Part shown: positions 1 to 64,000 of the stretch, piece after piece | Layout: the number at the start of each line of letters is the position of its first letter | Numbering within the stretch: position 1 is the first letter of the stretch | Assembly: GCA_902781465.1 (NCBI GenBank) | Contig: CACZJK010000001.1 | Location: forward strand, 60,243-124,242 | Direction of reading: 5' to 3' | Length of the DNA stretch: 64,000 bases | From: an uncultured Pseudomonadota bacterium | GTDB taxonomy: Bacteria > Pseudomonadota > Alphaproteobacteria > Rs-D84 | The notes under the pieces: model-generated | Told to the model about the DNA's origin: nothing | What the model saw: only the letters and a program-made list of their open reading frames with translations | Databases searched by the model: none | Program-made: the position numbers and the translations under genes

Positions 1-1018
1 CATAAATATTTTTAACATCGATTCCTGTTTTACTGCTGTACGACAAATTTTCCGGATCGATATAAACATCTTGTCCACGCGAAGCATCCAAATAAGAACC
101 AATATCTAATCTGTCTGTTGTAAAACTGAAATTATCAGCACGCACTGATCCACGCACCAACCAATCAGATGGCCCTTCGAAACCGGTACGTCCTTCTGTC
201 ATTGAAAAATCATAAACAGACGCAACATTTGATTCAAATCCACCGGTTGTTCCAAATCTGGAAATCGTTCGCAAAGACGCATCAGAAGTATTGATTTCCC
301 CGCGCGACAAAGATAACGCCGCCCCACCATCAGCACTTTGGAACACAGCCTTGTTTGCATATAAATCACCGATTTTATTTCTGTCTTTGCGTCCTTCTTC
401 CACACCATAAAGTGCAAGAGTATTAAATTGAGCGCTTTCAAATTCTGCATTACGCGCAAACAAGACACCTATCTTGTCAATATTTTTGTCGTTCATATCC
501 AATTCAGATAAAAAGCCCACATTTTCATTTGTTTCTTTTTTAGAAACTATATCATTATACATTGTATCAAGTGGTATATCGACTTCAATACTGTTGCCGT
601 TTATTTTGGCATAAAAGCCTATGCGTCGGGCCAATTCTGCCAATTGAACCTTTGATAAATTTCCACCGTCTATGTTTATAAAACCATAAACACCATCTTC
701 ATTTTTATCAATAACCAAAGAAATATTTTGATTAAAATAAGTTTTCGGAACAAAGCCCAAAGGCAAACCATAATTTTCCAAAACAGACACAAATTTATCT
801 TGTTTCAATTCTTGTTTTTGATACGGCAGATTTTCCTTTTCTTCACGCAAATAAATACGTGCCGCGCCATAGGCTGTCTCAATTTGTTCGGTCGCAGCAT
901 ACATTTGTGCCGCCATATCACGCGATGAAATACGCTTTGCAAAAAACGGCATAAAAGCAAAGACCAACGTCAATGCCAATAACGCCTGTAATAAAAAATT
1001 ACCCGATTGTTTTTGCAA
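1..1018 (-). CDS. hypothetical N-terminally membrane-anchored protein (partial, runs off the window 5' edge); start uncertain (ATG at 952 or TTG at 1018)
   Basis: Manual minus-strand translation gives one continuous frame from about 1018 to position 1 and beyond. A hydrophobic segment (LLQALLALTLVFAFMPFF) is followed by more than 300 aa of soluble or beta-rich sequence. The ORF is absent from the supplied track because it has no stop codon inside the window. Confidence 0.4.
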   Translation of the reverse strand, partial: MQKQSGNFLLQALLALTLVFAFMPFFAKRISSRDMAAQMYAATEQIETAYGAARIYLREEKENLPYQKQELKQDKFVSVLENYGLPLGFVPKTYFNQNISLVIDKNEDGVYGFINIDGGNLSKVQLAELARRIGFYAKINGNSIEVDIPLDTMYNDIVSKKETNENVGFLSELDMNDKNIDKIGVLFARNAEFESAQFNTLALYGVEEGRKDRNKIGDLYANKAVFQSADGGAALSLSRGEINTSDASLRTISRFGTTGGFESNVASVYDFSMTEGRTGFEGPSDWLVRGSVRADNFSFTTDRLDIGSYLDASRGQDVYIDPENLSYSSKTGIDVKNIY

Positions 1019-1170
1019 AAGCCCCCTCCTACAACCCTAAGCATAGCAATTGAAAAAAATTATTGCAATCAGTTTTAAGATGCTTTAATATTCTTATCGT
1101 TAAATACAAACAATGAATAAAGTTTGTTGTTTGAAAAGTTTATTTCCTTGAAAACATAAAAAGAAAGAAA

Positions 1171-1488
1171 ATGGCAAACAAGAAAAACCAAACCTCTATG
1201 GGTCAAATGATTCAGCGCTGTCATAAATGGCGTCAAAAAAGAAAACAATATATTGATTTGGCCCGTCAAACCAGTGATGAAGTCGAACGCGAAAGATTAT
1301 TACAAACCGCGGAACATTATGGCCGTATTGTTAATGAAGAACAGGTCAAAATTGATTCCCAACGTGATCCAAAAGATAAAACACCTATGCCGGAAGAAAT
1401 GGGTGAATCTGCTGAAAATTCTGATACAAAAGAATCAGATGACGATGACGAAATCGGATTCCCAGATTTCATTACAAATTTGAAATAA
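1171..1488 (+). CDS. DUF4167-family protein (alphaproteobacterial)
   Basis: 105 aa with a basic N-terminus, a LLQTAEHYGRIV motif resembling the DUF4167 AENYLQHAEHY.RI core, and an acidic C-terminal tail. An intrinsic terminator follows. Confidence 0.45.
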   Translation: MANKKNQTSMGQMIQRCHKWRQKRKQYIDLARQTSDEVERERLLQTAEHYGRIVNEEQVKIDSQRDPKDKTPMPEEMGESAENSDTKESDDDDEIGFPDFITNLK

Positions 1489-1492
1489 AACA

Positions 1493-1516
1493 CACCGCCC
1501 ATTTGGGCGGTTTTTT
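1493..1516 (+). terminator. rho-independent terminator
   Basis: CACCGCCCAUUUGGGCGG hairpin followed by a U6 tract. Confidence 0.6.
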
Positions 1517-2087
1517 ATTTTTCTTTTCCTATTTTTAATAAACCAAACAAATTCGTTTTAATTTTTGGTTGTCCATTAATATATTTTGTTATTTCTTCTT
1601 CTGTTTTTTTAATTGTTTGATACAAATAATCAGACATTGTGTCACATATTGATGCAATTAATTCTGATATTTTTTTTGTTTTTGCAGTGATATTCAAAGC
1701 AGCTTCTAATCCGAATATTCTTGCTTCCTCAGAACTTTTTGAATAATTTGCCATATCGCTTATAAATTTTAGCGATCTGCCCATAAAATATATTTCATCA
1801 GATACACTTGCAGGATTTTTACCGTTCAGACCAGACCAAAACATCAAATCGCTGATTATTGTTTTTGACAGACCTGTTTTTTTTAATAATTCTTCTGAAC
1901 CAGGTTTTGTTAAAAAAACATTCAATTTTCCAACAACCATGAATAAATAATCATAGTAATCCTTGAATGCCACATTAACAGTACCCGAACTGGCATGTTT
2001 TGGTTTTTGTATTTTTGATATTTCGTCTTTAAATTCTTGTAAATCTGCCAAAGATGCCAATTTAACTTTTGATTTATCAAATAACAT
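1515..2087 (-). CDS. hypothetical protein
   Basis: 190-aa ORF with plausible coding bias. It has a weak resemblance to a cNMP-binding fold, which I cannot confirm. Confidence 0.35.
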   Translation of the reverse strand: MLFDKSKVKLASLADLQEFKDEISKIQKPKHASSGTVNVAFKDYYDYLFMVVGKLNVFLTKPGSEELLKKTGLSKTIISDLMFWSGLNGKNPASVSDEIYFMGRSLKFISDMANYSKSSEEARIFGLEAALNITAKTKKISELIASICDTMSDYLYQTIKKTEEEITKYINGQPKIKTNLFGLLKIGKEK

Positions 2088-2098
2088 TTTTTAATCCT

Positions 2099-2668
2099 TT
2101 ATAATAATTCATATTTAACTTTTGTCGTATCGCACATAGCGTCCGCTTCAGAATAAATACCTTGACCGCCGGTCATTTCATCACATTCTTGTTTTGTGAT
2201 TCCTTTGCAACCATAATAACTTGTATCTGTAACGAAAGTACCCTCAAATGCGACACACCAGGCATCAAAAGGTATACGACCCTCAAATTCCACATCGGAT
2301 ATGTCATCAAATTCAAATTCCAGATAACTACCGTCTACTAAAGAAACCTGCACATAATCTTGCCCAAATGTTGCTGCCCCACTATTAACTATCCAATAAA
2401 TACCATAGCCATGTTTGTGTAAATACGCAGTAACCAACGTTTCTGCATCTTCAGGCTTTCCGACTTGAACATCTTTAAAAATTCTATTGCAATGATCTGG
2501 TTCATACTTACAAGCATGCCTGTATACACACAAAGAATTTTTGGCATCCCACACCAAATCTTCCGATTGCAAACATCTTTGTTTTATTTCTTCTGTGGTT
2601 ATAGCATTCGCTATTCCAATTAATGCAACAGCGCTTGTAATCCCATAAATTATACTTTTTGTTTTCAT
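2099..2668 (-). CDS. secreted cysteine-rich hypothetical protein
   Basis: ATG at 2668 is preceded by AAAGGAGAAAAAA. The protein has a signal peptide (MKTKSIIYGITSAVALIGIANA) and many Cys residues. Confidence 0.5.
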   Translation of the reverse strand: MKTKSIIYGITSAVALIGIANAITTEEIKQRCLQSEDLVWDAKNSLCVYRHACKYEPDHCNRIFKDVQVGKPEDAETLVTAYLHKHGYGIYWIVNSGAATFGQDYVQVSLVDGSYLEFEFDDISDVEFEGRIPFDAWCVAFEGTFVTDTSYYGCKGITKQECDEMTGGQGIYSEADAMCDTTKVKYELL

Positions 2669-2696
2669 TTTTTTCTCCTTTTTATTTGCCATTTTT

Positions 2697-3095
2697 TTAA
2701 CTACATGCCTCGTTAACCTCTTCTTGGGTTGCAAGACCTTTCTCTTGTAATTTTTTTAAATTGTCGCAATCTTTGTCAGATTGTGATCGCAAATCAGAAG
2801 CCATCCCTGGTACATTACTTGTTTTACCGCCACTACCAGATGTTCCGTTTAACTTTTGTGATAATTTTACATTTGCAACAACACCTACACCCGTCGCGAC
2901 AAGTGTTGTTATACCCGCTATCTTGAATCCTTGGGTCGATTTTTCACATTGTTTTAATACTTCATATTTTTCATCACGTGTTTTTGTGTATCTGGCTATC
3001 TCAGAATCTAACATTTGATTGCGTATATCCAAATTCATATCTGCCATTGATACAATTGGAACAAACACCAAAAGAACTGTCATTATCTTTTTCAT
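2697..3095 (-). CDS. family E small exported protein (coiled-coil plus glycine-zipper segment); paralog of 18955-19767
   Basis: Signal peptide present. CEKSTQGFKIAGITTLVATGVGVVANV aligns with CMGTNKGLKIAGISTLGLTAAGVAANI in the paralog. It overlaps the upstream gene by 4 nt (ATGA). Confidence 0.55.
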   Translation of the reverse strand: MKKIMTVLLVFVPIVSMADMNLDIRNQMLDSEIARYTKTRDEKYEVLKQCEKSTQGFKIAGITTLVATGVGVVANVKLSQKLNGTSGSGGKTSNVPGMASDLRSQSDKDCDNLKKLQEKGLATQEEVNEACS

Positions 3096-3388
3096 TTTTG
3101 ACCGTCCTTTGGTTTTGTTGGTGCTTTCTTTTTTTCATTGATTTTAACAGCCTGAACTATCGCCGCCGTTCCTGTCGCCGCAACGCCAACGCTACCAATT
3201 ACAGTTGCCGCGACCCAACCTTTCTTGGTCTTTTCGCAACGCGTCATTTCAGAATCTATTTGCTGAATTTCGTTTTTCAGTGTTTGAAGAACTTCTTCTT
3301 TATATCGGACTTGTTCGGCCAATTCAGCATCATCGGCATACGCATTACATATGCATATTATTGATAAACCGAATAATATTTTTTTCAT
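3092..3388 (-). CDS. family D small exported protein (coiled-coil plus glycine-zipper TM-like segment); paralog of 19770-20144
   Basis: Signal peptide MKKILFGLSIICICNAYA. CEKTKKGWVAATVIGSVGVAATGTAAIVQAVKI aligns with CEKQKKGWIAATVIGSAGVVSTGIAAGVQGVKI in the paralog. Confidence 0.55.
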   Translation of the reverse strand: MKKILFGLSIICICNAYADDAELAEQVRYKEEVLQTLKNEIQQIDSEMTRCEKTKKGWVAATVIGSVGVAATGTAAIVQAVKINEKKKAPTKPKDGQK

Positions 3389-3424
3389 TTATTTAACCCC
3401 GTTTTTTATATTTTCTTCAAACAC

Positions 3425-3592
3425 AATTAAACCGCCATAAAGCAAGCGGTTGGAGGCTCAAAACAATTCTAGTGGAAATTGCGTGCTTATTCGATATATT
3501 CGCAACCCTCCAACCATAGTTGGAGATGTTTATCGTCATCTAGACGCCACTAAAATGGGTTTTGAGTCCCAATCAGCAAAACTCTTGCTGAT
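3425..3592 (-). ncRNA. R1 structured leader RNA, copy 5 (upstream of family D gene)
   Basis: Reverse complement contains a -10 TATAAT box, hairpin AUCAGCAA-GAGU-UUGCUGAU and the long-range helix CUCAAAAC/GUUUUGAG. Hairpin 2 is CGUC-uaga-GACG and hairpin 3 is CUCCAAC-UAU-GGUUGGAGGG. It ends with CCUCCAACCGC, an AACCGC/GCGGUU terminator with a U-tract, and then the SD and ATG at 3388. Confidence 0.7.
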
Positions 3593-3711
3593 ACCGTTTA
3601 TTATACCATATTTCCCAAATAAAAAAAGTAAAAAAATATGCGTATTTTTCCAAAGAAGTTTTTATTGAAATCGTGTAATTATTTGCTATGCTTTCCGTCA
3701 AAGGAAGCATT

Positions 3712-5244
3712 ATGGATACTAATTATACTGTTTTAGCGCGCAAATACCGCAGTCAAGACTTTGAATCTCTTATTGGCCAAGATGTTTTGGTAAAAACATT
3801 AACAACCGCAATAAATACCGGCCGTATCGCACACGCCTATATTTTCACAGGGATTCGTGGAACCGGTAAAACCAGTACTGCACGTATTTTGGCCAAGGCT
3901 TTGAATTGTTTGTCATCTGACCATGCGACATCTAAACCTTGTGGTGTTTGTGAAAATTGTCGTGCGATTGCGGCGGGTCAACATATTGACGTTATGGAAA
4001 TTGACGCGGCCTCTCATACAGGCGTTGATAATATGCGTGAAATTTTGGATGCTGCGCTTTATCGTCCAACAAATGCAAGATACAAAGTTTATATTATCGA
4101 CGAAGTCCATATGTTATCAACCAGTGCGTTCAACGCATTGCTTAAAACATTGGAAGAACCACCTGCACATGTGATATTTATTTTGGCGACAACAGAAATC
4201 AGAAAGGTTCCTGTCACTATTTTATCACGTTGCCAGCGTTTTGATTTGGCGCGCGTTCCGGTTGAAACATTAAAGAAACACTTCGCCTGGGTCGCAGAAC
4301 AGGAAAAAATCGAATTATCAGACGGTGCAAACGAATTATTGGCACGCGCTGCGGACGGCTCTGTGCGTGATGGTTTATCATTACTGGACCAGGCGATTGC
4401 ACAAACAGGCGGTCACGTTGACGAAGGTGCGGTTCTTGATATGTTAAAAAGAACAGACCGCGGAACAGTTGTGAATTTTATGAAAACTGTTTTATCTGGC
4501 GATGTAAATGCTGCACTGACGCGATTGGACGAAATCTATAACAATGGCGCAGATTTAACGATGCTGTTAAACGATATGATGGAATGGACGCATTGGGCAA
4601 CACGTATGTATCCGTCTTTGCGTTTGCAAGATGTGACATCGTCCCCTTATACCGCGGACCAGCGCGAAACAATCAAAAAGATAAATGAAACAATTTCTTT
4701 GAATACTCTTTCGCGCATATGGCAGGTTATGGTTGCTGCTGTTTCTGAATTACAGGCGTCCAGCAATCAAAAACAATGTTTTGATATGTTGATTGTTCGT
4801 TTGATGCACATTGCAGATATGCCATCAATTCCAGAATTATTAAAACAAAATTCTGAAAACGCACCTGTAAAAAAAGAAGAACCTAAAACCGAAGAAAAAC
4901 CAAAGTTCTTGGAAATAAATACTTCTGATGAATTGGCAAATGCTTTACAGGCGGCACGTGAATTATTATTGTATTCATATTATACTTCCAATCTTGAAAT
5001 CACAGAATTTGAAAACGGAAAAATAAAATACTTTGACCGCAAGGGCGATAAAGATTTTTCACAAAAACTTACATTGTGGTTAAAAGATAAAACCGGAAAA
5101 AATTGGACACTGGAAATAATAAAAGAAGCACCCCACCAACAAACATTGTCTGAACATACCAAATCTGAAATAGAAGCAGACCCAATGGTTGCAGACGCAA
5201 TGAGTTTGTTCGAAGGTGCCGAAATCGTAAATATATCTAAATAA
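3712..5244 (+). CDS. dnaX: DNA polymerase III subunit gamma/tau
   Basis: AAA+ clamp-loader motifs are present (GIRGTGKTSTARILAKALNC, DEVHMLS, SRCQRFDL). ATG at 3712 follows AAAGGAAG. Confidence 0.9.
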   Translation: MDTNYTVLARKYRSQDFESLIGQDVLVKTLTTAINTGRIAHAYIFTGIRGTGKTSTARILAKALNCLSSDHATSKPCGVCENCRAIAAGQHIDVMEIDAASHTGVDNMREILDAALYRPTNARYKVYIIDEVHMLSTSAFNALLKTLEEPPAHVIFILATTEIRKVPVTILSRCQRFDLARVPVETLKKHFAWVAEQEKIELSDGANELLARAADGSVRDGLSLLDQAIAQTGGHVDEGAVLDMLKRTDRGTVVNFMKTVLSGDVNAALTRLDEIYNNGADLTMLLNDMMEWTHWATRMYPSLRLQDVTSSPYTADQRETIKKINETISLNTLSRIWQVMVAAVSELQASSNQKQCFDMLIVRLMHIADMPSIPELLKQNSENAPVKKEEPKTEEKPKFLEINTSDELANALQAARELLLYSYYTSNLEITEFENGKIKYFDRKGDKDFSQKLTLWLKDKTGKNWTLEIIKEAPHQQTLSEHTKSEIEADPMVADAMSLFEGAEIVNISK

Positions 5245-5260
5245 CTTTTGGGGGTAAAAG

Positions 5261-5716
5261 ATGAGGGAACAATCAGGTCGTTCATTGATAGAAATTATTG
5301 GTGTCTTGGCAATCAGTGCAATTATGATTTCTGGGACTTATGCGATATATCATTCAACTAATGAAAAACAGAAAAGATTGATTGCAAGCAGTGAATTACA
5401 AGATATTGCAACAAAAACTAAAACTCTTTTGGAATATTCAGGCTATCAAAATGTGTCTGTTGATTTCTTGATTGAAAAAGGCGTATTGAAAAATGAAAAA
5501 GCCCCGGCTGGCAAAGACGGATGGTCTGTGACAAGCAGCATAGACGGCACAGAATTTTCAATCAATTTGATTGGATTAAATTTCGAAGAATGCGCATACT
5601 TTACAACCAAAAAATTAGATTGGGTGACACACATCAGTGTCAACGGACTTGATTCTGCGGATTCATCATATTGCTTAAAGACAGGCGACAACACAATTTC
5701 ATTTTTCGCACAATAA
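5261..5716 (+). CDS. type IV pilin-like / pseudopilin N-terminal domain protein
   Basis: MREQSG|RSLIEIIGVLAISAIM has G at -1, E at +5 and a hydrophobic helix, which is prepilin-like. Confidence 0.4.
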   Translation: MREQSGRSLIEIIGVLAISAIMISGTYAIYHSTNEKQKRLIASSELQDIATKTKTLLEYSGYQNVSVDFLIEKGVLKNEKAPAGKDGWSVTSSIDGTEFSINLIGLNFEECAYFTTKKLDWVTHISVNGLDSADSSYCLKTGDNTISFFAQ

Positions 5717-5719
5717 AAT

Positions 5720-6400
5720 ATGAATTTTAAAAATTTTATTTTTGTTGGTTTAACTTTGGCATTATCAGGATGCCTTCAATATCACAGCCCCACGCGTAAC
5801 ACTTGGAATCAGCACCTTTACGGGGCCAGTTTTATGGATATGACCGAAACGGCCAAGACCGCAAAAATGCCGGTCTATATGGGACGCGGTGGAAAAGTAA
5901 TTACACAAACGGGTGAATTATCTGAAAAAATGCAATACGGTGATAAAAATGCAATCGATAATGCTGTCTTGGTAAATTATATGGCCAACCTTGAATACGC
6001 ATTGTATGACGCATTAAGAAAGCCAGGGATATCGGTTCAACGCGCTGGCACAGATGTAGTAATTATTTTGGTACGTGATGCAATTATGGAAAACAGTATT
6101 GCTGATATTTCTGTGGACGGTGCAGATACATTAAAAACCATTTCAAAAATATTAAATAAATACAACGCAACATTTATGGAAATCGCAGGATATACAGATT
6201 CTATGTCTGACCAAAATGCGGCACACGCATTATCGCTGGATATGGCACAACGCGTTGGCGTATATTTATCACAACACAATGTTTCAACATCGCGTATGTT
6301 TATCGTCGGACGTGGTTCTGCGCGACCTATTGCGGCCCAAGATGATATCGGTCGTTTAACAAATCGTCGCATAGAAATAAGATTAAGCCCGGCACGATAA
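5720..6400 (+). CDS. OmpA-family lipoprotein
   Basis: Lipobox LALSGC. The C-terminus carries an OmpA-like domain (GYTDSMSD...NRRIEIRL). Confidence 0.6.
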   Translation: MNFKNFIFVGLTLALSGCLQYHSPTRNTWNQHLYGASFMDMTETAKTAKMPVYMGRGGKVITQTGELSEKMQYGDKNAIDNAVLVNYMANLEYALYDALRKPGISVQRAGTDVVIILVRDAIMENSIADISVDGADTLKTISKILNKYNATFMEIAGYTDSMSDQNAAHALSLDMAQRVGVYLSQHNVSTSRMFIVGRGSARPIAAQDDIGRLTNRRIEIRLSPAR

Positions 6401-6490
6401 TATAGAAATTAAATCCTGAAAATATATCTTTGCGTTTTTATACAAATATTGCTATATTTCTGATAACCAAATAACAAAAAGGAAGAAAAA

Positions 6491-7144
6491 ATGAAAAAAG
6501 AATTAAATCCAATTTTACAAAAATATTCCAAAACAGGCATTATCGCGGCGGCTGTTGTGGTTGTTGCATTGATTGGTGCATTTACAATATCGCACTTTAC
6601 CAAGGGTCATGATACAGCATCTGCGATTGCCGAAGTATCAACAAACGCGGCCAAGGCTTCTGATTTGCGTATCGCGGTAATCAGTATGGATAAAATCCAA
6701 ATGGAAGCAAAAGTTTTAGAAGACCTGCATAAACAACGCGCAAATTTTGAAAACAAATTAAAATCAAAATTGGAAAAAGAACAAAAAGCAATTGAAAAAG
6801 AAAAAACAGATATCGAAAAATCTCAAGATATGTTATCCCAAGAAGCCTTGCAACGTCGCGTCGTTGATTATCAACGCCGTGTAAGCGAATTCCAACGTCA
6901 TTTGTCTGAAAGCGCCCAGGCAATTGAAACATCTTACCAAGATGCATTACAAACAATACAAAAGAAACATCTGGACCCTGTAATCCAAGGCATCATTGCA
7001 AAAAAGAACTTGTCTTTGGTAATTGATGGTCGTATGGCACGCATGGGCGAAAATGTTAAAGATCTTGATATCACAGATGAAGTTGTCAAAGCATTGAACA
7101 AAAAAGTTTCAACTGTGAAAATGGCAACGCCAAAAGGTTTATAA
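6491..7144 (+). CDS. Skp/OmpH-like periplasmic chaperone
   Basis: Signal-anchor, a long coiled-coil and a C-terminal VIDGRMARMGENVKDLDITDEVVKALNKK segment typical of Skp. A terminator follows. Confidence 0.45.
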   Translation: MKKELNPILQKYSKTGIIAAAVVVVALIGAFTISHFTKGHDTASAIAEVSTNAAKASDLRIAVISMDKIQMEAKVLEDLHKQRANFENKLKSKLEKEQKAIEKEKTDIEKSQDMLSQEALQRRVVDYQRRVSEFQRHLSESAQAIETSYQDALQTIQKKHLDPVIQGIIAKKNLSLVIDGRMARMGENVKDLDITDEVVKALNKKVSTVKMATPKGL

Positions 7145-7166
7145 AAACTTTTTGTAATATAAAAAG

Positions 7167-7193
7167 AAACCACCCAATTGGGTGGTTTTTTTT
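7167..7193 (+). terminator. rho-independent terminator
   Basis: AAACCACCCAAUUGGGUGGUUUUUUUU. Confidence 0.6.
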
Positions 7194-7227
7194 GTTGTAT
7201 AAAATAACAGTTTCAGATAAAATAATT

Positions 7228-7410
7228 TTGTCAGCAAGAGTTTTGCTGATGAGGCTTGAGAACCTGTGATAAAGTGGCGTCTAGAAAAAGCGGACGTAAA
7301 ATGCTCCAACCTATGGTTGGAGGGCTGCGAATATATGGAATAAGCAGCGCAATTTCCACTTTGAATTGTTCTCAACCTCCAACCGCCTTTCTTTTAAGTG
7401 CGGTTTTAAT
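7228..7410 (+). ncRNA. R1 structured leader RNA, copy 1 (upstream of family C gene)
   Basis: A -10 box GATAAAAT sits at 7216-7223. Hairpin UCAGCAA-GAGU-UUGCUGA is followed by long-range helix UUGAGAAC/GUUCUCAA. Hairpin 2 is CGUC..GACG, then CUCCAACC-UAU-GGUUGGAGGG, hairpin CUGCG..CGCAG, CCUCCAACCGCC and a terminator. Confidence 0.7.
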
Positions 7411-8211
7411 TTTTTTGCCGTTCTGGCTGTTCTTGGAACGACGCAAGGTTCTCCCCTTGTTGGGGGAGTGCGGCGCAGCCGGAGGGGGGTTAAGACAAAA
7501 GGAACAAAATGTGTTGTGTGTTACGGTGCAACATTTAATCAATATTGGTATATCGAAGATAACGCACCAATACAAACATCTTGCACCACCGGTGGCGATA
7601 TAATATTACCAACCCCACCAATCAAATATGGATATGATTTTATCGGTTGGGAGAAATTACCATATGTTCCAATTGAGTATTTGGAAAGCACCGGAACACA
7701 GTATATTGATACGGGGCTAACTGTGAATGATGGTGATATAAGTGCAACCGCTGTTTTTATGCCGACCAGTTTTGTTGTAAACGATACTTATGCATGTATT
7801 TTTGGTATTAATGGAAACTTTCAGGCTGCCTACACTGGTACTGGTACAGCACACATAGGCAACACTTCGTCCTTACAACAATTTTTTTATCTTTATAAAA
7901 AAGCAACTGTTAAGGGTGTTTTATCGTCAAGTATGCCTCAAATATATTATGTTGATAATGTTTCTACTGGTTTGTCGAGAACTTTTAATACAGATAAAAG
8001 GTTAATGTTATTAGATGCGGAACCTCATAGGTTTGCCGCACGTGGTAGATTGTATAGTTTCATTGCTTCTAGAAATAATAAAGTAATTATGGATCTTATC
8101 CCCGTTCTTGATTCCAACGGCACACCATGTATGTATGACGTGGTGGAAAAGAAATTTTATTACAACGCCGGTACCGGTCAATTCATCGCTGGTCCAGTTA
8201 TTGGGGAATAG
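7366..8211 (+). CDS. family C exported-protein paralog with GW (Listeria-Bacteroides-type) repeat; 5' end disrupted (pseudogene or internal GTG start at about 7471)
   Basis: From CVVCYGATFNQYWY onward it is collinear with 24067-24855 (LPTPPIKYGYDFIGWE motif). The paralog's signal peptide is replaced by read-through of the R1 leader plus a GC-rich palindromic repeat, with no ATG in frame near the homologous start. Confidence 0.4.
   Translation: MFSTSNRLSFKCGFNFFAVLAVLGTTQGSPLVGGVRRSRRGVKTKGTKCVVCYGATFNQYWYIEDNAPIQTSCTTGGDIILPTPPIKYGYDFIGWEKLPYVPIEYLESTGTQYIDTGLTVNDGDISATAVFMPTSFVVNDTYACIFGINGNFQAAYTGTGTAHIGNTSSLQQFFYLYKKATVKGVLSSSMPQIYYVDNVSTGLSRTFNTDKRLMLLDAEPHRFAARGRLYSFIASRNNKVIMDLIPVLDSNGTPCMYDVVEKKFYYNAGTGQFIAGPVIGE
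7447..7491 (+). repeat. GC-rich palindromic repeat (GGTTCTCCCC..GGGGGAGTGCGGCGCAGCCGGAGGGGGG); second copy at 23267-23310
   Basis: Near-identical 45-bp GC-rich block in a roughly 35% GC genome, also present at 23267-23310. It contains a CTCCCC-N-GGGGGAG dyad. Confidence 0.7.
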
Positions 8212-8400
8212 CCCAGGTTCCGCCCCCATGGGGAGGGGAACCCGCAGGGCTTGTTTCGCCATAGCCTTGGCGACGGCGAATGGAGGGGGTAATCCGGTAC
8301 ATTCAAAATAACGAAATACTGGAACAAAAACCAACCCCCCTCCTGCTACGCGAACTCCCCCACAGGGGGAGAACCTTCACTCTGGAATAAGGAGATAAAT
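8212..8400 (+). repeat. GC-rich quasi-palindromic spacer between the family C and B genes (CCCCCATGGGG, CTCCCCCACAGGGGGAG)
   Basis: Homologous to 23874-24066. It contains several C(4-6)N(2-4)G(4-6) hairpin motifs. Confidence 0.6.
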
Positions 8401-8871
8401 ATGAAAAAAATTTTGTTATTATCTTTATTACTTATACAACCGGTATATGCGGAATATATAACAAATGATATTGTTTCCGGTTGTGATGGTGGGTATTTCT
8501 ATCGTGCACAGTTTGTAAAAAAACAAATAATATGTCCGAATGGTTATTATTTACCCGCAAATGCTTTATCTTGTGAATTATGCCCAAATGGTTATGCATG
8601 TAATGGTGGGACTTACAGTTTTAATGAAAACAATTTTTCTGGTGCAGAATACACAACCCCAATAACAAACAATATGAACAATATATGTGCATCAAATGCA
8701 CCACAATTATTACGTGCGGTATTTCGTCCACATACGATAACGATAAACTGGGACGACGGGACGAATATTACCCAAAATACCTGTCAATATGGTGGTGCGA
8801 TAACATTACCGCCAACGCCGGTCAGGCCGGGTTATGTGTTCGGCGGATGGCGGATTAAGAACCCAGATTAG
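8401..8871 (+). CDS. family B exported protein with C-terminal GW (Listeria-Bacteroides-type) repeat; near-identical paralog at 23403-23873
   Basis: Signal peptide MKKILLLSLLLIQPVYA. It is Cys-rich and carries ITLPPTPVRPGYVFGGWR. It is identical to the paralog across most of its length. Confidence 0.6.
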   Translation: MKKILLLSLLLIQPVYAEYITNDIVSGCDGGYFYRAQFVKKQIICPNGYYLPANALSCELCPNGYACNGGTYSFNENNFSGAEYTTPITNNMNNICASNAPQLLRAVFRPHTITINWDDGTNITQNTCQYGGAITLPPTPVRPGYVFGGWRIKNPD

Positions 8872-8950
8872 TTCCGCCCCCATGGGGAGGAGAATCAATA
8901 AAAAAAAGCACCCGTAATTGCGGGTGCTTTAACAATTATTTTTTTTAAGT

Positions 8951-11350
8951 TTATAATTGTGCCTTGACTTCTTGGATTTCATAGCATTCGACACGATCGC
9001 CTTCTTTCAGATCGTTATATTTGTCGAAACTCATACCAAATTCTACGCCAACGCCAACTTCGGATACTTCGTTCTTTTCGCGACGCAATTCGCCAATCTT
9101 GCCATCGTATATAACAACATTGTTGCGCAACAAACGAACCATTGCAGATTTCTTTATTACACCTTCACTTACGCGGCATCCGGCAACTTTAATACCCTTG
9201 CCCACAGTGAACAATGCGATAACATCTGCATATCCGATAAAGTTTTCACGTTTTTCAGGCGCCAATTTACCAGACAATATTTCTTTGATTTCATCTGTAA
9301 TACGGTAAACAACACTGTGATATCTGATATCTACGCCGTTATTGCGTGCCATATCACGAACCGCACTGTCCGCACGAACATTAAACGCGATTATAACCGC
9401 ACCTGATGCTGTCGCCAATCTGATATCGCCTTCGGTAATTTGACCAACACCCGCAGACAATAATTCTACACCGGCCTTTTCAGAATTAAATCCACGCAAC
9501 ATATCTGAAATCGCCTCCACAGAACCTTGCACATCTGCGCGCAAAATAACTGGCAATGTCAATTTCTTGGTTTCATCACGTTTTGCAAACAATTCTTCCA
9601 AAGAAGAACGTTTAACTGCGTTTGCTTTATCTTTTGCCTTTTGTGCACGATATGCAGCAACTTCACGTGTTTGCGCTTCATTTTCCATAACGTGTAATTC
9701 GTCACCCGCAGATGGAACAGATTCCAAACCTAATACCATTGCTGGCTGACCCGGTTTAACAGATTTAACACGGACACCATTTGAATTTATCAAACCACGA
9801 ACGCGTCCAAATGTTTCACCAACTACGAACACATCACCAACAGATAAAGTTCCCTGGCGCATCAAAATTGTTGCAACCGCACCAAGCCCTTTTTCCATTT
9901 TTGCCTCTACTACATATGCAGAAGCCAACATATCTGGGTCGGCCTTTAAATCCATAATTTCGGCCTGTAAAAGAATCGCTTCTTCTAATTTATCCAGGCC
10001 CATTTTTGTTTTCGCAGAAATTTCAACACATTGAACATCACCACCCATTTCTTCAACCTGAACTTCCTGTTGCAACAGGTCTGTTTTTACACGATACGGG
10101 TCGGCTTCTGGTAAATCACATTTGTTGATTGCGACAATAAAAGGAGCCTTGGCCGCACGAATATGATTTATCGCTTCGATTGTTTGTGGCATAATTGAAT
10201 CATTGGCCGCAACAACCAAAACAACGATATCTGCGATTTGCGCACCGCGTGCACGCATTGCTGTAAAAGTTTCATGTCCCGGCGTATCAAGGAAAGTTAT
10301 TATCGCACCAGATTTTGTTTTAACTTCATACGAAGAAATATGCTGTGTGATTCCACCTGCTTCGCCTGCAACTACATTTGCATTACGGAACGCGTCCAAA
10401 AGTGAAGTTTTACCATGGTCAACGTGTCCCACAACTGTCACAACTGGATAACGCGGTTGCAATCTGTCCGCGTGTGGTTCTTCTTCCAAAATATTAGCAT
10501 AAGGTTTAACATCAACACGTTTTACTGTTGCACCAAATTCAGTTGCTATCAATTCGGCCGTATCCGCATCAATAGATTGATTTTGTGAAGCCATCATGCC
10601 CATTTCCATCAATTTTTTGATAACATTGCCGACTTTTTCAGCCATAGCAGCCGCCAAATCTTTCACAGTAATCGTATCACCCAATGTGACAATGTGTTCC
10701 ACCTTTTGTGGCGCAGTAAATACAGCTCGTGCTTTTTCACGGAAACGTTTTAATGAAGCCTCGCTGCGACGGCGATTTGCACCACGCAAACCGATTTCGT
10801 CATCGTCGTCATCTTCGCCACCACCGATAACAATATCGTGGATAGAAATCTTGCCACCTTTTTTGAAATCTTTTTTAAAACGATTTTGTTTTTGACCACG
10901 AACATCATCAGCATCTTCATCACGACGATTGTTATGGTTATTAAAGGCGACATTATTCTTTTTATTTTCATGAGTGTTTTCGCGCACTGGAACGATCGCA
11001 GGTTCTTCAACAACTGCTTCCGCTTCGCTTTCACGTTGCGCCAATTGTTCTTTGACTGCTTCGTATTCACGATTTTCGCGTTCTATTTCCGCTTCGCGTG
11101 CACGACGCGCTGCTTCTTCTTCGGCCTCGCGTTTTCTGCGTTCTTCATCACGCGCCTTTGCTGCCTCTAATACGGCACGTAATTTTTCATCAGCCGCACT
11201 GCGCACATTTTCAACCTTTTTAGGTTCTTCACGTAATTCATTATTACCCGGTGCAACAATGCGACGACGGCGTTCTACAAAGACAGCGTCGCCTTTTTTA
11301 CTTTGCACTGCACCAACTGTCACAGATTTTCCAAGTGTTAATGTCGCCAT
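8951..11350 (-). CDS. infB: translation initiation factor IF-2
   Basis: GTPase G-domain motifs are present ([21 protein letters not shown]) with a charged N-terminal region. Length is 799 aa. Confidence 0.95.
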
Positions 11351-11386
11351 ATTTTAACCTTTGGTTTTATTATTACCTTTATTTTA

Positions 11387-12931
11387 TTATTCAGCGTCCG
11401 TTTCTGGAACGATACCGTATGCCAATTCACGTGCCTTCATAACAATACGTTCTGCAAGACGTTCTGACATATTATCTTCGCCCAAGATTTCAACCAATTC
11501 GTCAGATGCAAGGTCTGCCAAATCAGACAAAGATTTAATATCGTTTTCACCCAATTTCATAATTATTGGACGTTTAATGAAATCGAATTTCAACAAATCA
11601 TCGCTCATACCCATTTTGTGGCCATTATCAAAATAATCTTGTTCAATTTTGGCCAAGTATGCTTTTGCACGATTTTGTAATTCTGTTGCCAATTCTGTAT
11701 TGAATCCTTCGATAGATTCCAATTCAGACTGTTCAACATACGCAATTTCTTCGATTGTTCTGAAACCTTCTGTAATCAATAATTGAGCAATAGTTTCATC
11801 AACATCCAAAGCACTTGTAAACAATTCTGTTTTTTCTTTGAATTCTTTTGCACGGCGTTCTGCTTCTTCGGCTTCACTCATAACATCAATATTCCAACCA
11901 GTCAATTGAGAAGCAAGGCGAACATTTTGACCACGACGACCAATTGCCAAAGATTGTTGGTCTTCTGTCACAACGACGGCCGCAGTATGTGTATCTTCGT
12001 CAACGATGATTTTTGCAACTTTCGCAGGTTGCATTGCATTAACGATAAATACTGCAGGGTCTTCTGAATACAAAATAACATCAATCTTTTCACCATGACA
12101 TTCGTTTATCACAGGTTGAATACGTGTTCCCTTGATACCAACAGTCATACCAACCGCATCAATAGATGGATCTTGGGTTTCAACTGCGATTTTAGCGTGT
12201 GAGCCAGGCGCACGAGATACAGATTTAATTTTAATAATACCTTCATAAATTTCTGGAACTTCTTGAGTGAACAATTTTTCCATAAAACTTGGGTGGGTTC
12301 TGGTCAAGAAAATCTGTGGGCCTGTATTAGAACGAACAACGTCCATAATCAAAGCACGAACACGATCACCAACCGCCAAGCGTTCACCTGGGATTAATTC
12401 TGTATTTTTGATATAACCTTCGGCTTTGCCATTGATATCAACAAAAACATTACCAAATTCAATACGTTTAACAACACCATTAACAATATCGCCTATATTA
12501 TCTTTGAATTCTTCGTATTGATTGCCTTTTTCTGCATCACGCACACGTGCGGTCATAATTTGACGCGCTGTTTGGAAAGCCATACGACCAAATTCTGGTT
12601 CTGGCAACATATCTTCGACCACATCACCAACCTGAGGATTTGCAGCATATTTTTTTGCCTTTTCCACAGTCAACATAGTGTTTGCGTCGTATTCTTCGCC
12701 CTTGGATTCAGGGGATTCGATAACTTCGAACAGACGTTTTACATGTATTGCACCATTTTTACGATCGATTTGTGCAGCAATGTTAAATTCTTCACCATAT
12801 TTATGTTTTGCAATTTTTGCGATGGCCGCTTCCAAAGATTCGATAACTGTTTCGCGATCTATCATCTTTTCTTGGGCCAAAGAATCAATCGCTAATAACA
12901 AATCTTGACGTGGCATAGATTCAAAAGACAT
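11387..12931 (-). CDS. nusA: transcription termination/antitermination factor NusA
   Basis: S1 and KH domains plus a C-terminal acidic region. It is adjacent to infB. Confidence 0.9.
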   Translation of the reverse strand: MSFESMPRQDLLLAIDSLAQEKMIDRETVIESLEAAIAKIAKHKYGEEFNIAAQIDRKNGAIHVKRLFEVIESPESKGEEYDANTMLTVEKAKKYAANPQVGDVVEDMLPEPEFGRMAFQTARQIMTARVRDAEKGNQYEEFKDNIGDIVNGVVKRIEFGNVFVDINGKAEGYIKNTELIPGERLAVGDRVRALIMDVVRSNTGPQIFLTRTHPSFMEKLFTQEVPEIYEGIIKIKSVSRAPGSHAKIAVETQDPSIDAVGMTVGIKGTRIQPVINECHGEKIDVILYSEDPAVFIVNAMQPAKVAKIIVDEDTHTAAVVVTEDQQSLAIGRRGQNVRLASQLTGWNIDVMSEAEEAERRAKEFKEKTELFTSALDVDETIAQLLITEGFRTIEEIAYVEQSELESIEGFNTELATELQNRAKAYLAKIEQDYFDNGHKMGMSDDLLKFDFIKRPIIMKLGENDIKSLSDLADLASDELVEILGEDNMSERLAERIVMKARELAYGIVPETDAE

Positions 12932-13142
12932 TTATTTCTCCTTATGATGTTGTTTTTATTGCCTTTTTATTGAAAGAGCGGGGTTTTTATAACCCCGCCC
13001 TTAAAACTTATTTTAAGAACACGATATATTATTGTGTCCGAATCGTTAAAAATCAAGTAAAAAATGAAGTATTTTTAATATAAAACAAATATATATTATT
13101 GTCTTTGTTGCTTGACGGTATGACTTTTGGGCTTTATACTTT

Positions 13143-14210
13143 ATGATTATGAAGATTATAAACCGATATTTTAGGCGTCAACTGCTTGGCATATTTGTCA
13201 TGCTGTTGTTGATTTTGACAGGTTTGTCATGGATGATGCAGATTATGTCTATGATGAAATTCCTGCTTAGTTATGGTATTAAATTTTCCAGTTTTGTTTA
13301 TTTAACTTCGTTGATGATACCTTTTATCATATCAATAATCATTCCTTTTGTCACATTTATCGCGACAATATTTATCTATAACAAAATGATTACCGAAAAC
13401 GAAGTGACGGTTATGGCGGCATCTGGTCTGTCTCCATGGCAAATTGCAAAACCTGCGATAAGACTGGCCGCATGGATAACATTGGCGCATTTGATTTTGA
13501 ATATATGGATTGTTCCTTTAAGTCAAAGGATGTTTTACAGCACCCAATGGAATTTACGTTATGGTTTGGCACATTTGAAATTACAAGAATCTGCTTTTAC
13601 TAAACTGGCAAATGGACTGGTTGTTTATGTTGATAATGTTTCTGGAAAGGATTTGAACCAAGTTATGTTATCTGATATGCGCACAGAAAATAATCAATTA
13701 TTGGTTTTTGCAAAGCGTGGCAAACTGGTTTCAACTGTCCATGGGCTTTCTATTGTGACCGATAATGGTTCGTTGCAAATCCAGGGACGCAATGGCTTTA
13801 CCACCGGCACATTTGATAATATGGACATGGATTTGAATTTGGTTGAAAATGACAAAGATGCATCTTTCCGTGTTCGCAGAATACCAAGTTGGACTTTATT
13901 AAAAACAGTATTTTCCCAAGATGACACACGTCAACATAAATTGACATTGGTTGAAATTTGCACACGATTTATAAATCCATTTATGAATATTATTTTGGCA
14001 ATAGTTTGTACACTTGCATTGTTAAAAACATCTTTATTGCGTCGTCGTGCCAGTTTTGCCCCAGCAATGGCGGTATTAGGTATGGCGGCAGTAATGGCGC
14101 TTTATATGTCTATGTCTAATATGGTGACCAGTTTGACTGATGTTGGATTGTTGGCACTTGTTGTATTCGGGTTATTGTTCGCATTAATTGGTTTATTGTT
14201 AAAAAAATGA
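13143..14210 (+). CDS. lptF: LPS export ABC permease, LptF/LptG (YjgP/YjgQ) family
   Basis: Six-TM permease, 355 aa, located directly upstream of lptD. Confidence 0.6.
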   Translation: MIMKIINRYFRRQLLGIFVMLLLILTGLSWMMQIMSMMKFLLSYGIKFSSFVYLTSLMIPFIISIIIPFVTFIATIFIYNKMITENEVTVMAASGLSPWQIAKPAIRLAAWITLAHLILNIWIVPLSQRMFYSTQWNLRYGLAHLKLQESAFTKLANGLVVYVDNVSGKDLNQVMLSDMRTENNQLLVFAKRGKLVSTVHGLSIVTDNGSLQIQGRNGFTTGTFDNMDMDLNLVENDKDASFRVRRIPSWTLLKTVFSQDDTRQHKLTLVEICTRFINPFMNIILAIVCTLALLKTSLLRRRASFAPAMAVLGMAAVMALYMSMSNMVTSLTDVGLLALVVFGLLFALIGLLLKK

Positions 14211-16240
14211 AAAGCATAAATTTATCTTTACTGATGTGTTTATTTACAACAAACGCTTTTTGTTTGGGTGTGAATACTGACGAACCAAAAACAATTAAAT
14301 CAGATAAAGTTTATTACAACGTAAAATCCGAAGAAATAAAAACGTCGGGCAATACAGAAATGACAAATGCCTCGGGCCAGCGCATAAGATTAAATGAATT
14401 AAGTCTGTCAAAAAATCAATCAAGCGTTCACGCAAGCGATATTGAAATCTGGTTGGGTAATCATGTTTATGTCAAAGCAGACAAAGTCACAAAAAACGGC
14501 GATGAAACCATTGCTAAAAACGCAGACTTTACCGCATGTGAAGGCTGTGATTCTTATGGAAACGCCTGGGATATACACGCACATACAATAGTTCATGATG
14601 CAATTGAAAAGATGATTTATTTTCATAATGCTTCATTTTGGGTTTATGATAATAATATTCCGGTTTTGTGGTTGCCTTATTACGAAATGCCAGACCCAAG
14701 TGTAAAATACAAAACAGGCTTTTTGTCGCCAAGTTTTAATTCAACAAACGGTATGGGAACCCAGATAAATATACCGGTATATATAAATATATCTGATCAT
14801 CATGATTTAACAACAACTTTTTCATACCTTACAAACGAAAACCCGTTATTTCAGGCCGAACACAGATTGAATTTTCGCCGTTCTGAATTCAGAACCAAGG
14901 GTTCTTTTACTCATAACGAAGCCGGCAAAAATCGTTGGCATTTATATAATGACGATATAATTGAAATGGGCGACAATGCACGCACAACCATATATATTGC
15001 CAGAACATCTGATAAAACCTATTTGCAAAAATATGGTTTTTACGATTATCAACCATACCTTGATTCTGGGGCCAAGGTAGAATTATTCGGGCAAACCAGT
15101 TATGTTGTGGCCGACGCCCATATATTCCAAGAATTACGTACTGCAAGTGGCAATCAACAAGAAGTTTCTGGAAACATATTACCAAACGTTCGTGGTGTAT
15201 ATCAAACGGACCCATTTTGGCACGAAACTTATCTCAGTTTCTCTGGCGACGTATTGGCAGTATCCAGTGAAAAATCAGACAGTCAACGCGCCATTGGCGA
15301 AGCACGCATAATTTCCCCATGGACATTGTGGGGTGGGAATCGTTTAACGCTTAGTGTGGCATCACGATATGATATTTATAATTTTGATAAAACCGCAGTT
15401 TATAATGAAAGCGGCCAAATAAATGATTCTTATACCGGTGTCAAATCAAGATTTTTACCAAGTGGTTATGTTGAATGGGGGCTTCCTCTTTACAGTGTTA
15501 AAAACGATTGGACTTATATAATCGAACCACGTGCACGTTTAACAGTTATGCAACGCACAGACACAAAGTCCGTATTTGCAGCAGACAATGATTCTGCCGG
15601 TCGCTTTTTGTCTGATACAACATTGTTCTCTAATAACAGATATGCGGGATACGATGTATGGGAAAACGGTAATTTCATTGATTATGGCGCACGTTGGGCT
15701 GCATTTAATACCAATAATAATATCGAAGTGTTTTTGGGACAAACTTACGATTTTGTTTCTGACAAGGAAGACTTTTATGACAACGGTTTCAGAAATGGTT
15801 TTTCTGACTATGTTGGACGTATTGCGTATTCACGAAAATATTTTGAAATCTCGTCACGTTTTCGTAACGACAGATACACGTACAAATTAAATCATACCGA
15901 AAATTCTATTTATATCGGCCATGGAAATAACTATATATCTTTGGGACACATTTGGGATACACAACCTATTGATATTTATTCTGGCGGGGATAAAGATACT
16001 CACGAAATTGCAACTGGTGCCGGCCTTCAACTGACTAAAAGAATAAATGTTAAAAGTTCTGTAATATTTAATGCATACGAACATATTATACAAAGACATT
16101 CTGGCGGGGTATTCTATGAACATCCATGTTATTATTTTTCTTTGGAATACCAACGCGATAACGCAACACACGAAGACTATGTTGGAAACACCACTTTCCA
16201 ATTCAGATTTGGTATGAGTATTGACGGCAAACATTATTAA
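14207..16240 (+). CDS. lptD: LPS-assembly outer membrane protein LptD
   Basis: 677 aa with a signal peptide, an OstA-like N-terminal domain and a large beta-barrel. It follows lptF and precedes surA. Confidence 0.7.
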   Translation: MKSINLSLLMCLFTTNAFCLGVNTDEPKTIKSDKVYYNVKSEEIKTSGNTEMTNASGQRIRLNELSLSKNQSSVHASDIEIWLGNHVYVKADKVTKNGDETIAKNADFTACEGCDSYGNAWDIHAHTIVHDAIEKMIYFHNASFWVYDNNIPVLWLPYYEMPDPSVKYKTGFLSPSFNSTNGMGTQINIPVYINISDHHDLTTTFSYLTNENPLFQAEHRLNFRRSEFRTKGSFTHNEAGKNRWHLYNDDIIEMGDNARTTIYIARTSDKTYLQKYGFYDYQPYLDSGAKVELFGQTSYVVADAHIFQELRTASGNQQEVSGNILPNVRGVYQTDPFWHETYLSFSGDVLAVSSEKSDSQRAIGEARIISPWTLWGGNRLTLSVASRYDIYNFDKTAVYNESGQINDSYTGVKSRFLPSGYVEWGLPLYSVKNDWTYIIEPRARLTVMQRTDTKSVFAADNDSAGRFLSDTTLFSNNRYAGYDVWENGNFIDYGARWAAFNTNNNIEVFLGQTYDFVSDKEDFYDNGFRNGFSDYVGRIAYSRKYFEISSRFRNDRYTYKLNHTENSIYIGHGNNYISLGHIWDTQPIDIYSGGDKDTHEIATGAGLQLTKRINVKSSVIFNAYEHIIQRHSGGVFYEHPCYYFSLEYQRDNATHEDYVGNTTFQFRFGMSIDGKHY

Positions 16241-16254
16241 AGCGGGGGAATTAG

Positions 16255-17076
16255 ATGAAAAAATTATTAGGTATAGTTTTTCTTTTGTTAAATACAGTCA
16301 ATGCAAATGCAGCCACTGTGGTAGGTTCTGTTAATGGTAAACCTGTCACAGACACAGATATAACAGCACGCACAGAATTAATGGCAAAGCAAGGCAAGGT
16401 ATCAAAAACAAATCGCAAACAGGCTTTCCAAAACATAGTCGATGATTATATCAAACTGGATTATGCTGCGAATTATAATGTAAAACCAACAGATAAAGAC
16501 GCAGATAAAGAATTAAAGCAAATGAACCTGGGCGAAATGAGTGATACAGTGCATGCTATGGCGCGTTTGGCAATGCGTGCAAATATTGCATGGAATGTTA
16601 TGATGGCGCGCACCATTGTCCCACACATAGAAGTTTCACAATCTGATATTGATGAAGAAAAGGCATCAATTGCACGCGAACATGGATTACCTGTTGAAAT
16701 AACTATGTTGCGCGTTATCGATATGCCAAATGATATATATCAAAAATTGAGCAAACCTAAAAATTGTGATGAAGCAGAAAAAATGATTGAAAACTTTGGT
16801 GGGTATCCACAAAAGATTACCGCTCAACACTACGAACTGGCCCCAGAAGTTCGTGAACGAATTGCAAACCTGCCTTTGCTGACTTGGTCTAAAAATGAAA
16901 ACAACTCAATTTTCTTGGTATGCAGTGAAAAGAAAACCAAGGAATATAAAAATCTGGATGAAATAATTAAACAAAACGCAATTTATAAAAAAGCCTCTTT
17001 TAACGGCGACCAACAATTAAAACAATTGCGCCGCAAGGCTGTGATTATTGTGAACGACGAACGATATAAATTATGA
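16255..17076 (+). CDS. surA: SurA N-terminal-domain-like periplasmic chaperone (no obvious PPIase domain)
   Basis: Signal peptide, a VNGKPVTDTDI motif and its position between lptD and rlmN. Confidence 0.45.
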   Translation: MKKLLGIVFLLLNTVNANAATVVGSVNGKPVTDTDITARTELMAKQGKVSKTNRKQAFQNIVDDYIKLDYAANYNVKPTDKDADKELKQMNLGEMSDTVHAMARLAMRANIAWNVMMARTIVPHIEVSQSDIDEEKASIAREHGLPVEITMLRVIDMPNDIYQKLSKPKNCDEAEKMIENFGGYPQKITAQHYELAPEVRERIANLPLLTWSKNENNSIFLVCSEKKTKEYKNLDEIIKQNAIYKKASFNGDQQLKQLRRKAVIIVNDERYKL

Positions 17077-18179
17077 AAACAATACTTTTTAATTTAAACG
17101 ATTCTGAATTAGAAAAATTTGTGACAGATTTGTCACAACCTCGTTTTCGTGCAAAACAAATTCGCGAATGGTTAAATCGTGGCGCGCCTGATTTCAGTGT
17201 AATGAAAAACTTGCCAGAAGATTTAAGGAATAAATTATCTGAAATTGCTGAAACTTTGCCATTAAAAATCGTAAAAAAACTGGAAAGCAGCGACAATCAA
17301 ACAACCAAGTTTTTGCTGGAATTAAATGACGGCGAACAAATTGAATGCGTTTTGATGCGGACTACATACGGAAACAGCGTATGCGTTTCGTCCCAGGCCG
17401 GATGTGCGATGGGTTGTAAATTTTGTGCTTCGACATTACTTGGACTTAAACGTAATTTAACTGTCAATGAAATGTATGCCCAGGTTTTAACCGCACAATG
17501 GGAATTACGCAAAGACAGAATTGATAAAAAAGATATTCACCCAAATGGCGATGCAAACAACGGTGATGTTTCACATATTGTTGTTATGGGAACCGGCGAA
17601 CCTTTACAAAATACAGAAAATGTAATTGGATTTTTGGAACGCGCAAATTCTGAATTAAATATATCGTGGCGTCGTATAACTGTTTCTACTTGTGGCATAG
17701 TCCCAGGAATCGAAGAATTAAACAAATGGGGCCGACCAATCAATCTGGCGATATCTTTACACGCACCAACTGATGAATTGCGTTCACAAATTATGCCTAT
17801 CAACAACAGATATAAATTAAACGAAGTTCTTGATGCCGCTTTTGCGTTTTCAGACACGCACAACCGTCAATTGATGATTGAATATATATTGTTGGGTAAA
17901 AAAGACGAAAACGATTCTGTGGTACTTTATAATGCAAATGAAGATTATGCCAATAAATTGGTCGAATTGATGCGTGGGCATAATGTTATGGTAAATTTGA
18001 TACCTTGGAACGCAGTGGACGAACGCGATTTTGCTTCCATTTCTGGAAATGCAGTTCACAGATTCCAAGATATTTTGATTAAAAACGGAATTCATACACG
18101 AATCAGACGGGAACGGGGGGCGGATATTGGTTCTGCGTGTGGACAATTAAGGCTAAAAAATGCAAGGGATAAAAAATGA
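17073..18179 (+). CDS. rlmN: 23S rRNA (adenine2503-C2)-methyltransferase, radical SAM
   Basis: CX3CX2C radical SAM motif (SQAGCAMGCKFCAS) and RlmN/Cfr family conservation. Confidence 0.85.
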   Translation: MKTILFNLNDSELEKFVTDLSQPRFRAKQIREWLNRGAPDFSVMKNLPEDLRNKLSEIAETLPLKIVKKLESSDNQTTKFLLELNDGEQIECVLMRTTYGNSVCVSSQAGCAMGCKFCASTLLGLKRNLTVNEMYAQVLTAQWELRKDRIDKKDIHPNGDANNGDVSHIVVMGTGEPLQNTENVIGFLERANSELNISWRRITVSTCGIVPGIEELNKWGRPINLAISLHAPTDELRSQIMPINNRYKLNEVLDAAFAFSDTHNRQLMIEYILLGKKDENDSVVLYNANEDYANKLVELMRGHNVMVNLIPWNAVDERDFASISGNAVHRFQDILIKNGIHTRIRRERGADIGSACGQLRLKNARDKK

Positions 18180-18925
18180 AATTAAGATATATAACTTGTT
18201 CTGACCCTCGTGAACACAATTCAGTAAAATCTATTATTCAACTGTCGCAAAAACCGCATGCTGAAATTGCGGTCCAATGCCACCCATCTGCTATGGCTGC
18301 CGGCATGCCACGCAATATATGGTTTAATGAATTATTGCGCGCCGCGATGGAATTGCGTTCTATGAATTTAGCAATACATATAAATAATGAATGGTCTAAT
18401 GATATATGCACCAAAGGTATTATCCCAGGTATTATTTATGATTGGATGAAAATTGAAAAACAGCACAACAAACCACTTATAAAACGCATACAATTAAATA
18501 TGTCAAAAAATACGGCAGATAATATAGATGTGTGTGCTGTGCGTGCGGTATTATACGAATTCAGACATCAAGAATTTATATTTCAATACAATGATAAAAC
18601 CAAGGCCGCAATAGATAAACTACATAAATCAGGGGCCAAGTTTTCGTTATTGTTTGATGCAAGTGGTGGCAACGGTATATCGCCTGACAGTTGGCAAAAA
18701 CCAATATACGCCGAACACCCAATGGGATACAGTGGCGGCATATCGCCAATGAATGTTGTAGGAAATTTAAATAAAATCGCACCACTGGTGGGCGAAGATG
18801 AAACCTGGATAGATGCCGAAGGCAAATTAAAATCTCAAACCTTGTTCGAAGAAAAAGCCTTATTCGATGCAGATTTGGCCCGTGCATATATCAACCGCGC
18901 CAACAAATGGCAAAAACAACATTAA
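18176..18925 (+). CDS. phosphoribosylanthranilate isomerase-like (TrpF-fold) protein
   Basis: C-terminal DASGGNGISPDSW...GYSGGISPMNV resembles the TrpF motif LD..GGSG..FDW..LAGGL.P.NV. Confidence 0.3.
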   Translation: MKLRYITCSDPREHNSVKSIIQLSQKPHAEIAVQCHPSAMAAGMPRNIWFNELLRAAMELRSMNLAIHINNEWSNDICTKGIIPGIIYDWMKIEKQHNKPLIKRIQLNMSKNTADNIDVCAVRAVLYEFRHQEFIFQYNDKTKAAIDKLHKSGAKFSLLFDASGGNGISPDSWQKPIYAEHPMGYSGGISPMNVVGNLNKIAPLVGEDETWIDAEGKLKSQTLFEEKALFDADLARAYINRANKWQKQH

Positions 18926-18926
18926 A

Positions 18927-18949
18927 AAAACCGCCAATCGGCGGTTTTT
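18927..18949 (+). terminator. rho-independent terminator (bidirectional)
   Basis: AAAACCGCCAAUCGGCGGUUUUU. Confidence 0.6.
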
Positions 18950-18954
18950 AACTA

Positions 18955-19767
18955 TTATTCATCCCAACAAACATCTTCCCCATTCAAACATCTTGCTTCT
19001 GCGTCGCCAAGGCACGCACAAACACCTGTTTCTGAATTATAATGATAAGCCCTTGGGTTAGCACATTTTTGTACCAATTCTTTACATTTATCTTCTGTAT
19101 TATTTTCACCAGACAATGTACACGCTGCCAGAACAGGTACATTTATTTCAACAACCTGCCCCGTTCCAGATGTTTGTTCTTTAGGTATTGAATTGACATT
19201 AAATGTTCCGTTGAAACTTTCACCTTCGCACAAATTTTGAAAATCATCGGACTCTGTCGCAACGGTACTAGTTTTTTCTACACATGATTTACCATCTTCT
19301 GCTACTTCAAAATTGCCACTGCAACTTAATATCTTACAATCGCCATTTTCATCTTTTTCAACCGTCAATATTTTATTAGTATTTGCACCTTCGGCCGTTA
19401 ATTGGGTTTTACATTCAGCCAATAATGCCGCTTGTTCTGCCGCTGCTGCTTCTCTTTGGGCTTTAAGTGCCTGTTTATCAGTTATTGATTTATTAAGCGA
19501 TTCTATTTTTTCATCTTTCTTTTCTATTGTTTTTTCATTATCTTTTATAGTTTTTGCTTCATATATATTTGCCGCAACACCGGCCGCAGTTAAACCCAAA
19601 GTTGAAATTCCTGCGATTTTAAGGCCTTTGTTTGTTCCCATACACTTTTCCAACTGTTCCATTTTTCGCTGTTTTTCACGCACCAATTGTGTAAAACGTG
19701 CCGACGCACCAAACACCATATTCGGAACCAATGCCAACAATAATGGTAAAAGGAAATATTTTTTCAT
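18955..19767 (-). CDS. family E exported protein (coiled-coil, glycine zipper, Cys-rich C-terminal domain)
   Basis: Paralog of 2697-3095 with a signal peptide and many Cys residues in the C-terminal half. Confidence 0.55.
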   Translation of the reverse strand: MKKYFLLPLLLALVPNMVFGASARFTQLVREKQRKMEQLEKCMGTNKGLKIAGISTLGLTAAGVAANIYEAKTIKDNEKTIEKKDEKIESLNKSITDKQALKAQREAAAAEQAALLAECKTQLTAEGANTNKILTVEKDENGDCKILSCSGNFEVAEDGKSCVEKTSTVATESDDFQNLCEGESFNGTFNVNSIPKEQTSGTGQVVEINVPVLAACTLSGENNTEDKCKELVQKCANPRAYHYNSETGVCACLGDAEARCLNGEDVCWDE

Positions 19768-19769
19768 TT

Positions 19770-20144
19770 TTAATTACCCAATTCAGTACTTTGTCTGTTT
19801 AATTCTTTTATTTCTTTGTTCTTTTCAGCAATAGTATCTTTTTGATCTTTGATTTTTACACCCTGAACACCTGCGGCAATCCCGGTTGATACAACACCCG
19901 CAGAACCAATAACAGTTGCCGCAATCCAGCCTTTCTTTTGCTTTTCGCATTTGGCGATTTCTTCATCTAAAATCCGAATATCATTTTCCAAAGTGGCAAT
20001 TGCTGCTTCGTCATCTAATTCTTCTATCGAAGTTCCTTGTTGTTGTGCAAATTTAGCTGCTGTATTATTGTTAACTTTTACCGCAGCATCTGCATTAAAT
20101 ACAGAAATCAGCATAATAAGTGATGATATAAATAATTTTTTCAC
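19770..20144 (-). CDS. family D small exported protein (glycine zipper)
   Basis: Paralog of 3092-3388. Confidence 0.55.
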   Translation of the reverse strand: MKKLFISSLIMLISVFNADAAVKVNNNTAAKFAQQQGTSIEELDDEAAIATLENDIRILDEEIAKCEKQKKGWIAATVIGSAGVVSTGIAAGVQGVKIKDQKDTIAEKNKEIKELNRQSTELGN

Positions 20145-20247
20145 AGAAATCCCCTTGATATCTCTTGCGAATTATATCATAAAAAACACAAATATTAAAA
20201 TTATTTCTGGACAAATGAAAAAAATACTGTAATATATCTATCGCTTT

Positions 20248-20324
20248 GGGTGTTTAGCTCAGTTGATTAGAGCATCTCGTTTACACCGAGAGGGTCAGGG
20301 GTTTGAGTCCCTTAACACCCACCA
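20248..20324 (+). tRNA. tRNA-Val (anticodon TAC)
   Basis: Cloverleaf with acceptor GGGTGTT/AACACCC, anticodon loop TTTACAC, T-loop GGTTTGAGTCC and an encoded CCA. Confidence 0.9.
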
Positions 20325-20505
20325 GAAATTTAAACCGGGTTTATCCCGGTTTTAATTTTTGGGTTGTGGTATTTGGACGAAAAACCACAAGGTTTGACTA
20401 TGAGTAAGCGAAAACGAACATTTGTGAAGTTTGAGCGCTAACGAATGCCGCGCAGGCAAAATATTGCCGAGCGAGTCCCTTAACACCCACCAGAAATTTA
20501 AACCG
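20305..20505 (+). repeat. 33-bp perfect direct repeat of the tRNA-Val 3' end (20305-20337 and 20473-20505) flanking a 135-bp insert; att-like integration scar
   Basis: GAGTCCCTTAACACCCACCAGAAATTTAAACCG occurs twice. Each copy is followed by its own terminator hairpin. Confidence 0.6.
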
Positions 20506-20523
20506 CCAATCGGCGGTTTTTTA

Positions 20524-20817
20524 TTATTCAGACAAAGAACCTGTCACTTCGGACATAGTTTTTTCGATTAAAGCGTCTGCTTTTTCTTTCGCATCTTTAT
20601 AAGCATCCATTACAAACACGGAAAGATTTTGTGCGCCACCGGCCAATGCGGCATCATTTATATTCACATCTAAAACATCGTATTTTCCGGTCATAGTGAT
20701 GATAACGCCACCATTGCCCCCAATACCACGAACCTGTTTTTGTGCCAAAGAATCCTGGGCGGCCGCTATTTTAGTTTGTAAATCTTGGGCCTGGGCCATC
20801 AATGATTCCATATCCAT
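20524..20817 (-). CDS. ybaB: nucleoid-associated protein YbaB/EbfC
   Basis: 97 aa showing the conserved YbaB pattern. Confidence 0.75.
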   Translation of the reverse strand: MDMESLMAQAQDLQTKIAAAQDSLAQKQVRGIGGNGGVIITMTGKYDVLDVNINDAALAGGAQNLSVFVMDAYKDAKEKADALIEKTMSEVTGSLSE

Positions 20818-20879
20818 TTTATTAATTCCTTTTTTTCAGCAAAAAATACCCCCTGGCAAAGAACCAGGGGTTTAATTTA

Positions 20880-23042
20880 TTATTTCTTTTCTTTACCTGT
20901 TTTTTGATCAATACCGACCATGGACAAACGTGTTTTACCGCGTTTATCTATGCCCATGTATTTTACATAAACAGTATCACCAACATTGATTTTAGCATCT
21001 TCGATTTTTGGTAATCTTTCGCCTGTGATTTCAGAAATATGAACCATAGATTCAAAATTTTTCAAAATCTTTACGAACAAACCAAAATCTTTGATACCAC
21101 TTACAACGCCTTGGTAAATATGTCCTTCTTCTGGTTCAGCAATAATTTCTTTGATACGTTCCATGGCTGCTTTACCATCTTCTGGATTTGAAGCCATAAT
21201 CTTAATACTGCCATCGTCTTCCAATTCGATTTGAGTATTTGTTTCGCGTGTCAAAGCCTGGATTACAGAACCACCTTTGCCGATAACTTCGCGAACTTTG
21301 TCTGGATCAATTTTCATAGTGTATGCTTGTGGCGCAAATTCAGACAATTGTTTGCGTGGTGCCTTGATTGCCTTTTCGATTTTGCCCAAGATATGCATAC
21401 GGCCATCTTTTGCCTGGGCCAAAGCATGTTCCATAATTTCAAATGTAATGGAAGTGATTTTGATATCCATTTGCAATGCTGTAATACCTTGGTCTGTACC
21501 AGTCACCTTAAAGTCCATATCGCCAAGGTGATCTTCGTCGCCCAAAATATCGGTCAAGATAGCGTAATCGTCGCCTTCTTTAATCAATCCCATTGCGATA
21601 CCCGCAACCGGACGTTTCATAGGAACACCACCGTCCATCATCGCCAATGTAGCACCGCAAGTTGTTGCCATTGATGAAGAACCATTTGATTCTAAAATAT
21701 CAGAACAAATACGGATTACATAGTCGAATTCGCTGCGGCTTGGGACCATTGGATGAACTGCGCGCCATGCCAAATTACCATGTCCAAGTTCACGACGACC
21801 TGGGGATTTCAAACCTTTTGCTTCACCAACTGAATAACCCGGGAAGTTATAGTTCAAAATGAAATCGCGTTCATCATCACCATCCAAAGATTCGATTGGC
21901 AATGCATCACGTGTGCCACCCAAAGTCAAAGAAACCAAAGCCTGGGTTTCACCGCGTGTAAATAACGCAGAACCATGTGCGCGTGGCAAAACACCCAATT
22001 CGATTTCAATTGGACGAACAGTTTTTGTATCACGACCATCAATACGTGGTTTGCCTTCCAAGATATTGGTACGCATAATGCGCGCTGTGATACCTTCGAC
22101 GATTTCATCTGCCCAAGATTCTAATGTAGAAGCAGCAGTTGTGGTTTCTGGGAACAATTCTGGAATTCTTGCTTTTGCTTTCGCATGAATTTCAGCCAAA
22201 GTATCAAGGCGAACCAATTTTTCTTTGATTAACAAAGCATCAGTGATTTCGTTTGCATATTGTTCGAAATCTTTTTCCATGATGATATATTCTTCGCTGT
22301 GTTCTGGAATCGCCCAAGGTTCTTTACCGGCCTTTTTAACAAATTCGTTGATTGCTTTGATAACTGTTTGTTGTTGATCAAAACCGAATTTCACAGCACC
22401 CAAAGTTGTCTTTTCATCCAATTCGCCAATTTCAGATTCAACCATCAAAACACCGTCTTTGGTCGCAGCAACAACCAAATCCATTTTTGATTCTTCAACT
22501 TCTTTTTTAGATGGGTTTAATAAATATTTACCATCTTTATAACCAACACGTGCGGCACCAATTGGTCCCTGGAAAGGAACGCCAGAAATTGCTAATGCAG
22601 CAGAGGACGCAATCATCGCCAAAATATCAGGTTGATTTTTCTTGTCATAAGAAAATACCTGGGCAATGATTTGAACTTTGTTTTTGAAAGTTTCTGGGAA
22701 CAAAGGACGGATAGGACGATCAATCAAACGCGCAATCAATGTTTCGCTTACGCTTGCTTTGCCTTCACGACGATCGCGCGAACCTGGGATACGACCCGCA
22801 GATGCATATTTTTCTTGGTAATCAACAGTCAAAGGAAAGAAGTCTTGACCTTCTACTGCTGTTTTTTCTGCGCACACAGTTGCCAAAACCATTGTGCCAC
22901 CCATTGTTGCCATAACGGCACCTGTTGCCTGTTTTGCATAACGACCTGTTTCCAAAATAACCTTTTCATCACCGTATTGGAATTCAACAGTAATCGGATT
23001 ATTCAAAACATGTTTTTCGCCTTTTTTAAACATTCCAAACAT
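20880..23042 (-). CDS. pnp: polynucleotide phosphorylase
   Basis: 720 aa with two RNase PH domains plus KH and S1 domains. Confidence 0.95.
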   Translation of the reverse strand: MFGMFKKGEKHVLNNPITVEFQYGDEKVILETGRYAKQATGAVMATMGGTMVLATVCAEKTAVEGQDFFPLTVDYQEKYASAGRIPGSRDRREGKASVSETLIARLIDRPIRPLFPETFKNKVQIIAQVFSYDKKNQPDILAMIASSAALAISGVPFQGPIGAARVGYKDGKYLLNPSKKEVEESKMDLVVAATKDGVLMVESEIGELDEKTTLGAVKFGFDQQQTVIKAINEFVKKAGKEPWAIPEHSEEYIIMEKDFEQYANEITDALLIKEKLVRLDTLAEIHAKAKARIPELFPETTTAASTLESWADEIVEGITARIMRTNILEGKPRIDGRDTKTVRPIEIELGVLPRAHGSALFTRGETQALVSLTLGGTRDALPIESLDGDDERDFILNYNFPGYSVGEAKGLKSPGRRELGHGNLAWRAVHPMVPSRSEFDYVIRICSDILESNGSSSMATTCGATLAMMDGGVPMKRPVAGIAMGLIKEGDDYAILTDILGDEDHLGDMDFKVTGTDQGITALQMDIKITSITFEIMEHALAQAKDGRMHILGKIEKAIKAPRKQLSEFAPQAYTMKIDPDKVREVIGKGGSVIQALTRETNTQIELEDDGSIKIMASNPEDGKAAMERIKEIIAEPEEGHIYQGVVSGIKDFGLFVKILKNFESMVHISEITGERLPKIEDAKINVGDTVYVKYMGIDKRGKTRLSMVGIDQKTGKEKK

Positions 23043-23266
23043 ATATTTTCTCCATTTTTGTTTGTTTATTTATGCGAAGAAAAATTATTCGTTTTTGCGC
23101 TCTTGTGAACAAAACGCAAGAAAGAACAATTCTATCTTCGCGACCTGAGTTTGATTATAAAATATAAATAAATATTTTCAACAAATTTTAAGAACGCCAA
23201 AAGTAAATTATTTATTCTTTTTTATTCACCACCCGCCATCCGCCTTTGCTATATTGTCGCAGACCA

Positions 23267-23310
23267 GGTTCTCCCCCCGTGGGGGAGTGCGGCGCAGCCG
23301 GAGGGGGGTA
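23267..23310 (+). repeat. GC-rich palindromic repeat (second copy of the 7447-7491 repeat)
   Basis: GGTTCTCCCCCCGTGGGGGAGTGCGGCGCAGCCGGAGGGGGG. An additional palindrome TCTCCCCCACATTGGGGGAGA lies at 23380-23400. Confidence 0.7.
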
Positions 23311-23402
23311 TTCTGGTTTATTTGTTATACCGAACGACTGGGACAATTGTTTTTTCAACCCCCTCACCACTTCGTGGTCCTCTCCCCCACATTGGGGGAG
23401 AA

Positions 23403-23873
23403 CTAATTTGGGTTCTTAATCCGCCATCCGCCAAATACATATCCAGGGCGAACTGGTGTTGGGGGCAGGGTTATCGCACCACCATATTGACAGGTATTTT
23501 GGGTAATATTCGTCCCGTCGTCCCAGTTTATCGTTATCGTATGTGGACGAAATACCGCACGTAAAACCACAGGTGCATTTGATGCACATATGTTGTTCAT
23601 ATTGTTTGTTATGTTTGTTGTGTATTCTGCACCAGAAAAATTGTTTTCATTAAAACTGTAAGTCCCACCATTACATACATAACCATTTGGGCATAATTCA
23701 CAAGACAAAGCATTGGCGGGTAAATAATAACCGGATAAACATGTTTCAGTATGCGGAACAAATTTTGCACGATATGCACCAGAATTATTACATCCGGCTA
23801 TAATATCATTGGTGATATATTCCGCATATACCGGTTGTATAAATAATAAAGATAATAACAAAATTTTTTTCAT
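23403..23873 (-). CDS. family B exported protein with GW repeat (paralog of 8401-8871)
   Basis: Near-identical to the copy at 8401-8871, in inverted orientation. Confidence 0.6.
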   Translation of the reverse strand: MKKILLLSLLFIQPVYAEYITNDIIAGCNNSGAYRAKFVPHTETCLSGYYLPANALSCELCPNGYVCNGGTYSFNENNFSGAEYTTNITNNMNNICASNAPVVLRAVFRPHTITINWDDGTNITQNTCQYGGAITLPPTPVRPGYVFGGWRIKNPN

Positions 23874-24066
23874 ATATATCTCCTTATTCCAGAGGGCCTA
23901 ATTCCCCTCCATGGGAGGGGTGGATTGCGTCAGCAAGACAGGGAGGGGGCCGATTATATTTATATTAAATATTTTTATTTGACCCCTCCCCGCCGTTCCG
24001 GCCCTCCCCTCCGGCGGAGGGGAATCCGCAGGATGCGCCAGAGCGACGGCGCATGGCGAATTTTAT
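23874..24066 (-). repeat. GC-rich quasi-palindromic spacer between the family B and C genes (CCCCTCCATGGGAGGGG, CCCCTCCGGCGGAGGGG)
   Basis: Homologous to 8212-8400. Confidence 0.6.
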
Positions 24067-24855
24067 CTATTCCCCTGAACCGACTATTGGTCCGGCTATA
24101 AAATCACCTGTACCTTGGTTATAATAAAATTTACCTTCTACTTTATCGAACATACATGGTGTGCCGTTGCCGTCAAGGACAGGGATAAAGTCACGGACGA
24201 GAATATCGTTGTCGTAGATTTTTACGTAATAAAATCTTTCACTACCACTAATTATTGGCGAACCGTCAGAGTTCGTTGCAAACAATGTTAAAGTATAATC
24301 ACATGTAAAAATTGCAGGGTTGCTTTGCATAGTAGATATTGTAAAACCATTTACTGTTACAGTTGCTATGTTTTTATTTTTATCAAATGTTATAATTTTA
24401 TTATAAAGGTCTAGTGTCGTATTTCCCCATGTTATTTGAGTATTATAATCACTTCTTAAATTGTCTATAGACACCGAGGGGTTTACACTTGCATCAAAAC
24501 TATTTTTTAATGGAGATGCACCAACAACAGTTCTTGCTCCGAATATCCAGCCACCATTTCTCAATATCATTACATTTGCCACTACTCTTGTATCTTGATT
24601 TGGATAATACCCCGTATCAATATACTGTGTTCCTGTGCTCTCCAGGTATTCGATTCGTTGGATTAGTAATTGTTCCCAACCGATAAAGTCATATCCGTAT
24701 TTGGTTGGTGGGGTTGGTAATATTATATCACCACCGGTGGTACAAGATGTTTGTATTGGTGTATTATCTTCAACATACCAATATTGATTAAAAGTTGCAC
24801 CGTAACACACAACACATATAAATAATGTGATTACAGATATTAAAAATTTTTTCAT
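24067..24855 (-). CDS. family C exported protein with GW (Listeria-Bacteroides-type) repeat
   Basis: ATG at 24855 is preceded by AAGGGGGAA. Signal peptide MKKFLISVITLFICVVCYG, and the protein carries ILPTPPTKYGYDFIGWE. Confidence 0.6.
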   Translation of the reverse strand: MKKFLISVITLFICVVCYGATFNQYWYVEDNTPIQTSCTTGGDIILPTPPTKYGYDFIGWEQLLIQRIEYLESTGTQYIDTGYYPNQDTRVVANVMILRNGGWIFGARTVVGASPLKNSFDASVNPSVSIDNLRSDYNTQITWGNTTLDLYNKIITFDKNKNIATVTVNGFTISTMQSNPAIFTCDYTLTLFATNSDGSPIISGSERFYYVKIYDNDILVRDFIPVLDGNGTPCMFDKVEGKFYYNQGTGDFIAGPIVGSGE

Positions 24856-24874
24856 AAAATTCCCCCTTTGCCAA

Positions 24875-25062
24875 AAAAAGACCGTCCAAAGGGCGGTCAG
24901 GGAGGTGGTAAAGATTAACAAAACGAAATCTATCTCCCCGACCATAATATCAGGGACACATGCGATGCAAAAAGCACCGAAAAAACATCAGATACGATGC
25001 TTTCGCATCGGTTTTGTTAAAGGCTTACCACAGCCCTGAACCCAATTCCCATTGGATTCAAA
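24875..25062 (-). ncRNA. R2 structured leader RNA, copy b (upstream of family C gene)
   Basis: -10 GATAGAAT in reverse complement at 25068-25076. Hairpins are CCAAU-GGGA-AUUGG and CGAUGC-GAAA-GCAUCG. An alternative terminator GCAUCG..CGGUGC plus U5 is possible. Second terminator is GACCG..CGGUC plus U7, about 20 nt before the ATG. Homologous to 43556-43762. Confidence 0.55.
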
Positions 25063-25133
25063 TACTATTCTATCATAACAACACAAAAAAACAACACCTG
25101 TTTTCACAGGTGCTGCATTGAATTATAAAAAAT

Positions 25134-25997
25134 TTACAATCCCATTTTATCTTTCATCTCTATCAATACCGGTGTTTTTATGCCCAGTTTTTCTGCCCTG
25201 TGAATCAGACCGCGCAAGGCGAATATACCCTCAACCGTCCCCGTATATTCTTCGCCACGCGCGATTGCTTCACCGGCCGAAAAATTACGGGACGTCGGCG
25301 ATGTTGCAGACAAGAACAAATCACCCACGCCGCAAAGTCCATGAAAAGTTCCGCAAGACGCCCCCATTTCAACAGCGATATCTACGATTTCATCCCATGC
25401 ACGTGTGAATATCAAAGCGCGTTCGTTTTCACCACTTGATTTAACAGTCAAATAGCCCGAAATCAAAGATTCTGCGTTTTTACCAACACCACAGATTTGC
25501 GCACCAATAAAATCTTCGCAATCTTGTAAATAAAGTTTTGATAATGCGATATGTCCCCCTGCCCTGACACGTTCATTTCCGGCTATCGTAGAACCTGTTG
25601 GAATACCGGTTGCAACCTCGCGCGCAAATTGTGGGCCAGATAACACACCAAAATCTTTACATTCTGGAATTTCAGTGTTCAAAATTTCAGACATAAATTC
25701 GCCGGTTTCACCTTCCATACCCTTGGTACAAATCAAAATTGGTTGGTTATTATAAACTGCACGCATCTTTTTAACTGTTTCACGAAAGAAAGCCGCCGGT
25801 GTCACAATCAACCAATATTCGCAATCTTTCAAATCAGACATATTATCAGTTCTGATTACATCATCAGGTTTTTCTAAATCGGCCAATCCATCAAAAACAC
25901 CACCGAACCCCCAATGAATAACCTTATTACCAGAACGCGCACAAGTATAAGCCAACGCAGTGCCCCATGCACCTGCCCCAAAAACACCTATTTTCAT
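25134..25997 (-). CDS. gpsA: NAD(P)H-dependent glycerol-3-phosphate dehydrogenase
   Basis: MKIGVFGAGAWGTALA Rossmann motif. ATG at 25997 follows AAGGAAG. Confidence 0.85.
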   Translation of the reverse strand: MKIGVFGAGAWGTALAYTCARSGNKVIHWGFGGVFDGLADLEKPDDVIRTDNMSDLKDCEYWLIVTPAAFFRETVKKMRAVYNNQPILICTKGMEGETGEFMSEILNTEIPECKDFGVLSGPQFAREVATGIPTGSTIAGNERVRAGGHIALSKLYLQDCEDFIGAQICGVGKNAESLISGYLTVKSSGENERALIFTRAWDEIVDIAVEMGASCGTFHGLCGVGDLFLSATSPTSRNFSAGEAIARGEEYTGTVEGIFALRGLIHRAEKLGIKTPVLIEMKDKMGL

Positions 25998-27610
25998 TTT
26001 AACTTCCTTATTTTTCTTTGGACATTTGGCACCACAATCAAACAATCATCTGACAAATCCAGCGCATGTTGATAAGATTTTTTTGCGCGTTCAATATCAC
26101 CTTGTTTTTTATAAAAATCGCCCAAATGTTCATACACTGATGACGACGGAGAAACTTCGCCTATGCGTTCCAATAATTCCAGCGCATTCGCAGTTCCTTC
26201 TTTTTTATCAACAATAACACTTAATAAATCCCATGCAGCAACATCCGAAGTATTTATTTTTATCAAAGACATAACCAAATCATACGCCATATCCAGATTT
26301 TTATTCTGCATCGCCCAAACACGCGCCTGTAATGACATTGTATCAGGTGTTAATCTGTCGTCTATTCTTTTAACTTCATCCAAATCTTTTTGGGCGCGTT
26401 TTGCATCACCAAACATAGCATACACATACGCACGTTGTTTAAGGAAATAAATACGTCCCAAGACAGACAAATTTTTATGCTTTAATGCGCGATTTATAAC
26501 AGACAATGCCTTTGTCTTGTCCCCTGTTCTTATACTGTTGCGACCAACAATTTGCGCCGCCGGTATAAACAAAGGATTATTTTTTGCGATTTTTTCTATT
26601 GCTTTCATATCTTTGTTTTTTTCGGCTATTTTCATTTGGCCAAACAGATACAAAGGACTTGTTTTAGGAATATTGTTAAAGCATGTTTCATAATCGCCTG
26701 TATTATAAAAATAATATTGCCCCAGATAGTAATTTATCGCATCTGCGTTTTTACCGTTCGATATAATTTCTGCAAATCGCAAAAACATCAAAGACAAATC
26801 TGTATAAAGCATTATTTGAGTATGCGATACAGTTTGAACCAAACTGAATACTAAATTGTTTTTATACCCTTCGTAATTAGACCAATCTGGGATTTCCTGA
26901 TAATCCAGCATATACATACCACCAACCTTGGCCAGAAAATCTTCCCTTAAAATTTCCATATCTTCCGTCATACCGTTTTCACGATAAAACGACATCAGGT
27001 AAAGATAGTCATTTACATTCATAAATTCTGGATGCACCTTGGCAAATTCTTTGGCCGCAGTATCAATATCTTTATTCAATACTGCGATTTGTCCGCGCAC
27101 AAAAGATTTCCAGTTAGGGTCAGCCTTTACAGAATCTATGAACTTTGCAGTATCTTTTGGATTCTTGGTCTGGGAACCTGAAAAAATACGAATTGGCGCC
27201 GCCAAAATCGAAGTATCTTTGTTATGACGTTTATACACAGATTTCCAATCGTCTTTCTGCAATAAATACGCATCATAAATCAATCTTTCAACCACATCTT
27301 TGGAATTTTTGAAAGTTTCTGCATTTTGTGGCATTTTTCCACCAAAGAAATCTGTCAGATTTTTCATCTGGGCAATATTTTTATTATCAGCCTTTACTTC
27401 GCTTATCATCTTGGACGCGGCCGCAAAATCGTTTATATAAAGCGCATGCTGGGCCGCCAAAAACGATCCGAAATCCGTATCAAAGACTGCACCGCCCTGC
27501 CCCATTTTGGTTGAATTCATTTCAAATACTTTCTGTCCAACCAGTGTTGAACAAAAAATGACTACCGCGATAAAAAACGGCACCGTATAAAAACTTTTAA
27601 TTCCTTTCAT
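25994..27610 (-). CDS. TPR-repeat protein with N-terminal membrane anchor
   Basis: Multiple TPR-like repeats (for example EHLGDFYKKQGDIERAKKSYQHAL) and an N-terminal TM segment. Confidence 0.5.
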   Translation of the reverse strand: MKGIKSFYTVPFFIAVVIFCSTLVGQKVFEMNSTKMGQGGAVFDTDFGSFLAAQHALYINDFAAASKMISEVKADNKNIAQMKNLTDFFGGKMPQNAETFKNSKDVVERLIYDAYLLQKDDWKSVYKRHNKDTSILAAPIRIFSGSQTKNPKDTAKFIDSVKADPNWKSFVRGQIAVLNKDIDTAAKEFAKVHPEFMNVNDYLYLMSFYRENGMTEDMEILREDFLAKVGGMYMLDYQEIPDWSNYEGYKNNLVFSLVQTVSHTQIMLYTDLSLMFLRFAEIISNGKNADAINYYLGQYYFYNTGDYETCFNNIPKTSPLYLFGQMKIAEKNKDMKAIEKIAKNNPLFIPAAQIVGRNSIRTGDKTKALSVINRALKHKNLSVLGRIYFLKQRAYVYAMFGDAKRAQKDLDEVKRIDDRLTPDTMSLQARVWAMQNKNLDMAYDLVMSLIKINTSDVAAWDLLSVIVDKKEGTANALELLERIGEVSPSSSVYEHLGDFYKKQGDIERAKKSYQHALDLSDDCLIVVPNVQRKIRKLK

Positions 27611-27635
27611 AATAAAATATGTTAGAATAATTATT

Positions 27636-28196
27636 ATGAAAACAAAAGAAAAATTTATTAAATACGAAAATCTGTTAAAAGATTGGTCAAATAAAATGAA
27701 TTTGGTCGCACCAAGCACTTTGACAGATATTCAAACACGCCATATTCAAGACAGCGCCCAATTGGCCAAATATTTACCACAGGATGTAAATATTATCGAT
27801 TTGGGCAGTGGCGCCGGATTTCCAGGTGTAGTTTTGGCCGTTCTTGGTTGGAACGTCACCTGTATCGAATCGATTGGTAAAAAAACAAACTTTTTATCAG
27901 CGTTAAAAACGGAACTTAACCTGCCAAACCTAACCATTATCAACGACAGAATCGAAAATTTTCTTTCAAAAACACCGGTAAAGGCCGGGGATTTTGTATT
28001 CACAGCACGCGCTTTTGCCCCACTGATTAAAATTTTAGATTACACACACAAAACAAAATGCCGGCTTTTTTTATTAAAAGGCCGGGAAATAGAATCTGAA
28101 ATTCAGACCGCAAAAACCAAATATAAATTTGATTATGAATTACATAAATCTGAAACTGGCGACGGTTTTATTATATGTATATCAAATGTAAAATAA
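27636..28196 (+). CDS. rsmG: 16S rRNA (guanine527-N7)-methyltransferase
   Basis: SAM-binding motif DLGSGAGFPG, 186 aa, located upstream of parAB. Confidence 0.85.
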   Translation: MKTKEKFIKYENLLKDWSNKMNLVAPSTLTDIQTRHIQDSAQLAKYLPQDVNIIDLGSGAGFPGVVLAVLGWNVTCIESIGKKTNFLSALKTELNLPNLTIINDRIENFLSKTPVKAGDFVFTARAFAPLIKILDYTHKTKCRLFLLKGREIESEIQTAKTKYKFDYELHKSETGDGFIICISNVK

Positions 28197-28202
28197 GAAT
28201 TT

Positions 28203-28218
28203 ATTTCACGTGAAACAA
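28203..28218. promoter_or_regulatory. parS centromere-like site
   Basis: TATTTCACGTGAAACA, a 15/16 match to the tGTTTCACGTGAAACa consensus, 90 bp upstream of parA. Confidence 0.65.
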
Positions 28219-28311
28219 TCGATAACTTATTGATAAAAGCCAATTTTAATATTTATATTGACTATTATTTTTCTTTTTTTTATGCTGTTTTCAACAAAAG
28301 GAAAGTAGAAA

Positions 28312-29085
28312 ATGGCAAAAATCATTTCATTTGCAAATCAAAAAGGTGGTGTTGGTAAAACAACAACCGCAATAAATATTGCTGCATCATTGGCCGCAAT
28401 TAAAAAGCGCGTCTTGTTGATTGACCTTGATTCCCAAGGAAACGCCGGAACTGGTCTGGGTTTCGTTCGCGCCGCCCATAAACAGAGCGTCTATGGCGTA
28501 TTGATGGGCACCGCCAGCGTTGCAGAAAACATACTGACAACCGCGGTTCCAAATATGCATTTATTGCCGGCATCTGCTAAATTGGCCGGGGCAGAACTGG
28601 ATATGCTGGATTTGGAAAATCGCGAATACAGATTGCGCGACGCCCTGATGCCTGTTATGGATAATTATGATTATATACTGATTGATTGTCCGCCAAATTT
28701 GGGTATGTTGACTATAAACGCATTGTCTGCATCTGATTATGTAATCATACCGTTACAGTGCGAATTTTTCGCATTGGAAGGTGTCCAGCATTTGCTTTCC
28801 ACCATACGTGCGATCCAAGAAAAATGGAATTCAAAACTGGACATCTTGGGTATGGTTTTGACAATGTATGATAAAAAACTGGGGCTGACACGCGCAGTCG
28901 AAGAAGACGTTCGCAACACATTTGGCGATAAAGTTTTCAAAACAGTCGTTCCACGTAATGTCCGCGTATCAGAGGCACCAAGCCATGGCAAACCCGCCCT
29001 GTTCTATGATTTCAAATCAACCGGGGCCCAGGCTTATTTACGTGTCGCAACCGAAGTCGTCAACGCGCTTGAACAAAGGATGTAA
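28312..29085 (+). CDS. parA: chromosome partitioning ATPase ParA
   Basis: Deviant Walker A motif KGGVGKTT. Confidence 0.9.
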   Translation: MAKIISFANQKGGVGKTTTAINIAASLAAIKKRVLLIDLDSQGNAGTGLGFVRAAHKQSVYGVLMGTASVAENILTTAVPNMHLLPASAKLAGAELDMLDLENREYRLRDALMPVMDNYDYILIDCPPNLGMLTINALSASDYVIIPLQCEFFALEGVQHLLSTIRAIQEKWNSKLDILGMVLTMYDKKLGLTRAVEEDVRNTFGDKVFKTVVPRNVRVSEAPSHGKPALFYDFKSTGAQAYLRVATEVVNALEQRM

Positions 29086-29087
29086 AA

Positions 29088-29963
29088 ATGTCATCAAAAT
29101 TCTTAGGTAAATCATTGGCTCAATTAAACGAAGAAATGGGGACAACGCCGGACATTTCCGTATTGACTGGATTGGAACGTGTTGTTGTAAAACCGATTCC
29201 TTTGGTTCAAATAAGTCCTAACCCGGACCAGCCACGAAAAACATTTAACGAAACTGAATTAAATGATTTGGCTGAATCTATACGGGAAAAGGGCGTTTTA
29301 GTTCCTATTATATTAAGGGCCGTCCAAAACAAACCTTATCTTTATGAAATTGTTGCCGGCGAACGCAGATATCGCGCCGCACAAAGGGCAGGGCTCAGCG
29401 AAATTCCGGCCTTGGTAAAAACTCTGGACGATAAAAATGCGATGGAAATTGCGTTGATTGAAAATGTACAGCGCGAAAACCTGAATCCTATCGAAGAAGC
29501 CGAAGGTTATCAAAATTTAATGTCAAAATGCGGCTATTCTTTGGAAGATGTATCACGATTGATTGGTAAATCGGTCAGTTATATACGCAACCTTATGCGC
29601 ATCAATAATTTGCCGGAATCTGTTAAAAATTTGATAAAAGAAGGCAAGATTTCTGCATCACACGCGCGCACAATCGCGGTATCTGAAAACCCAGAACAAT
29701 TGGCGCATGATATTATAAATAATAATTTATCAGTTGCCGAAACACAAAAACACGTAAAAAATTCTACACGCGCAAAAGGCAGCCGCAACCTGATAAAAAA
29801 CACTCTGGATTCGGAATACGTCGCAAAAATAGAATCTAAATTATCAAAACATTTGGACGCAACCGTAAAATTACACGAAAAGCGGGGCGGGGCGGGTCAA
29901 TTTACAATATCATTTGATAACCGCGTCCAAATGGAAGATTTAATAAACAAATTGTTAAAATAA
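29088..29963 (+). CDS. parB: chromosome partitioning protein ParB
   Basis: ParB box GERRYRAAQRAGL with an HTH region. Confidence 0.9.
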   Translation: MSSKFLGKSLAQLNEEMGTTPDISVLTGLERVVVKPIPLVQISPNPDQPRKTFNETELNDLAESIREKGVLVPIILRAVQNKPYLYEIVAGERRYRAAQRAGLSEIPALVKTLDDKNAMEIALIENVQRENLNPIEEAEGYQNLMSKCGYSLEDVSRLIGKSVSYIRNLMRINNLPESVKNLIKEGKISASHARTIAVSENPEQLAHDIINNNLSVAETQKHVKNSTRAKGSRNLIKNTLDSEYVAKIESKLSKHLDATVKLHEKRGGAGQFTISFDNRVQMEDLINKLLK

Positions 29964-30019
29964 ACCGGTCAACACCGGTTTTTTTATTGCAATAAATAAT
30001 TATTTTCTGATAAAATAAT

Positions 30020-30210
30020 TTTGTCGGCAAGTATTTTGTCGGTGGGGTGTAGCTACCTCTGAAATAAATCGGCGTCTGGGAAAAAGCGGACGTAAAATGC
30101 TCCAACTGATAAAAATTTGGTTGGAGGGTTGCAAAATATACTGAATATGCACACAATTTCCGATTTAAATTGTAGCTAACCTCCAACCGCCCGATTTTCT
30201 GGCGGTTTTG
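30020..30210 (+). ncRNA. R1 structured leader RNA, copy 2 (upstream of family A gene)
   Basis: Promoter TTGCAA-N17-ATAAAAT. Long-range helix GGGGU-UAGCUA/UAGCUA-ACCUC. Hairpin 2 is CGUC..GACG, then CUCCAAC..GGUUGGAGGG, CCUCCAACCGCC and terminator CCGCCCGAUUUUCUGGCGG plus U4. Confidence 0.7.
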
Positions 30211-30236
30211 TTTGTAAAAAAACAAAAGAGGATACA

Positions 30237-30713
30237 ATGACAAAAATTATAATGATAATCGCCGGATTAATAACAACAATTCCAACATATGCAACAACAA
30301 TGTGCGCCGCAAATGATACCGTTGCCATCGTATTAGATCCAAGTATTGAAAAAATTGATATGGGTGCAGACGCTACAAGCCAAACTTGGTGGGCACAATT
30401 ACCCTTCGGACGCGTCAGCGGAACCGCAGCACTTATAAATAAAAACTGCACACAAGGTCAAGCCACATCAGAATTAACCGACATTGATAATAATGGTGAT
30501 ACAAAACGTATTGTGGGCGGTGAAAAATACGGCAAAGTTTGTTGGTGTAAATTGATACATCCTGCCATGTCTAAATGGGTTTGCAATGTTTATTCAGGCT
30601 ATTATAACGATAATTTTGGTTTTGATAGAGGTTCTTTAGCACATTGTGTTGGAATGTGTGCGACACTATTCGGAAGTATAAACTCCGGTCTTTTTGGTTC
30701 GATTGAAAACTAA
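30237..30713 (+). CDS. family A small secreted Cys-rich protein (TYATTMCA family)
   Basis: Signal peptide. Conserved with the 36822 and 55109 ORFs (PTYATTMCA.NDTV..VLDPSI, WWAQ.PFGRVSGTAA, VGGEKYG.VCWCK). Confidence 0.6.
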   Translation: MTKIIMIIAGLITTIPTYATTMCAANDTVAIVLDPSIEKIDMGADATSQTWWAQLPFGRVSGTAALINKNCTQGQATSELTDIDNNGDTKRIVGGEKYGKVCWCKLIHPAMSKWVCNVYSGYYNDNFGFDRGSLAHCVGMCATLFGSINSGLFGSIEN

Positions 30714-30756
30714 AAAAACACCGGCGATTGCCGGTGTTTTTATGACAAAGTTAATA

Positions 30757-31173
30757 TTATTTAACTGTTGTTGTTGCGTTACGGTTGTATTTCCAAACGT
30801 CTTCGCCAGAACCTTTAACCAATGGACGTTCTTTACCATAAGAAATTGTGGAAATACGAGATGGTGCTATGCCATCATGAACCAATACTGCCTTTGCAGC
30901 GTTTGCACGACGTGCACCCAATGCCAAGTTGTATTCTGTTGAACCACGTTCGTCGCAATTACCTGCGATTTGGATTTTTGTTCCTTCGTGGTTTTTCATA
31001 TACAAAGATTGACCCAACAAGTTGTTTTCTGCTTCGTCAGAAATTTCTGCTGAATTAAAAGCAAAGAAAACGCGTTGATTGTTCAAATCAGAAGGTTCAA
31101 CAATACCGGATCCACCGCAAGCGGCCAATAATCCAGCAACACCAGCTAATAAAGCAAAATTTAATACTTTCAT
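30757..31173 (-). CDS. pal: peptidoglycan-associated lipoprotein Pal
   Basis: Lipobox LLAACG and an OmpA-like domain (NLALGARRANAAKAVL). Confidence 0.75.
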   Translation of the reverse strand: MKVLNFALLAGVAGLLAACGGSGIVEPSDLNNQRVFFAFNSAEISDEAENNLLGQSLYMKNHEGTKIQIAGNCDERGSTEYNLALGARRANAAKAVLVHDGIAPSRISTISYGKERPLVKGSGEDVWKYNRNATTTVK

Positions 31174-31248
31174 GAAAATACTCCCTTGAGTTTTTGTTGC
31201 TCAGTGTATATTCTATATCAATGAATATTAAAAAGCAAGGAATAAAAC

Positions 31249-31992
31249 ATGGGAAATTATACGTTGCAAGATTTAAGTTTGGCCGGCGTTCGTTGGGAAC
31301 TGTCTGAAACGCCTTCGAAAGGCGATGTAAAAAAGGCACCTGTGCAACAAAATTTAATTTCAAACAAAGAATCCGCCAAGCCTGTTATTATACCGGCGGC
31401 GGCACCGATAACTTTGGATACTGTTAAATCTATGGTTGAACGTCCAAACGATGTTGAATCGCTGGTTCGTATGATTGCAGAATTCAATCATCCTTTGCGC
31501 GGTGGTGCCACAAACGTGGTTATGCCTAATATCGCAAAAAAGCCAAACGGATTGTTGATAATCACAGATCTGCCAAGTGCAGATGATGATATGTCTGGAA
31601 AAACATTATCTGGTCCGGCAGGCGAATTGACCGATAAAATGTTGTCTGCGATTGGAATGTCGCGCGAAAATGTTTCGATTGTTCCGTTATTATTCTGGCG
31701 CACACCCGGTGGTCGCACACCAAGTCGCGAAGAAATCGATTTATCAATGCCTTTCGTCAACAAAGTGATAGATATGTTGGCACCAAAAATAATTATAACC
31801 TTTGGAACTTTGGCGGCAACCGAAATAGCCCAAACAAACTTAACAGATAAACACGGCACAGAAATTACTGATTCCAAAGGGCGCACAATTATTCCAATGT
31901 ATCATCCTAATTATTTAATTTTGAAACCAAGTGCAAAAAAAGATGTTTGGGATGCACTGCAAAATATTCAAAAATTGTTGAAAAACCCTTAA
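31249..31992 (+). CDS. uracil-DNA glycosylase, family 4/5-like
   Basis: Motifs GPAGELTDKML..GMSRENVSIVPLLFWRTPGGRTPSREE and MYHPNYLI match the UDG family 4 pattern (GE.PG...G.PF.G.AG.LL / HPS.LLR). Confidence 0.5.
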   Translation: MGNYTLQDLSLAGVRWELSETPSKGDVKKAPVQQNLISNKESAKPVIIPAAAPITLDTVKSMVERPNDVESLVRMIAEFNHPLRGGATNVVMPNIAKKPNGLLIITDLPSADDDMSGKTLSGPAGELTDKMLSAIGMSRENVSIVPLLFWRTPGGRTPSREEIDLSMPFVNKVIDMLAPKIIITFGTLAATEIAQTNLTDKHGTEITDSKGRTIIPMYHPNYLILKPSAKKDVWDALQNIQKLLKNP

Positions 31993-32047
31993 AAATATTT
32001 AATAATTGGCGCATAAGTTAAAAAGGAGCACGACTATTAAACCTAAT

Positions 32048-32584
32048 ATGAATAACGGTAAAGCCCGCGATATGGGCCCACGTATGAACGAAAAAATATT
32101 TGCTAAATCTGTCCAGGTAATCAGTGCAGACGGCCAAAATCTGGGTGTTATGGAAACAGCGAATGCTTTGAATATGGCGTATGATATGGGGTTAGATTTG
32201 GTTGAAATCAACGCTAATTCTACACCTGTATTGGTTAAAATAATGGATTACGGCAAATTTAAGTATGAACAAAAAAAACGTGCGAACGAGGCACGCAAGA
32301 AACAAAAAACTATCGAATTAAAAGAAGTTTGGGTAAAACCTTTTATCGAAGAAAACGATTTGAATATCAAATTGAAAAAGGTTTTTGAATTCTTGGAAGA
32401 GGGCAATAAAGTAAAAATCGCCGTTATGACCAAAGGTGCAAAAAAAGTTTTGGCACGTGGTCGTGATGCTGTTCCACAATTGTTTGAACACATTACTGAA
32501 TTAATAGGTGACAAAGGAACGGTTGAATCAAAATCCAAACCAGACGAAAGAACAAAATCTATTATAATTGCGCCTGTGAAATAA
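32048..32584 (+). CDS. infC: translation initiation factor IF-3 (possibly initiating at an upstream ATT at about 32035)
   Basis: IF3 N- and C-terminal domain conservation (DGQNLGVMETANALNMAYDMGLDLVEI, PVLVKIMDYGKFKYE). Confidence 0.85.
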   Translation: MNNGKARDMGPRMNEKIFAKSVQVISADGQNLGVMETANALNMAYDMGLDLVEINANSTPVLVKIMDYGKFKYEQKKRANEARKKQKTIELKEVWVKPFIEENDLNIKLKKVFEFLEEGNKVKIAVMTKGAKKVLARGRDAVPQLFEHITELIGDKGTVESKSKPDERTKSIIIAPVK

Positions 32585-32585
32585 A

Positions 32586-32609
32586 CACCGCCCAACGGGC
32601 GGTTTTTTT
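32586..32609 (+). terminator. rho-independent terminator
   Basis: CACCGCCCAACGGGCGG followed by U7. Confidence 0.6.
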
Positions 32610-32674
32610 ATTCCTTTATTTGTTGCAAATCGTGGTTTTATGCGGTATCTTAATCGAAAACGAAAGGGTGTAAA

Positions 32675-32878
32675 ATGGATACAAATAAACTTTCTTTTGA
32701 AGAAGCATATAAACAACTGACTGAACTTGTTCAAAAAATGGAAAGTGGCGAAATGCCTTTGGCTGATTCTGTTGCGGCATACGAACAAGGAATTAAATTA
32801 AAGGCATATTGCGAACAATTGTTAAAAGAAGCAGAATTAAAAATCGAAACTTTGAAAGTGACAAGTGCTGGTGAATAA
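32675..32878 (+). CDS. xseB: exodeoxyribonuclease VII small subunit
   Basis: 67 aa with LSFEEAYKQLTELVQKMESGEMPLADSVAAYEQG. Confidence 0.8.
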   Translation: MDTNKLSFEEAYKQLTELVQKMESGEMPLADSVAAYEQGIKLKAYCEQLLKEAELKIETLKVTSAGE

Positions 32879-32879
32879 T

Positions 32880-35393
32880 ATGGCCGAAAAAAATAAACTT
32901 TCACCTGTGATGCAACAATATGTTGATATGAAGTCTGAAAATCCAGACGCGCTTTTGATGTTCCGTCTGGGCGATTTTTACGAGGCTTTTTTCGAAGATG
33001 CAAAAACAGTAAGTGAAACACTTTCTTTGGTTTTAACTCATCGTGGTACAGATGGCTTTGGCGTTGATGTTCCAATGTGTGGTATTCCATGGCATGCGTC
33101 CGATAATTATTTTGGAAGATTGGTCAAGGCCGGATTCAAAGTCGCGCTTGTTGAACAAATGGAAACACCACAACAGGCGAAACAACGCGGTCATAAATAT
33201 ATTGAAAGAAAAGTTGTACGCGTTTTAACACCTGGCACACTGACAGATGAAAATTTATTAACACCAAAAAAATCTAATTTTTTGATTTCTATTGTGCCTG
33301 TTAATGGCGCTAAATTTGACTTGGCCGGTTGTGATATATCCACTGGTGAATTTTTTATTGGCGAAACAGATTCTATTATTGACGATATGATTCGCATCAA
33401 TCCTGCGGAAATAATCTATCCAGAAAGTAATGCGGAAAATCAGATAATTAAAAATCTGCGCGAAATATACAAGACAACGCCAGTATATGAAAAATTATAT
33501 TTGCGTTCTGATATCAATTTAATTGTATCGCATGTATTTGGCGGAAATGTAAAATCTGACAATAATGAAAACGTTTCTGCAATAAGATTGTTGGCCGGTT
33601 ATTTATTTAATACACAAAGGGGCGCAAATATATCTTTCCGTGCACCTTATTCTTTCAAATCAGGTCGTCAATTATTGATTGATTCGTCAACTTGGAAAAG
33701 TTTGGAAATAGACGCACCGATAAACGACGGTGGAACTTGTTTGCTTGATGTATTGGATCAAACAAAAACCGCCGGTGGCGCGCGTAAATTGCGTTCTTAT
33801 CTGCGAACATTACCAGGCGATATAGACACTATTCACGAACGTCAGGAACACATCGGACATTTACTATTAAACCATTCATTGATGGCAGAAATTACTTCCG
33901 TTTTGACACGCACACCTGATGTTAATCGTGCTTTATCAAGATTATTATCGGGACGCGGCACACCACGTGATTTGAAAAATGTTTCTGAATTTTTATCAAT
34001 ACTCGACACTATTAAAATCGTGGGACAGAAACTGGATACAACACTGGCAAACAAATTTGCAGGTATCAATACTCACGATAATTTGACCAGTGAATTAATA
34101 TTGGCACTGAACGATGAATTGCCTACATTTTTCCGCGACGGTAATGTGATTAAAAAAGGATTTAATATATCACTTGATAAGATGCGCGAATTATCACATG
34201 GTGCAATAGAAACCATTGCTGGATTACAGGCAGAATATATAAACGAAACCGGAATAAACACGTTAAAAATAAAATATAATAATATACTTGGTTATTTTAT
34301 AGAGGTTCCGTCCGCACGCGCTGATACTTTGATGGCACCAGAATCAGGATTTATACATCGTCAAACCATGGCGGGCAACATGCGTTTTACAACGACTGAA
34401 TTGATTGATTTAGATAATGATATACGCAGTGCATCTGAAAAAGCCGCCGCGATAGAATCTGATATCATAAACGAATTTATCGAAAAGATTCGTGCTGTTT
34501 CTAATGATTTGATGAATACGGCAGATTTGGTGGCCGATATCGACGTGTGGTTATCTTTGGCAAATGTCGCAGACCTTTATTCTTGGGTTCGTCCAACGAT
34601 AACAACCAACAATGAATTTGAAATAATTGGCGGACGCCATCCTGTTATTGAATATGTCTTGCGCAAGACAGGCGACAGTTTTGTTAAAAATGATTGTGAT
34701 TTAAATAACGAACCAATCGCATTGTTAACAGGACCAAATATGGCCGGTAAATCAACATATTTGCGTCAAAATGCTATATTGGTGGTATTATCACATTTGG
34801 GTTCTTTTGTTCCGGCTACATCGGCTAAAATTGGTATTTGTGACCAATTATTCAGTCGTGTTGGTGCCTCTGATAACCTGGCGGCGGGTCAATCAACATT
34901 TATGGTTGAAATGGTTGAAACTTCAAATATATTGAATCGCGCAACTGAAAAATCTTTTATTATATTTGATGAAATAGGGCGCGGAACATCAACATTTGAC
35001 GGCATGGCAATTGCCCAGGCAGTCCTTGAATACCTTAATGAATTGGGGGCGCGTACATTGTTCGCAACTCACTATCACGAATTAACCAGATTGGTGGTGA
35101 ACGAAAACCTGAACAAAGTTGTGTGTTTGACTATTGATGTTCGCGAACATAATAATGACATTATATTCTTGCATAAAATAATAAACGGTGTAGCCAATCG
35201 TTCTTATGGAATTGCGGTTGCAAAAATGGCTGGTATGCCGGAAAAGATAGTAAAAAGGGCGGAATCTGTCCTGGAAAACCTGGAATCAGATACACTAAAC
35301 ACGACAACTGTTATCGCAGAACACAAAAAATCATCGGTAAAGCCTATTGTGGCCGAAGAAAAATCAAATTCACAATTATCATTATTTGGGTAA
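32880..35393 (+). CDS. mutS: DNA mismatch repair protein MutS
   Basis: TPVMQQY motif, Walker A GPNMAGKST and the MutS domain architecture. Start ATG at 32880. Confidence 0.9.
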   Translation: MAEKNKLSPVMQQYVDMKSENPDALLMFRLGDFYEAFFEDAKTVSETLSLVLTHRGTDGFGVDVPMCGIPWHASDNYFGRLVKAGFKVALVEQMETPQQAKQRGHKYIERKVVRVLTPGTLTDENLLTPKKSNFLISIVPVNGAKFDLAGCDISTGEFFIGETDSIIDDMIRINPAEIIYPESNAENQIIKNLREIYKTTPVYEKLYLRSDINLIVSHVFGGNVKSDNNENVSAIRLLAGYLFNTQRGANISFRAPYSFKSGRQLLIDSSTWKSLEIDAPINDGGTCLLDVLDQTKTAGGARKLRSYLRTLPGDIDTIHERQEHIGHLLLNHSLMAEITSVLTRTPDVNRALSRLLSGRGTPRDLKNVSEFLSILDTIKIVGQKLDTTLANKFAGINTHDNLTSELILALNDELPTFFRDGNVIKKGFNISLDKMRELSHGAIETIAGLQAEYINETGINTLKIKYNNILGYFIEVPSARADTLMAPESGFIHRQTMAGNMRFTTTELIDLDNDIRSASEKAAAIESDIINEFIEKIRAVSNDLMNTADLVADIDVWLSLANVADLYSWVRPTITTNNEFEIIGGRHPVIEYVLRKTGDSFVKNDCDLNNEPIALLTGPNMAGKSTYLRQNAILVVLSHLGSFVPATSAKIGICDQLFSRVGASDNLAAGQSTFMVEMVETSNILNRATEKSFIIFDEIGRGTSTFDGMAIAQAVLEYLNELGARTLFATHYHELTRLVVNENLNKVVCLTIDVREHNNDIIFLHKIINGVANRSYGIAVAKMAGMPEKIVKRAESVLENLESDTLNTTTVIAEHKKSSVKPIVAEEKSNSQLSLFG

Positions 35394-35397
35394 GCAA

Positions 35398-36267
35398 ATG
35401 GATGGATTTATAATATTAGACAAGGATACTGACGTTTTCAGCAGGACGGCCGGTTGGCGCATTGCCAAAATGTTTAATACCAGAAAGTTCGGACATATTG
35501 GAACCTTGGACCCAATGGCCAGTGGTGTTTTACCGATTGCGATTGGCAATGCCACAAAAATGATTCCTTTTATCGAAGAAGTATGTGAAAACAAAAAAGA
35601 GTACCTGTTCGGGCTTCAATTCGGAATTGATACAGATTCGCTGGATATAACTGGAAACATAAAAGCAACCAATGATATTATCCCAAATGAAGCAGATGTT
35701 ATCGATGCCTGTCAAAAAATAGAAAGAACAACTGAACAAATTCCACCACAATTTTCTGCGGTTCACATAGATGGCAAACGCGCATACGAATTGGCACGCG
35801 CCGGGAAAGATATAGAAATGGCGCCACGACCAATAACCATCTATGAATTGGAATATATCGGCAAAAAAGATAAAGAATACAATTTCAGGGTTGTCTGTTC
35901 ACGTGGAACTTATGTTCGTTCAATCGTTCGCGATATTGCAAAATTATGCGGTGCAATTGCCACAACAACATATATACGCAGAACGAAAACAAACGGGTTT
36001 TCGATAAAAAATGCTGTAAAACTTGATTTTTTGGAAAATCTGGTTAATAATAACGTCAGCATTGAATCATATTTGATGCAACCTGATTGTGCACTGGGGG
36101 ACATTCCGGTAATCAATCTGGGGGATAAAGATATCGAACTTTACCGGAACGGTGGCTTTATCAAAACCGATGAAAAGAACGGATTATATCGCGTTTATTC
36201 GAACAAAACCTTTGTTGGAATAGGTCGCATAAAAGACGGAACACTTCATCCAAAACGAACAATCTAG
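35398..36267 (+). CDS. truB: tRNA pseudouridine(55) synthase
   Basis: GHIGTLDPMASGVL catalytic motif. Confidence 0.85.
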   Translation: MDGFIILDKDTDVFSRTAGWRIAKMFNTRKFGHIGTLDPMASGVLPIAIGNATKMIPFIEEVCENKKEYLFGLQFGIDTDSLDITGNIKATNDIIPNEADVIDACQKIERTTEQIPPQFSAVHIDGKRAYELARAGKDIEMAPRPITIYELEYIGKKDKEYNFRVVCSRGTYVRSIVRDIAKLCGAIATTTYIRRTKTNGFSIKNAVKLDFLENLVNNNVSIESYLMQPDCALGDIPVINLGDKDIELYRNGGFIKTDEKNGLYRVYSNKTFVGIGRIKDGTLHPKRTI

Positions 36268-36282
36268 AAAAAAGGAATAACA

Positions 36283-36555
36283 ATGTCCGTAACAAAAGAA
36301 AGAAAAAGCGAATTGGTCAAAGCATTCAAAAACAGCGAACACGATAATGGTGGTTCTGCTGCGGCACAGGTTGCAGTTTTGACAGAACGCATTCGTAATT
36401 TAACAGAACATATGAAAGCCAATCACAAAGACGAACACTCTAAACGTGGTTTGTTATTGATGGTTAACCGTCGTAAAAAACTGTTAAGATATATCAAGGA
36501 TAACAATCCTGGTGAATACGAAGAACTTATTAAAAAATTGGGGCTTCGTAAATAA
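36283..36555 (+). CDS. rpsO: 30S ribosomal protein S15
   Basis: 90 aa, conserved across the full length of S15. Confidence 0.9.
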   Translation: MSVTKERKSELVKAFKNSEHDNGGSAAAQVAVLTERIRNLTEHMKANHKDEHSKRGLLLMVNRRKKLLRYIKDNNPGEYEELIKKLGLRK

Positions 36556-36556
36556 A

Positions 36557-36583
36557 AACACCGCCGATTGGCGGTTTTTTTAT
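36557..36583 (+). terminator. rho-independent terminator
   Basis: ACACCGCCGAUUGGCGG followed by U7. Confidence 0.6.
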
Positions 36584-36623
36584 TTTTCTCTTTTTTTAAT
36601 AAATAATGTTTGCTAGAATATAT

Positions 36624-36806
36624 CTGTCAGCAAGAGTTTTGCTGATGAGGCTTAGAAACCTGCTTCGATATGCGTCCACAAGAAGACGTTAATTCTCCAA
36701 TCAATAATTTGGTTGGAGGGCTGTGATATACATAAATAAACGGCGCAATCTCATATCGAATTGTTTCTAACCTCCAACCGCCCGATTTTCTGGCGGTATT
36801 TTTTCG
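36624..36806 (+). ncRNA. R1 structured leader RNA, copy 3 (upstream of family A gene)
   Basis: -10 TAGAAT. Hairpin UCAGCAA-GAGU-UUGCUGA is followed by long-range helix UUAGAAAC/GUUUCUAA. Hairpin 2 is CGUC-cacaagaa-GACG, then CUCCAA..GGUUGGAGGG, CCUCCAACCGCC and terminator CCGCCCGAUUUUCUGGCGG plus U. Confidence 0.7.
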
Positions 36807-36821
36807 AAATGGAGGAAACAA

Positions 36822-37292
36822 ATGAAACGATTTTTTATAATATCAGCATTAACAATAATAATGCCAACATACGCAACAACAATGTGCGCCCAAAATGACA
36901 CAGTCGCAGTTATATTAGATCCATCAATAATTGCAACAAGTTATGGTTCTGATGCAACAACTGGAACATGGTGGGCGCAATTCCCGTTTGGTCGAGTTAG
37001 TGGTACTGCCGCTATGCTAAATAAATCATGTACCCAAGGTCAAGCAATATCACAATTAACCGATACAAATAACGGTGAAACTAAATTGGTTGTTGGGGGT
37101 GAAAAATACGGTCGTGTTTGTTGGTGTAAAATAACACACCCGACAACATCTAAATGGGTGTGTAATATAACCGCAATTAACTATGGTGGCAGTGATTTCA
37201 CCGGATGTGTAAATTTGTGCGGACGGTTTTTGACAAACACCTATCACAATAGTGCATTAGAATCAGGTTTATTTGGTTCAATTTCAAATTAA
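36822..37292 (+). CDS. family A small secreted Cys-rich protein
   Basis: Paralog of 30237-30713. SD GGAGG is 8 nt upstream. Confidence 0.6.
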   Translation: MKRFFIISALTIIMPTYATTMCAQNDTVAVILDPSIIATSYGSDATTGTWWAQFPFGRVSGTAAMLNKSCTQGQAISQLTDTNNGETKLVVGGEKYGRVCWCKITHPTTSKWVCNITAINYGGSDFTGCVNLCGRFLTNTYHNSALESGLFGSISN

Positions 37293-37314
37293 AAACCGGT
37301 ATTTACCGGTTTTT

Positions 37315-37788
37315 TTATTGCAGATTTTTTCTTTTTCTGAATTCATCCAATGATACAACGCGTTTATCATCTGGGACAGTGCCTGGTTTTTCTTCCAATG
37401 GCAATTCAGGGGCATCTGTCGTTTGTTCGGCCGCTTTTTGACGCGGATGAAAAGATAACATAAATTCTGTTGATGGATCTTTGAATTCAACCAGCGCAGC
37501 AAACGGAACGCGTATAAAAAATGGACGCCCATCAAATGTCAATTGGACCCCAAATTCTTTGTCCGAAACATTAAGATTATTATAAGAATATTGTAAAACT
37601 ATTGTCATAGTGTCCGGATATCTTATTCGCAAAAAGTCCGGCAATACCACACCCGGTGCACGCGTCTTGAAAGTGATAAAAAATCCAGCATCATCACCCA
37701 GTCCGTTATATTGTGCGTATATAAGTGCTTCCTTGACAACGGATTTCAATGCGTTATCTAATAATTGTTGATAATCTATTTTATGCAT
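37315..37788 (-). CDS. SspB-like ClpXP adaptor (stringent starvation protein B family)
   Basis: The pattern FFITFKTRAPGVVLPDFLRIRYPDTMTIVLQ...LTFDGRPFFIRVPFAALVEF fits the SspB fold signature. It has an acidic and Pro-rich linker tail and overlaps recF. Confidence 0.45.
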   Translation of the reverse strand: MHKIDYQQLLDNALKSVVKEALIYAQYNGLGDDAGFFITFKTRAPGVVLPDFLRIRYPDTMTIVLQYSYNNLNVSDKEFGVQLTFDGRPFFIRVPFAALVEFKDPSTEFMLSFHPRQKAAEQTTDAPELPLEEKPGTVPDDKRVVSLDEFRKRKNLQ

Positions 37789-38869
37789 CTTTATTCTCCG
37801 CTTTTACTATATTACTTATACGCCCATCAACGCAAGTGACAAATAAAGCATTTGGAACATCGCTGAATATATTTGAATCGATTCCGGTTGCAAAAACCTG
37901 AGCATCGGCGGCGTTAAGGTCATTGAATAATTTTGTTCGTGCCGCGCTGTCCAGATGTGCGGCCGCTTCGTCCAATAAAATGATTGGTTGGGCACCTGTT
38001 TTTATATGTATCAATTTTGCATGCGCCAATATCAAATCAATCAATATAGACTTTTGTTGACCTGTTGAAGTTATTTGTGCCGGCAAATCTAATTTCTTAT
38101 TAAACACCCCAAAATCAGACTTATGCACACCATCAATCACCATTTTATCACCGGTCAATTCGCGATTATTTTGCAAATATTCAAAATACTTTTTTTCGGC
38201 CAAAGCGGCTGTATTTTCCAAGGACAATCTTTCAACCAGTCCATCGACAGAAACTGCGCCAGTTTCAAAGAAATAATTTATTTCTGATGCATATCTTATA
38301 CGCATCGCAGCAATCGAAACAGAAGTTGCCGCAATTTGTTCATCCAGCACATTCAACCAATTATTATCTGCACCGCTTTTTATTGCACCAGCGCGTTCAG
38401 ACATCAATTTATTCAGGCGCGCCAAACGCCCCATGTGCGATGGTTCAAAAGATGCCGCCAATCTATCAAAAAAAGCCCGTCTGTCTGCGGCAGATTCTAC
38501 GAAAATTCTGTCTTCTTTTGGGGTCAACCAAACAATGCGCAATTTTTTAGAAAGTTCTGACAACGCCACATTTTCATTGTCTATTTTTGCATGACGATTT
38601 GTATCGCCAGGATTCAAGAATACACAAATATCAGTTTCATCAACTGTTGTTGCAAACACTGAAAAACCACTGTCCCCGTTAAAGCGCGCCATTGTTTGAA
38701 TATCTGCGCCACGCAAACCTTTTTCACCACAAAGCAAAGACAGTGCTTCCAATACCGCGGTTTTGCCGGCACCATTTAATCCTGTAATAATAATATTTTT
38801 TGCGCCATCAATTTTGATTCGCGACGAAGTGTGATTTCTGAAATTAGTAAGAGTAATTTGATTAATCAT
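37781..38869 (-). CDS. recF: DNA replication and repair protein RecF
   Basis: Walker A GLNGAGKT and the SMC-like RecF signature. Start MINQITL at 38869 sits just downstream of tRNA-Cys. Confidence 0.85.
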   Translation of the reverse strand: MINQITLTNFRNHTSSRIKIDGAKNIIITGLNGAGKTAVLEALSLLCGEKGLRGADIQTMARFNGDSGFSVFATTVDETDICVFLNPGDTNRHAKIDNENVALSELSKKLRIVWLTPKEDRIFVESAADRRAFFDRLAASFEPSHMGRLARLNKLMSERAGAIKSGADNNWLNVLDEQIAATSVSIAAMRIRYASEINYFFETGAVSVDGLVERLSLENTAALAEKKYFEYLQNNRELTGDKMVIDGVHKSDFGVFNKKLDLPAQITSTGQQKSILIDLILAHAKLIHIKTGAQPIILLDEAAAHLDSAARTKLFNDLNAADAQVFATGIDSNIFSDVPNALFVTCVDGRISNIVKAENKDA

Positions 38870-38877
38870 TTTTAATT

Positions 38878-38951
38878 TGGAGGCCAGGGTCGGAATCGAA
38901 CCGGCATCCAAGGATTTGCAGTCCTCTGCATAACCACTCTGCCACCTGGCC
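38878..38951 (-). tRNA. tRNA-Cys (anticodon GCA)
   Basis: Reverse complement GGCCAGGTGGCAGAGTGGTTATGCAGAGGACTGCAAATCCTTGGATGCCGGTTCGATTCCGACCCTGGCCTCCA has anticodon loop CTGCAAA and is collinear with E. coli tRNA-Cys. Confidence 0.85.
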
Positions 38952-39068
38952 TTTGACGTAAGGCTATCTTAGGCAAAAAATAAATAATTTTCAACATAAA
39001 AATTTACGGTTTTCCAAATGAATTTGTTCCGATATTTTTTAAGGCAAAAATCAGATATCTTATATATT

Positions 39069-40382
39069 ATGAAACATTTATATTTGCCTTTTGTTTTTGT
39101 TCCTTTTTGCGCACTTGCTATGGAAGATTGCGCAACAATGCGACATACACCTAAAAAAGAAATGACATTGGTCGAAGTAGTGGACATGGGGCTTTGCCGT
39201 AATCCAAATACAGCCGCAGCATACGCCGCATTACAATCTGCGCGCTTTACCAAAAACGCAGCACATTCGTATTATTTACCAACTGTATCAGGTGGCCTTG
39301 GCGCAAACCGTTCACACACAGAACACGATGATTGGAATTATAACGCATCGTTATCTGCATCTTATTTAATTTTTGATTTTGGAAAACGCGAATCTGATTT
39401 TGCACAAACACTGGCCACCTATCGCGCAGCCGGTTTTGATTACGACGAAACAATACAAAATTTTATTTATTCTATTGTCGGTGCGTATTATGAATTATTA
39501 AATATGGATGCAGGTGTAGCATCTGCTAAATCAGCATTGACCGTTGCACAAACTGCGAAAGAAACCGCCGATAAAAAATATAAATCTGGCGTTGTTGCAC
39601 GCGCAGATGTTTATAAAGCCGACACAACACTCGCATCATCACAATTGGCACTGGAACGTGCAAAAAACAATCGTGAAATAGCAAAAGGAAATCTTTTGAA
39701 CGTGTTATCTTTTTCTGCAAACGAAGAAATAAAAATAAAAGATATGCCTGCCAGTTTTGGCAGCGACGCCGAAAGTAAAAACATAGATAATCTGATTTCG
39801 ATTGCTAAAAAACAGCGACCTGATTTATTAAAAGCAAAATCGCAAACCAATGCAGCATGGCATCGTCGCAACAGCGCTTTCTTGAAAAACCTGCCGTCTA
39901 TTTCTGTTAATGCTTCTGCACAAACAACAGATAAAACCGCCGGCGGAATGTTCAAAGATATGACGCTTAAAACACACGGCAGCATTGGTTTTTCTGCATC
40001 AATGCCTATATTCACTGGATTTTTAAATTTTTATAATGCGCGTTCTGCAAATGCAGATTATGAAAACACAAAATACAACGAAGAAAACATTTCAAACAAT
40101 GCGATGATGGATGTGTTCACCGCATATCAAAATTATAAAACCGCACAAACAGTTTTAAAACAAACTGAATTTCTTCTTAAATCAGCAACAGAAAACGAAC
40201 GCGTCACATCTGGAATGTACAAGGTTGGACGCGCAACAATGCTGGATTGGCAAACTGCACAATCTGAATTGGCCGACGCACGTAATCAACACAACAGTGC
40301 CAAATACGATTTATTTATAAAACGTGCCGCAGTTGCTTTGGCAATTGGCGATATAAAAACCGGTTTAAAGGAAAATAAATAA
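39069..40382 (+). CDS. TolC-family outer membrane efflux protein
   Basis: Signal peptide and two TolC repeat halves. It overlaps the downstream adaptor gene (TAATG). Confidence 0.7.
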   Translation: MKHLYLPFVFVPFCALAMEDCATMRHTPKKEMTLVEVVDMGLCRNPNTAAAYAALQSARFTKNAAHSYYLPTVSGGLGANRSHTEHDDWNYNASLSASYLIFDFGKRESDFAQTLATYRAAGFDYDETIQNFIYSIVGAYYELLNMDAGVASAKSALTVAQTAKETADKKYKSGVVARADVYKADTTLASSQLALERAKNNREIAKGNLLNVLSFSANEEIKIKDMPASFGSDAESKNIDNLISIAKKQRPDLLKAKSQTNAAWHRRNSAFLKNLPSISVNASAQTTDKTAGGMFKDMTLKTHGSIGFSASMPIFTGFLNFYNARSANADYENTKYNEENISNNAMMDVFTAYQNYKTAQTVLKQTEFLLKSATENERVTSGMYKVGRATMLDWQTAQSELADARNQHNSAKYDLFIKRAAVALAIGDIKTGLKENK

Positions 40383-41554
40383 TGGAAAATGAAACCAAAC
40401 CATCTTTTATAAAAAGATTATGGAATTGGATTTGGCGCAACAAGTGGTGGATTGTCATAATATTGATAATCGCAGGTTTGCTTTGTTGGTGGTTATGTCC
40501 TTTTTCAAAAAACAAAAAAGAATATATTACAATGGATATAACACGTGGCGACATAACACAAAGCGTGACCGCAACCGGCGAAATACAACCTGTGAACACT
40601 ATCAATGTAGGCTCGCAAGTTTCCGGCACAATTGAAAATATTTTTGTAGATTATAATTCACATGTTAAAAAGGGTGATATTTTACTGACCATTGAACCAT
40701 CTGTTTTACAATCAACAGTTGACGAATCATTGGCAACACTTGATTCAACAAAGGCCGAATTAAAATACACTAAAAGCGAATATAATCGCGCAAAATCTTT
40801 ATATGCCGACGGCTTTATTTCGCGCGCAGAAATGGAAAAACTACAAACTGCATACGAACAAGCCCAGCAAGCAGTGAACAAAGCACAATATGCATACGAA
40901 CGCGCCGTAACTAATTTAGGATATGCAACAATTACTTCGCCGGTTGATGGAACTGTGATTTCAAGAAAGGTAGACAAAGGACAAACGGTTGCCGCATCTT
41001 TCCAAACACCAGACCTTTTTGAAATTGCCGAAGATTTATCAAAAATGCAAATTGAAACCGCCGTATCAGAAGCCGATATCGGTATGATAAAGGACGGTAT
41101 GCCGGTCACTTTTACAGTGGACGCATATCCCGGTATGATATTCAAAGGAAATGTTCAACAAATAAGATTGTCCCCAACAACAGTTTCCAATGTGGTTGTT
41201 TATACTGTCGTTATCGATGTAGATAATTCTGATTTAAAATTGATGCCAGGCATGACTGCCTTTGTGACTGTTGTGGTTGCAAATGCAAAAGACACATGGA
41301 AAACAAAAAATTCAGGACTTTTAATTCGTTCATACAAAAACATAATTGATAATGTTGGCGATGATATCACACCGAAAACACACCTGGCGATAAAGCGCAA
41401 CAAAGACATTGTTTTTGTCCCTTATAAACGCGGAATTGCAACGCCCACAGAAACCCAAATAATATCTGATGAATTACGCGAAAATGACAAAATCATTGTT
41501 GGATTCACAGGCCAAACAACAAATAATAAAAGCAATATGCGCCCACGAATGTAA
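40382..41554 (+). CDS. macA: HlyD/MacA-family periplasmic adaptor subunit
   Basis: N-terminal TM segment, a coiled-coil hairpin and lipoyl plus beta-barrel domains. Confidence 0.75.
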   Translation: MENETKPSFIKRLWNWIWRNKWWIVIILIIAGLLCWWLCPFSKNKKEYITMDITRGDITQSVTATGEIQPVNTINVGSQVSGTIENIFVDYNSHVKKGDILLTIEPSVLQSTVDESLATLDSTKAELKYTKSEYNRAKSLYADGFISRAEMEKLQTAYEQAQQAVNKAQYAYERAVTNLGYATITSPVDGTVISRKVDKGQTVAASFQTPDLFEIAEDLSKMQIETAVSEADIGMIKDGMPVTFTVDAYPGMIFKGNVQQIRLSPTTVSNVVVYTVVIDVDNSDLKLMPGMTAFVTVVVANAKDTWKTKNSGLLIRSYKNIIDNVGDDITPKTHLAIKRNKDIVFVPYKRGIATPTETQIISDELRENDKIIVGFTGQTTNNKSNMRPRM

Positions 41555-41555
41555 T

Positions 41556-42302
41556 ATGAAAAATCAAACTGATATTATTGTATTAAACAAAGTAAACAAA
41601 AGTTTTCCGTTGGCCATCGGTGGAACCCAACAGGTTTTATTCGATATAACTTTTACAATAAAAAGTGGAGAATTTGTCGCAATTATGGGACCAAGTGGTT
41701 CTGGGAAATCAACGTGTATGAATATAATTGGCGCATTGGACAGTGCGACATCTGGCACTTACGAATTATACGGCAAAGACATAACAACCATGACCGCAGA
41801 CGATTTAGCAACTGTTCGAAATGAACATATAGGCTTTGTTTTTCAAAACTTTAATTTATTACCCAAACGAACAATAATGGACAATGTAATGTTGCCTTTG
41901 ATGTATCGCGGATGGGTTATGGACGACAGAATTCGCCGTGCGCGTGAAATGTTAAAATTGGTTGGATTAGAAAATTTTGAAACTTATTATCCAACACAAT
42001 TATCGGGGGGTATGAAACAACGCGTTGCTATTGCGCGCGCTTTGGCCGGGAATCCAAAATTGATATTAGCAGACGAACCCACAGGTTCACTTGATTCAAA
42101 AATGGGAAATGAAATTTTGAAATTCTTTGAAGAATTAAATCGTAATTTTGGAATAACAATAATAATGATTACACACGAATTTGAAATCGCAGGATATGCG
42201 CATCGAATAATACATATTTTTGATGGGCGCGTGACTTACGACGGCCCTGTTCCAAAAAGCGAAACAACGCTTCTTAAATCAGAACAAAAGCATAAAAAAT
42301 GA
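41556..42302 (+). CDS. macB: ABC transporter ATP-binding protein (MacB/LolD-like)
   Basis: Walker A GPSGSGKST, signature LSGGMKQRVAIARAL and Walker B ILADEPT. Confidence 0.85.
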   Translation: MKNQTDIIVLNKVNKSFPLAIGGTQQVLFDITFTIKSGEFVAIMGPSGSGKSTCMNIIGALDSATSGTYELYGKDITTMTADDLATVRNEHIGFVFQNFNLLPKRTIMDNVMLPLMYRGWVMDDRIRRAREMLKLVGLENFETYYPTQLSGGMKQRVAIARALAGNPKLILADEPTGSLDSKMGNEILKFFEELNRNFGITIIMITHEFEIAGYAHRIIHIFDGRVTYDGPVPKSETTLLKSEQKHKK

Positions 42303-43516
42303 CAATCGGTGATATACTAAAAGAATCTTGGATATCAATCAGTGGTAATAAATTACGGTCTTTCCTGACCGTTCTTGGCATTATTATCGGCGTTATGGCG
42401 GTTGTTATAATGGTTGCAGTTGGGGAAACAGTTCAAAAATCTATCACAGACCAATTTTCATCACTGGGCACTAATACAATTGTTGTTCGTGCAGGCGCAG
42501 CGCGCACAGGTGGCGTTCGTATGGGAAATCGCCAAACATTGACAATAACTGATGGCGAACAAATAAAAAGGTTATCAGATGTCATCTACGTTGCACCGGC
42601 ACAAATGGGTTCGTCCCAGGTTATATATGGAAACAAAAATTGGTCAACAATGATTTTGGGGACTTCGCCTGATTATGCTGCAATTCAAGACATAGATATA
42701 GAATACGGAACTTTCTTTGATGAAAACGCGGTAAAAAACGCATCTACTTATGCAGTTATTGGCCCTGATACAGCAATGGAATTGGGCATGCCTGAAAATC
42801 CTGTTGGTGAAATAATAAGAATTCAAAATATGCCTTTTGTGGTTATCGGTATGATGCAGGCACGTGGTGATTCAGCCTTTGGTTCCCAAGATGATATGAT
42901 TATAATTCCGGTCACGACACTTAAAAAGCGATTGCAGGGTTCTAAATTTCCAGATGCAGTCACCATGATTGCGTTAAAGATTTATAATGATTCTGATAAC
43001 AATGTTGTTATCGAACAAATCACTTCTCTTTTACGACAAAGGCACAGATTAAAAGAAAACGATGAAGACGATTTTCAAATAACAGATATGAAGCAAATAA
43101 TGGAAACAATGAATACAGTGACAGGATATTTGAAATTATTATTGATTGCGATTGCGGCGGTATCTTTACTGGTTGGTTCAATTGGAATTATGAATATGAT
43201 GCTGACTTCTGTTGCAGAACGCACGCGCGAAATCGGTGTTCGCAAAGCAATTGGCGCACGCGAACGCGTAATAATAATTCAGTTTTTATCTGAATCAGTA
43301 ATGATATCGTTTATCGGTTCAATGATAGGATTGATTCTTGGGGTAGGTTTATCCCAAGGGGTAGGTCGTTTTATATTACATTACAATGTTCCATTTTCAA
43401 TATGGCCGGTAATATTATCTGTTTCAGTTGCGGTTGTGGTCGGATTGGCATCCGGCGTTATGCCAGCAATCAAGGCCGCGAAATTAAACCCAATCGACAG
43501 TTTAAGGTATGAATAA
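42299..43516 (+). CDS. ABC transporter permease, FtsX/MacB family
   Basis: N-terminal TM segment, a periplasmic domain and three C-terminal TM segments (FtsX-like). Confidence 0.8.
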   Translation: MTIGDILKESWISISGNKLRSFLTVLGIIIGVMAVVIMVAVGETVQKSITDQFSSLGTNTIVVRAGAARTGGVRMGNRQTLTITDGEQIKRLSDVIYVAPAQMGSSQVIYGNKNWSTMILGTSPDYAAIQDIDIEYGTFFDENAVKNASTYAVIGPDTAMELGMPENPVGEIIRIQNMPFVVIGMMQARGDSAFGSQDDMIIIPVTTLKKRLQGSKFPDAVTMIALKIYNDSDNNVVIEQITSLLRQRHRLKENDEDDFQITDMKQIMETMNTVTGYLKLLLIAIAAVSLLVGSIGIMNMMLTSVAERTREIGVRKAIGARERVIIIQFLSESVMISFIGSMIGLILGVGLSQGVGRFILHYNVPFSIWPVILSVSVAVVVGLASGVMPAIKAAKLNPIDSLRYE

Positions 43517-43555
43517 AGAAATACTTGCACGCCTATTTATTTTTGATAGAATGGT

Positions 43556-43762
43556 TATGAATCCAATGGGAATTGGGTTTGGGGCTGTGATAAGCCCAAT
43601 CAGGTCGGTGCGAAAGCATCGTTATATTGGTGTTTCGGTGTTTTTTTTGCATCGTCAACATCCCTGACTAACAAGGTCGGGGAGCCGTCATACCGTAAGG
43701 TGACGGAATCATAACCTGATTGATTTATCAACTCCCCGACCGCCTTTTCATTGGCGGTTTTT
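43556..43762 (+). ncRNA. R2 structured leader RNA, copy a (promoter TTGCAC-N16-TAGAAT at 43525-43552)
   Basis: Homologous to the reverse complement of 24875-25062. Hairpins are CCAAU-GGGA-AUUGG, GGGC..GCCC and CGGUGC-GAAA-GCAUCG. An alternative stem GCAUCG..CGGUGU plus U8 is possible. A long helix GGUCGGGGAG/CUCCCCGACC encloses CCGUCA..UGACGG. Terminator is ACCGCC..GGCGGU plus U5. Confidence 0.55.
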
Positions 43763-43780
43763 ATAAAATGGAGTTTTCCT

Positions 43781-44068
43781 ATGCCACAAACTAAACAAAT
43801 TAACAAAATCGACCAAACTGAAAGATTAATAGAAGCGGTTGAAAACCTGTCTTTTTCAATCGACAATTTGAAAGACAATAGTTCGCGTGATTATTCACCA
43901 TATTTAACAAATATTTTTATATCTTTGAAAATATTGGATAAAATTCAACACGAATTACACATATTAAATAAAACATTTATTATGTCTGCTCTGCTTTTAA
44001 GTGCAACAAAAAATCCAGAAAAAACATTAAATGAATATCACAAAATTATTGACCAATATTTAAATTAA
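43781..44068 (+). CDS. small hypothetical protein
   Basis: ATG at 43781 is preceded by GGAG. 95 aa with no signal peptide, followed by a terminator. Confidence 0.4.
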   Translation: MPQTKQINKIDQTERLIEAVENLSFSIDNLKDNSSRDYSPYLTNIFISLKILDKIQHELHILNKTFIMSALLLSATKNPEKTLNEYHKIIDQYLN

Positions 44069-44096
44069 AACACCGCCGATTGGCGGTGTTTTTTTA
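44069..44096 (+). terminator. rho-independent terminator (bidirectional with accC)
   Basis: AACACCGCCGAUUGGCGGUGUU followed by U7. Confidence 0.6.
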
Positions 44097-45476
44097 TTCT
44101 TTATTCTCTTCTGTGTTTTCTTTGGTTTCTTTTTCAGATTCCAAGAAATGTTCCAACCAATGATTATCTGTTTTTAATTGGCGAACATCTGAATTTCCCA
44201 ACAACTTTTTCTGTAATGGAATTGTTGTTTTGATTCCTTCGATAACAAATTCGTCCAATGCACGTTCCGCGCGCATAATACACGCTGGTCTTGATTGCGC
44301 ATGTACAATCAATTTTGCAATCATAGAATCGTATGTCGATGGAATTGTGTATCCTGTGTATGCCGCACTGTCCACACGCACACCCAGGCCGCCTGACGGT
44401 GCATACAATGTTATTTTGCCAGGGTTTGGAATAAAAGTTTCCGGATCTTCGGCATTGATACGAAATTCTATCGCGTGCCCATGCGCAACCAGATTTGATT
44501 GTGTATAACCCAACTTTTCCCCCGCCGCAATACGTATTTGTTCACGGACCAAATCAATACCATAAACCATTTCCGTCACAGGATGTTCAACCTGTAAACG
44601 TGTATTCATTTCAAGGAAATAAAATTTACCATCTTCGAACATAAATTCAAAAGTACCGGCATTTGTATATTTCATTTTCTTGGCCGCGGCTTTACAAACC
44701 TCTATCATATCATCGCGTTGTTTTTGCGTTAATATTGCCGCAGGGCATTCTTCCATAACTTTTTGGTTTTTACGTTGCAACGAACAATCACGTTCACCAA
44801 AGATAACCACATTGCCATGTTTATCACCCAAAACCTGAAATTCAATATGACGCGGATGCAACAACAGTTTTTCCATATAAAGCGTATCGTCACCAAATGC
44901 AGATTTAGATTCTGCCTTTACTATCGGAAAAGCCTCGCGTAATTCATTGGCATTACTTATCGCGCGCATACCACGACCACCACCACCAGATGCCGCCTTT
45001 ATCATAACCGGGTATCCAATTTTATCCGCCCAAACCAGCGCATCTTCGATATCGCGCAATGCGCCTTCGCTGCCCGGAACGACAGGCAATCCACATTTTA
45101 TCGCAGTTTGTTTTGCATTTACTTTATCGCCCATTTTGCGAATCATATCACTGTCCGGACCAATCCAGATAAGACCATGCTGTTCAACCTTGTCTACAAA
45201 GTCTGCACGTTCTGATAAAAATCCATAACCCGGGTGAATAGCATCTGCATTGGTCAACAACGCCGCAGTCAATATCGCAGATTCATTAAGATAAGATTCT
45301 GACGATTGTGCCGGACCAATACACACAGATTCGTCCGCCAACTTAACATGCATTGCGTCACGATCAGCCGTAGAATAAACCGCAACCGTTCGAATACCCA
45401 TATCGCGACACGCACGAATAACACGCAAAGCGATTTCACCACGATTGGCAATTAAAACTTTTTTTATTTGTGGCAT
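44094..45476 (-). CDS. accC: acetyl-CoA carboxylase biotin carboxylase subunit
   Basis: ATP-grasp motifs and full-length AccC conservation. ATG is at 45476 (MPQIKKVLIANRGEIA). Confidence 0.9.
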   Translation of the reverse strand: MPQIKKVLIANRGEIALRVIRACRDMGIRTVAVYSTADRDAMHVKLADESVCIGPAQSSESYLNESAILTAALLTNADAIHPGYGFLSERADFVDKVEQHGLIWIGPDSDMIRKMGDKVNAKQTAIKCGLPVVPGSEGALRDIEDALVWADKIGYPVMIKAASGGGGRGMRAISNANELREAFPIVKAESKSAFGDDTLYMEKLLLHPRHIEFQVLGDKHGNVVIFGERDCSLQRKNQKVMEECPAAILTQKQRDDMIEVCKAAAKKMKYTNAGTFEFMFEDGKFYFLEMNTRLQVEHPVTEMVYGIDLVREQIRIAAGEKLGYTQSNLVAHGHAIEFRINAEDPETFIPNPGKITLYAPSGGLGVRVDSAAYTGYTIPSTYDSMIAKLIVHAQSRPACIMRAERALDEFVIEGIKTTIPLQKKLLGNSDVRQLKTDNHWLEHFLESEKETKENTEENKE

Positions 45477-45486
45477 AACAACACCA

Positions 45487-45921
45487 TTATTCAATTACAA
45501 TAATAGGCATATCAAATTCAACAGCCGTTCCGTCTGTCACCAAAATTTCTTTGACAACACCATCAACATCAGACTTGATAGGATTGAAAGTCTTCATCGC
45601 TTCAACCAGCGCAACTGTATCGCCAGCCTTGACTTCACTGCCCACTTTTACAAAAGGTTTTGCACCTGGTTCTGGGGACAAATAAACAACACCAACCATT
45701 GGTGATTTCAATGTATGTCCAGAAACTTTTTCAGACGCACTTGCTTTATTTGCAGTTTGAACAAAACCGACAGGTGCCGCCGCAACCGCTTGTTGTTTTG
45801 ATAAATGAATATGTTTGCGATATAAACCCAATAACAGTTGACGTTCCAAATCCAATTCTGTTATGCCCATTTCGTCCATTAATTTAGACATATTTTCAAC
45901 TGTTGACCTAAAAGATGACAT
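45487..45921 (-). CDS. accB: acetyl-CoA carboxylase biotin carboxyl carrier protein
   Basis: Biotinyl domain with the EAMKT variant of EAMKM. Confidence 0.85.
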   Translation of the reverse strand: MSSFRSTVENMSKLMDEMGITELDLERQLLLGLYRKHIHLSKQQAVAAAPVGFVQTANKASASEKVSGHTLKSPMVGVVYLSPEPGAKPFVKVGSEVKAGDTVALVEAMKTFNPIKSDVDGVVKEILVTDGTAVEFDMPIIVIE

Positions 45922-45981
45922 AATTACAAATCCTTTTTATTAAAACATATTATATAAATTCTATCATATTGATTTTTTATG

Positions 45982-46212
45982 TCAAGGAACAGGATCATAC
46001 CCACATCCCCCACCTGGGCGACAACGTGATATACGTTTTATTCCCAAAAAAGTTCCATGCACAAATCCATATTTTTCAATTGCCTGTTTTGTATATTCGC
46101 TGCAAGTTGGAGTAAAACGGCATGCCGCACATCCACCTGTGAACGGCGATATACACAATTGATAAACATTGATTAATTTGCATCCAATTTTGGCAAAAAT
46201 ACTGTTTTTCAT
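45982..46212 (-). CDS. yidD: membrane protein insertion efficiency factor YidD
   Basis: CRFTPTCSEYTKQAIEKYG..GIKRISRCRPGGGCGYDPVP. It overlaps rnpA with ATGA. Confidence 0.85.
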   Translation of the reverse strand: MKNSIFAKIGCKLINVYQLCISPFTGGCAACRFTPTCSEYTKQAIEKYGFVHGTFLGIKRISRCRPGGGCGYDPVP

Positions 46213-46535
46213 TTTGCAATTTTCTTTAATAAATTTGCCATTTTTACACGTCCCCCTTCGCGAGAGCATTCAAAAATAGATGGACGCGCAATAAATATAT
46301 AGTCCGCATTAGGCAACATTAAATGTTCATTATACGCAATCCAATCGCGCAATAAACGCTTTGCACGATTACGACGGACCGCCAATTTGAAAAAGCGTTT
46401 TGTTGCAACAATACCGTATCTTGCGTCTTTTTTTGCGGCCAATTTTGCTTTTACTATAAAATAGAAATTAGACACAACCGGATCTTTTTCAGTTGTTAAA
46501 AAATCTCTATGATTTCTTATCGTTTTTCTTTTCAT
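46209..46535 (-). CDS. rnpA: ribonuclease P protein component
   Basis: RNR-like basic motif KRFFKLAVRRNRAKRLLR. Start is ATG at 46535. Confidence 0.75.
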   Translation of the reverse strand: MKRKTIRNHRDFLTTEKDPVVSNFYFIVKAKLAAKKDARYGIVATKRFFKLAVRRNRAKRLLRDWIAYNEHLMLPNADYIFIARPSIFECSREGGRVKMANLLKKIAK

Positions 46536-46624
46536 GGTCGCAATTATACCAGAATATCGCGAAAAGCAAATAAAAAAGCAAAAAATGCTATGCGCACTTG
46601 ATTTTTTTCGCGCCTGCTTTATAA

Positions 46625-47704
<1,080 letters not shown>

Positions 47705-47725
47705 TCCGCTTAACAGCGAGATAAA

Positions 47726-47751
47726 AAACACCGGCCTGTGCCGGTTTTTTT
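47726..47751 (+). terminator. rho-independent terminator
   Basis: AACACCGGCCUGUGCCGG followed by U7. Confidence 0.6.
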
Positions 47752-47791
47752 ATTGCAAATCTGAATTTAGGTGTTATAATGCCTCTGCTTT

Positions 47792-47868
47792 GGGTGGTTA
47801 GCTCAGTTGGCTAGAGCGTCACGTTGACATCGTGGAGGTCGTTGGTTCGAGCCCAATACCACCCACCA
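47792..47868 (+). tRNA. tRNA-Val (anticodon GAC)
   Basis: Acceptor GGGTGGT/ACCACCC, anticodon loop TTGACAT, T-loop GGTTCGAGCC and an encoded CCA. Confidence 0.9.
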
Positions 47869-47925
47869 AAAATTCTAAGGCCTGCCCAAAGTTATGGCAG
47901 GCTTTTTTAGTTCAAGGGGCAGATT

Positions 47926-49896
47926 ATGACAAAGAAATATCTTATTACATCGGCACTTCCTTATGTGAATAACAATTTACATATCGGGCATTTAATTGGC
48001 TGTTTATTGCCAAGTGATGTTTATGCGCGTTTTTGTCGCGCAATGGGTCGTGATGTTTTATTTGTCTGTGGATCTGATGAACATGGAACAACATCTGAAA
48101 TTGGGGCGCGCAAAGAAAATTTGCCTATTGAAGAATATGTTGATAAATACCGCGCAAAACACGCACAATCTGTAAAAGACTTTAATTTGTCTTTTGATTT
48201 GTTTGGACGCACACACACAAAATTACAAGAAAAATTGATTCATGATTTATTTAATCGCCTTGACGAACAAGGTTTAATCGAAGAAAAAACATCATTACAA
48301 CCTTATTCTGTTAATGAAAAAAGATTTTTGGCAGACAGATATGTTATTGGAACTTGTCCAAAATGTGGCTATGAAAAAGCCTATGGAAACGAATGTGAAA
48401 AATGTGGTGCTTCCTTGGAACCATCTGAATTGATAAACCCACACAGCGCCGAAGATCCAAATTCACCAGTTGAAATGCGCGAAACAAAACATTTGTATTT
48501 TAAATTAAGCGCGATGAGCGATAAATTAAAACAATGGGTTGATTCCAGACAAGGCTGGCCAAAAACAGCAACTGCTATTGCTAATAAATGGCTGAGCGAA
48601 GGCCTGCATGATGCGCCGATTACACGCGATTTGAAATGGGGAATACCTGTTAATAAACCTGGCTTTGAAGACAAAGTTTTCTATGTTTGGTTTGATGCAC
48701 CTTGGGGTTATGTTTCAATTTCCCAGGCAGCAAACAAAGATTGGGAATCTTGGTGGAAAAATCCAGATTGTCATTACACTCAATTTATGGGCAAAGACAA
48801 TGTTTCGTTCCATGCTGTGTTTTTTCCATCGCAAGAATTGGCGATGAACGACAATTGGAAAACAGTTGATGTATTAAAGGCCGTCAATTTTATGAATTTT
48901 AATGGCGCAAAAATATCTAAATCAACCGGCAACGGAATATTCTTGGTTGACGCGATAAATGACGCCCCAAGTGATTGTTGGCGTTATGCGTTGTTGGCGT
49001 CTGCGCCTGAAACAGATGATACAGATTTCACAATTAATCGTTTCGCAGATATTGTGAACAAAGATCTTAACGGTATGTTGGGTAATTTTGTATCACGTGT
49101 TTGCAAATTATCTGCAAAGAATTTTGGAAACAGCGTTCCAAAATCTGGTGATATTGATGCGGAATTGAAATCAAAGATTGATGAAAAATTACAAGAATTA
49201 ACAGATGCACTTGAAAAATGCGAATTGCGTGCAAGTGTCTTTGCACTACGCGGTTTATGGGCAATTGGTAATGAATATATGACTGAAAAGGCCCCTTGGA
49301 CAATGATTAAAGAAGGCGATTTGGATGGTGCAGCGTCCGTATTAAACACTTGCTTTCAATTGATTGATTTGTATTCACGTGTATCTGCGCCGTTCATACC
49401 GGATGCTGCAGAAAAAATGCAAAATATCTTTGCAGACAAACAAGATTTATCTTGGCCAACAGAATTTAAATCACGCGTCGCAGACGGGGCAGAATTTACA
49501 ATTCCTGAAAATCTGTTTGAAAGAATTGACGACGAAAAAATTAAAGAATTAACAGAAAAATATTCTGTTAAAAACGAACCAAAATTGACCGTTGTTAAAA
49601 TTACAGAGGTAAAAAATCACCCATCACGTGAAGATTTACATATTTTAACCGTCAATGATGGCACACAAGATTATACTGTTGTTTGTGGCGCACCTAATGT
49701 TCGCAAAGACATGTTGGCTGTATTCGCACCAATTGGCGCAATATTACCAAAGACCGGCAAACCAATTAAACCACGTAATGTCGCAGGTATTGAATCTAGT
49801 GGTATGTTATGCAGTGGCGCCGAATTAAATGTGTCCGATGATGATTCTGGATTATACGAATTAAATGACGAAACAAAAATTGGTAATGTATTTTAA
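47926..49896 (+). CDS. metG: methionine--tRNA ligase
   Basis: HIGH motif PYVNNNLHIGHL, KMSKS motif KISKS, a Zn knuckle CPKCG..CEKCG and a C-terminal tRNA-binding domain. Confidence 0.9.
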   Translation: MTKKYLITSALPYVNNNLHIGHLIGCLLPSDVYARFCRAMGRDVLFVCGSDEHGTTSEIGARKENLPIEEYVDKYRAKHAQSVKDFNLSFDLFGRTHTKLQEKLIHDLFNRLDEQGLIEEKTSLQPYSVNEKRFLADRYVIGTCPKCGYEKAYGNECEKCGASLEPSELINPHSAEDPNSPVEMRETKHLYFKLSAMSDKLKQWVDSRQGWPKTATAIANKWLSEGLHDAPITRDLKWGIPVNKPGFEDKVFYVWFDAPWGYVSISQAANKDWESWWKNPDCHYTQFMGKDNVSFHAVFFPSQELAMNDNWKTVDVLKAVNFMNFNGAKISKSTGNGIFLVDAINDAPSDCWRYALLASAPETDDTDFTINRFADIVNKDLNGMLGNFVSRVCKLSAKNFGNSVPKSGDIDAELKSKIDEKLQELTDALEKCELRASVFALRGLWAIGNEYMTEKAPWTMIKEGDLDGAASVLNTCFQLIDLYSRVSAPFIPDAAEKMQNIFADKQDLSWPTEFKSRVADGAEFTIPENLFERIDDEKIKELTEKYSVKNEPKLTVVKITEVKNHPSREDLHILTVNDGTQDYTVVCGAPNVRKDMLAVFAPIGAILPKTGKPIKPRNVAGIESSGMLCSGAELNVSDDDSGLYELNDETKIGNVF

Positions 49897-50234
49897 TGGA
49901 ACAAAAACATAGCATTTTTTACAAGAACTATCCGTCGACGTATAAAGTAAATATATTCAGTGATAAATCTGATTTGCCGATTGCCAGTTTTTGCTGTGCC
50001 TATTGTAAAATGTGGTTAACATGTGATGCTGAATCTGATGTTATAAATCGTGGACACAAACGCGATGTATGCTATATTGCACACGAACTGGAACAAAAAA
50101 TATCACCATTTATATGTGGTGCATCACATGGGTTTTCTGACACCAGTTTTGTATTGTATATTAAAAATGACGAACAACGAAAAAGCATTGATAAAATTCG
50201 CAAACACTTTTTAAAAAAATACAAAATGCGTTAA
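49896..50234 (+). CDS. hypothetical Cys-rich protein
   Basis: 112-aa ORF with no recognised motifs, translationally coupled to metG. Confidence 0.3.
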   Translation: MEQKHSIFYKNYPSTYKVNIFSDKSDLPIASFCCAYCKMWLTCDAESDVINRGHKRDVCYIAHELEQKISPFICGASHGFSDTSFVLYIKNDEQRKSIDKIRKHFLKKYKMR

Positions 50235-50237
50235 AAA

Positions 50238-50774
50238 ATGTCAGATAATAAATTAATTTTAATGTCTTGTTGTGCGCCATGTTCGTGTGGTGCAATTAAA
50301 CAATTGGCCGATGGCAAAATTGAAGGCATAGACGATTTTATCGTTATGTTTTTTAACCCTAATATTTTCCCAGAAAGCGAATATCAAAAGCGTTTAGACG
50401 AACAAATAAAATACTGTGAAAAATTGGGTGTTAAATACGTTGTTGGCGATTACAATCACGATGATTGGCGTGAACATGTGCGTGGGCTTGAAACCGAACC
50501 AGAACGCGGCGCGCGTTGCAGCAAATGTTTTGCATATCGTTTTTGTTATGCACGCGAATATGCAAAAAAGCATGGGTTTAACGCGATTGCTTCTGTATTT
50601 GGCGTATCACGACACAAAGACCAATCCCAGGTTGACCGCTCAGGTGAACAATCATGTGGCGAAATAAAATATTTACCAATAAAATGGAACGAACAATTAA
50701 GACAACAAATAAATCACGAATCTGATTTTTATCGTCAAAATTATTGTGGCTGTGAATTTTCCATGCGTAAATAA
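50238..50774 (+). CDS. queH: epoxyqueuosine reductase QueH (DUF208)
   Basis: LMSCCAPCS, NPNIFPESEY, RCSKC and QNYCGCEFS motifs. Confidence 0.65.
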   Translation: MSDNKLILMSCCAPCSCGAIKQLADGKIEGIDDFIVMFFNPNIFPESEYQKRLDEQIKYCEKLGVKYVVGDYNHDDWREHVRGLETEPERGARCSKCFAYRFCYAREYAKKHGFNAIASVFGVSRHKDQSQVDRSGEQSCGEIKYLPIKWNEQLRQQINHESDFYRQNYCGCEFSMRK

Positions 50775-50835
50775 TAAAATTGCTTTTTGCTTTTAATTTT
50801 CTATAATTTTATTGAAATACAACAAAAGGACAAAT

Positions 50836-51720
50836 ATGTCATCTATATATGTTTTTCCGGGTCAGGGCGCACAAGCCGTTGGTATGGGTTTTGAACTTTA
50901 TCAAAACAATACTGATGCACGTGCTGTGTTTGATGAAATGGATGCGGTACTGGGCGAAAAATTATCAGATATTATTTTCAATGGCCCAATTGAAACATTG
51001 ACTTTGACTGCAAATGTTCAACCTGCTATTTTGGCAACAAGTATTGCGATGTATCGTGCCGGAAATTATCCAAAGCCAGATTATGTTGCTGGACACAGTT
51101 TGGGTGAATATACTGCATTATGCGCTGCGGGTGCTATATCTTTGGCTGACGCAATAAAATTGGTAAGATTGCGTGGTGAATCCATGCAAAACGCAGTTCC
51201 TGCGGGTCAGGGTGCAATGGCTGTAATTTTGGGTTTGGAATTTGATGAATTGAAAAAAGTTTGTGAAAAGGCGGAAAACGAAACCGGTGGAGTATGCGAT
51301 ATTGCAAATGATAATTGTCCGGGACAAATTGTTATATCTGGGGCAAATAATGCAATCGAACGTGCTATGGAACTGGCAAAAGAAAATGGTGCAAAGCGCG
51401 CAATGAAATTGGCTTTATCTGTTCCACCACATTCCCGTTTGATGGAACCTGTGGTTGCAGTTATGAAACACGCATTGGACGAAATTGAAATAAAAACACC
51501 TATTGTTCCGATTATTTCAAATAAAACTTGTCAACCTATGACTGATGTAAATGAAATCAAAGACGCGCTGCTTTACCAAATAACACATGGTGTTCGTTGG
51601 CGTGAAAGTGTTCTGGAAATGGTAAATCTGGGGATTGATGATTTAACAGAAATCGGCCCAGGCGAAGCCTTGATTGGTATGACAAAACGTACAACAGATA
51701 AAATTAACGCACACAAATAA
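50836..51720 (+). CDS. fabD: malonyl CoA-ACP transacylase
   Basis: GQGAQ and the GHSLGEY active site. ATG at 50836 follows AAAGGA. Confidence 0.85.
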   Translation: MSSIYVFPGQGAQAVGMGFELYQNNTDARAVFDEMDAVLGEKLSDIIFNGPIETLTLTANVQPAILATSIAMYRAGNYPKPDYVAGHSLGEYTALCAAGAISLADAIKLVRLRGESMQNAVPAGQGAMAVILGLEFDELKKVCEKAENETGGVCDIANDNCPGQIVISGANNAIERAMELAKENGAKRAMKLALSVPPHSRLMEPVVAVMKHALDEIEIKTPIVPIISNKTCQPMTDVNEIKDALLYQITHGVRWRESVLEMVNLGIDDLTEIGPGEALIGMTKRTTDKINAHK

Positions 51721-51730
51721 GGGATAAAAT

Positions 51731-52456
51731 ATGTTTGAATTAAAAAATAAAGTTGTTTTAATTACTGGCGCAACCGGTGGTATTGGTGGTGCAATTGCAC
51801 AACAAATGAAAAATGCAGGCGCAACCGTTGTTATCACAGGACGCAACCTGGAAAAATTATCATCTTTTGATGATTCGTTTATAAAAATTCAATCTGATTT
51901 ATCTGTTGAAGGTGCAGCTGAAAAATTGATAGCCGACACTATTGAAAAAGCAGGCCGCATTGATGTTTTAATTAACAATGCCGGAATTACAGCAGATACA
52001 TTGATGATGCGTATGAGTGACGAACAATTCGATAATGTTTTGAACACTAACTTACGCGCAGCCTTCAAAATGTGTCGCGCGGTTATTATGCCTATGATGA
52101 AACAGCGTTTTGGTCGTATTATAAATATGGCTTCTATCGTTGGTGTTGTCGGTGGCGCGGGTCAAACAAACTATGCCGCATCCAAGGGCGGAATTATCGC
52201 GATGACAAAATCTATCGCCGCCGAAGTTGGCGCACGCGGAATCACAGCAAATGCTATTGCACCTGGATTTATCAAAACACCAATGACAGATGTATTGCCT
52301 GATGAATTAAAAGCAAAATATTTGGAACAAATACCGGCCGGTCGTTTTGGCGAACCAATCGATATTGCAAACGCTTGTGTATTCTTGGCATCTGATGAAG
52401 CATCTTATATCAACGGACAAACAATTCATGTAAACGGCGGAATGGGGCGTTTTTAA
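51731..52456 (+). CDS. fabG: 3-oxoacyl-ACP reductase
   Basis: SDR TGATGGIG motif and the YAASKGG catalytic motif. Confidence 0.85.
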   Translation: MFELKNKVVLITGATGGIGGAIAQQMKNAGATVVITGRNLEKLSSFDDSFIKIQSDLSVEGAAEKLIADTIEKAGRIDVLINNAGITADTLMMRMSDEQFDNVLNTNLRAAFKMCRAVIMPMMKQRFGRIINMASIVGVVGGAGQTNYAASKGGIIAMTKSIAAEVGARGITANAIAPGFIKTPMTDVLPDELKAKYLEQIPAGRFGEPIDIANACVFLASDEASYINGQTIHVNGGMGRF

Positions 52457-52457
52457 A

Positions 52458-53012
52458 ATGAAAGCACAAGAATTTACAGAATTACAGACAGAACGTCTTG
52501 ATTTAAGACCATTGTCTGCAACATTTGATTTTGCAAATTATCTGTTTGATATAATTTCGCATAATCGTGATTTTTTCAGATTTATGCCATGGGCGAACAT
52601 AGATAAGCCAGAATCAGAATTTGAATTTTTGCAAAACGCCGTCAAAGACTGGGAAAAACAAGAAAAAGCAACTTATGGTATGTTTTTAAGAACCGACAAC
52701 AGTTTTGTAGGCGTATGTACTATGTTTAACCTGAATTACAATAATGAAAGTGGTGAAATTGGTTATTGGTTAAACCCAAAATATGCAAAGCATGGATTTA
52801 TGAATGAAGCAGTCCAAGCCATTTCAACTGAATTTTTTAACAAAGGTTTAAAACGCATAGTAATATTAGCAAATACAGAAAACGTGGCGTCATGCAAAGT
52901 TGCAAAAAAATGTGGGTTTGAACAAGAAGGTGTTTTACACAGTTATGATTTTCTTCCAACACTCAGTAAACGCGAAGATGTTATTTTATATGCAAAAATA
53001 AATAAAGATTAA
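52458..53012 (+). CDS. GNAT-family N-acetyltransferase (RimJ/RimL-like)
   Basis: TERLDLRPL N-terminus and a GNAT core (GEIGYWLNPKYAKHGFMNEA). It occupies the position where acpP would normally sit. Confidence 0.5.
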   Translation: MKAQEFTELQTERLDLRPLSATFDFANYLFDIISHNRDFFRFMPWANIDKPESEFEFLQNAVKDWEKQEKATYGMFLRTDNSFVGVCTMFNLNYNNESGEIGYWLNPKYAKHGFMNEAVQAISTEFFNKGLKRIVILANTENVASCKVAKKCGFEQEGVLHSYDFLPTLSKREDVILYAKINKD

Positions 53013-53015
53013 ATT

Positions 53016-54668
53016 ATGCAAAATTATGATGTGATTGTTATTGGTGGTGGACACGCAGGAACCGAAGCAGCGGCTGCATCTGCACGTCGTGGTGCAAAAA
53101 CCTTGTTATTAACTATGCGGGAAAGTGATATTGGCGCAATGTCTTGTAACCCATCAATTGGTGGTCCTGGTAAATCACAAATGGTTGCAGAAATGGCTGC
53201 GTTTGGTGGTGTTATGCCAAATGCCGCAGACAGTGCTGGTATTCATTGGCGCACATTAAACGCTTCACATGGTGCTGCAACCCAGGCACTGCGCGCACAA
53301 ATCGATCGTAATTTTTATCATGATGCTGTTATGAAAATTTTAAAGAACACCAAAAATCTTGATGTGATTTTTGAATCTGTTTTTGATTTAGATTTGCAAA
53401 ATAAAACTGTAAATCAAAAATATTCTGCCAAAGCGATAGTTTTAACAACCGGAACTTTTCTTGGTGGATTGGTCACACGCGGAAATGAAAAAATTGCATC
53501 TGGTCGTTTGATGGATAATGGCGAATACCAAGAAAACGATTCACATATATCGTCTGTTTTGAAAAAAGCGGGCTTTGAATTATTAAGATTAAAAACTGGA
53601 ACCCCGGCGCGAATTTATCGCGACAGTATAGATTTTTCGGTATGCGAAGAACAACCTGGTGATGTTCCACATGATTGGTTTGGTATTGGTGATGAAAACA
53701 ATACAATAAATGATAAATGTTTTATCACACATACAAACGAAGAAACGCATCAAATTATTCGTGATAATATTAAAAACGCACCAATGTATAATGGCGATAT
53801 TCGCGGACTTGGGCCACGTTATTGCCCGTCATTGGAAGATAAAGTAATGCGTTTCCCAGAACACAAAACACATCATGTATTCTTGGAACCAGAAGGTTAT
53901 AACAGTGATTTAATATACCCAAATGGAATTTCAACTTCATTTGGCAGTGATATCCAAGACAAATGGATACGCACTATCCCAGGCCTGGAAAACGCACGCA
54001 TCGCAAGATACGGATACGCAATTGAATATGATGCAATTGATGCGCGCGCATTAAAAAATACTTTGGAATCAAAAGATATAAACGGACTCTTTTTCGCAGG
54101 TCAAATCAATGGAACCAGTGGCTATGAAGAGGCCGCCGCCCAGGGTTTAATTGCGGGCGCAAATGCCGCCGCGGTTGCATTAGATAAAGAACCATTGGTT
54201 ATCGATCGAACAAATTCTATGATTGGCGTTTTGATTGACGATATAACAACACTCGGGGTGGACGAACCATATCGTATGTTCACTTCACGCGCAGAATACA
54301 GATTAAATTTACGTGCAGATAATGCGATATTACGCCTTGGTGATATGTCTGAAAAATTGGGTTTAATATCACACGAATTACATAACCAGATTTTAAATCT
54401 GCGTCGAAATACAGCCGCCGAAAACGACAATTTTTATGCAGGCTATATACAAAGAAACGAACGCGAAATTGCAAACTATAAAAAAGATGCCGGGTTAAAA
54501 ATACCGACAAATTTTGATTATAACGATATGCCAGGTTTAACAAATGAATTGGTTGAAAAACTGACCAAAACGCGTCCTGAAAATATCGCGGCACTATCAA
54601 GAATTCCAGGTATGACACCGGCCGGAATAATGGTTGTTATGCGAAAAATTAAATCTGGAAATAAATAA
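53016..54668 (+). CDS. mnmG: tRNA uridine-5-carboxymethylaminomethyl modification enzyme MnmG (GidA), shortened at 550 aa
   Basis: FAD motif [28 protein letters not shown] and the C-terminal [13 protein letters not shown]. Confidence 0.8.
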
Positions 54669-54693
54669 AAATATATACTAAGATTTGCCTATC

Positions 54694-54769
54694 GCCGGAA
54701 TAGCTCAGTTGGTAGAGCATCTCATTCGTAATGAGGGGGTCGCAGGTTCGAATCCTGTTTCCGGCACCA
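54694..54769 (+). tRNA. tRNA-Thr (anticodon CGT)
   Basis: Acceptor GCCGGAA/TTCCGGC, anticodon loop TTCGTAA, T-loop GGTTCGAATCC and an encoded CCA. Confidence 0.85.
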
Positions 54770-54913
54770 CGAAAAATTGTTAACCCGCACAATAAAAGTG
54801 CGGGTTTAAAATTTTTCAGTGTCGCCATGTAATGAACATAGTGAATACAAGCAGACTTTTTTATTTTAATAACTTTTCCCTTTTTTTCATAAACAATCTC
54901 TGATAAAATATTT

Positions 54914-55092
54914 TTGTCAGAAAGAATTTTTCTGATGAGGCGTAAGAACCTGTTAATGTATTGTGTCCGCGGGGACAAAAAACACCTCCAATCGTCTTTT
55001 GGTTGGAGGGTTGCGATATATATGAATAAGCACGCTATTTTCAATACATTATAGTTCTTAACCTCCAACCGCCTTTTATATCGGCGGTTTTT
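54914..55092 (+). ncRNA. R1 structured leader RNA, copy 4 (upstream of family A gene)
   Basis: -10 GATAAAAT. Hairpin UCAGAAA-GAAU-UUUCUGA is compensatory relative to the other copies. Long-range helix is GUAAGAAC/GUUCUUAA. Hairpin 2 is GUCC-gcgg-GGAC (also compensatory), then CCUCCAA..GGUUGGAGGG, CCUCCAACCGCC and terminator CCGCCUUUUAUAUCGGCGG plus U5. Confidence 0.7.
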
Positions 55093-55108
55093 AAAAACGG
55101 AGGAAAAG

Positions 55109-55462
55109 ATGAAAAAAATATTTTTAATAATTTCTTTATTGGCAACCATACCAACATACGCAACAACAATGTGCGCCCAAAATGATACAGTTGTAGTGGT
55201 ATTAGATCCGACAATATCCGGAGACCGCGGTTATAACTCAAGCAATGGTAATTGGAGTTTTATAACAAAATCATATGCAATATATGGCGAAACTAAAATA
55301 GAAAACAGCAAATGTTTTTACAGAATAACCCACCCATTTATAATTCCATGGAGATTCCATACAAATACAACTAGCGTAGGCGGGTGTGCCGACAGTGTAG
55401 CTGTTGCATTTGGCAATGGGATAGAATTAAGGAGGTCGATTTTTTCATCAATCACTGATTAA
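55109..55462 (+). CDS. family A small secreted Cys-rich protein (diverged, 117 aa)
   Basis: MKKIFLIISLLATIPTYATTMCAQNDTVVVVLDP is shared with the 30237 and 36822 ORFs. SD GGAGG present. Confidence 0.55.
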   Translation: MKKIFLIISLLATIPTYATTMCAQNDTVVVVLDPTISGDRGYNSSNGNWSFITKSYAIYGETKIENSKCFYRITHPFIIPWRFHTNTTSVGGCADSVAVAFGNGIELRRSIFSSITD

Positions 55463-56130
55463 CGCCTATCCACCGAATTACACCATTTGGCGACTGGGCA
55501 ATGTTCGCAATCTGGGCGCAAGGCTTTACAAGTGTATCTGCCATGTAAAACCATCACATGATTTACAATTGGATGATATTTTTGCGGAATTATTTGTAAC
55601 AGTTTTTCTTCAACTTTTTCAGGTGTGTTTTCGGCATCTCCCACCCAACCATATCTGTGTGCATTACGAAACACATGTGTATCAACGCCTATATTTGGTG
55701 CATTCCACAAAACATTCATAACAACATTGGCTGTCTTTTGACCGATGCCGCCCAATTTCATAAGTTCATTTCTGTTATGATATTTTTCTGGGAATTTATA
55801 GTGTAAATCATCACTGTTTTCATCATGCAATTGTGATGCCAATTTTATAATACTGGTTGCCTTGTTATTAAAAAAAGAAATAACGTGAATATATTTTTTA
55901 AGTCCGTCCAGGCCCAGTTTCAACATCTTGTCCGGGGTTGGCGCAACACGAAATAATTCTGGTGTCACTTCGTTGACTTTTTTATCGGTTGCCTGGGCAG
56001 ATAAAATAACAGCCACCGCAAAAGTAAATTCATTTGTTGAATATAATTCAGACCGGATATTCATATTCAATGTCCGTGGAACATTTTCAAAATAAATATC
56101 CGGTGTAAGAGTTATGTTCGATTTAACCAT
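55459..56130 (-). CDS. nth: endonuclease III (HhH-GPD glycosylase with 4Fe-4S loop)
   Basis: VAVILSAQATDKKVN, HhH GIGQKTANVV and Cys cluster CKALRPDCEHCPVAKWC. Confidence 0.7.
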   Translation of the reverse strand: MVKSNITLTPDIYFENVPRTLNMNIRSELYSTNEFTFAVAVILSAQATDKKVNEVTPELFRVAPTPDKMLKLGLDGLKKYIHVISFFNNKATSIIKLASQLHDENSDDLHYKFPEKYHNRNELMKLGGIGQKTANVVMNVLWNAPNIGVDTHVFRNAHRYGWVGDAENTPEKVEEKLLQIIPQKYHPIVNHVMVLHGRYTCKALRPDCEHCPVAKWCNSVDRR

Positions 56131-59100
56131 TTACTTTTTCGATATTGATTGCGAAATTGTAATCTTCGATTTGCTTTTCAAATTGATTCGCATCGCCCAT
56201 TTCCATTTCAACAATCAAGGCATCATGCATAATGCGTTTTTTGTGCGCTTCGATTGCGTTTGCTAATGCAACATCGGCAGTATATGTCAATCTAATTCTG
56301 TCCGAAACGTCCAGGTTTGCGGCCTTGCGCGAATCTTGGATAAAGCGAAGAACTTCATTTACCAAACCTTCTGCTATCAATTCGGCGTTCAATTCTGTAT
56401 TCAAAACCACAACCGCAGTATTATCTGACAAGGCTGCACCCGAAACACCATCTTTTACGGTTAAACGGTTTTCGAATTCATCGCTGTTCAAAGTATATTC
56501 GCCAACAATCAATTTATCGCCATCAATTGTGTATTCACCACGTTTAACAGATGGTATAATATCTTTCAATGCACCACCAAGGCGTGCACCAATTTTTGGT
56601 GTAATCAAATATACAAAACTGTCCGCGACACTGTGAATATCATCTATGAATTTTACTTCTTTTACATTTAATTCATCCGCGATGATATCCGCGTATTCAG
56701 GCATTTCTATACCAGCGATGGTGGCGTCGGCCAGTGGCAAACGATTACGCAATTTATATTGTTCACGTAATTGTTTTCCGGTTGATACAATCATTTGAAC
56801 ACGACGCATATCGTTCAAGATTGCTTCGTCTGTTTTGCCAGCAACCGGCCAATCTTGTAAATGTACAGATTCTGCACCAGTTAAATTCTTGAATATATAT
56901 TCAGATATAAATGGTGCAAAAGGTGCCAAACATTTTGTAAATGTTTTCAAAACATAATGTAATGTTTCAAACGCAGACACATCTTCGTCCCAGAATCTGT
57001 CGCGATTACGACGGATATACCAGTTGTTTAATATATCAAGGAATCGAACGAATTCTTTGACCGCAATATCTGGCTTATATTCGTCCAGTGCACCCGTTGT
57101 CGTTTTTATCAATTCGTTCAATTCAGCCAAGATATAATTATCCAATAAATTGTCTGAATCTGGATCTTTTTCAACAGTGATATTTCCCGCATTCGCATAC
57201 AGTGTAAAGAAATGATATGCGTTCCAAAGTGGTGTCAAAATTGTTTTAATTGAATCATTAAATACAGTTCCTTCTTTATCAACACCAACACCTTCGGCCT
57301 TCATAAAGTTGCTGCCCTGGATAAACAAACGTATTGCATCTGAGCCATATGTTTCCAATTGTTCACTTGGGTCAACATAGTTATGTAAAGATTTTGAAAA
57401 CTTGCGTTTTTGTTCGTCCAAAATCATACCGTTTGCAGACACTGTTTTGAACGCAGGTTTATCAAACAACGCAACCGCCATAATCATCAAAGAATAAAAC
57501 CAACCACGTGTTTGATCTTGACCTTCGATAATATAATCAGCCGGGAAATTTGCTTCGAATTTTTCAACATTTTCAAATGGATAATGCAATTGTGCAAATG
57601 GCATAGATCCACTTTCAAACCAACAATCCAAAACGTCACTTATACGATGCCAACCATCTTTGGTCAAAGCATCCAATGTAGGACGATGTAAATCTTTTAT
57701 TTCTACACCAAAGAAATCTTCCATTTCTTTTATGGAACCAAAGATTTTATATTCGCCGTCCCGTTCCCAAATTGGTAATGGAACGCCCCAGAATCTGTTT
57801 CTGGAAATTCCCCATGGACGGGCATTTTCAATCCATGCCATAAAGCGATTACCTGCCGATGTCCAATTTGTTTCATTTTTAGTTATTTCAACCAAACGTT
57901 CACGAATCTTTGGCACATCAACATACCATGCATCTGTTGCACGATAAATCAGTTTTTCATGACTGCGTGGACCATATGGATAACTGTGTTTATGTTGATC
58001 TTTTTTGACCAAAACGCCGTTCGTTTTTAACCAATCGATAATCTTTGGATTGGCCGCAAAAATATTTTGACCCGCCCAATCTTTAACCGTCGAATCAAAA
58101 TTACCATAATCATCAACATTTAAAATAACCGGGAATTTAGCATCTAATGCCTTGGCCGCCAAATAGTCATCTTCGCCATATGCTGGCGCGATATGAACGA
58201 TACCGGTACCATCGCCATCACTTACATAATCAGCCGCAATTATTTGATGCAATAATGGGTCGCTGTTTTCATAATAATTAAATATTGGTTTATAATGCAG
58301 ACCGACCAAATCTTTACCCAATACAGTTCCAAGATTTTCAGAATCTGCGAAAACCTTTTCGTATGCTTTCAAACGCGATGCAGCCAAAACATAGACTTTA
58401 CCATCGTTATGTTTCATACGAACATATTCCATATTTGGGTTTACAGCCAGCGCAGAATTCGCAGGCAGTGTCCAAGGTGTTGTTGTCCACGCAATAGCCC
58501 GATCACCATTTTCCAATTCAAACCATACCGTCACAGTATCATCAACAACATCTTGGTATTCACTGGACGCTTCACTGTTAGACAAAACAGTTCCTAATTT
58601 CCAGTCAAAAGGATTGACCTTGAAATCTTTATAAAGCAAGCCTTTTTCATATAATTTTTTCAGGGCCCAAATCACAGATTCCATATAATTTTTATCCATG
58701 GTGCGATAACCAAAACCTTCGCCACCATCAACCCAACGACCTATACGCGCGATAAAACGCAACCATTCTGTCGTATATCGCGTCACATCCGCACGGCACA
58801 TATCACAAAAGGCGGCAATACCATCGGTTGCAACAATATCTTTGGCAGTACGATTTTGTGCTTTTTCAACACTGTTTTCAGCCGGCAATCCGTGACAATC
58901 CCAACCCAGTTCACGAACAACGTGACGTCCCTTCATTGTTTGATAGCGCGAAACCATATCTTTAATGGCAGATACACCCAAATGTCCCCAATGTGGCAAA
59001 CCATTTCCAAAAGGTGGACCATCGTAAAAATTAAAAGGTTCGCCCATTTTGGTTTTATTCAAAGATTTATGAAATGTATCATCTTCGCGCCAAAATTGCA

Positions 59101-59158
59101 GCACATCGTGTTCAATTTCTGAAAAGTTAGCCTTTGGTTCGGTCTTTTTATATGCCAT
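56123..59158 (-). CDS. ileS: isoleucine--tRNA ligase, type 2 (eukaryote-like)
   Basis: HIGH-region PPFGNGLPHWGH, KMSKS motif KFSKS, and 1011 aa in length. Confidence 0.9.
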   Translation of the reverse strand: MAYKKTEPKANFSEIEHDVLQFWREDDTFHKSLNKTKMGEPFNFYDGPPFGNGLPHWGHLGVSAIKDMVSRYQTMKGRHVVRELGWDCHGLPAENSVEKAQNRTAKDIVATDGIAAFCDMCRADVTRYTTEWLRFIARIGRWVDGGEGFGYRTMDKNYMESVIWALKKLYEKGLLYKDFKVNPFDWKLGTVLSNSEASSEYQDVVDDTVTVWFELENGDRAIAWTTTPWTLPANSALAVNPNMEYVRMKHNDGKVYVLAASRLKAYEKVFADSENLGTVLGKDLVGLHYKPIFNYYENSDPLLHQIIAADYVSDGDGTGIVHIAPAYGEDDYLAAKALDAKFPVILNVDDYGNFDSTVKDWAGQNIFAANPKIIDWLKTNGVLVKKDQHKHSYPYGPRSHEKLIYRATDAWYVDVPKIRERLVEITKNETNWTSAGNRFMAWIENARPWGISRNRFWGVPLPIWERDGEYKIFGSIKEMEDFFGVEIKDLHRPTLDALTKDGWHRISDVLDCWFESGSMPFAQLHYPFENVEKFEANFPADYIIEGQDQTRGWFYSLMIMAVALFDKPAFKTVSANGMILDEQKRKFSKSLHNYVDPSEQLETYGSDAIRLFIQGSNFMKAEGVGVDKEGTVFNDSIKTILTPLWNAYHFFTLYANAGNITVEKDPDSDNLLDNYILAELNELIKTTTGALDEYKPDIAVKEFVRFLDILNNWYIRRNRDRFWDEDVSAFETLHYVLKTFTKCLAPFAPFISEYIFKNLTGAESVHLQDWPVAGKTDEAILNDMRRVQMIVSTGKQLREQYKLRNRLPLADATIAGIEMPEYADIIADELNVKEVKFIDDIHSVADSFVYLITPKIGARLGGALKDIIPSVKRGEYTIDGDKLIVGEYTLNSDEFENRLTVKDGVSGAALSDNTAVVVLNTELNAELIAEGLVNEVLRFIQDSRKAANLDVSDRIRLTYTADVALANAIEAHKKRIMHDALIVEMEMGDANQFEKQIEDYNFAINIEKVNG

Positions 59159-59319
59159 CTTTTTGCCCTTTATTATATTAAAAACGGCGCCTTACGCGCC
59201 CCAGCCACCGCCAAAGCGCAGTGCCAGTTATTTAATAATAATTATTGTGTTTGTTTTCATGCTTTTATTTATACAATGAATATCTCTAAAAAGCAAGTTT
59301 TTGATTTCGTTATTTTTGT

Positions 59320-59359
59320 TTGACAAAATACTTGACTTGTCAATCATTTTACTTATAAT
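59320..59359 (+). promoter_or_regulatory. promoter with overlapping palindromic operator TTGACAA-N10-TTGTCAA
   Basis: -35 TTGACT at 59332-59337, a 16-nt spacer and -10 TATAAT at 59354-59359. The inverted repeat TTGACAA (59320-26) / TTGTCAA (59337-43) straddles the -35. Confidence 0.5.
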
Positions 59360-59390
59360 ATAACCGTAATAATTCAAAACAGAGAAAAAA

Positions 59391-59732
59391 ATGGAATACC
59401 AAACAAATAAATATCGTGGTGAAATCATAGATTGTATTTTGGCAAACAGGATATCTACAACGCCAGTCCAATCGACAACTGATTTTATGTACATTGTTGG
59501 AAATGGTGATGTTTTTATAACAATTCAATGTGATAAATACGGAAATGAAAAATCAGCATTTTGTATAAAACACGTAAAACATCGTACAACAGGCGCAACA
59601 CTTGAAACAAACTATATCAAATTCGAAAATCACGAAGACGCCAAATTTGTTAACGCTGCATGTAAACAACGAATCATCGGCCAATCAAAAGAACAGGCTA
59701 AAATAGAAAGATTTAACCAAAGATTCAAATAA
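59391..59732 (+). CDS. hypothetical protein (gene 1 of a two-gene module)
   Basis: 113-aa ORF, translationally coupled (TAAAATG) to the next ORF. Confidence 0.4.
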   Translation: MEYQTNKYRGEIIDCILANRISTTPVQSTTDFMYIVGNGDVFITIQCDKYGNEKSAFCIKHVKHRTTGATLETNYIKFENHEDAKFVNAACKQRIIGQSKEQAKIERFNQRFK

Positions 59733-59733
59733 A

Positions 59734-60156
59734 ATGTTAGAAAACAAACACAAACACTTTACAACTCGTGATAAAATCAAAGAACGCGTTTTATATCTCG
59801 CTTCATCTCCGTATACAGGTTGTTCTGTTTTCGAAAGCAAAGATGCTGAACAATTGAAAAAGCAAAACGGATTTGAAAATTTGACTGTTATTGTATGTAA
59901 ATATCAAACAGACAGTTTTCTCTTGGAATACACAAAATGGTTTATGCAAGGATTTGAACTTGCGCAAAAGATGGGCTTACCAGGGTGCGAACACCACAAT
60001 ACATTGATTCAAGGCACTGGTGTTAAAGTCCAAACAATTGATTTTGGTTCTTTTAATTTTTATGGTAAAGATGCCTATGAAATAATGAACGCATACGAAG
60101 AAAGTCGCGATATACAATCATATATCATAAACAATCATCAAATAAAACAAATATAA
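59734..60156 (+). CDS. hypothetical protein (gene 2 of a two-gene module)
   Basis: 140-aa ORF followed by a bidirectional terminator AUACCGGCAUUUGCCGGUAU at 60161-60186. Confidence 0.4.
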   Translation: MLENKHKHFTTRDKIKERVLYLASSPYTGCSVFESKDAEQLKKQNGFENLTVIVCKYQTDSFLLEYTKWFMQGFELAQKMGLPGCEHHNTLIQGTGVKVQTIDFGSFNFYGKDAYEIMNAYEESRDIQSYIINNHQIKQI

Positions 60157-60182
60157 AAAAATACCGGCATTTGCCGGTATTT

Positions 60183-62501
60183 TTATGCGCGCAATTTTGC
60201 ACCGCATTTTGTTTCTATATTCTTTATCACTTTATCTTGAATTTCTAACAATTCTTTATCAGACATATTTTTATCTGGATAAATAGTGATTGTAAATGCG
60301 ATTGATTTTTGACCGTCGCCCATATCAAACGCATCAAATATAACAGCATCCGCAATACTTGAATCAGAAGCAATTGCTGTTGCTATTATTTTTTGTGATT
60401 CAAATTTATTATCAACCACAAAAGCAAAATCACGTGTGATTGGCATAAAGTCTGTCAAAGGCAATTTTTTATATTTCGGATTTTTTGGTAAATCTTCAAT
60501 ATTTTCTATTATACCCACAAATACTTTTGTTTTTATATGTAATTGCTTTGCAATTGATGGATGCAGTTGACCAAATTCACCCAAAACTTTTTTACCCTGA
60601 ACAATTTTTCCGTAAACATAAGGATGCGCCCAAAGTGGTGCGTTTGTTGTATCAACAGTATATTTTTGTGCACCAAGTAATGATACAATATCTGACTTTA
60701 CATCAAACACATCAACACCGCGATTACGTTTTTGCCAATGTTTTTGTGATGTTTCACCACAACGAACGATACAAAGTGAAGTATGTTGTTCACCTGGCAT
60801 ATCACCATCAAATACAGTCCCAAGTTCGAACATATTCAAATCAGAAAATCCGCGTTTTTCATTGTTTGAAATTGCCAACAATAAATTTTCCAGCAAATTA
60901 TTCCGCATCGTATCCATATCAACAACAATAGGATTTGCAACACGAACAATCGGTTTATTAAACAACAAAGTTTCTGTTTTAGAATTTCCGAAACCAAAAC
61001 TTGGTGCTTCGTTCAAACCGCGATTTGCCAATTTAGTTTTCAAATCCAAATTCATTTCATTATGAATTGCTTTGATATTATTTTGCGGTAAATCTTTCAA
61101 TCCGATTTTTTCATATCCATAAATACGTATCAATTCAGAAACTATATTTTCAGGAATTACAACATCAGTTCTTTGTGGATGTGGTGTAATGATTAAATCA
61201 TTACCTTTTTCAACAACTGTGAAATGTAATTTCTTTAAAATATCTATTTGGGTTTGTTTATCCAATTTTAATCCTGTCTTTTTTTCAAATAATGACGGAT
61301 TATAAACAATAGATTCTGGTGTATAAGACAAACGACCCGCCCCAGACACATTTACAATTTCACCACCGCATGTATCCATTATAATCTTTGCCGCCAAAGA
61401 TAATGCTGCCAATGTGCCATCTGGATTTATACCGCGTTCATAACGATACGAAGAATCTGTGGATACACCATGTCTTTTTGCAGATTTGCGAACAGACACC
61501 GGATTAAAATATGCAGATTCTAAAATAATATTTTTTGTTTCATCTGTTGTAGAACCGCGTGCGCCACCAATAACACCAGCCAAAGCCAAAATGCCCGCAT
61601 CATCAGCAATAACCAAATCTTTATCACATAATTCATGTTCGTTTCCAAACAGGTCTGTGAATTTTTCCCCGTCTTTTGCCATACGCACAGTTATATTGCC
61701 AACTATCTTATCTGTATCAAAACAATGCATAGGCTGTGCCAAATCATAGCAAATATAGTTGGTCGCATCAATCGCGGCATTTTTCGGATTTATTCCCGCA
61801 GACAACAAACAATTTTGAATTGTTTTATTTGACGGCGCATTTTTAATTCCATGAATTTCACAGAAACGATATGTTGGACAAGCATCACTTGCCAAAAGAT
61901 TTACTTTTCGTGTTCCTTTTACTTCTTTTAATTCTGTAATTTTTTCATCAATAAATTCGCCAGCACCCGCCGCAGACAAATCGCGCGCAATACCACGCAC
62001 AGATAAATAGTCTGGACGATTTGGTGTAATAGATGTTTCAAATACAGCAGACGCATTTCCAGACAAAGCAGATATTGGTTGACCGATTACTTCTTTTGAT
62101 TCATCCAGTTCGATAATACCACTGTGATCATCGCCAATACCCAATTCTTTTGCACTGCACATCATACCATTTGATTCAACACCGCGTAATTTACCAGGTT
62201 CAATAACCATATCGCCAATTTTACACCCAGGCAATGCCAGCGCAGATACCAAACCTTCGCGCGCATTTGGCGCACCACAAACAACCTGGCGTAATGTACC
62301 AGAACCATCATCTACCTTTAACACATGTAAATGGTCAGAATTTTCATGCGCCTTGCATTCAATTATTTTTGCAGCGATTGGTAAAATTGGATTATATAAA
62401 TCTTCGACTTCTAATCCCAGGCCATTTAATTTATCACCTATTTGTTCAGGGGATAAATCTGTATTCAAATATTGTTTTAACCAAGAATAAGACCATTTCA
62501 T
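60183..62501 (-). CDS. pheT: phenylalanine--tRNA ligase beta subunit
   Basis: 772 aa with tRNA-binding, B3/B4 and B5 domains. Confidence 0.9.
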   Translation of the reverse strand: MKWSYSWLKQYLNTDLSPEQIGDKLNGLGLEVEDLYNPILPIAAKIIECKAHENSDHLHVLKVDDGSGTLRQVVCGAPNAREGLVSALALPGCKIGDMVIEPGKLRGVESNGMMCSAKELGIGDDHSGIIELDESKEVIGQPISALSGNASAVFETSITPNRPDYLSVRGIARDLSAAGAGEFIDEKITELKEVKGTRKVNLLASDACPTYRFCEIHGIKNAPSNKTIQNCLLSAGINPKNAAIDATNYICYDLAQPMHCFDTDKIVGNITVRMAKDGEKFTDLFGNEHELCDKDLVIADDAGILALAGVIGGARGSTTDETKNIILESAYFNPVSVRKSAKRHGVSTDSSYRYERGINPDGTLAALSLAAKIIMDTCGGEIVNVSGAGRLSYTPESIVYNPSLFEKKTGLKLDKQTQIDILKKLHFTVVEKGNDLIITPHPQRTDVVIPENIVSELIRIYGYEKIGLKDLPQNNIKAIHNEMNLDLKTKLANRGLNEAPSFGFGNSKTETLLFNKPIVRVANPIVVDMDTMRNNLLENLLLAISNNEKRGFSDLNMFELGTVFDGDMPGEQHTSLCIVRCGETSQKHWQKRNRGVDVFDVKSDIVSLLGAQKYTVDTTNAPLWAHPYVYGKIVQGKKVLGEFGQLHPSIAKQLHIKTKVFVGIIENIEDLPKNPKYKKLPLTDFMPITRDFAFVVDNKFESQKIIATAIASDSSIADAVIFDAFDMGDGQKSIAFTITIYPDKNMSDKELLEIQDKVIKNIETKCGAKLRA

Positions 62502-62516
62502 TTTATCACCCCTATA

Positions 62517-63458
62517 TTAAAAACCGTTATTTTTTAACCAACGAACATCGCCATCATAGAATTTACGAATATCGTTTAAACCATATTTTAACATTGCCAT
62601 ACGATCCCAACCGAAACCAAACGCAAAACCTTGGTATTCATTTGGATCTATATTGCAATTCTTTAATACATTTGGATGCACAATACCGGCGCCACCCATT
62701 TCAAGCCATTTATCACCCCATTTCATATCAAATTCAACAGAAGGTTCTGTGAAAGGAAAGTATGACGGACGAATACGAATTTCAATATCGCGTTCAAAGA
62801 ATCTTGAAAGCAATGTACGCAAAGTTGCAATCAAATCAGACATAGTCACATTTTTATCAACATATAAACCTTCGATTTGATGGAACATAGGGGCATGTGT
62901 CGCATCCATTTCTTTACGATAGGTAGAACCAACCGCAAACATTTTAATTGGCGCACCTTCTTTTTCCATCGCACGAATCTGAATAGAACTGGTCTGGGTA
63001 CGCGCAACATTTCCATTTTCCATAAAGAAACTGTCTTGCATATCACGCGCAGGATGATATTCCGGGGTATTTAATGCGGTAAAATTATGCCAATCATCTT
63101 CGATTTCTGGACCAGTCCAAAGTGTAAATCCAAAAGATTCCAAAATGGCTGATAATTCCTTTAAACTCTGTGTCAAAGGATGTAATGTTCCGCGTGTTTC
63201 TGGTTCGCCATCCAAAGTGACATCGACATATTCGGTTGCCAATTTGGCGTTCAAGGCCGCATTTTCCAATTCTGTCTGTTTTTCTTTGAATAACTGACGC
63301 AATTCAGCATTTTCAGCATTTATAACCGCACGTTCTTCATTAGACAATGTCGCCATAGTCTTTAATTTCGCGGTCATAGTACCATTTTTACCAAAAGTTT
63401 CCGCATACAAAGCCTGTAATTCTTCGATTGATGATGCGTTTTTAATTTTATCTTTCAT
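62517..63458 (-). CDS. pheS: phenylalanine--tRNA ligase alpha subunit
   Basis: Class II aaRS motifs FRVDYFPFTEPS-like and GFGFGWDRMAML. Confidence 0.9.
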   Translation of the reverse strand: MKDKIKNASSIEELQALYAETFGKNGTMTAKLKTMATLSNEERAVINAENAELRQLFKEKQTELENAALNAKLATEYVDVTLDGEPETRGTLHPLTQSLKELSAILESFGFTLWTGPEIEDDWHNFTALNTPEYHPARDMQDSFFMENGNVARTQTSSIQIRAMEKEGAPIKMFAVGSTYRKEMDATHAPMFHQIEGLYVDKNVTMSDLIATLRTLLSRFFERDIEIRIRPSYFPFTEPSVEFDMKWGDKWLEMGGAGIVHPNVLKNCNIDPNEYQGFAFGFGWDRMAMLKYGLNDIRKFYDGDVRWLKNNGF

Positions 63459-63533
63459 TTTTACCCCATTTATAAAAATAAGACCGTATCTCTACGGCCT
63501 TATTGTGACAAAACAAAACCTTGCCGTAAAGTG

Positions 63534-63902
63534 TTATTTCGCAACTTTGGCAATAAATCGTTTTGCAGTTTCAATCAATGTTTCAAAGTTTTTATCAGCA
63601 TCGTATGCCATTTGGGCCAAAACTTTACGGTCCAATGTGATACCTGCTTTCTTTAAACCATTCATGAACTGGCTGTATGTCAAACCATTTGGACGAACCG
63701 CAGCATTGATACGAACAATCCACAAAGAACGGAAATCACGTTTCTTTTGACGACGATCGCGATATGCATATTGTCCGGCTTTTTCGGTTTTTTCACGTGC
63801 AGCACGATAAGTTGAATGATGACGGCCCAAATAACCTTTGGCACGTTCAAGTATTTTATTGTGTTTTTGTTTAACGGTGGTACCGCGTTTTACTCTTGCC
63901 AT
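63534..63902 (-). CDS. rplT: 50S ribosomal protein L20
   Basis: MARVKRGT N-terminus, conserved over the full length. Confidence 0.9.
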
Positions 63903-63914
63903 AATGTGCCCCCT

Positions 63915-64000
63915 TTATTATTTCAAACCGTATGGAGCCAAGATTTTAGCCTGACCCACCATGTTTTCGTTCAAATACTGTGGTTTTGCCCCGGCTTTAT
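63915..64000 (-). CDS. rpmI: 50S ribosomal protein L35 (partial, C-terminal end only)
   Basis: Minus-strand translation ends ...KAGAKPQYLNENMVGQAKILAPYGLK*. The gene lies upstream of rplT and is truncated by the window edge. Confidence 0.6.

Follow-up and report, generated by a model that had tools for sequence, protein, structure and literature searches.

The RNA family R1, represented here by the type A copy that the covariance model delimits at 36622-36809 on the forward strand, is probably a cis-acting 5' leader of ~180 nt that decides whether transcription enters the gene behind it, with start sites, termination and read-through all deduced from the DNA itself. Judged from its sequence, the element is an uncatalogued, remote variant of a fold known to Rfam, rebuilt as a transcription attenuator: a pseudoknotted core whose key strand has two exclusive partners, the second of which overlaps an intrinsic terminator.

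Five R1 copies had been described in the first-pass annotation, numbered with the plus-strand copies first (1, 7228; 2, 30020; 3, 36624; 4, 54914; 5, 3425 on the minus strand), and all five were recovered at those places by pattern search and by the covariance model. The pattern GGTTGGAGGG-N(38-68)-CCTCCAACC has exactly five matches in the 64-kb window (the whole stretch of DNA analysed), at the same five places, where shuffled sequences lead one to expect none; the copies can be aligned over ~185 nt, a model built from them re-scores them at 171-186 bits, and every helix sequence quoted for them is present in the DNA. Besides the focal copy, type A comprises the copies at 3419-3596(-) (pseudoknot CUCAAAA/UUUUGAG, 172.6 bits, ahead of the gene at 3092-3388(-)), 7226-7416(+) (UUGAGAA/UUCUCAA, 185.6 bits), 30019-30218(+) (UAGCUA/UAGCUA, 173.7 bits, gene at 30237-30713) and 54912-55095(+) (UAAGAA/UUCUUA, 171.3 bits, gene at 55109-55462). 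The count of five was too low, as two divergent copies, here called type B, had been overlooked: one at 24869-25064(-) (23.2 bits, gene at 24067-24855(-)) and one at 43558-43766(+) (18.6 bits, gene at 43781-44068). The window thus holds seven R1 copies in 64 kb, each ahead of a coding sequence.

The proposed covariance-model search of relatives yielded ~120 full-length R1 relatives; they come from ~75 genomes, counted at species level, of Ca. Enterousia and related gut Alphaproteobacteria, and a genome has at least five to seven copies. Covariation was measured in two alignments of 112-116 sequences, one fitted to the model and one made independently with MAFFT, in most sequences of which segments 2 and 3 (described below) were fixed by the search pattern; 34-36 of 38-46 pairs have changed on both sides, pairing is kept in 91-93% of cells as against 37-49% in slid-partner controls, and the observed covariation values were reached by none of 500 shuffles. 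The view that R1 is an RNA under structural selection that serves as a leader, and not a DNA repeat, is thereby strongly supported, and the co-variation first noticed in its hairpins extends, across 112 sequences, to compensatory changes in nearly every pair. Pattern matches in Lewinellaceae, Saprospiraceae, Streptomyces, Nitrospirota and others were set aside as chance hits on palindromes; among them, L070 alone matched the R1 model, and weakly (17.5 bits, E = 0.0006).

Upstream of the focal copy, an extended -10 box (TGcTAGAAT) can be read at 36611-36619(+), and transcription would start at about 36624-36626. A -10 box of its own had been ascribed to each copy, which held well beyond the window: in ~100 relatives, the first hairpin begins 5-8 nt after a promoter made up of a TTGCAT-like -35 element and TGnTAnAAT, and this conserved promoter lies ~85 nt upstream of segment 2. 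The -35 element of the focal copy is weak and its terminator loop of 9 nt lies above the scanner limit, which is why a simple promoter and terminator scan missed both. The 5'-terminal hairpin P1 (GUCAGCAA / UUGCUGAU, 36626-36646) is defined by covariation, all 8 of its pairs having changed on both sides with 97.5% of cells paired in the model-fitted alignment, and 7 of 8 with 87.5% paired in the independent MAFFT alignment. A small hairpin, Pa, follows at 36648-36661, and then P3 (CGUC..GACG, 36672-36689), which likewise covaries (4/4 pairs with both-side changes, 93.7% of cells paired) and is an optional part of the family, missing from the short forms in the alignment.

The long-range helix of the first-pass annotation is indeed different, and complementary, in every copy; it is, however, an H-type pseudoknot and not a simple helix with a bulge. 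Pa, whose stem is AGG..CCU or GGG..CCC, exposes its loop for pairing with the strand immediately upstream of CCUCCAACC, ~110 nt further downstream; in the focal copy the stem is AGG/CCU, the loop is c-UUAGAAA and the covarying partner is UUUCUAA at 36764-36770(+). The AGG had been assigned to an AGG/CCU extension of the long-range helix, an assignment left unsupported, because AGG covaries with the local CCU/CCC and not with the CCU of CCUCCAACC: C-to-A changes in segment 3 are uncompensated at the 5' GGG (13 unpaired cells), whereas at columns 54:67 the local stem is GC in 67 sequences, AU in 23 and GU in 15, A54 facing U67 in 23 of 24 cases and G54 facing C or U. Since the local stem covaries, the long-range helix is a pseudoknot and the supposed single bulged nucleotide is its loop 1. 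With a loop 1 of 1-2 nt and a loop 2 of 0 nt, the geometry is classically H-type, and both helices are well attested (both-side changes in 4/4 pairs of Pa and 7/7 pairs of the loop-strand helix).

The 10-mer and 9-mer earlier called invariant are conserved, yet they are not merely blocks, being the two strands of one helix. GGUUGGAGG, or segment 2, has a choice of two partners, CUCCAAC on its upstream side (segment 1) and CCUCCAACC on its downstream side (segment 3), of which latter segment 1, lying just upstream of segment 2, is a near-copy. In the focal copy these strands occupy 36695-36702 (segment 1, CUCCAAUC, the competitor, identified by covariation), 36711-36720 (segment 2, GGUUGGAGGG, the switch strand, identified by pattern and covariation) and 36771-36779 (segment 3, CCUCCAACC), all on the plus strand. 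The segment 1:2 helix of 8 pairs, the proposed anti-antiterminator, is 94% paired over 112 sequences, with mostly one-sided C-to-U changes; the segment 2:3 helix, the proposed antiterminator, is 99.9% paired and closes P5 and P6 into a three-way core. P5 (CUGU..ACGG, 36721-36743(+)) bears a conserved GAUAUA...AAAUAA loop or internal loop, which aligns with the AAUACA...GAAUAA hairpin of sRNA-Xcc1, and has changed on both sides in 4/4 pairs (94.5% paired); P6 (CAAU..AUUG, 36746-36763(+)) has done so in 4/5 (90.6% paired). An RNAalifold consensus of the five copies that paired GGUUGGAGGG with UUUCC(A) was dropped as poorly conserved, P5 and P6 covarying instead.

Copies that lie outside the search-pattern selection are the most informative for these strands, in that segments 1, 2 and 3 vary jointly among them, 5/9 segment 2:3 pairs show both-side changes, and where segment 3 has A in place of C, segment 2 has U in place of G, the 5' GGG offering no compensation; the antiterminator covariation comes from ~10 such independent copies, together with the homology to Xcc1. 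The segment 2 variants are GGUUGGAGU, GGCAGGAGG, GGGAUUGGAGC and GGUCGGGGAG, the last being that of two window copies. Inspection of the type B copy at 24869-25064(-), aided by folding, gives segment 1 as UCCCUGA, segment 2 as GGUCGGGGAG and segment 3 as CCUCCCUGACC, with no P5 or P6 and with a terminator GACCG..CGGUC plus U-run; the copy at 43558-43766(+) has Pa as GGGC[UGUGAUAA]GCCC, segment 1 as UCCCUGAC, segment 2 as GGUCGGGGAG, segment 3 as CUCCCCGACC and a terminator as well. In type A, type B and other variants, the 5' arm of the terminator takes in the last 3-4 nt of segment 3 (4 in most copies). Because the segment 2:3 helix competes with both segment 1 and the terminator, the element would contain a switch that is absent from the first-pass annotation.

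The intrinsic terminator of the focal copy (ACCGCC-loop-GGCGGU followed by UAUUUUUU, 36777-36805(+)) has a folded tail of -11.1 kcal/mol, and its U-run occupies 36799-36805. The great majority of copies carry CCGCC-loop-GGCGG followed by U5-9, their terminator hairpins folding at -9.6 to -13.4 kcal/mol, and the stem covaries, one pair being GC in 53 copies and AU in 50; three relatives upstream of an ABC-type membrane protein (L030, L112 and L122) are without a U-run after the last hairpin. The nested minimum-energy fold is the terminator state, which is consistent with an element that is OFF by default, and the nested model, which leaves pseudoknot energy uncounted, puts the antiterminator state 9-18 kcal/mol above it.

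Orientation is always towards the downstream gene, and a same-strand SD and ATG, usually 10-35 nt past the U-run, lie within 60 nt in 91 of 112 copies. For the focal copy, the SD (GGAGG, 36811-36815) and ATG (36822), which leave no space for a separate promoter, begin a gene for a 156-aa signal-peptide protein (36811-37292(+), SD included) that returned no match in a Pfam search. The close SD and ATG earlier ascribed to every copy were found in four of the five window copies, at 12-30 nt; the exception, at 7226-7416, has behind it a GC-rich inverted-repeat element as well as a coding sequence (7510-8211) that lacks a start codon. Similarly, the description of the regulated genes as small exported-protein genes applies in part: secreted proteins are found, while elsewhere many of the genes encode XRE-type helix-turn-helix (HTH) proteins. 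Among 81 downstream proteins, Pfam assigned at least 12 to XRE-type HTH, 4 to List_Bact_rpt and 1 to an outer-membrane beta-barrel; the remainder have no Pfam match, many of them carrying signal peptides, and no coherent pathway or metabolic theme pointing to a ligand was found among the 81.

In the mechanism that we propose, pairing of segment 2 with segment 1, which is local and would arise first as the RNA is made, would leave segment 3 free; the terminator could then form, and a short RNA of ~180 nt would be released (OFF). Alternatively, the helix of segments 2 and 3 would stack on the pseudoknot and complete the Xcc1-like fold, whereupon the terminator would lose its CC/GG base and RNA polymerase would read through (ON). 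The balance may be set by a factor, be it a small ligand, a protein or another RNA, that makes the pseudoknotted core more stable or keeps segment 1 from pairing. In genome-reduced gut Alphaproteobacteria, the genes under this control would encode small DNA-binding proteins of the XRE type as well as secreted or surface proteins. Changing segment 1 from CUCCAAUC to GAGGAAUC is predicted to raise read-through, and a change in segment 3 outside the terminator stem is predicted to lower it.

That R1 belongs to no known class, as had been suggested, holds insofar as no Rfam family reaches its gathering score on it; it gives way insofar as sRNA-Xcc1 (RF02221) is the top sub-threshold match and has the pseudoknot in common. 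At gathering threshold the whole window yields four tRNAs only, and a whole-window scan at E-values up to 10 placed no consistent family on the R1 elements. Short-range scans of four R1 copies returned sRNA-Xcc1 only, below threshold and top for all four, the 3' cores scoring 30.8, 29.1, 28.0 and 32.7 bits (the last for the type B copy at 43558-43766), short of the gathering score of 53, where true members score 68.8-79.8 bits. Conversely, on true Xcc1 loci, retrieved by BLAST with the full consensus, the R1 model detected the annotated Xcc1 element in none; as the R1 model is blind to Xcc1, the relationship rests on the Rfam model and a common architecture, not on reciprocal matches.

That architecture consists of a 9-bp G-rich closing helix (GGNNGGRGG / CCYCCNNCC) around two hairpins, the first of which has an A/U-rich ...AAUA.../GAAUAA loop, and a strand of 6-7 nt before the 3' half of the closing helix. 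Both elements are also multi-copy in some genomes, and sRNA-Xcc1, like R1, lies directly upstream of a same-strand gene (symE, ORF6N or BRO-N). In six bona fide Xcc1 members, a promoter-proximal hairpin loop is complementary to the 6-7 nt strand, as in the R1 pseudoknot; this pairing, which lies outside the Rfam model and was found in the present analysis, differs among five taxa (E. coli CUCAAAA/UUUUGAG, Aeromonas UCGAAA/UUUCGA, Nitratidesulfovibrio CUUGAACA/UGUUCAAG, Pseudomonas UAAGAAA/UUUCUUA and Neisseria UAAGAA/UUCUUA). There are also differences. Hairpin 1 of Xcc1 reads AAUACAAUA-CCCGAAAGGG-GAAUAA and that of R1 GAAUAUAU(U/C)GAAUAA, so that the flanking AAUA and GAAUAA alone are common to both; R1 is without the CCCGAAAGGG tip, where some R1 relatives have an unrelated inserted hairpin. 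In R1, segment 1 directly precedes segment 2, and segment 3 is overlapped by an intrinsic terminator; in the Xcc1 loci examined, by contrast, a hairpin resembling a terminator comes before the core, and the hairpin that follows the core is of a non-terminator kind. Hosts and gene classes differ as well. Evidence for trans action of Xcc1 was reportedly provided by Chen et al. in 2011. The RNA was published as a free 88-nt trans-acting sRNA of Xanthomonas campestris, and RACE and Northern analysis show a discrete transcript of ~88-100 nt whose ends are mapped, the 5' end lying at the closing helix (PMC2996969). Given that the R1 promoter lies ~85 nt upstream of segment 2, an R1 5' end at segment 2 would need processing.

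In a rival view, which takes up what is reported for sRNA-Xcc1, R1 copies would instead be genes for free trans-acting small RNAs, each with its own promoter and an efficient terminator, the downstream genes being expressed independently or by leak-through only. We regard this as unlikely, although every copy forms one complete unit from promoter to terminator, no nested fold is more stable than the terminator state, and the related sRNA-Xcc1 has been detected as a discrete RNA (PMC2996969) and is present in 7 copies in Xylella (PMC12189769). The copy-specific pseudoknot strand could serve as a target seed, and a role in trans may coexist with one in cis, since the terminated RNA might itself be functional; in cis, however, the Pa loop already occupies that variable strand, and the loop sequence does not recur near the start codon of the downstream gene. 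Moreover, in most copies the same-strand SD and ATG 10-35 nt past the U-run leave no space for another promoter, and an RNA acting only in trans would have no need for a segment 1 that covaries with segments 2 and 3, nor for a terminator overlap in every subtype. Lower still do we rate a constitutive structured 5' UTR, a stabiliser or enhancer with a leaky terminator set at a fixed low read-through and without switching. The downstream genes do have no common function suggesting a signal, R1 stands behind strong consensus promoters, and P1 is a 5'-terminal hairpin, a type that commonly protects mRNAs; a fixed attenuator, though, needs neither a 110-nt pseudoknotted core conserved in ~75 species nor two exclusive partners for segment 2, both kept by compensatory change.

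Two further explanations carry very little weight. The arrangement of segments 1:2, 2:3 and 3:4 resembles that of trp- or his-type attenuators, GGAGG occurs within segment 2 and some copies contain ATG triplets, all of which might suggest a ribosome-mediated attenuator in which a translated short ORF chooses between hairpins; this is nevertheless very improbable, and was rejected, as no open reading frame, start codon or frame is conserved among the five copies in the window, two of them have no ATG after P1, and the frames stop after 6-15 codons at differing places. Variation tracks base pairing and not codons, and the weak Rfam matches to Phe, Leu and Trp leaders lie elsewhere in the window, none on the element core. 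Least credible of all is a DNA-level repeat (REP-/MITE-like, or a protein-binding array) with no RNA function: a multi-copy, intergenic element with seven occurrences in 64 kb might evoke one, yet the changes are strand-specific, preserving pairing, including G-U pairs that have no equivalent on the opposite strand, the elements always point towards the downstream gene, and covariation is far above both controls. A cis-acting leader that governs entry into the downstream gene is the reading that we favour.

Nothing is known of gene regulation in Ca. Enterousia and its relatives, gut bacteria that are uncultured and genome-reduced (PMC12306168); members of sRNA-Xcc1 reside in integron cassettes, prophages and plasmids of Proteobacteria. 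Considering that many copies stand ahead of genes for secreted or surface proteins and small DNA-binding regulators, R1 would be a major regulatory device of Ca. Enterousia and relatives. More speculatively, and with considerable doubt, the core common to R1 and Xcc1 might sense a widely available cellular signal and so define a new class akin to riboswitches. If so, this core would have multiplied in genome-reduced gut Alphaproteobacteria (under 1 Mb, with few regulators), where it would gate, via an intrinsic terminator, much of the secreted and surface proteome and a set of XRE regulators; in the prophages, plasmids and integron cassettes of other Proteobacteria, antirepressor-like genes and toxin genes would be under its control. 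What has been published as the trans-acting sRNA Xcc1 would then arise from a cis-regulatory leader by termination or processing, with RNase P as a candidate enzyme because RCC follows the closing helix. For Xcc1 itself, the conserved strand regarded as unpaired has a covarying partner in the hairpin loop upstream of the Rfam model, and, as members are leaders ahead of prophage and cassette genes, Xcc1 function becomes testable as cis-regulation.

Among other known systems, the C4 antisense RNA (RF01695) of the immI system of phages P1 and P7 (Citron and Schuster, 1990, as cited in PMC8201110) bears comparison with R1. Its model structure has the topology of R1, in which a closing helix surrounds two hairpins and its 3' half is preceded by an unpaired strand, and C4, too, is specified by the leader of the very transcript that it controls. 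The C4 leader possesses complementary partner sites, a1/b1 and a2/b2. A second target site of this c4/immI-like kind was rejected for R1, as the loop sequence is not enriched near the downstream start codon or ribosome-binding site (mean self-match of 3.67 nt, against 3.57 nt for mismatched pairs); likewise, no C4 match to four R1 copies was obtained at E-values up to 10, and the outputs differ, being an intrinsic terminator for R1 and a translational block with polarity for C4.

SAM-II and preQ1-II riboswitches have H-type pseudoknot aptamers, to which R1 offers a structural analogy, without sequence similarity or an Rfam match: a short stem 1, a loop 1 of 1-2 nt, no loop 2, and a stem 2 of 6-7 bp made by the hairpin loop. 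Loop 3 of R1, unlike theirs, spans ~110-150 nt and holds the whole three-way core. With riboswitches and attenuators at large, R1 has in common a conserved, covarying, pseudoknotted and sensor-like fold located in a 5' leader, between promoter and SD and in multiple copies per genome, as well as a strand common to the fold and the terminator, such that formation of the fold would preclude termination. The adenine pbuE riboswitch, for example, is an ON-switch with a terminator/antiterminator expression platform. R1 departs from riboswitches in its extra anti-antiterminator strand (segment 1) and in a gene context that suggests no ligand, for where riboswitch genes encode enzymes or transporters, those behind R1 encode secreted proteins and XRE regulators.

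The window contains five matches to the pattern GGTTGGAGGG-N(38-68)-CCTCCAACC, whereas 100 shuffles gave none, and the five regions concerned can be aligned over ~185 nt. A covariance model built from these copies of R1, a family of ~180-nt structured leader RNAs, and then run on the window scores them at 171-186 bits, at 3419-3596(-), 7226-7416(+), 30019-30218(+), 36622-36809(+) (the focal copy) and 54912-55095(+). All five copies listed in the first-pass annotation, which numbers the four plus-strand copies before the minus-strand one, were recovered where it had placed them by both pattern and model, and every helix sequence it quoted was found in the window copies; its count, however, fell short by two. 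Weak model hits at 24869-25064(-) and 43558-43766(+) appear on inspection to be genuine divergent relatives (type B), with the layout of the other five (type A), GGUCGGGGAG in place of GGUUGGAGG and partner strands altered correspondingly, bringing the R1 elements in the window to seven. One tRNA gene (54694-54766) lies 145 nt upstream of copy 54912, and another (38881-38951) shares the gene neighbourhood of the focal copy.

R1 is close to certain to be a structured RNA family under selection, as had been proposed from the five copies, and the model built from them finds relatives in related genomes as well as in the window. In a model-fitted alignment of 116 sequences, standard pairs make up 93.4% of cells and both partners have changed in 36 of 38 pairs, values that none of 500 shuffles reaches, while slid partners are 39-49% paired; an independent MAFFT alignment of 112 sequences agrees (90.8-92.9% paired). 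Covariation supports the 5' hairpin P1, the optional hairpin P3, the core hairpins P5 and P6, the terminator stem, the long-range helix and a previously unnoticed local stem of 3-4 bp, Pa (AGG...CCU or GGG...CCC). Pa joins purines immediately 5' of the long-range strand to pyrimidines immediately 3' of it; all four of its pairs show both-side changes, and an A at its first position is matched by U in 23 of 24 cases. Since Pa encloses the 5' strand of the long-range helix, that strand is the loop of a hairpin, and the two helices have classical H-type pseudoknot geometry, with a loop 1 of 1-2 nt and no loop 2. The nucleotide earlier read as a single bulge is this loop 1, and the proposed extension pairing AGG with the CCU of CCUCCAACC is not supported: three copies carry C-to-A there while the 5' G stays unchanged, and in these copies it is the terminal G of GGUUGGAGG that is now U. 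Some relatives (loci L066, L014, L090, L048, L004, L043, L045, L071 and L011 from other genomes or contigs; alignment A6) carry an extra 15-30 nt hairpin inside the P5 loop (GAAUA-[stem-loop]-AAAUAA), at the site of the CCCGAAAGGG tip in sRNA-Xcc1.

The switch strand GGUUGGAGG (segment 2) is complementary both to the upstream competitor CUCCAAC(C) (segment 1), 3-13 nt away, and to CCUCCAACC (segment 3), ~50 nt downstream. The segment 1:segment 2 helix is 94% paired, with many one-sided, helix-weakening C-to-U changes, and the segment 2:segment 3 helix is 99.9% paired in a set mostly selected by a pattern containing these segments, so that the informative copies are those in flanking DNA that the model, and not the pattern, picked out. 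Three such copies carry GGUUGGAGU/ACUCCAACC as segments 2 and 3, two carry GGCAGGAGG/CCUCCUGCC together with CUUCUGCC as segment 1, a further variant is GGGAUUGGAG/CUCCAAUCCC, and the type B copies of the window combine GGUCGGGGAG with CCUCCCUGACC or CUCCCCGACC and have UCCCUGA as segment 1; the three segments co-vary in step across the variant copies, which is expected only if both pairings matter. The last four nucleotides of segment 3 (AACC, GACC or UGCC) fall within the 5' arm of a GC-rich hairpin followed by a U-run, an overlap retained in every R1 subtype, and pairing of segments 2 and 3 would leave just three terminator base pairs. The nested minimum-energy fold is the terminator state in all seven window copies, 9-18 kcal/mol below the enforced segment 2:segment 3 state with pseudoknot energy left out of the calculation, and a transcript prefix ending at segment 2 folds as the segment 1:segment 2 hairpin; from these predicted folds, OFF looks like the default state. 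In three copies upstream of a ~500-aa ABC-type membrane protein (L030 1934-2116, L112 5405-5574 and L122 8454-8621), the last hairpin is followed by AAUUAGACGGAGA instead of a U-run, and action on translation instead of termination may apply.

The -10 box reported upstream of R1 belongs to a sigma-70-type promoter (TTGCAT-like -35, extended -10 TGnTAnAAT) that ends 5-8 nt upstream of P1 in ~100 relatives and is often preceded by the previous gene's terminator. The SD and ATG likewise lie on the same strand as R1, usually 10-35 nt past the U-run, and no conserved reading frame was found inside the leader. The described link to small exported proteins is partly borne out. Three paralogous downstream genes in the window encode small, Cys-containing proteins that have a signal peptide and no Pfam match, and the remaining products are a different small secreted protein, Listeria-Bacteroides-repeat proteins and a 95-aa protein; among 81 relatives, the downstream proteins are mainly signal-peptide proteins of no family, but at least 12 are XRE/Cro-type helix-turn-helix proteins of ~70-115 aa, mostly behind short R1 forms lacking P3. 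Also in the window, GC-rich inverted repeats conspicuous against 38% G+C (7445-7491 and 8333-8377; also 23267-23291 and 23384-23404), each arm with a CTCCCCC-N4-GGGGGAG palindrome, flank a Listeria-Bacteroides-repeat-like coding sequence (7510-8211) that has lost the start codon and signal peptide of its paralogue at 24067-24855(-); candidate explanations for the repeats are REP-like elements, an insertion and an invertible segment.

Taken together, the promoter, the three switch segments that covary, the overlap with the terminator and the adjacent SD make a conditional-termination leader the somewhat favoured reading of R1, confidence being tempered, among other reasons, because sRNA-Xcc1 was published as a free sRNA (PMC2996969). 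Most economically, the gene would be turned ON by a factor that either stabilises the ancestral Xcc1-like pseudoknotted core or masks segment 1; the terminated ~180-nt RNA may have its own function as well. For specialists in RNA regulation the family is clearly interesting, and its role can be tested directly.

As an RNA family R1 is real, widespread and uncatalogued, and a literature search found no description of it. The window, chromosomal DNA at ~38% G+C, carries housekeeping genes (truB, rpsO, mnmG, tRNAs). A pattern scan across one genome per species matched at least 115 DNA stretches, and among the matches listed nearly all are metagenome-assembled genomes of Alphaproteobacteria from gut or rumen that carry the label Candidatus Enterousia, 'Rickettsiales' or 'Alphaproteobacteria bacterium'. 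The covariance model confirmed ~110 full-length elements in the first 99 pattern loci and three more in two additional loci, from ~75 assemblies by accession prefix among the matches listed. Pattern matches in other phyla are palindromes, the sole model hit among them being weak (L070, 17.5 bits). As a second copy occurs about once per 70 kb in loci fetched around one copy, at least 10 copies per genome is a reasonable inference, the window being locally enriched; members of Enterousia and its order, Rs-D84, are uncultured fermenters whose genomes are mostly <1 Mb (PMC12306168). True copies (95-124 bits) also occur on four IMG/VR contigs classed as viral (L118, L119, L122 and L123). Full-length R1 (80-110 bits) on Bacteroidota-labelled contigs (L004, L015 and L054, CAZJGX01, Muribaculaceae; L022, CAVGNU01, Bacteroides fragilis) most likely reflects mis-binned alphaproteobacterial contigs, not cross-phylum occurrence.

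The earlier statement that R1 fits no known class stands insofar as no Rfam 15 family matches at its gathering score, and needs qualifying because sRNA-Xcc1 (RF02221), with which R1 has a pseudoknot in common, is its top sub-threshold match. In short-range scans sRNA-Xcc1 alone had an E-value <0.01 and was the top hit for four copies, all below its 53-bit threshold: the focal copy (30.8 bits), copy 54912 (29.1), a GGCAGGAGG variant from another genome (28.0) and type B (32.7). The match spans segment 2, P5, P6, the pseudoknot strand and segment 3. BLAST with the model consensus retrieved true members, scoring 69-80 bits, from 223 E. coli genomes as well as from records of Neisseria, Aeromonas, Nitratidesulfovibrio and Pseudomonas; in annotated records they are followed, after ~40 nt, by a same-strand BRO-N, ORF6N or BRO family gene. 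According to the literature, Xcc1 precedes symE in Xanthomonas integron cassettes and, in APSE phage, an ORF6N gene. Run on the true Xcc1 loci, the R1 model detected the annotated Xcc1 element in none. Two of the loci, L134 (NZ_CP119140.1, 2.17 Mb) and L135 (NZ_AP026896.1, 4.9 Mb), are chromosome-sized records filed in a plasmid collection, probably mislabelled, and L134 has a second, sub-threshold Xcc1-like unit (33.9 bits) ~120 nt downstream of the first.

The resemblance reaches past the Rfam model, since in all six Xcc1 loci an upstream hairpin loop is complementary to a strand left unpaired in that model, the same pairing as the R1 pseudoknot: CUCAAAA/UUUUGAG in E. coli, UCGAAA/UUUCGA in Aeromonas, CUUGAACA/UGUUCAAG in Nitratidesulfovibrio, UAAGAAA/UUUCUUA in Pseudomonas and UAAGAA/UUCUUA in Neisseria. 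Four of the six loci (two E. coli, Aeromonas and Nitratidesulfovibrio) have a consensus-like promoter 90-130 nt ahead of the Rfam model. The upstream hairpin opens an unannotated 5' domain of true Xcc1 members (L132 1400-1600, L133 1395-1600, L134 570-780, L135 575-800, L136 575-800 and L137 585-800), which continues with alternative hairpins, GCGG..CCGC versus CCGC..GCGG plus a U-run, and a conserved YCCGNYAG loop. In several Xcc1 loci, the loop sequence is repeated in a hairpin just 5' of the SD of the BRO-N/ORF6N gene. The c4 antisense RNA of phage P1 (background in PMC8201110) has a1/a2 sites. The loop repeat recalls these sites; in R1, a second loop site was looked for near the downstream SD and not found. 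Hairpin 1 of Xcc1 is also unlike its R1 counterpart, and in Xcc1 loci the core is preceded by a terminator-like hairpin and followed by a non-terminator one, whereas in R1 segment 1 lies immediately 5' of segment 2 and the terminator immediately 3' of segment 3. R1 is read here, from sequence comparison, as a remote relative of sRNA-Xcc1, one that would use the fold of this known but poorly understood RNA, rearranged as a putative transcription attenuator.

Follow-up and report, generated by a model that had tools for sequence, protein, structure and literature searches.

A multi-copy leader RNA with two predicted pseudoknots and a putative transcriptional switch in gut Alphaproteobacteria of the order Rs-D84

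Our analysis indicates that the two repeated leaders found in the 64,000-nt stretch of DNA examined here (the window, from an uncultured alphaproteobacterium of the lineage Rs-D84) are copies of a folded RNA of roughly 210 bases, which sits between a promoter and a gene, is not represented in the RNA family database, and most likely decides whether transcription stops or reads through into the gene. The RNA occurs in many copies in small-genome gut bacteria, in front of surface, sugar-modifying and DNA-defence genes. Five more leaders of a sister subfamily lie in the window, while the two repeats belong to the subfamily that we call R2.

Homology, copy number and genomic setting of the leaders

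The first-pass annotation had reported that the two copies are homologous over about 150 nt, and this observation is confirmed. Copy A (43553-43767, plus strand) and copy B (25066-24867, minus strand) are in fact homologous over their whole length of about 205-215 nt: nhmmer aligns 43552-43767 and 25069-24867 end to end, and the pairwise alignment has a mean column identity of 80%. The 21-mer GAATCCAATGGGAATTGGGTT occurs exactly twice in the window, whereas 0.01 occurrences are expected. All of the sequence blocks listed by that annotation are present, namely the TGATAGAAT extended -10, the GGGA hairpin, GGGCUGUG(A/G)UAAGCC, CG(A/G)UGC-GAAA-GCAUCG, UUUCGGUG plus U-run, UCCCUGA, GGUCGGGGAG...CUCCC(C/U)GACC, and a GC stem plus U tract. 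Both copies fold far better than shuffled sequences (z = -7.15 and -7.71), and the genes downstream of them are as had been described.

The two copies are not an isolated pair. A scan of species-representative genomes gave at least 89 further copies in gut and rumen Alphaproteobacteria (Candidatus Enterousia, order Rs-D84, genomes under about 1 Mb), all with the same order of parts. The annotation had named the existence of only two copies without covariation as an outcome that would refute it, and this is clearly not the case. Within the window, a structural scan for strands A, B and C plus pseudoknot and a filter-free covariance-model search found nothing beyond the seven leaders; a weak hit at 23300-23368 is not a leader.

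Each copy has its own sigma-70 promoter, followed by the structured RNA, an intrinsic terminator, an SD and a start codon. Of the 72 family members analysed (1 could not be scored), 68 have a -10 hexamer with at least 4/6 matches, and the hexamer ends 6-7 nt before the first hairpin, H1, in 52 of the 69 members with a scorable hexamer, while sequence further upstream is not conserved. The start codon with its SD lies a median of about 14 nt after the terminator and always on the same strand. The 72 downstream proteins scanned are unrelated to each other: they include DNA methylases, restriction subunits, glycosyltransferases, outer-membrane proteins and Listeria-Bacteroides repeat proteins, and many have no Pfam match. 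The genes share no pathway that would point to a metabolite.

Table 1. Positions of the leader elements and adjoining genes in the window; RNA elements are predicted from sequence.
Position	Strand	Element	Remarks
43525-43552	+	Copy A promoter	-35 TTGCAC (43525-43530), 16-nt spacer, extended -10 TGaTAGAAT (43544-43552)
43559-43580	+	Copy A H1	9-bp hairpin with GGGA (GNRA) loop; in the minimum free energy structure; 6 of the 8 H1 pairs in the family alignment show changes on both sides
43582-43597	+	Copy A H2	GGGCU-GUGAUA-AGCCC; loop and 3' flank UGAUAA (43588-43593) form the 5' strand of PK2
43597-43605	+	Copy A PK1 5' strand	(C)AAUCAGGU, linker between H2 and H3; pairs over 9 bp with 43714-43722
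43606-43621	+	Copy A H3	CGGUGC-GAAA-GCAUCG, sequence almost invariant across the family; 100% of cells paired, 3 of 6 pairs never vary
43636-43654	+	Copy A H4	CGGUG-U8-GCAUCG; the U-run (43641-43648) is the loop
43661-43668	+	Copy A strand A	UCCCUGAC; decoy that pairs with B and mimics C
43675-43684	+	Copy A strand B	GGUCGGGGAG; 5' strand of P1, SD-like
43685-43706	+	Copy A P2 (reduced)	CCGUCA-UACCGUAAGG-UGACGG; typical members carry UAUAAAAYA-GGG-GNRA-CCC-GAAAG
43707-43725	+	Copy A P3	AAUCA...UGAUU; loop ACCUGAUU (43714-43721) is the 3' strand of PK1
43725-43731	+	Copy A J3/1	UUAUCA (43725-43730) is the 3' strand of PK2
43732-43741	+	Copy A strand C	CUCCCCGACC; 3' strand of P1, anti-SD-like; last 4 nt, GACC, also begin the terminator stem
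43738-43762	+	Copy A intrinsic terminator	GACCGCC-UUUUCAUU-GGCGGUU followed by U's (U tract 43760-43763)
43770-44068	+	SD and gene after copy A	SD GGAG (43770-43773); 95-aa ORF (43781-44068) with no Pfam match; three homologues in other genomes all carry the same leader
25067-25075	-	Copy B extended -10	TGATAGAAT
24995-25059	-	Copy B 5' domain	H1 25059-25038; H2 25036-25021; PK2 5' strand UGGUAA 25030-25025; PK1 5' strand UUAACAAAAC 25020-25011; H3 25010-24995
24963-24979	-	Copy B H4	CGGUGC-U5-GCAUCG
24873-24956	-	Copy B switch region	A UCCCUGAU 24956-24949; B GGUCGGGGAG 24943-24934; single inner hairpin (no P2) whose loop GUUUUGUUAA 24924-24915 is the PK1 3' strand; PK2 3' strand UUACCA 24911-24906; C CUCCCUGACC 24904-24895; terminator GACCG...CGGUC plus U7 24898-24873 (U tract 24879-24873)
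24067-24855	-	Gene after copy B	262-aa secreted protein; sub-threshold match to the Listeria-Bacteroides repeat (PF09479, 22.4 bits, E = 1.3e-4, curated cut-off 27)
3429-3603	-	Sister-subfamily leader	P1 GGUUGGAGG/CCUCCAACC, A UCUCCAACU; before a 98-aa ORF with a hydrophobic N-terminus
7215-7408	+	Sister-subfamily leader	
30007-30212	+	Sister-subfamily leader	before ORF 30237-30713
36611-36803	+	Sister-subfamily leader	before ORF 36822-37292
54900-55093	+	Sister-subfamily leader	before ORF 55109-55462

Covariation, pseudoknots and the proposed switch

The consensus structure was evaluated on 72 sequences: 95.2% of cells are paired compared to 87.7% in shuffles, 29 pairs are changed on both sides compared to 16.5 (29-30 over the two evaluations made), and the covariation score is 0.276 compared to 0.147. 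None of 500 shuffles reaches the observed values, and slid controls give at most 49% paired. Covariation supports H1, H2, P2 and P2b strongly and H4, P1 and the terminator partly. It also supports two long-range pseudoknots: PK1 pairs the H2-H3 linker with the loop of P3 (this family-wide pairing was found by RNAalifold), and PK2 pairs the H2 loop with J3/1. A cognate Watson-Crick run of at least 6 bp occurs in 94% of copies for PK1 and in 79% for PK2, against 1.7% and 2.2% of non-cognate pairs, and both pseudoknots are present with different sequences in all 7 window leaders.

P1 is the pairing of strand B (GGUCGGGGAG) with strand C (CUCCCCGACC), and its alignment pair 168-247 is AU 49 / GU 17 / UA 4. 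The terminator stem columns 252-255 are the same columns as the 3' end of P1, with covariation in both helices, and the terminator pair 253-280 is AU 56 / GU 11 / GC 5. A simple terminator scan did not call the 3' terminators of the two window copies, because of loop length and U count. Strand A, which lies a few bases upstream of B, can pair with B in place of C. Strands A, B and C change together in four classes: UCCCUGAC / GGUCGGGGA / UCCCCGACC, UCCUUGAC / GGUCGAGGA / UCCUCGACC, GUCCCGACC / GGUCGGGAU / UCCCGACC, and CUCCAAYC / GGUUGGAGG / CCUCCAACC. However, within R2 itself the three strands are almost invariant, so the support for A:B comes from a few variant classes.

The best explanation, to which we assign a probability of roughly 0.6, is that R2 is one subfamily of a large family of cis-acting 5' leader RNAs that gate accessory genes by transcription attenuation. 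In this view the RNA folds into hairpins H1, H2 and H3 (plus H4 in R2) and then into a three-way junction P1-P2-P3, which the two copy-specific pseudoknots clamp to the 5' domain. In the OFF state the A:B hairpin would form first, C would remain free, the terminator would form and transcription would stop; C is anti-SD-like and could also mask the SD. In the ON state C would displace A, P1 would close the pseudoknot-braced junction, the terminator would lose 4 of its roughly 7 pairs and RNA polymerase would read into the gene. The analysis itself demonstrates the helices, both pseudoknots, the joint variation of A, B and C, the overlap of P1 with the terminator, the promoters and the fixed position before ORFs, whereas it is inferred that the two states are actually populated and that they control termination, and the transcript starts, the 3' ends and read-through are likewise inferred. 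The ON and OFF secondary structures are nearly isoenergetic (OFF minus ON is +3.0 kcal/mol, sd 3.0, in calculations that ignore the pseudoknots and tertiary contacts). As P1 is slightly favoured, the leader could simply be constitutively ON or partly leaky. Candidates for what tips the balance are a small ligand, a protein, or the kinetics of transcription.

The interpretation given in the first-pass annotation is thus only partly supported. It rightly saw a structured leader family starting at a promoter, and the 3' module with UCCCUGA, GGUCGGGGAG and CUCCCCGACC and a terminator just before the start codon is real and is the regulatory core. It was also right that no known class fits and that a resemblance to SRP RNA should be dismissed. 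It did not recognize either pseudoknot, the overlap of P1 with the terminator, the role of UCCCUGA as a decoy for GGUCGGGG, the kinship with the other leader family in the window, or the resemblance to sRNA-Xcc1.

Its proposal of an internal, mutually exclusive terminator, in which GCAUCG of the GAAA hairpin re-pairs with CGGUG before the U-run and gives a roughly 100-nt product in addition to the distal terminator, is not supported. The pairing is possible in all copies, because H3 and H4 have near-identical stems; window copy A has U8, and sRNA-Xcc1-like relatives in Aeromonas and Nitratidesulfovibrio have a hairpin plus U7 at the equivalent place. However, CGGUG-Un-GCAYCG is a conserved hairpin, H4, with 100% of cells paired and two pairs showing compensatory change, and the U-run is its loop. 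The run is 4-5 U in 54 of 72 copies, is often interrupted, and reaches U8 only in window copy A. The re-paired hairpin averages -4.6 kcal/mol against -7.5 for H3, which forms first, and in the most stable form the U-run pairs with GAAA inside one long helix at -17.6 to -22.7 kcal/mol. Covariation does not discriminate between H3 and H4 as two hairpins and their merger into one long helix, because the two stems are almost identical in sequence. The sister subfamily has no H4 or U-run at all. Therefore, we consider this early terminator unlikely.

Alternative readings of the element

One would argue that the element is a stand-alone, trans-acting small RNA, as sRNA-Xcc1 is annotated, with the downstream gene a mere neighbour expressed by leakage. 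Promoter and terminator do delimit a discrete RNA, the closest Rfam family is an sRNA seen as a roughly 100-nt band in Xanthomonas (PMC2996969), and seven expressed homologues are reported in Xylella (PMC12189769). However, every copy with sequence available lies on the same strand directly upstream of an ORF, and the short distance from U tract to start codon leaves no room for another promoter. Additionally, the decoy strand A and the P1-terminator overlap have no role in a plain sRNA, the invariant parts show no obvious target-pairing seed, and the variable parts pair within the same molecule. Thus this reading is unlikely. It is still less likely that the leaders follow an antisense logic as in type I toxin-antitoxin systems, in which the 5' domain would be released as a short RNA and would pair in trans with the P3 loop and J3/1 of full-length leaders, the hypervariable pseudoknot sequences being the specificity code that keeps many paralogous pairs orthogonal. 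The pseudoknots are indeed copy-specific yet complementary, and relatives sit before symE toxin genes (bioRxiv 10.1101/2025.06.18.660453) and have a terminator-like hairpin plus U7 between the two domains. Nevertheless, no convincing internal terminator or internal promoter separates the domains in Rs-D84 leaders, so the pairing is most simply intramolecular, and most downstream genes are not toxin-like.

A constitutive 5' UTR module acting as insulator, mRNA stabiliser or processing site (RNase or self-cleavage) without conditional switching is similarly doubtful. The fold is elaborate, P1 is slightly favoured, and the mapped 5' end of sRNA-Xcc1 lies exactly at the start of P1 (PMC2996969), which could reflect processing; but the conservation and co-variation of strand A and the GACC shared by P1 and the terminator are hard to explain without alternative states, and no known ribozyme family matches. 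The least likely reading is a mobile repeat (MITE, BOX or Correia-like) that happens to carry a promoter and terminator, with no selected RNA structure. The element is multi-copy, has about 70 nt of near-invariant sequence and is found next to accessory genes, but this reading is contradicted by the extensive compensatory changes in six helices and two pseudoknots, by the copy-specific pseudoknot sequences and by the fixed orientation and spacing before ORFs. Conservation starts at the -10 element and ends at the U tract, and no terminal inverted repeats were noticed on viewing the alignment. An attC-like recombination site, prompted by the integron link of sRNA-Xcc1, was judged a poor fit, because each copy has its own promoter and terminator, and no R''/R' core sites were evident on inspection.

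Other candidates were examined and rejected. Copy A has a 36-codon frame from AUG 43557 to the UGA of UCCCUGA, but a leader peptide is not conserved: only 2 of 72 members have an ATG ORF ending at this UGA, and the ORF from the nearly invariant internal AUG varies from 1 to 54 codons, with stops at many columns. A mini-ORF after the SD-like GGAGG of the sister subfamily is also not conserved. As an internal promoter for the 3' domain, TTGCAC-N17-TATGGT is present in many R2 copies and TTTGCA-N16-TATTAT in copy B, but it is absent from copy A, from the family members L004, L005 and L006 and from others, so it is not a family feature, and the only conserved promoter lies about 120 nt upstream of P1. 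A hammerhead-like CUGAUGA/GAAA was dismissed since the order of elements is wrong, the CUGAUG is not conserved, and there is no Rfam hit.

Rs-D84/Enterousia bacteria are common in rumen and gut samples, are uncultured, and have genomes of about 0.75-1.0 Mb (PMC12306168). A single RNA architecture in front of their DNA methylases, restriction subunits, glycosyltransferases, outer-membrane and surface proteins points to an RNA-based regulon for exactly the genes that shape interactions with phages and hosts. For RNA biology the family offers a large, well-covarying orphan leader with at least 72 distinct sequences in hand, an unusual reciprocal loop-flank double pseudoknot and a built-in decoy strand, and it is a ready target for ligand or protein hunting and for structure determination. 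It could even be, although we regard this only as a tentative possibility, that we are dealing with a new class of RNA regulator serving as the main control device for contingency genes (restriction-modification, surface glycan enzymes, outer-membrane and surface proteins) in a whole order of genome-reduced gut symbionts. Several to many leaders per genome of under 1 Mb would then each be braced by a private pair of pseudoknots, and all would respond to one global signal, such as a second messenger, a dedicated antiterminator protein, or transcription speed. As part of the same tentative reading, the widespread sRNA-Xcc1 of integron cassettes, plasmids and phages would be the 3' half of this double-pseudoknot leader architecture rather than a free-standing sRNA.

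Comparison with known RNA systems

In transcriptional ON riboswitches, for example the adenine pbuE/ydhL type, a junction-type fold is likewise closed by a P1 helix whose 3' strand is shared with the 5' arm of an intrinsic terminator directly upstream of the regulated ORF, and some classes, such as c-di-GMP-I, have many copies per genome before varied genes. The leaders described here possess a structured domain supported by covariation and a closing helix that shares columns with the terminator stem, but the functionally diverse downstream genes suggest no ligand, there is an extra upstream decoy strand, long copy-specific pseudoknots tie a separate 5' domain to the junction, and the family is restricted to one lineage. 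Classical attenuators with three mutually exclusive helices (trp-type 1:2/2:3/3:4, or protein-mediated as in PyrR or BglG) share the chain of alternative pairings A:B, B:C and C:terminator; here there is no conserved leader peptide, and Rfam detects no known protein-binding motif such as RAT, ANTAR or the PyrR box. Specialised antitermination systems of accessory and surface-gene operons (RfaH/ops, UpxY, LoaP, EAR RNA) regulate the same kind of genes, namely surface glycan enzymes, outer-membrane and surface proteins, and horizontally acquired genes, through a common leader element. There is no match to EAR in Rfam, and those systems act processively through NusG paralogues or an RNA that modifies RNA polymerase, whereas here the conserved element carries its own terminator and alternative pairings.

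Rfam searches at gathering threshold on the window, and at E up to 10 on both copies and on a typical member (L046), gave no SRP, 6S, tmRNA, RNase P, T-box, c-di-GMP, EAR or ribozyme hit. Only sRNA-Xcc1 (RF02221) appeared, below its gathering threshold of 53 bits: 32.7 bits for copy A and 36.5 bits for L046, with no hit for copy B. The leaders and sRNA-Xcc1 share the three-way junction, with a GC-rich P1 of 9-10 bp, a P2 with an AUA(C/A)AAUA / GAA internal loop around a 3-bp GNRA-capped tip, a P3 hairpin, a J3/1 of about 6 nt and a pyrimidine-rich tail after P1, as seen in full-length structural alignments to the model, although copy A has a reduced P2 and copy B lacks it. Reciprocally, a covariance model built only from R2 3' domains finds four of four sRNA-Xcc1-like elements, in Neisseria, Nitratidesulfovibrio, Aeromonas and Pseudomonas records, at 26-41 bits over the full model. 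All four also have an upstream hairpin whose loop pairs with J3/1 and a following linker that pairs with the P3 loop, and in two of the four (Nitratidesulfovibrio, Pseudomonas) an annotated gene follows on the same strand. The Rfam model covers only the 3' domain (87 nt), and sRNA-Xcc1 is annotated as a trans-acting sRNA of 88 nt whose 5' end is at P1. In contrast, the leaders described here are about 210 nt long, start from a promoter 120 nt upstream of P1, have the decoy strand A and a true intrinsic terminator overlapping P1, and have expanded inside one bacterial order. Our findings suggest that sRNA-Xcc1, which seems to be only the 3' half of the same architecture, is truncated and probably mis-described as a family, which would change how hits to it in Xanthomonas, Xylella, Neisseria, Aeromonas and phage genomes are read.

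Extent and distribution of the leader family

The two segments of the R2 family, copy A on the forward strand and copy B on the reverse strand, are real and homologous, and the observation of the first-pass annotation is confirmed and much enlarged. Reading both strands and aligning them (80% mean column identity) showed every sequence block that had been listed in that annotation, and the 21-mer of the first hairpin occurs exactly twice in 64 kb against 0.01 expected. A profile search aligns the two copies from end to end, so the homology covers about 205-215 nt and not the 150 nt that had been proposed. Each strand also folds far more stably than dinucleotide shuffles (z = -7.15 and -7.71). 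Copy A precedes a 95-aa ORF without a Pfam match, while copy B precedes a secreted protein with a sub-threshold match to the Listeria-Bacteroides repeat (22.4 bits, cut-off 27).

The window comes from a rumen metagenome scaffold, and homologues of the 95-aa protein exist in other assemblies in quite different neighbourhoods. The three homologues that were looked up (P0002, P0008 and P0010) all carry the same leader upstream. We then ran one pattern scan of species-representative genomes using three conserved blocks, which gave at least 116 stretches. Of these 116, 89 are true copies by profile search, and the other 27 are chance matches in high-GC taxa. The true copies come from MAGs labelled Candidatus Enterousia, Alphaproteobacteria UBA/RGIG/RUG and "uncultured Rickettsiales", and their sources are cattle, sheep, goat, deer, horse, rabbit and human gut. 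Up to three copies per assembly were seen, which is a lower bound. Enterousia belongs to the uncultured order Rs-D84, whose genomes are about 0.75-1.0 Mb (PMC12306168). The alphaproteobacterial origin of these genomes is independently confirmed by a two-piece (permuted) alphaproteobacterial tmRNA gene, which scores 172.8 bits in a related MAG. Typical R2 leaders also sit on contigs binned into non-proteobacterial MAGs labelled Clostridia, Oscillospiraceae and Gastranaerophilales (L015, L066 and L086). Two of these three contigs are short (under 4 kb) and the third is 37.8 kb; mis-binned Rs-D84 contigs seem more likely than horizontal transfer. None of the papers on Enterousia, Rs-D84 and sRNA-Xcc1 that we opened describes such a leader.

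A sister subfamily, with P1 strands GGUUGGAGG/CCUCCAACC and a -10 element GATAAAAT or similar, occurs five times in the same window and is probably the family called R1 in the first-pass annotation. It has the same order of parts, including both pseudoknots with sequences private to each copy, but a single hairpin where R2 has H3 and H4. Together with the two R2 copies, seven such leaders lie in 64 kb. In related loci the extra density is lower, at a handful per about 730 kb beyond the seeds, and the number per genome is therefore uncertain. Three of the sister-subfamily leaders precede paralogous secreted proteins that share an N-terminal ...PTYATTMCA(Q/A)NDTV... motif; leader and gene have probably duplicated together. 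GC-rich palindromes of the type CUCCCCC-loop-GGGGGAG also recur in intergenic DNA of this AT-rich genome, and they may be another repeat or terminator-like element.

Coordinates of the leaders, their long-range pairings and associated features (window positions unless a handle of a retrieved sequence is given)
Feature	Position	Strand	Sequence or remark
R2 copy A, extent of profile alignment	43552-43767	+
R2 copy B, extent of profile alignment	25069-24867	-
Copy A PK1, two strands	43597-43605 with 43714-43722		CAAUCAGGU with ACCUGAUUG
Copy A PK2, two strands	43588-43593 with 43725-43730		UGAUAA with UUAUCA
Copy B PK1, two strands			UUAACAAAAC with GUUUUGUUAA
Copy B PK2, two strands			UGGUAA with UUACCA
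Copy A, first bases of the transcript with the 5' strand and loop of P3	43553-43560 with 43709-43716		GGUUAUGA with UCAUAACC
Sister-subfamily leader	3603-3429	-
Sister-subfamily leader	7215-7408	+
Sister-subfamily leader	30007-30212	+
Sister-subfamily leader	36611-36803	+
Sister-subfamily leader	54900-55093	+
ORF of paralogous secreted protein	30237-30713
ORF of paralogous secreted protein	36822-37292
ORF of paralogous secreted protein	55109-55462
GC-rich palindromes	23280-23400 and 24000-24050	-
GC-rich palindrome in L006	9935-9975
sRNA-Xcc1-like elements in Neisseria gonorrhoeae, Nitratidesulfovibrio vulgaris, Aeromonas caviae and Pseudomonas aeruginosa records	L125 560-800, L126 560-830, L127 270-520, L128 290-530
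tmRNA gene in a related MAG (L061)	1208-1549	-	two-piece (permuted)

Anatomy, covariation and pseudoknots

The anatomy of the family was derived from an alignment of 72 sequences. A -10 hexamer with at least 4/6 matches is present in 68 of 72 and ends 6-7 nt before the first hairpin in 52; 53 also have a -35 at 16-18 nt spacing, whereas sequence further upstream is not conserved. In the 5' domain, hairpin H1 has a GNRA loop and is followed by H2, a variable linker and H3, which reads CGGUGC-GAAA-GCAUCG and is almost invariant. Next come a conserved GAUGU and H4 (CGGUG-U4-6-GCACCG), then UUAUCA. The switch and junction region begins with strand A (UCCCUGAC), and after 6-8 nt in most copies comes strand B (GGUCGGGG(A/G)G). 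P2 follows, which consists of a stem, an internal loop UAUAAAAYA / GAAAG and a 3-bp tip with a GNRA loop. P3 is AAUCA-loop-UGAUU, and J3/1 is UUnnnAAC, followed by strand C (UCCCCGACC). The 3' end is formed by a terminator whose 5' arm begins with the GACC of C, and by a U tract, after which an SD and start codon lie a median of about 14 nt later on the same strand. The window copies are atypical: copy A has a shortened P2 and the longest U-run of all copies, and copy B has no P2.

On this alignment the proposed structure pairs 95.2% of cells against 87.7% in shuffles, and 29 pairs have changes on both sides against 16.5. No shuffle of 500 reaches the observed values, and slid controls pair at most 49%. 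H1, H2, P2 and the P2 tip are well supported, and H4 has two compensatory pairs. RNAalifold also revealed a long-range pairing (PK1) between the H2-H3 linker and the P3 loop; for example, columns 66-226 read UA 28, AU 19, CG 6, GC 6. A structural scan then exposed a second long-range pairing (PK2) between the H2 loop and J3/1. We tested both pairings without relying on the alignment, by measuring the longest Watson-Crick run. A run of at least 6 bp was found for PK1 in 94% of cognate copies against 1.7% of non-cognate pairs, and for PK2 in 79% against 2.2%. The pairings of copies A and B show that the loop of each of two hairpins pairs with the 3' flank of the other. This is a reciprocal double pseudoknot, with sequences private to each copy. 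In copy A the first bases of the transcript are also complementary over 8 bp to the 5' strand and loop of P3, overlapping the PK1 3' strand, but this may be chance.

Proposed switch and downstream genes

Strand B can pair with C to form P1, closing the junction, or with A. Within R2, P1 shows AU 49 / GU 17 / UA 4 at one pair. Columns 252-255 (GACC or GGCC) belong both to P1 and to the terminator stem, where pair 253-280 is AU 56 / GU 11 / GC 5. Four sequence classes of the triple A / B / C exist, in which the three strands change together: UCCCUGAC / GGUCGGGGA / UCCCCGACC, UCCUUGAC / GGUCGAGGA / UCCUCGACC, GUCCCGACC / GGUCGGGAU / UCCCGACC and CUCCAAYC / GGUUGGAGG / CCUCCAACC. This three-way co-variation is the main argument that both A:B and B:C are selected, which means two states. 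The two secondary structures are nearly isoenergetic (OFF minus ON is +3.0 kcal/mol with sd 3.0), and A:B would form first during transcription. B is SD-like, and A and C are anti-SD-like, so C might also mask the real SD, although this last point is inference. The best explanation is a terminator/antiterminator switch built on a double-pseudoknotted three-way junction, with an upstream decoy strand. The structure itself is much more certain than its proposed function; that it works as a switch, tipped by an unidentified trigger, is inferred with a confidence of about 0.6.

The 72 downstream proteins that were scanned are unrelated to each other (5% mean column identity). Pfam finds among them N6/N4, N6 (HsdM), C5 and Eco57I DNA methylases, a type III restriction subunit, glycosyltransferase families 8 and 2, an acyltransferase-3 and RgpF, outer-membrane beta-barrels and Listeria-Bacteroides repeat proteins, as well as a PLD nuclease and a superinfection-immunity protein. 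Many of the others have no Pfam match and begin with signal-peptide- or lipoprotein-like N-termini. These are accessory, surface and defence genes, and they do not point to a metabolite.

The first-pass annotation had proposed that GCAUCG of the GAAA hairpin can re-pair with the downstream CGGUG to form an internal terminator. Such pairing is possible, but the comparative data argue against a terminator there. H4 is a conserved hairpin and the U-run is its loop; the run is 4 U in 28 copies, 5 in 26, 6 in 11, and 8 only in window copy A. The re-paired hairpin averages -4.6 kcal/mol against -7.5 for H3, which forms first. The most stable form is one long helix in which the U-run pairs with GAAA, at -17.6, -19.7 and -22.7 kcal/mol in the three sequences folded, although two hairpins and one helix cannot be told apart, because the stems of H3 and H4 are nearly identical. 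Thus the earlier interpretation is supported in part: reading the element as a structured regulatory leader is right, but the specific early-terminator mechanism is not supported.

Relationship to sRNA-Xcc1

No Rfam family reaches its threshold. The best match is sRNA-Xcc1, on the P1-P2-P3 domain only, which scores 32.7 bits for copy A and 36.5 for a typical member against a gathering score of 53. The alignment is full-length and shares the AUAcAAUA / GAA loop around a GNRA-capped tip. We also ran the reciprocal test: a covariance model built only from R2 3' domains finds, at 26-41 bits, four sRNA-Xcc1-like elements that had been retrieved by BLAST of the Rfam consensus from Neisseria, Nitratidesulfovibrio, Aeromonas and Pseudomonas records. 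All four also have an upstream hairpin whose loop is complementary to J3/1, and a following linker complementary to the P3 loop. For example, in Nitratidesulfovibrio these are CUUGAAC with GUUCAAG and CACAAAGC with GCUUUGUG, and in Aeromonas UCGAAA with UUUCGA and UGAACAC with GUGUUCA. At least two of the elements (Nitratidesulfovibrio and Aeromonas) have a hairpin plus U7 between the two halves, and the Pseudomonas element has a U6 run there. In two of the four an annotated gene follows on the same strand: a BRO-family gene follows in the Pseudomonas record and a hypothetical gene in the Nitratidesulfovibrio plasmid. In Aeromonas an unannotated ATG after a GGAG follows the element.

The literature places sRNA-Xcc1 upstream of symE in Xanthomonas integron cassettes (bioRxiv 10.1101/2025.06.18.660453), upstream of an ORF6N gene in APSE phage, and in seven copies in Xylella (PMC12189769). 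The Rfam model seems to cover only half of the element. Although four loci are too few to prove this, our reading is that the Rfam family is the 3' half of the same architecture, and that R2 and R1 are a lineage-specific elaboration with decoy strand and terminator.
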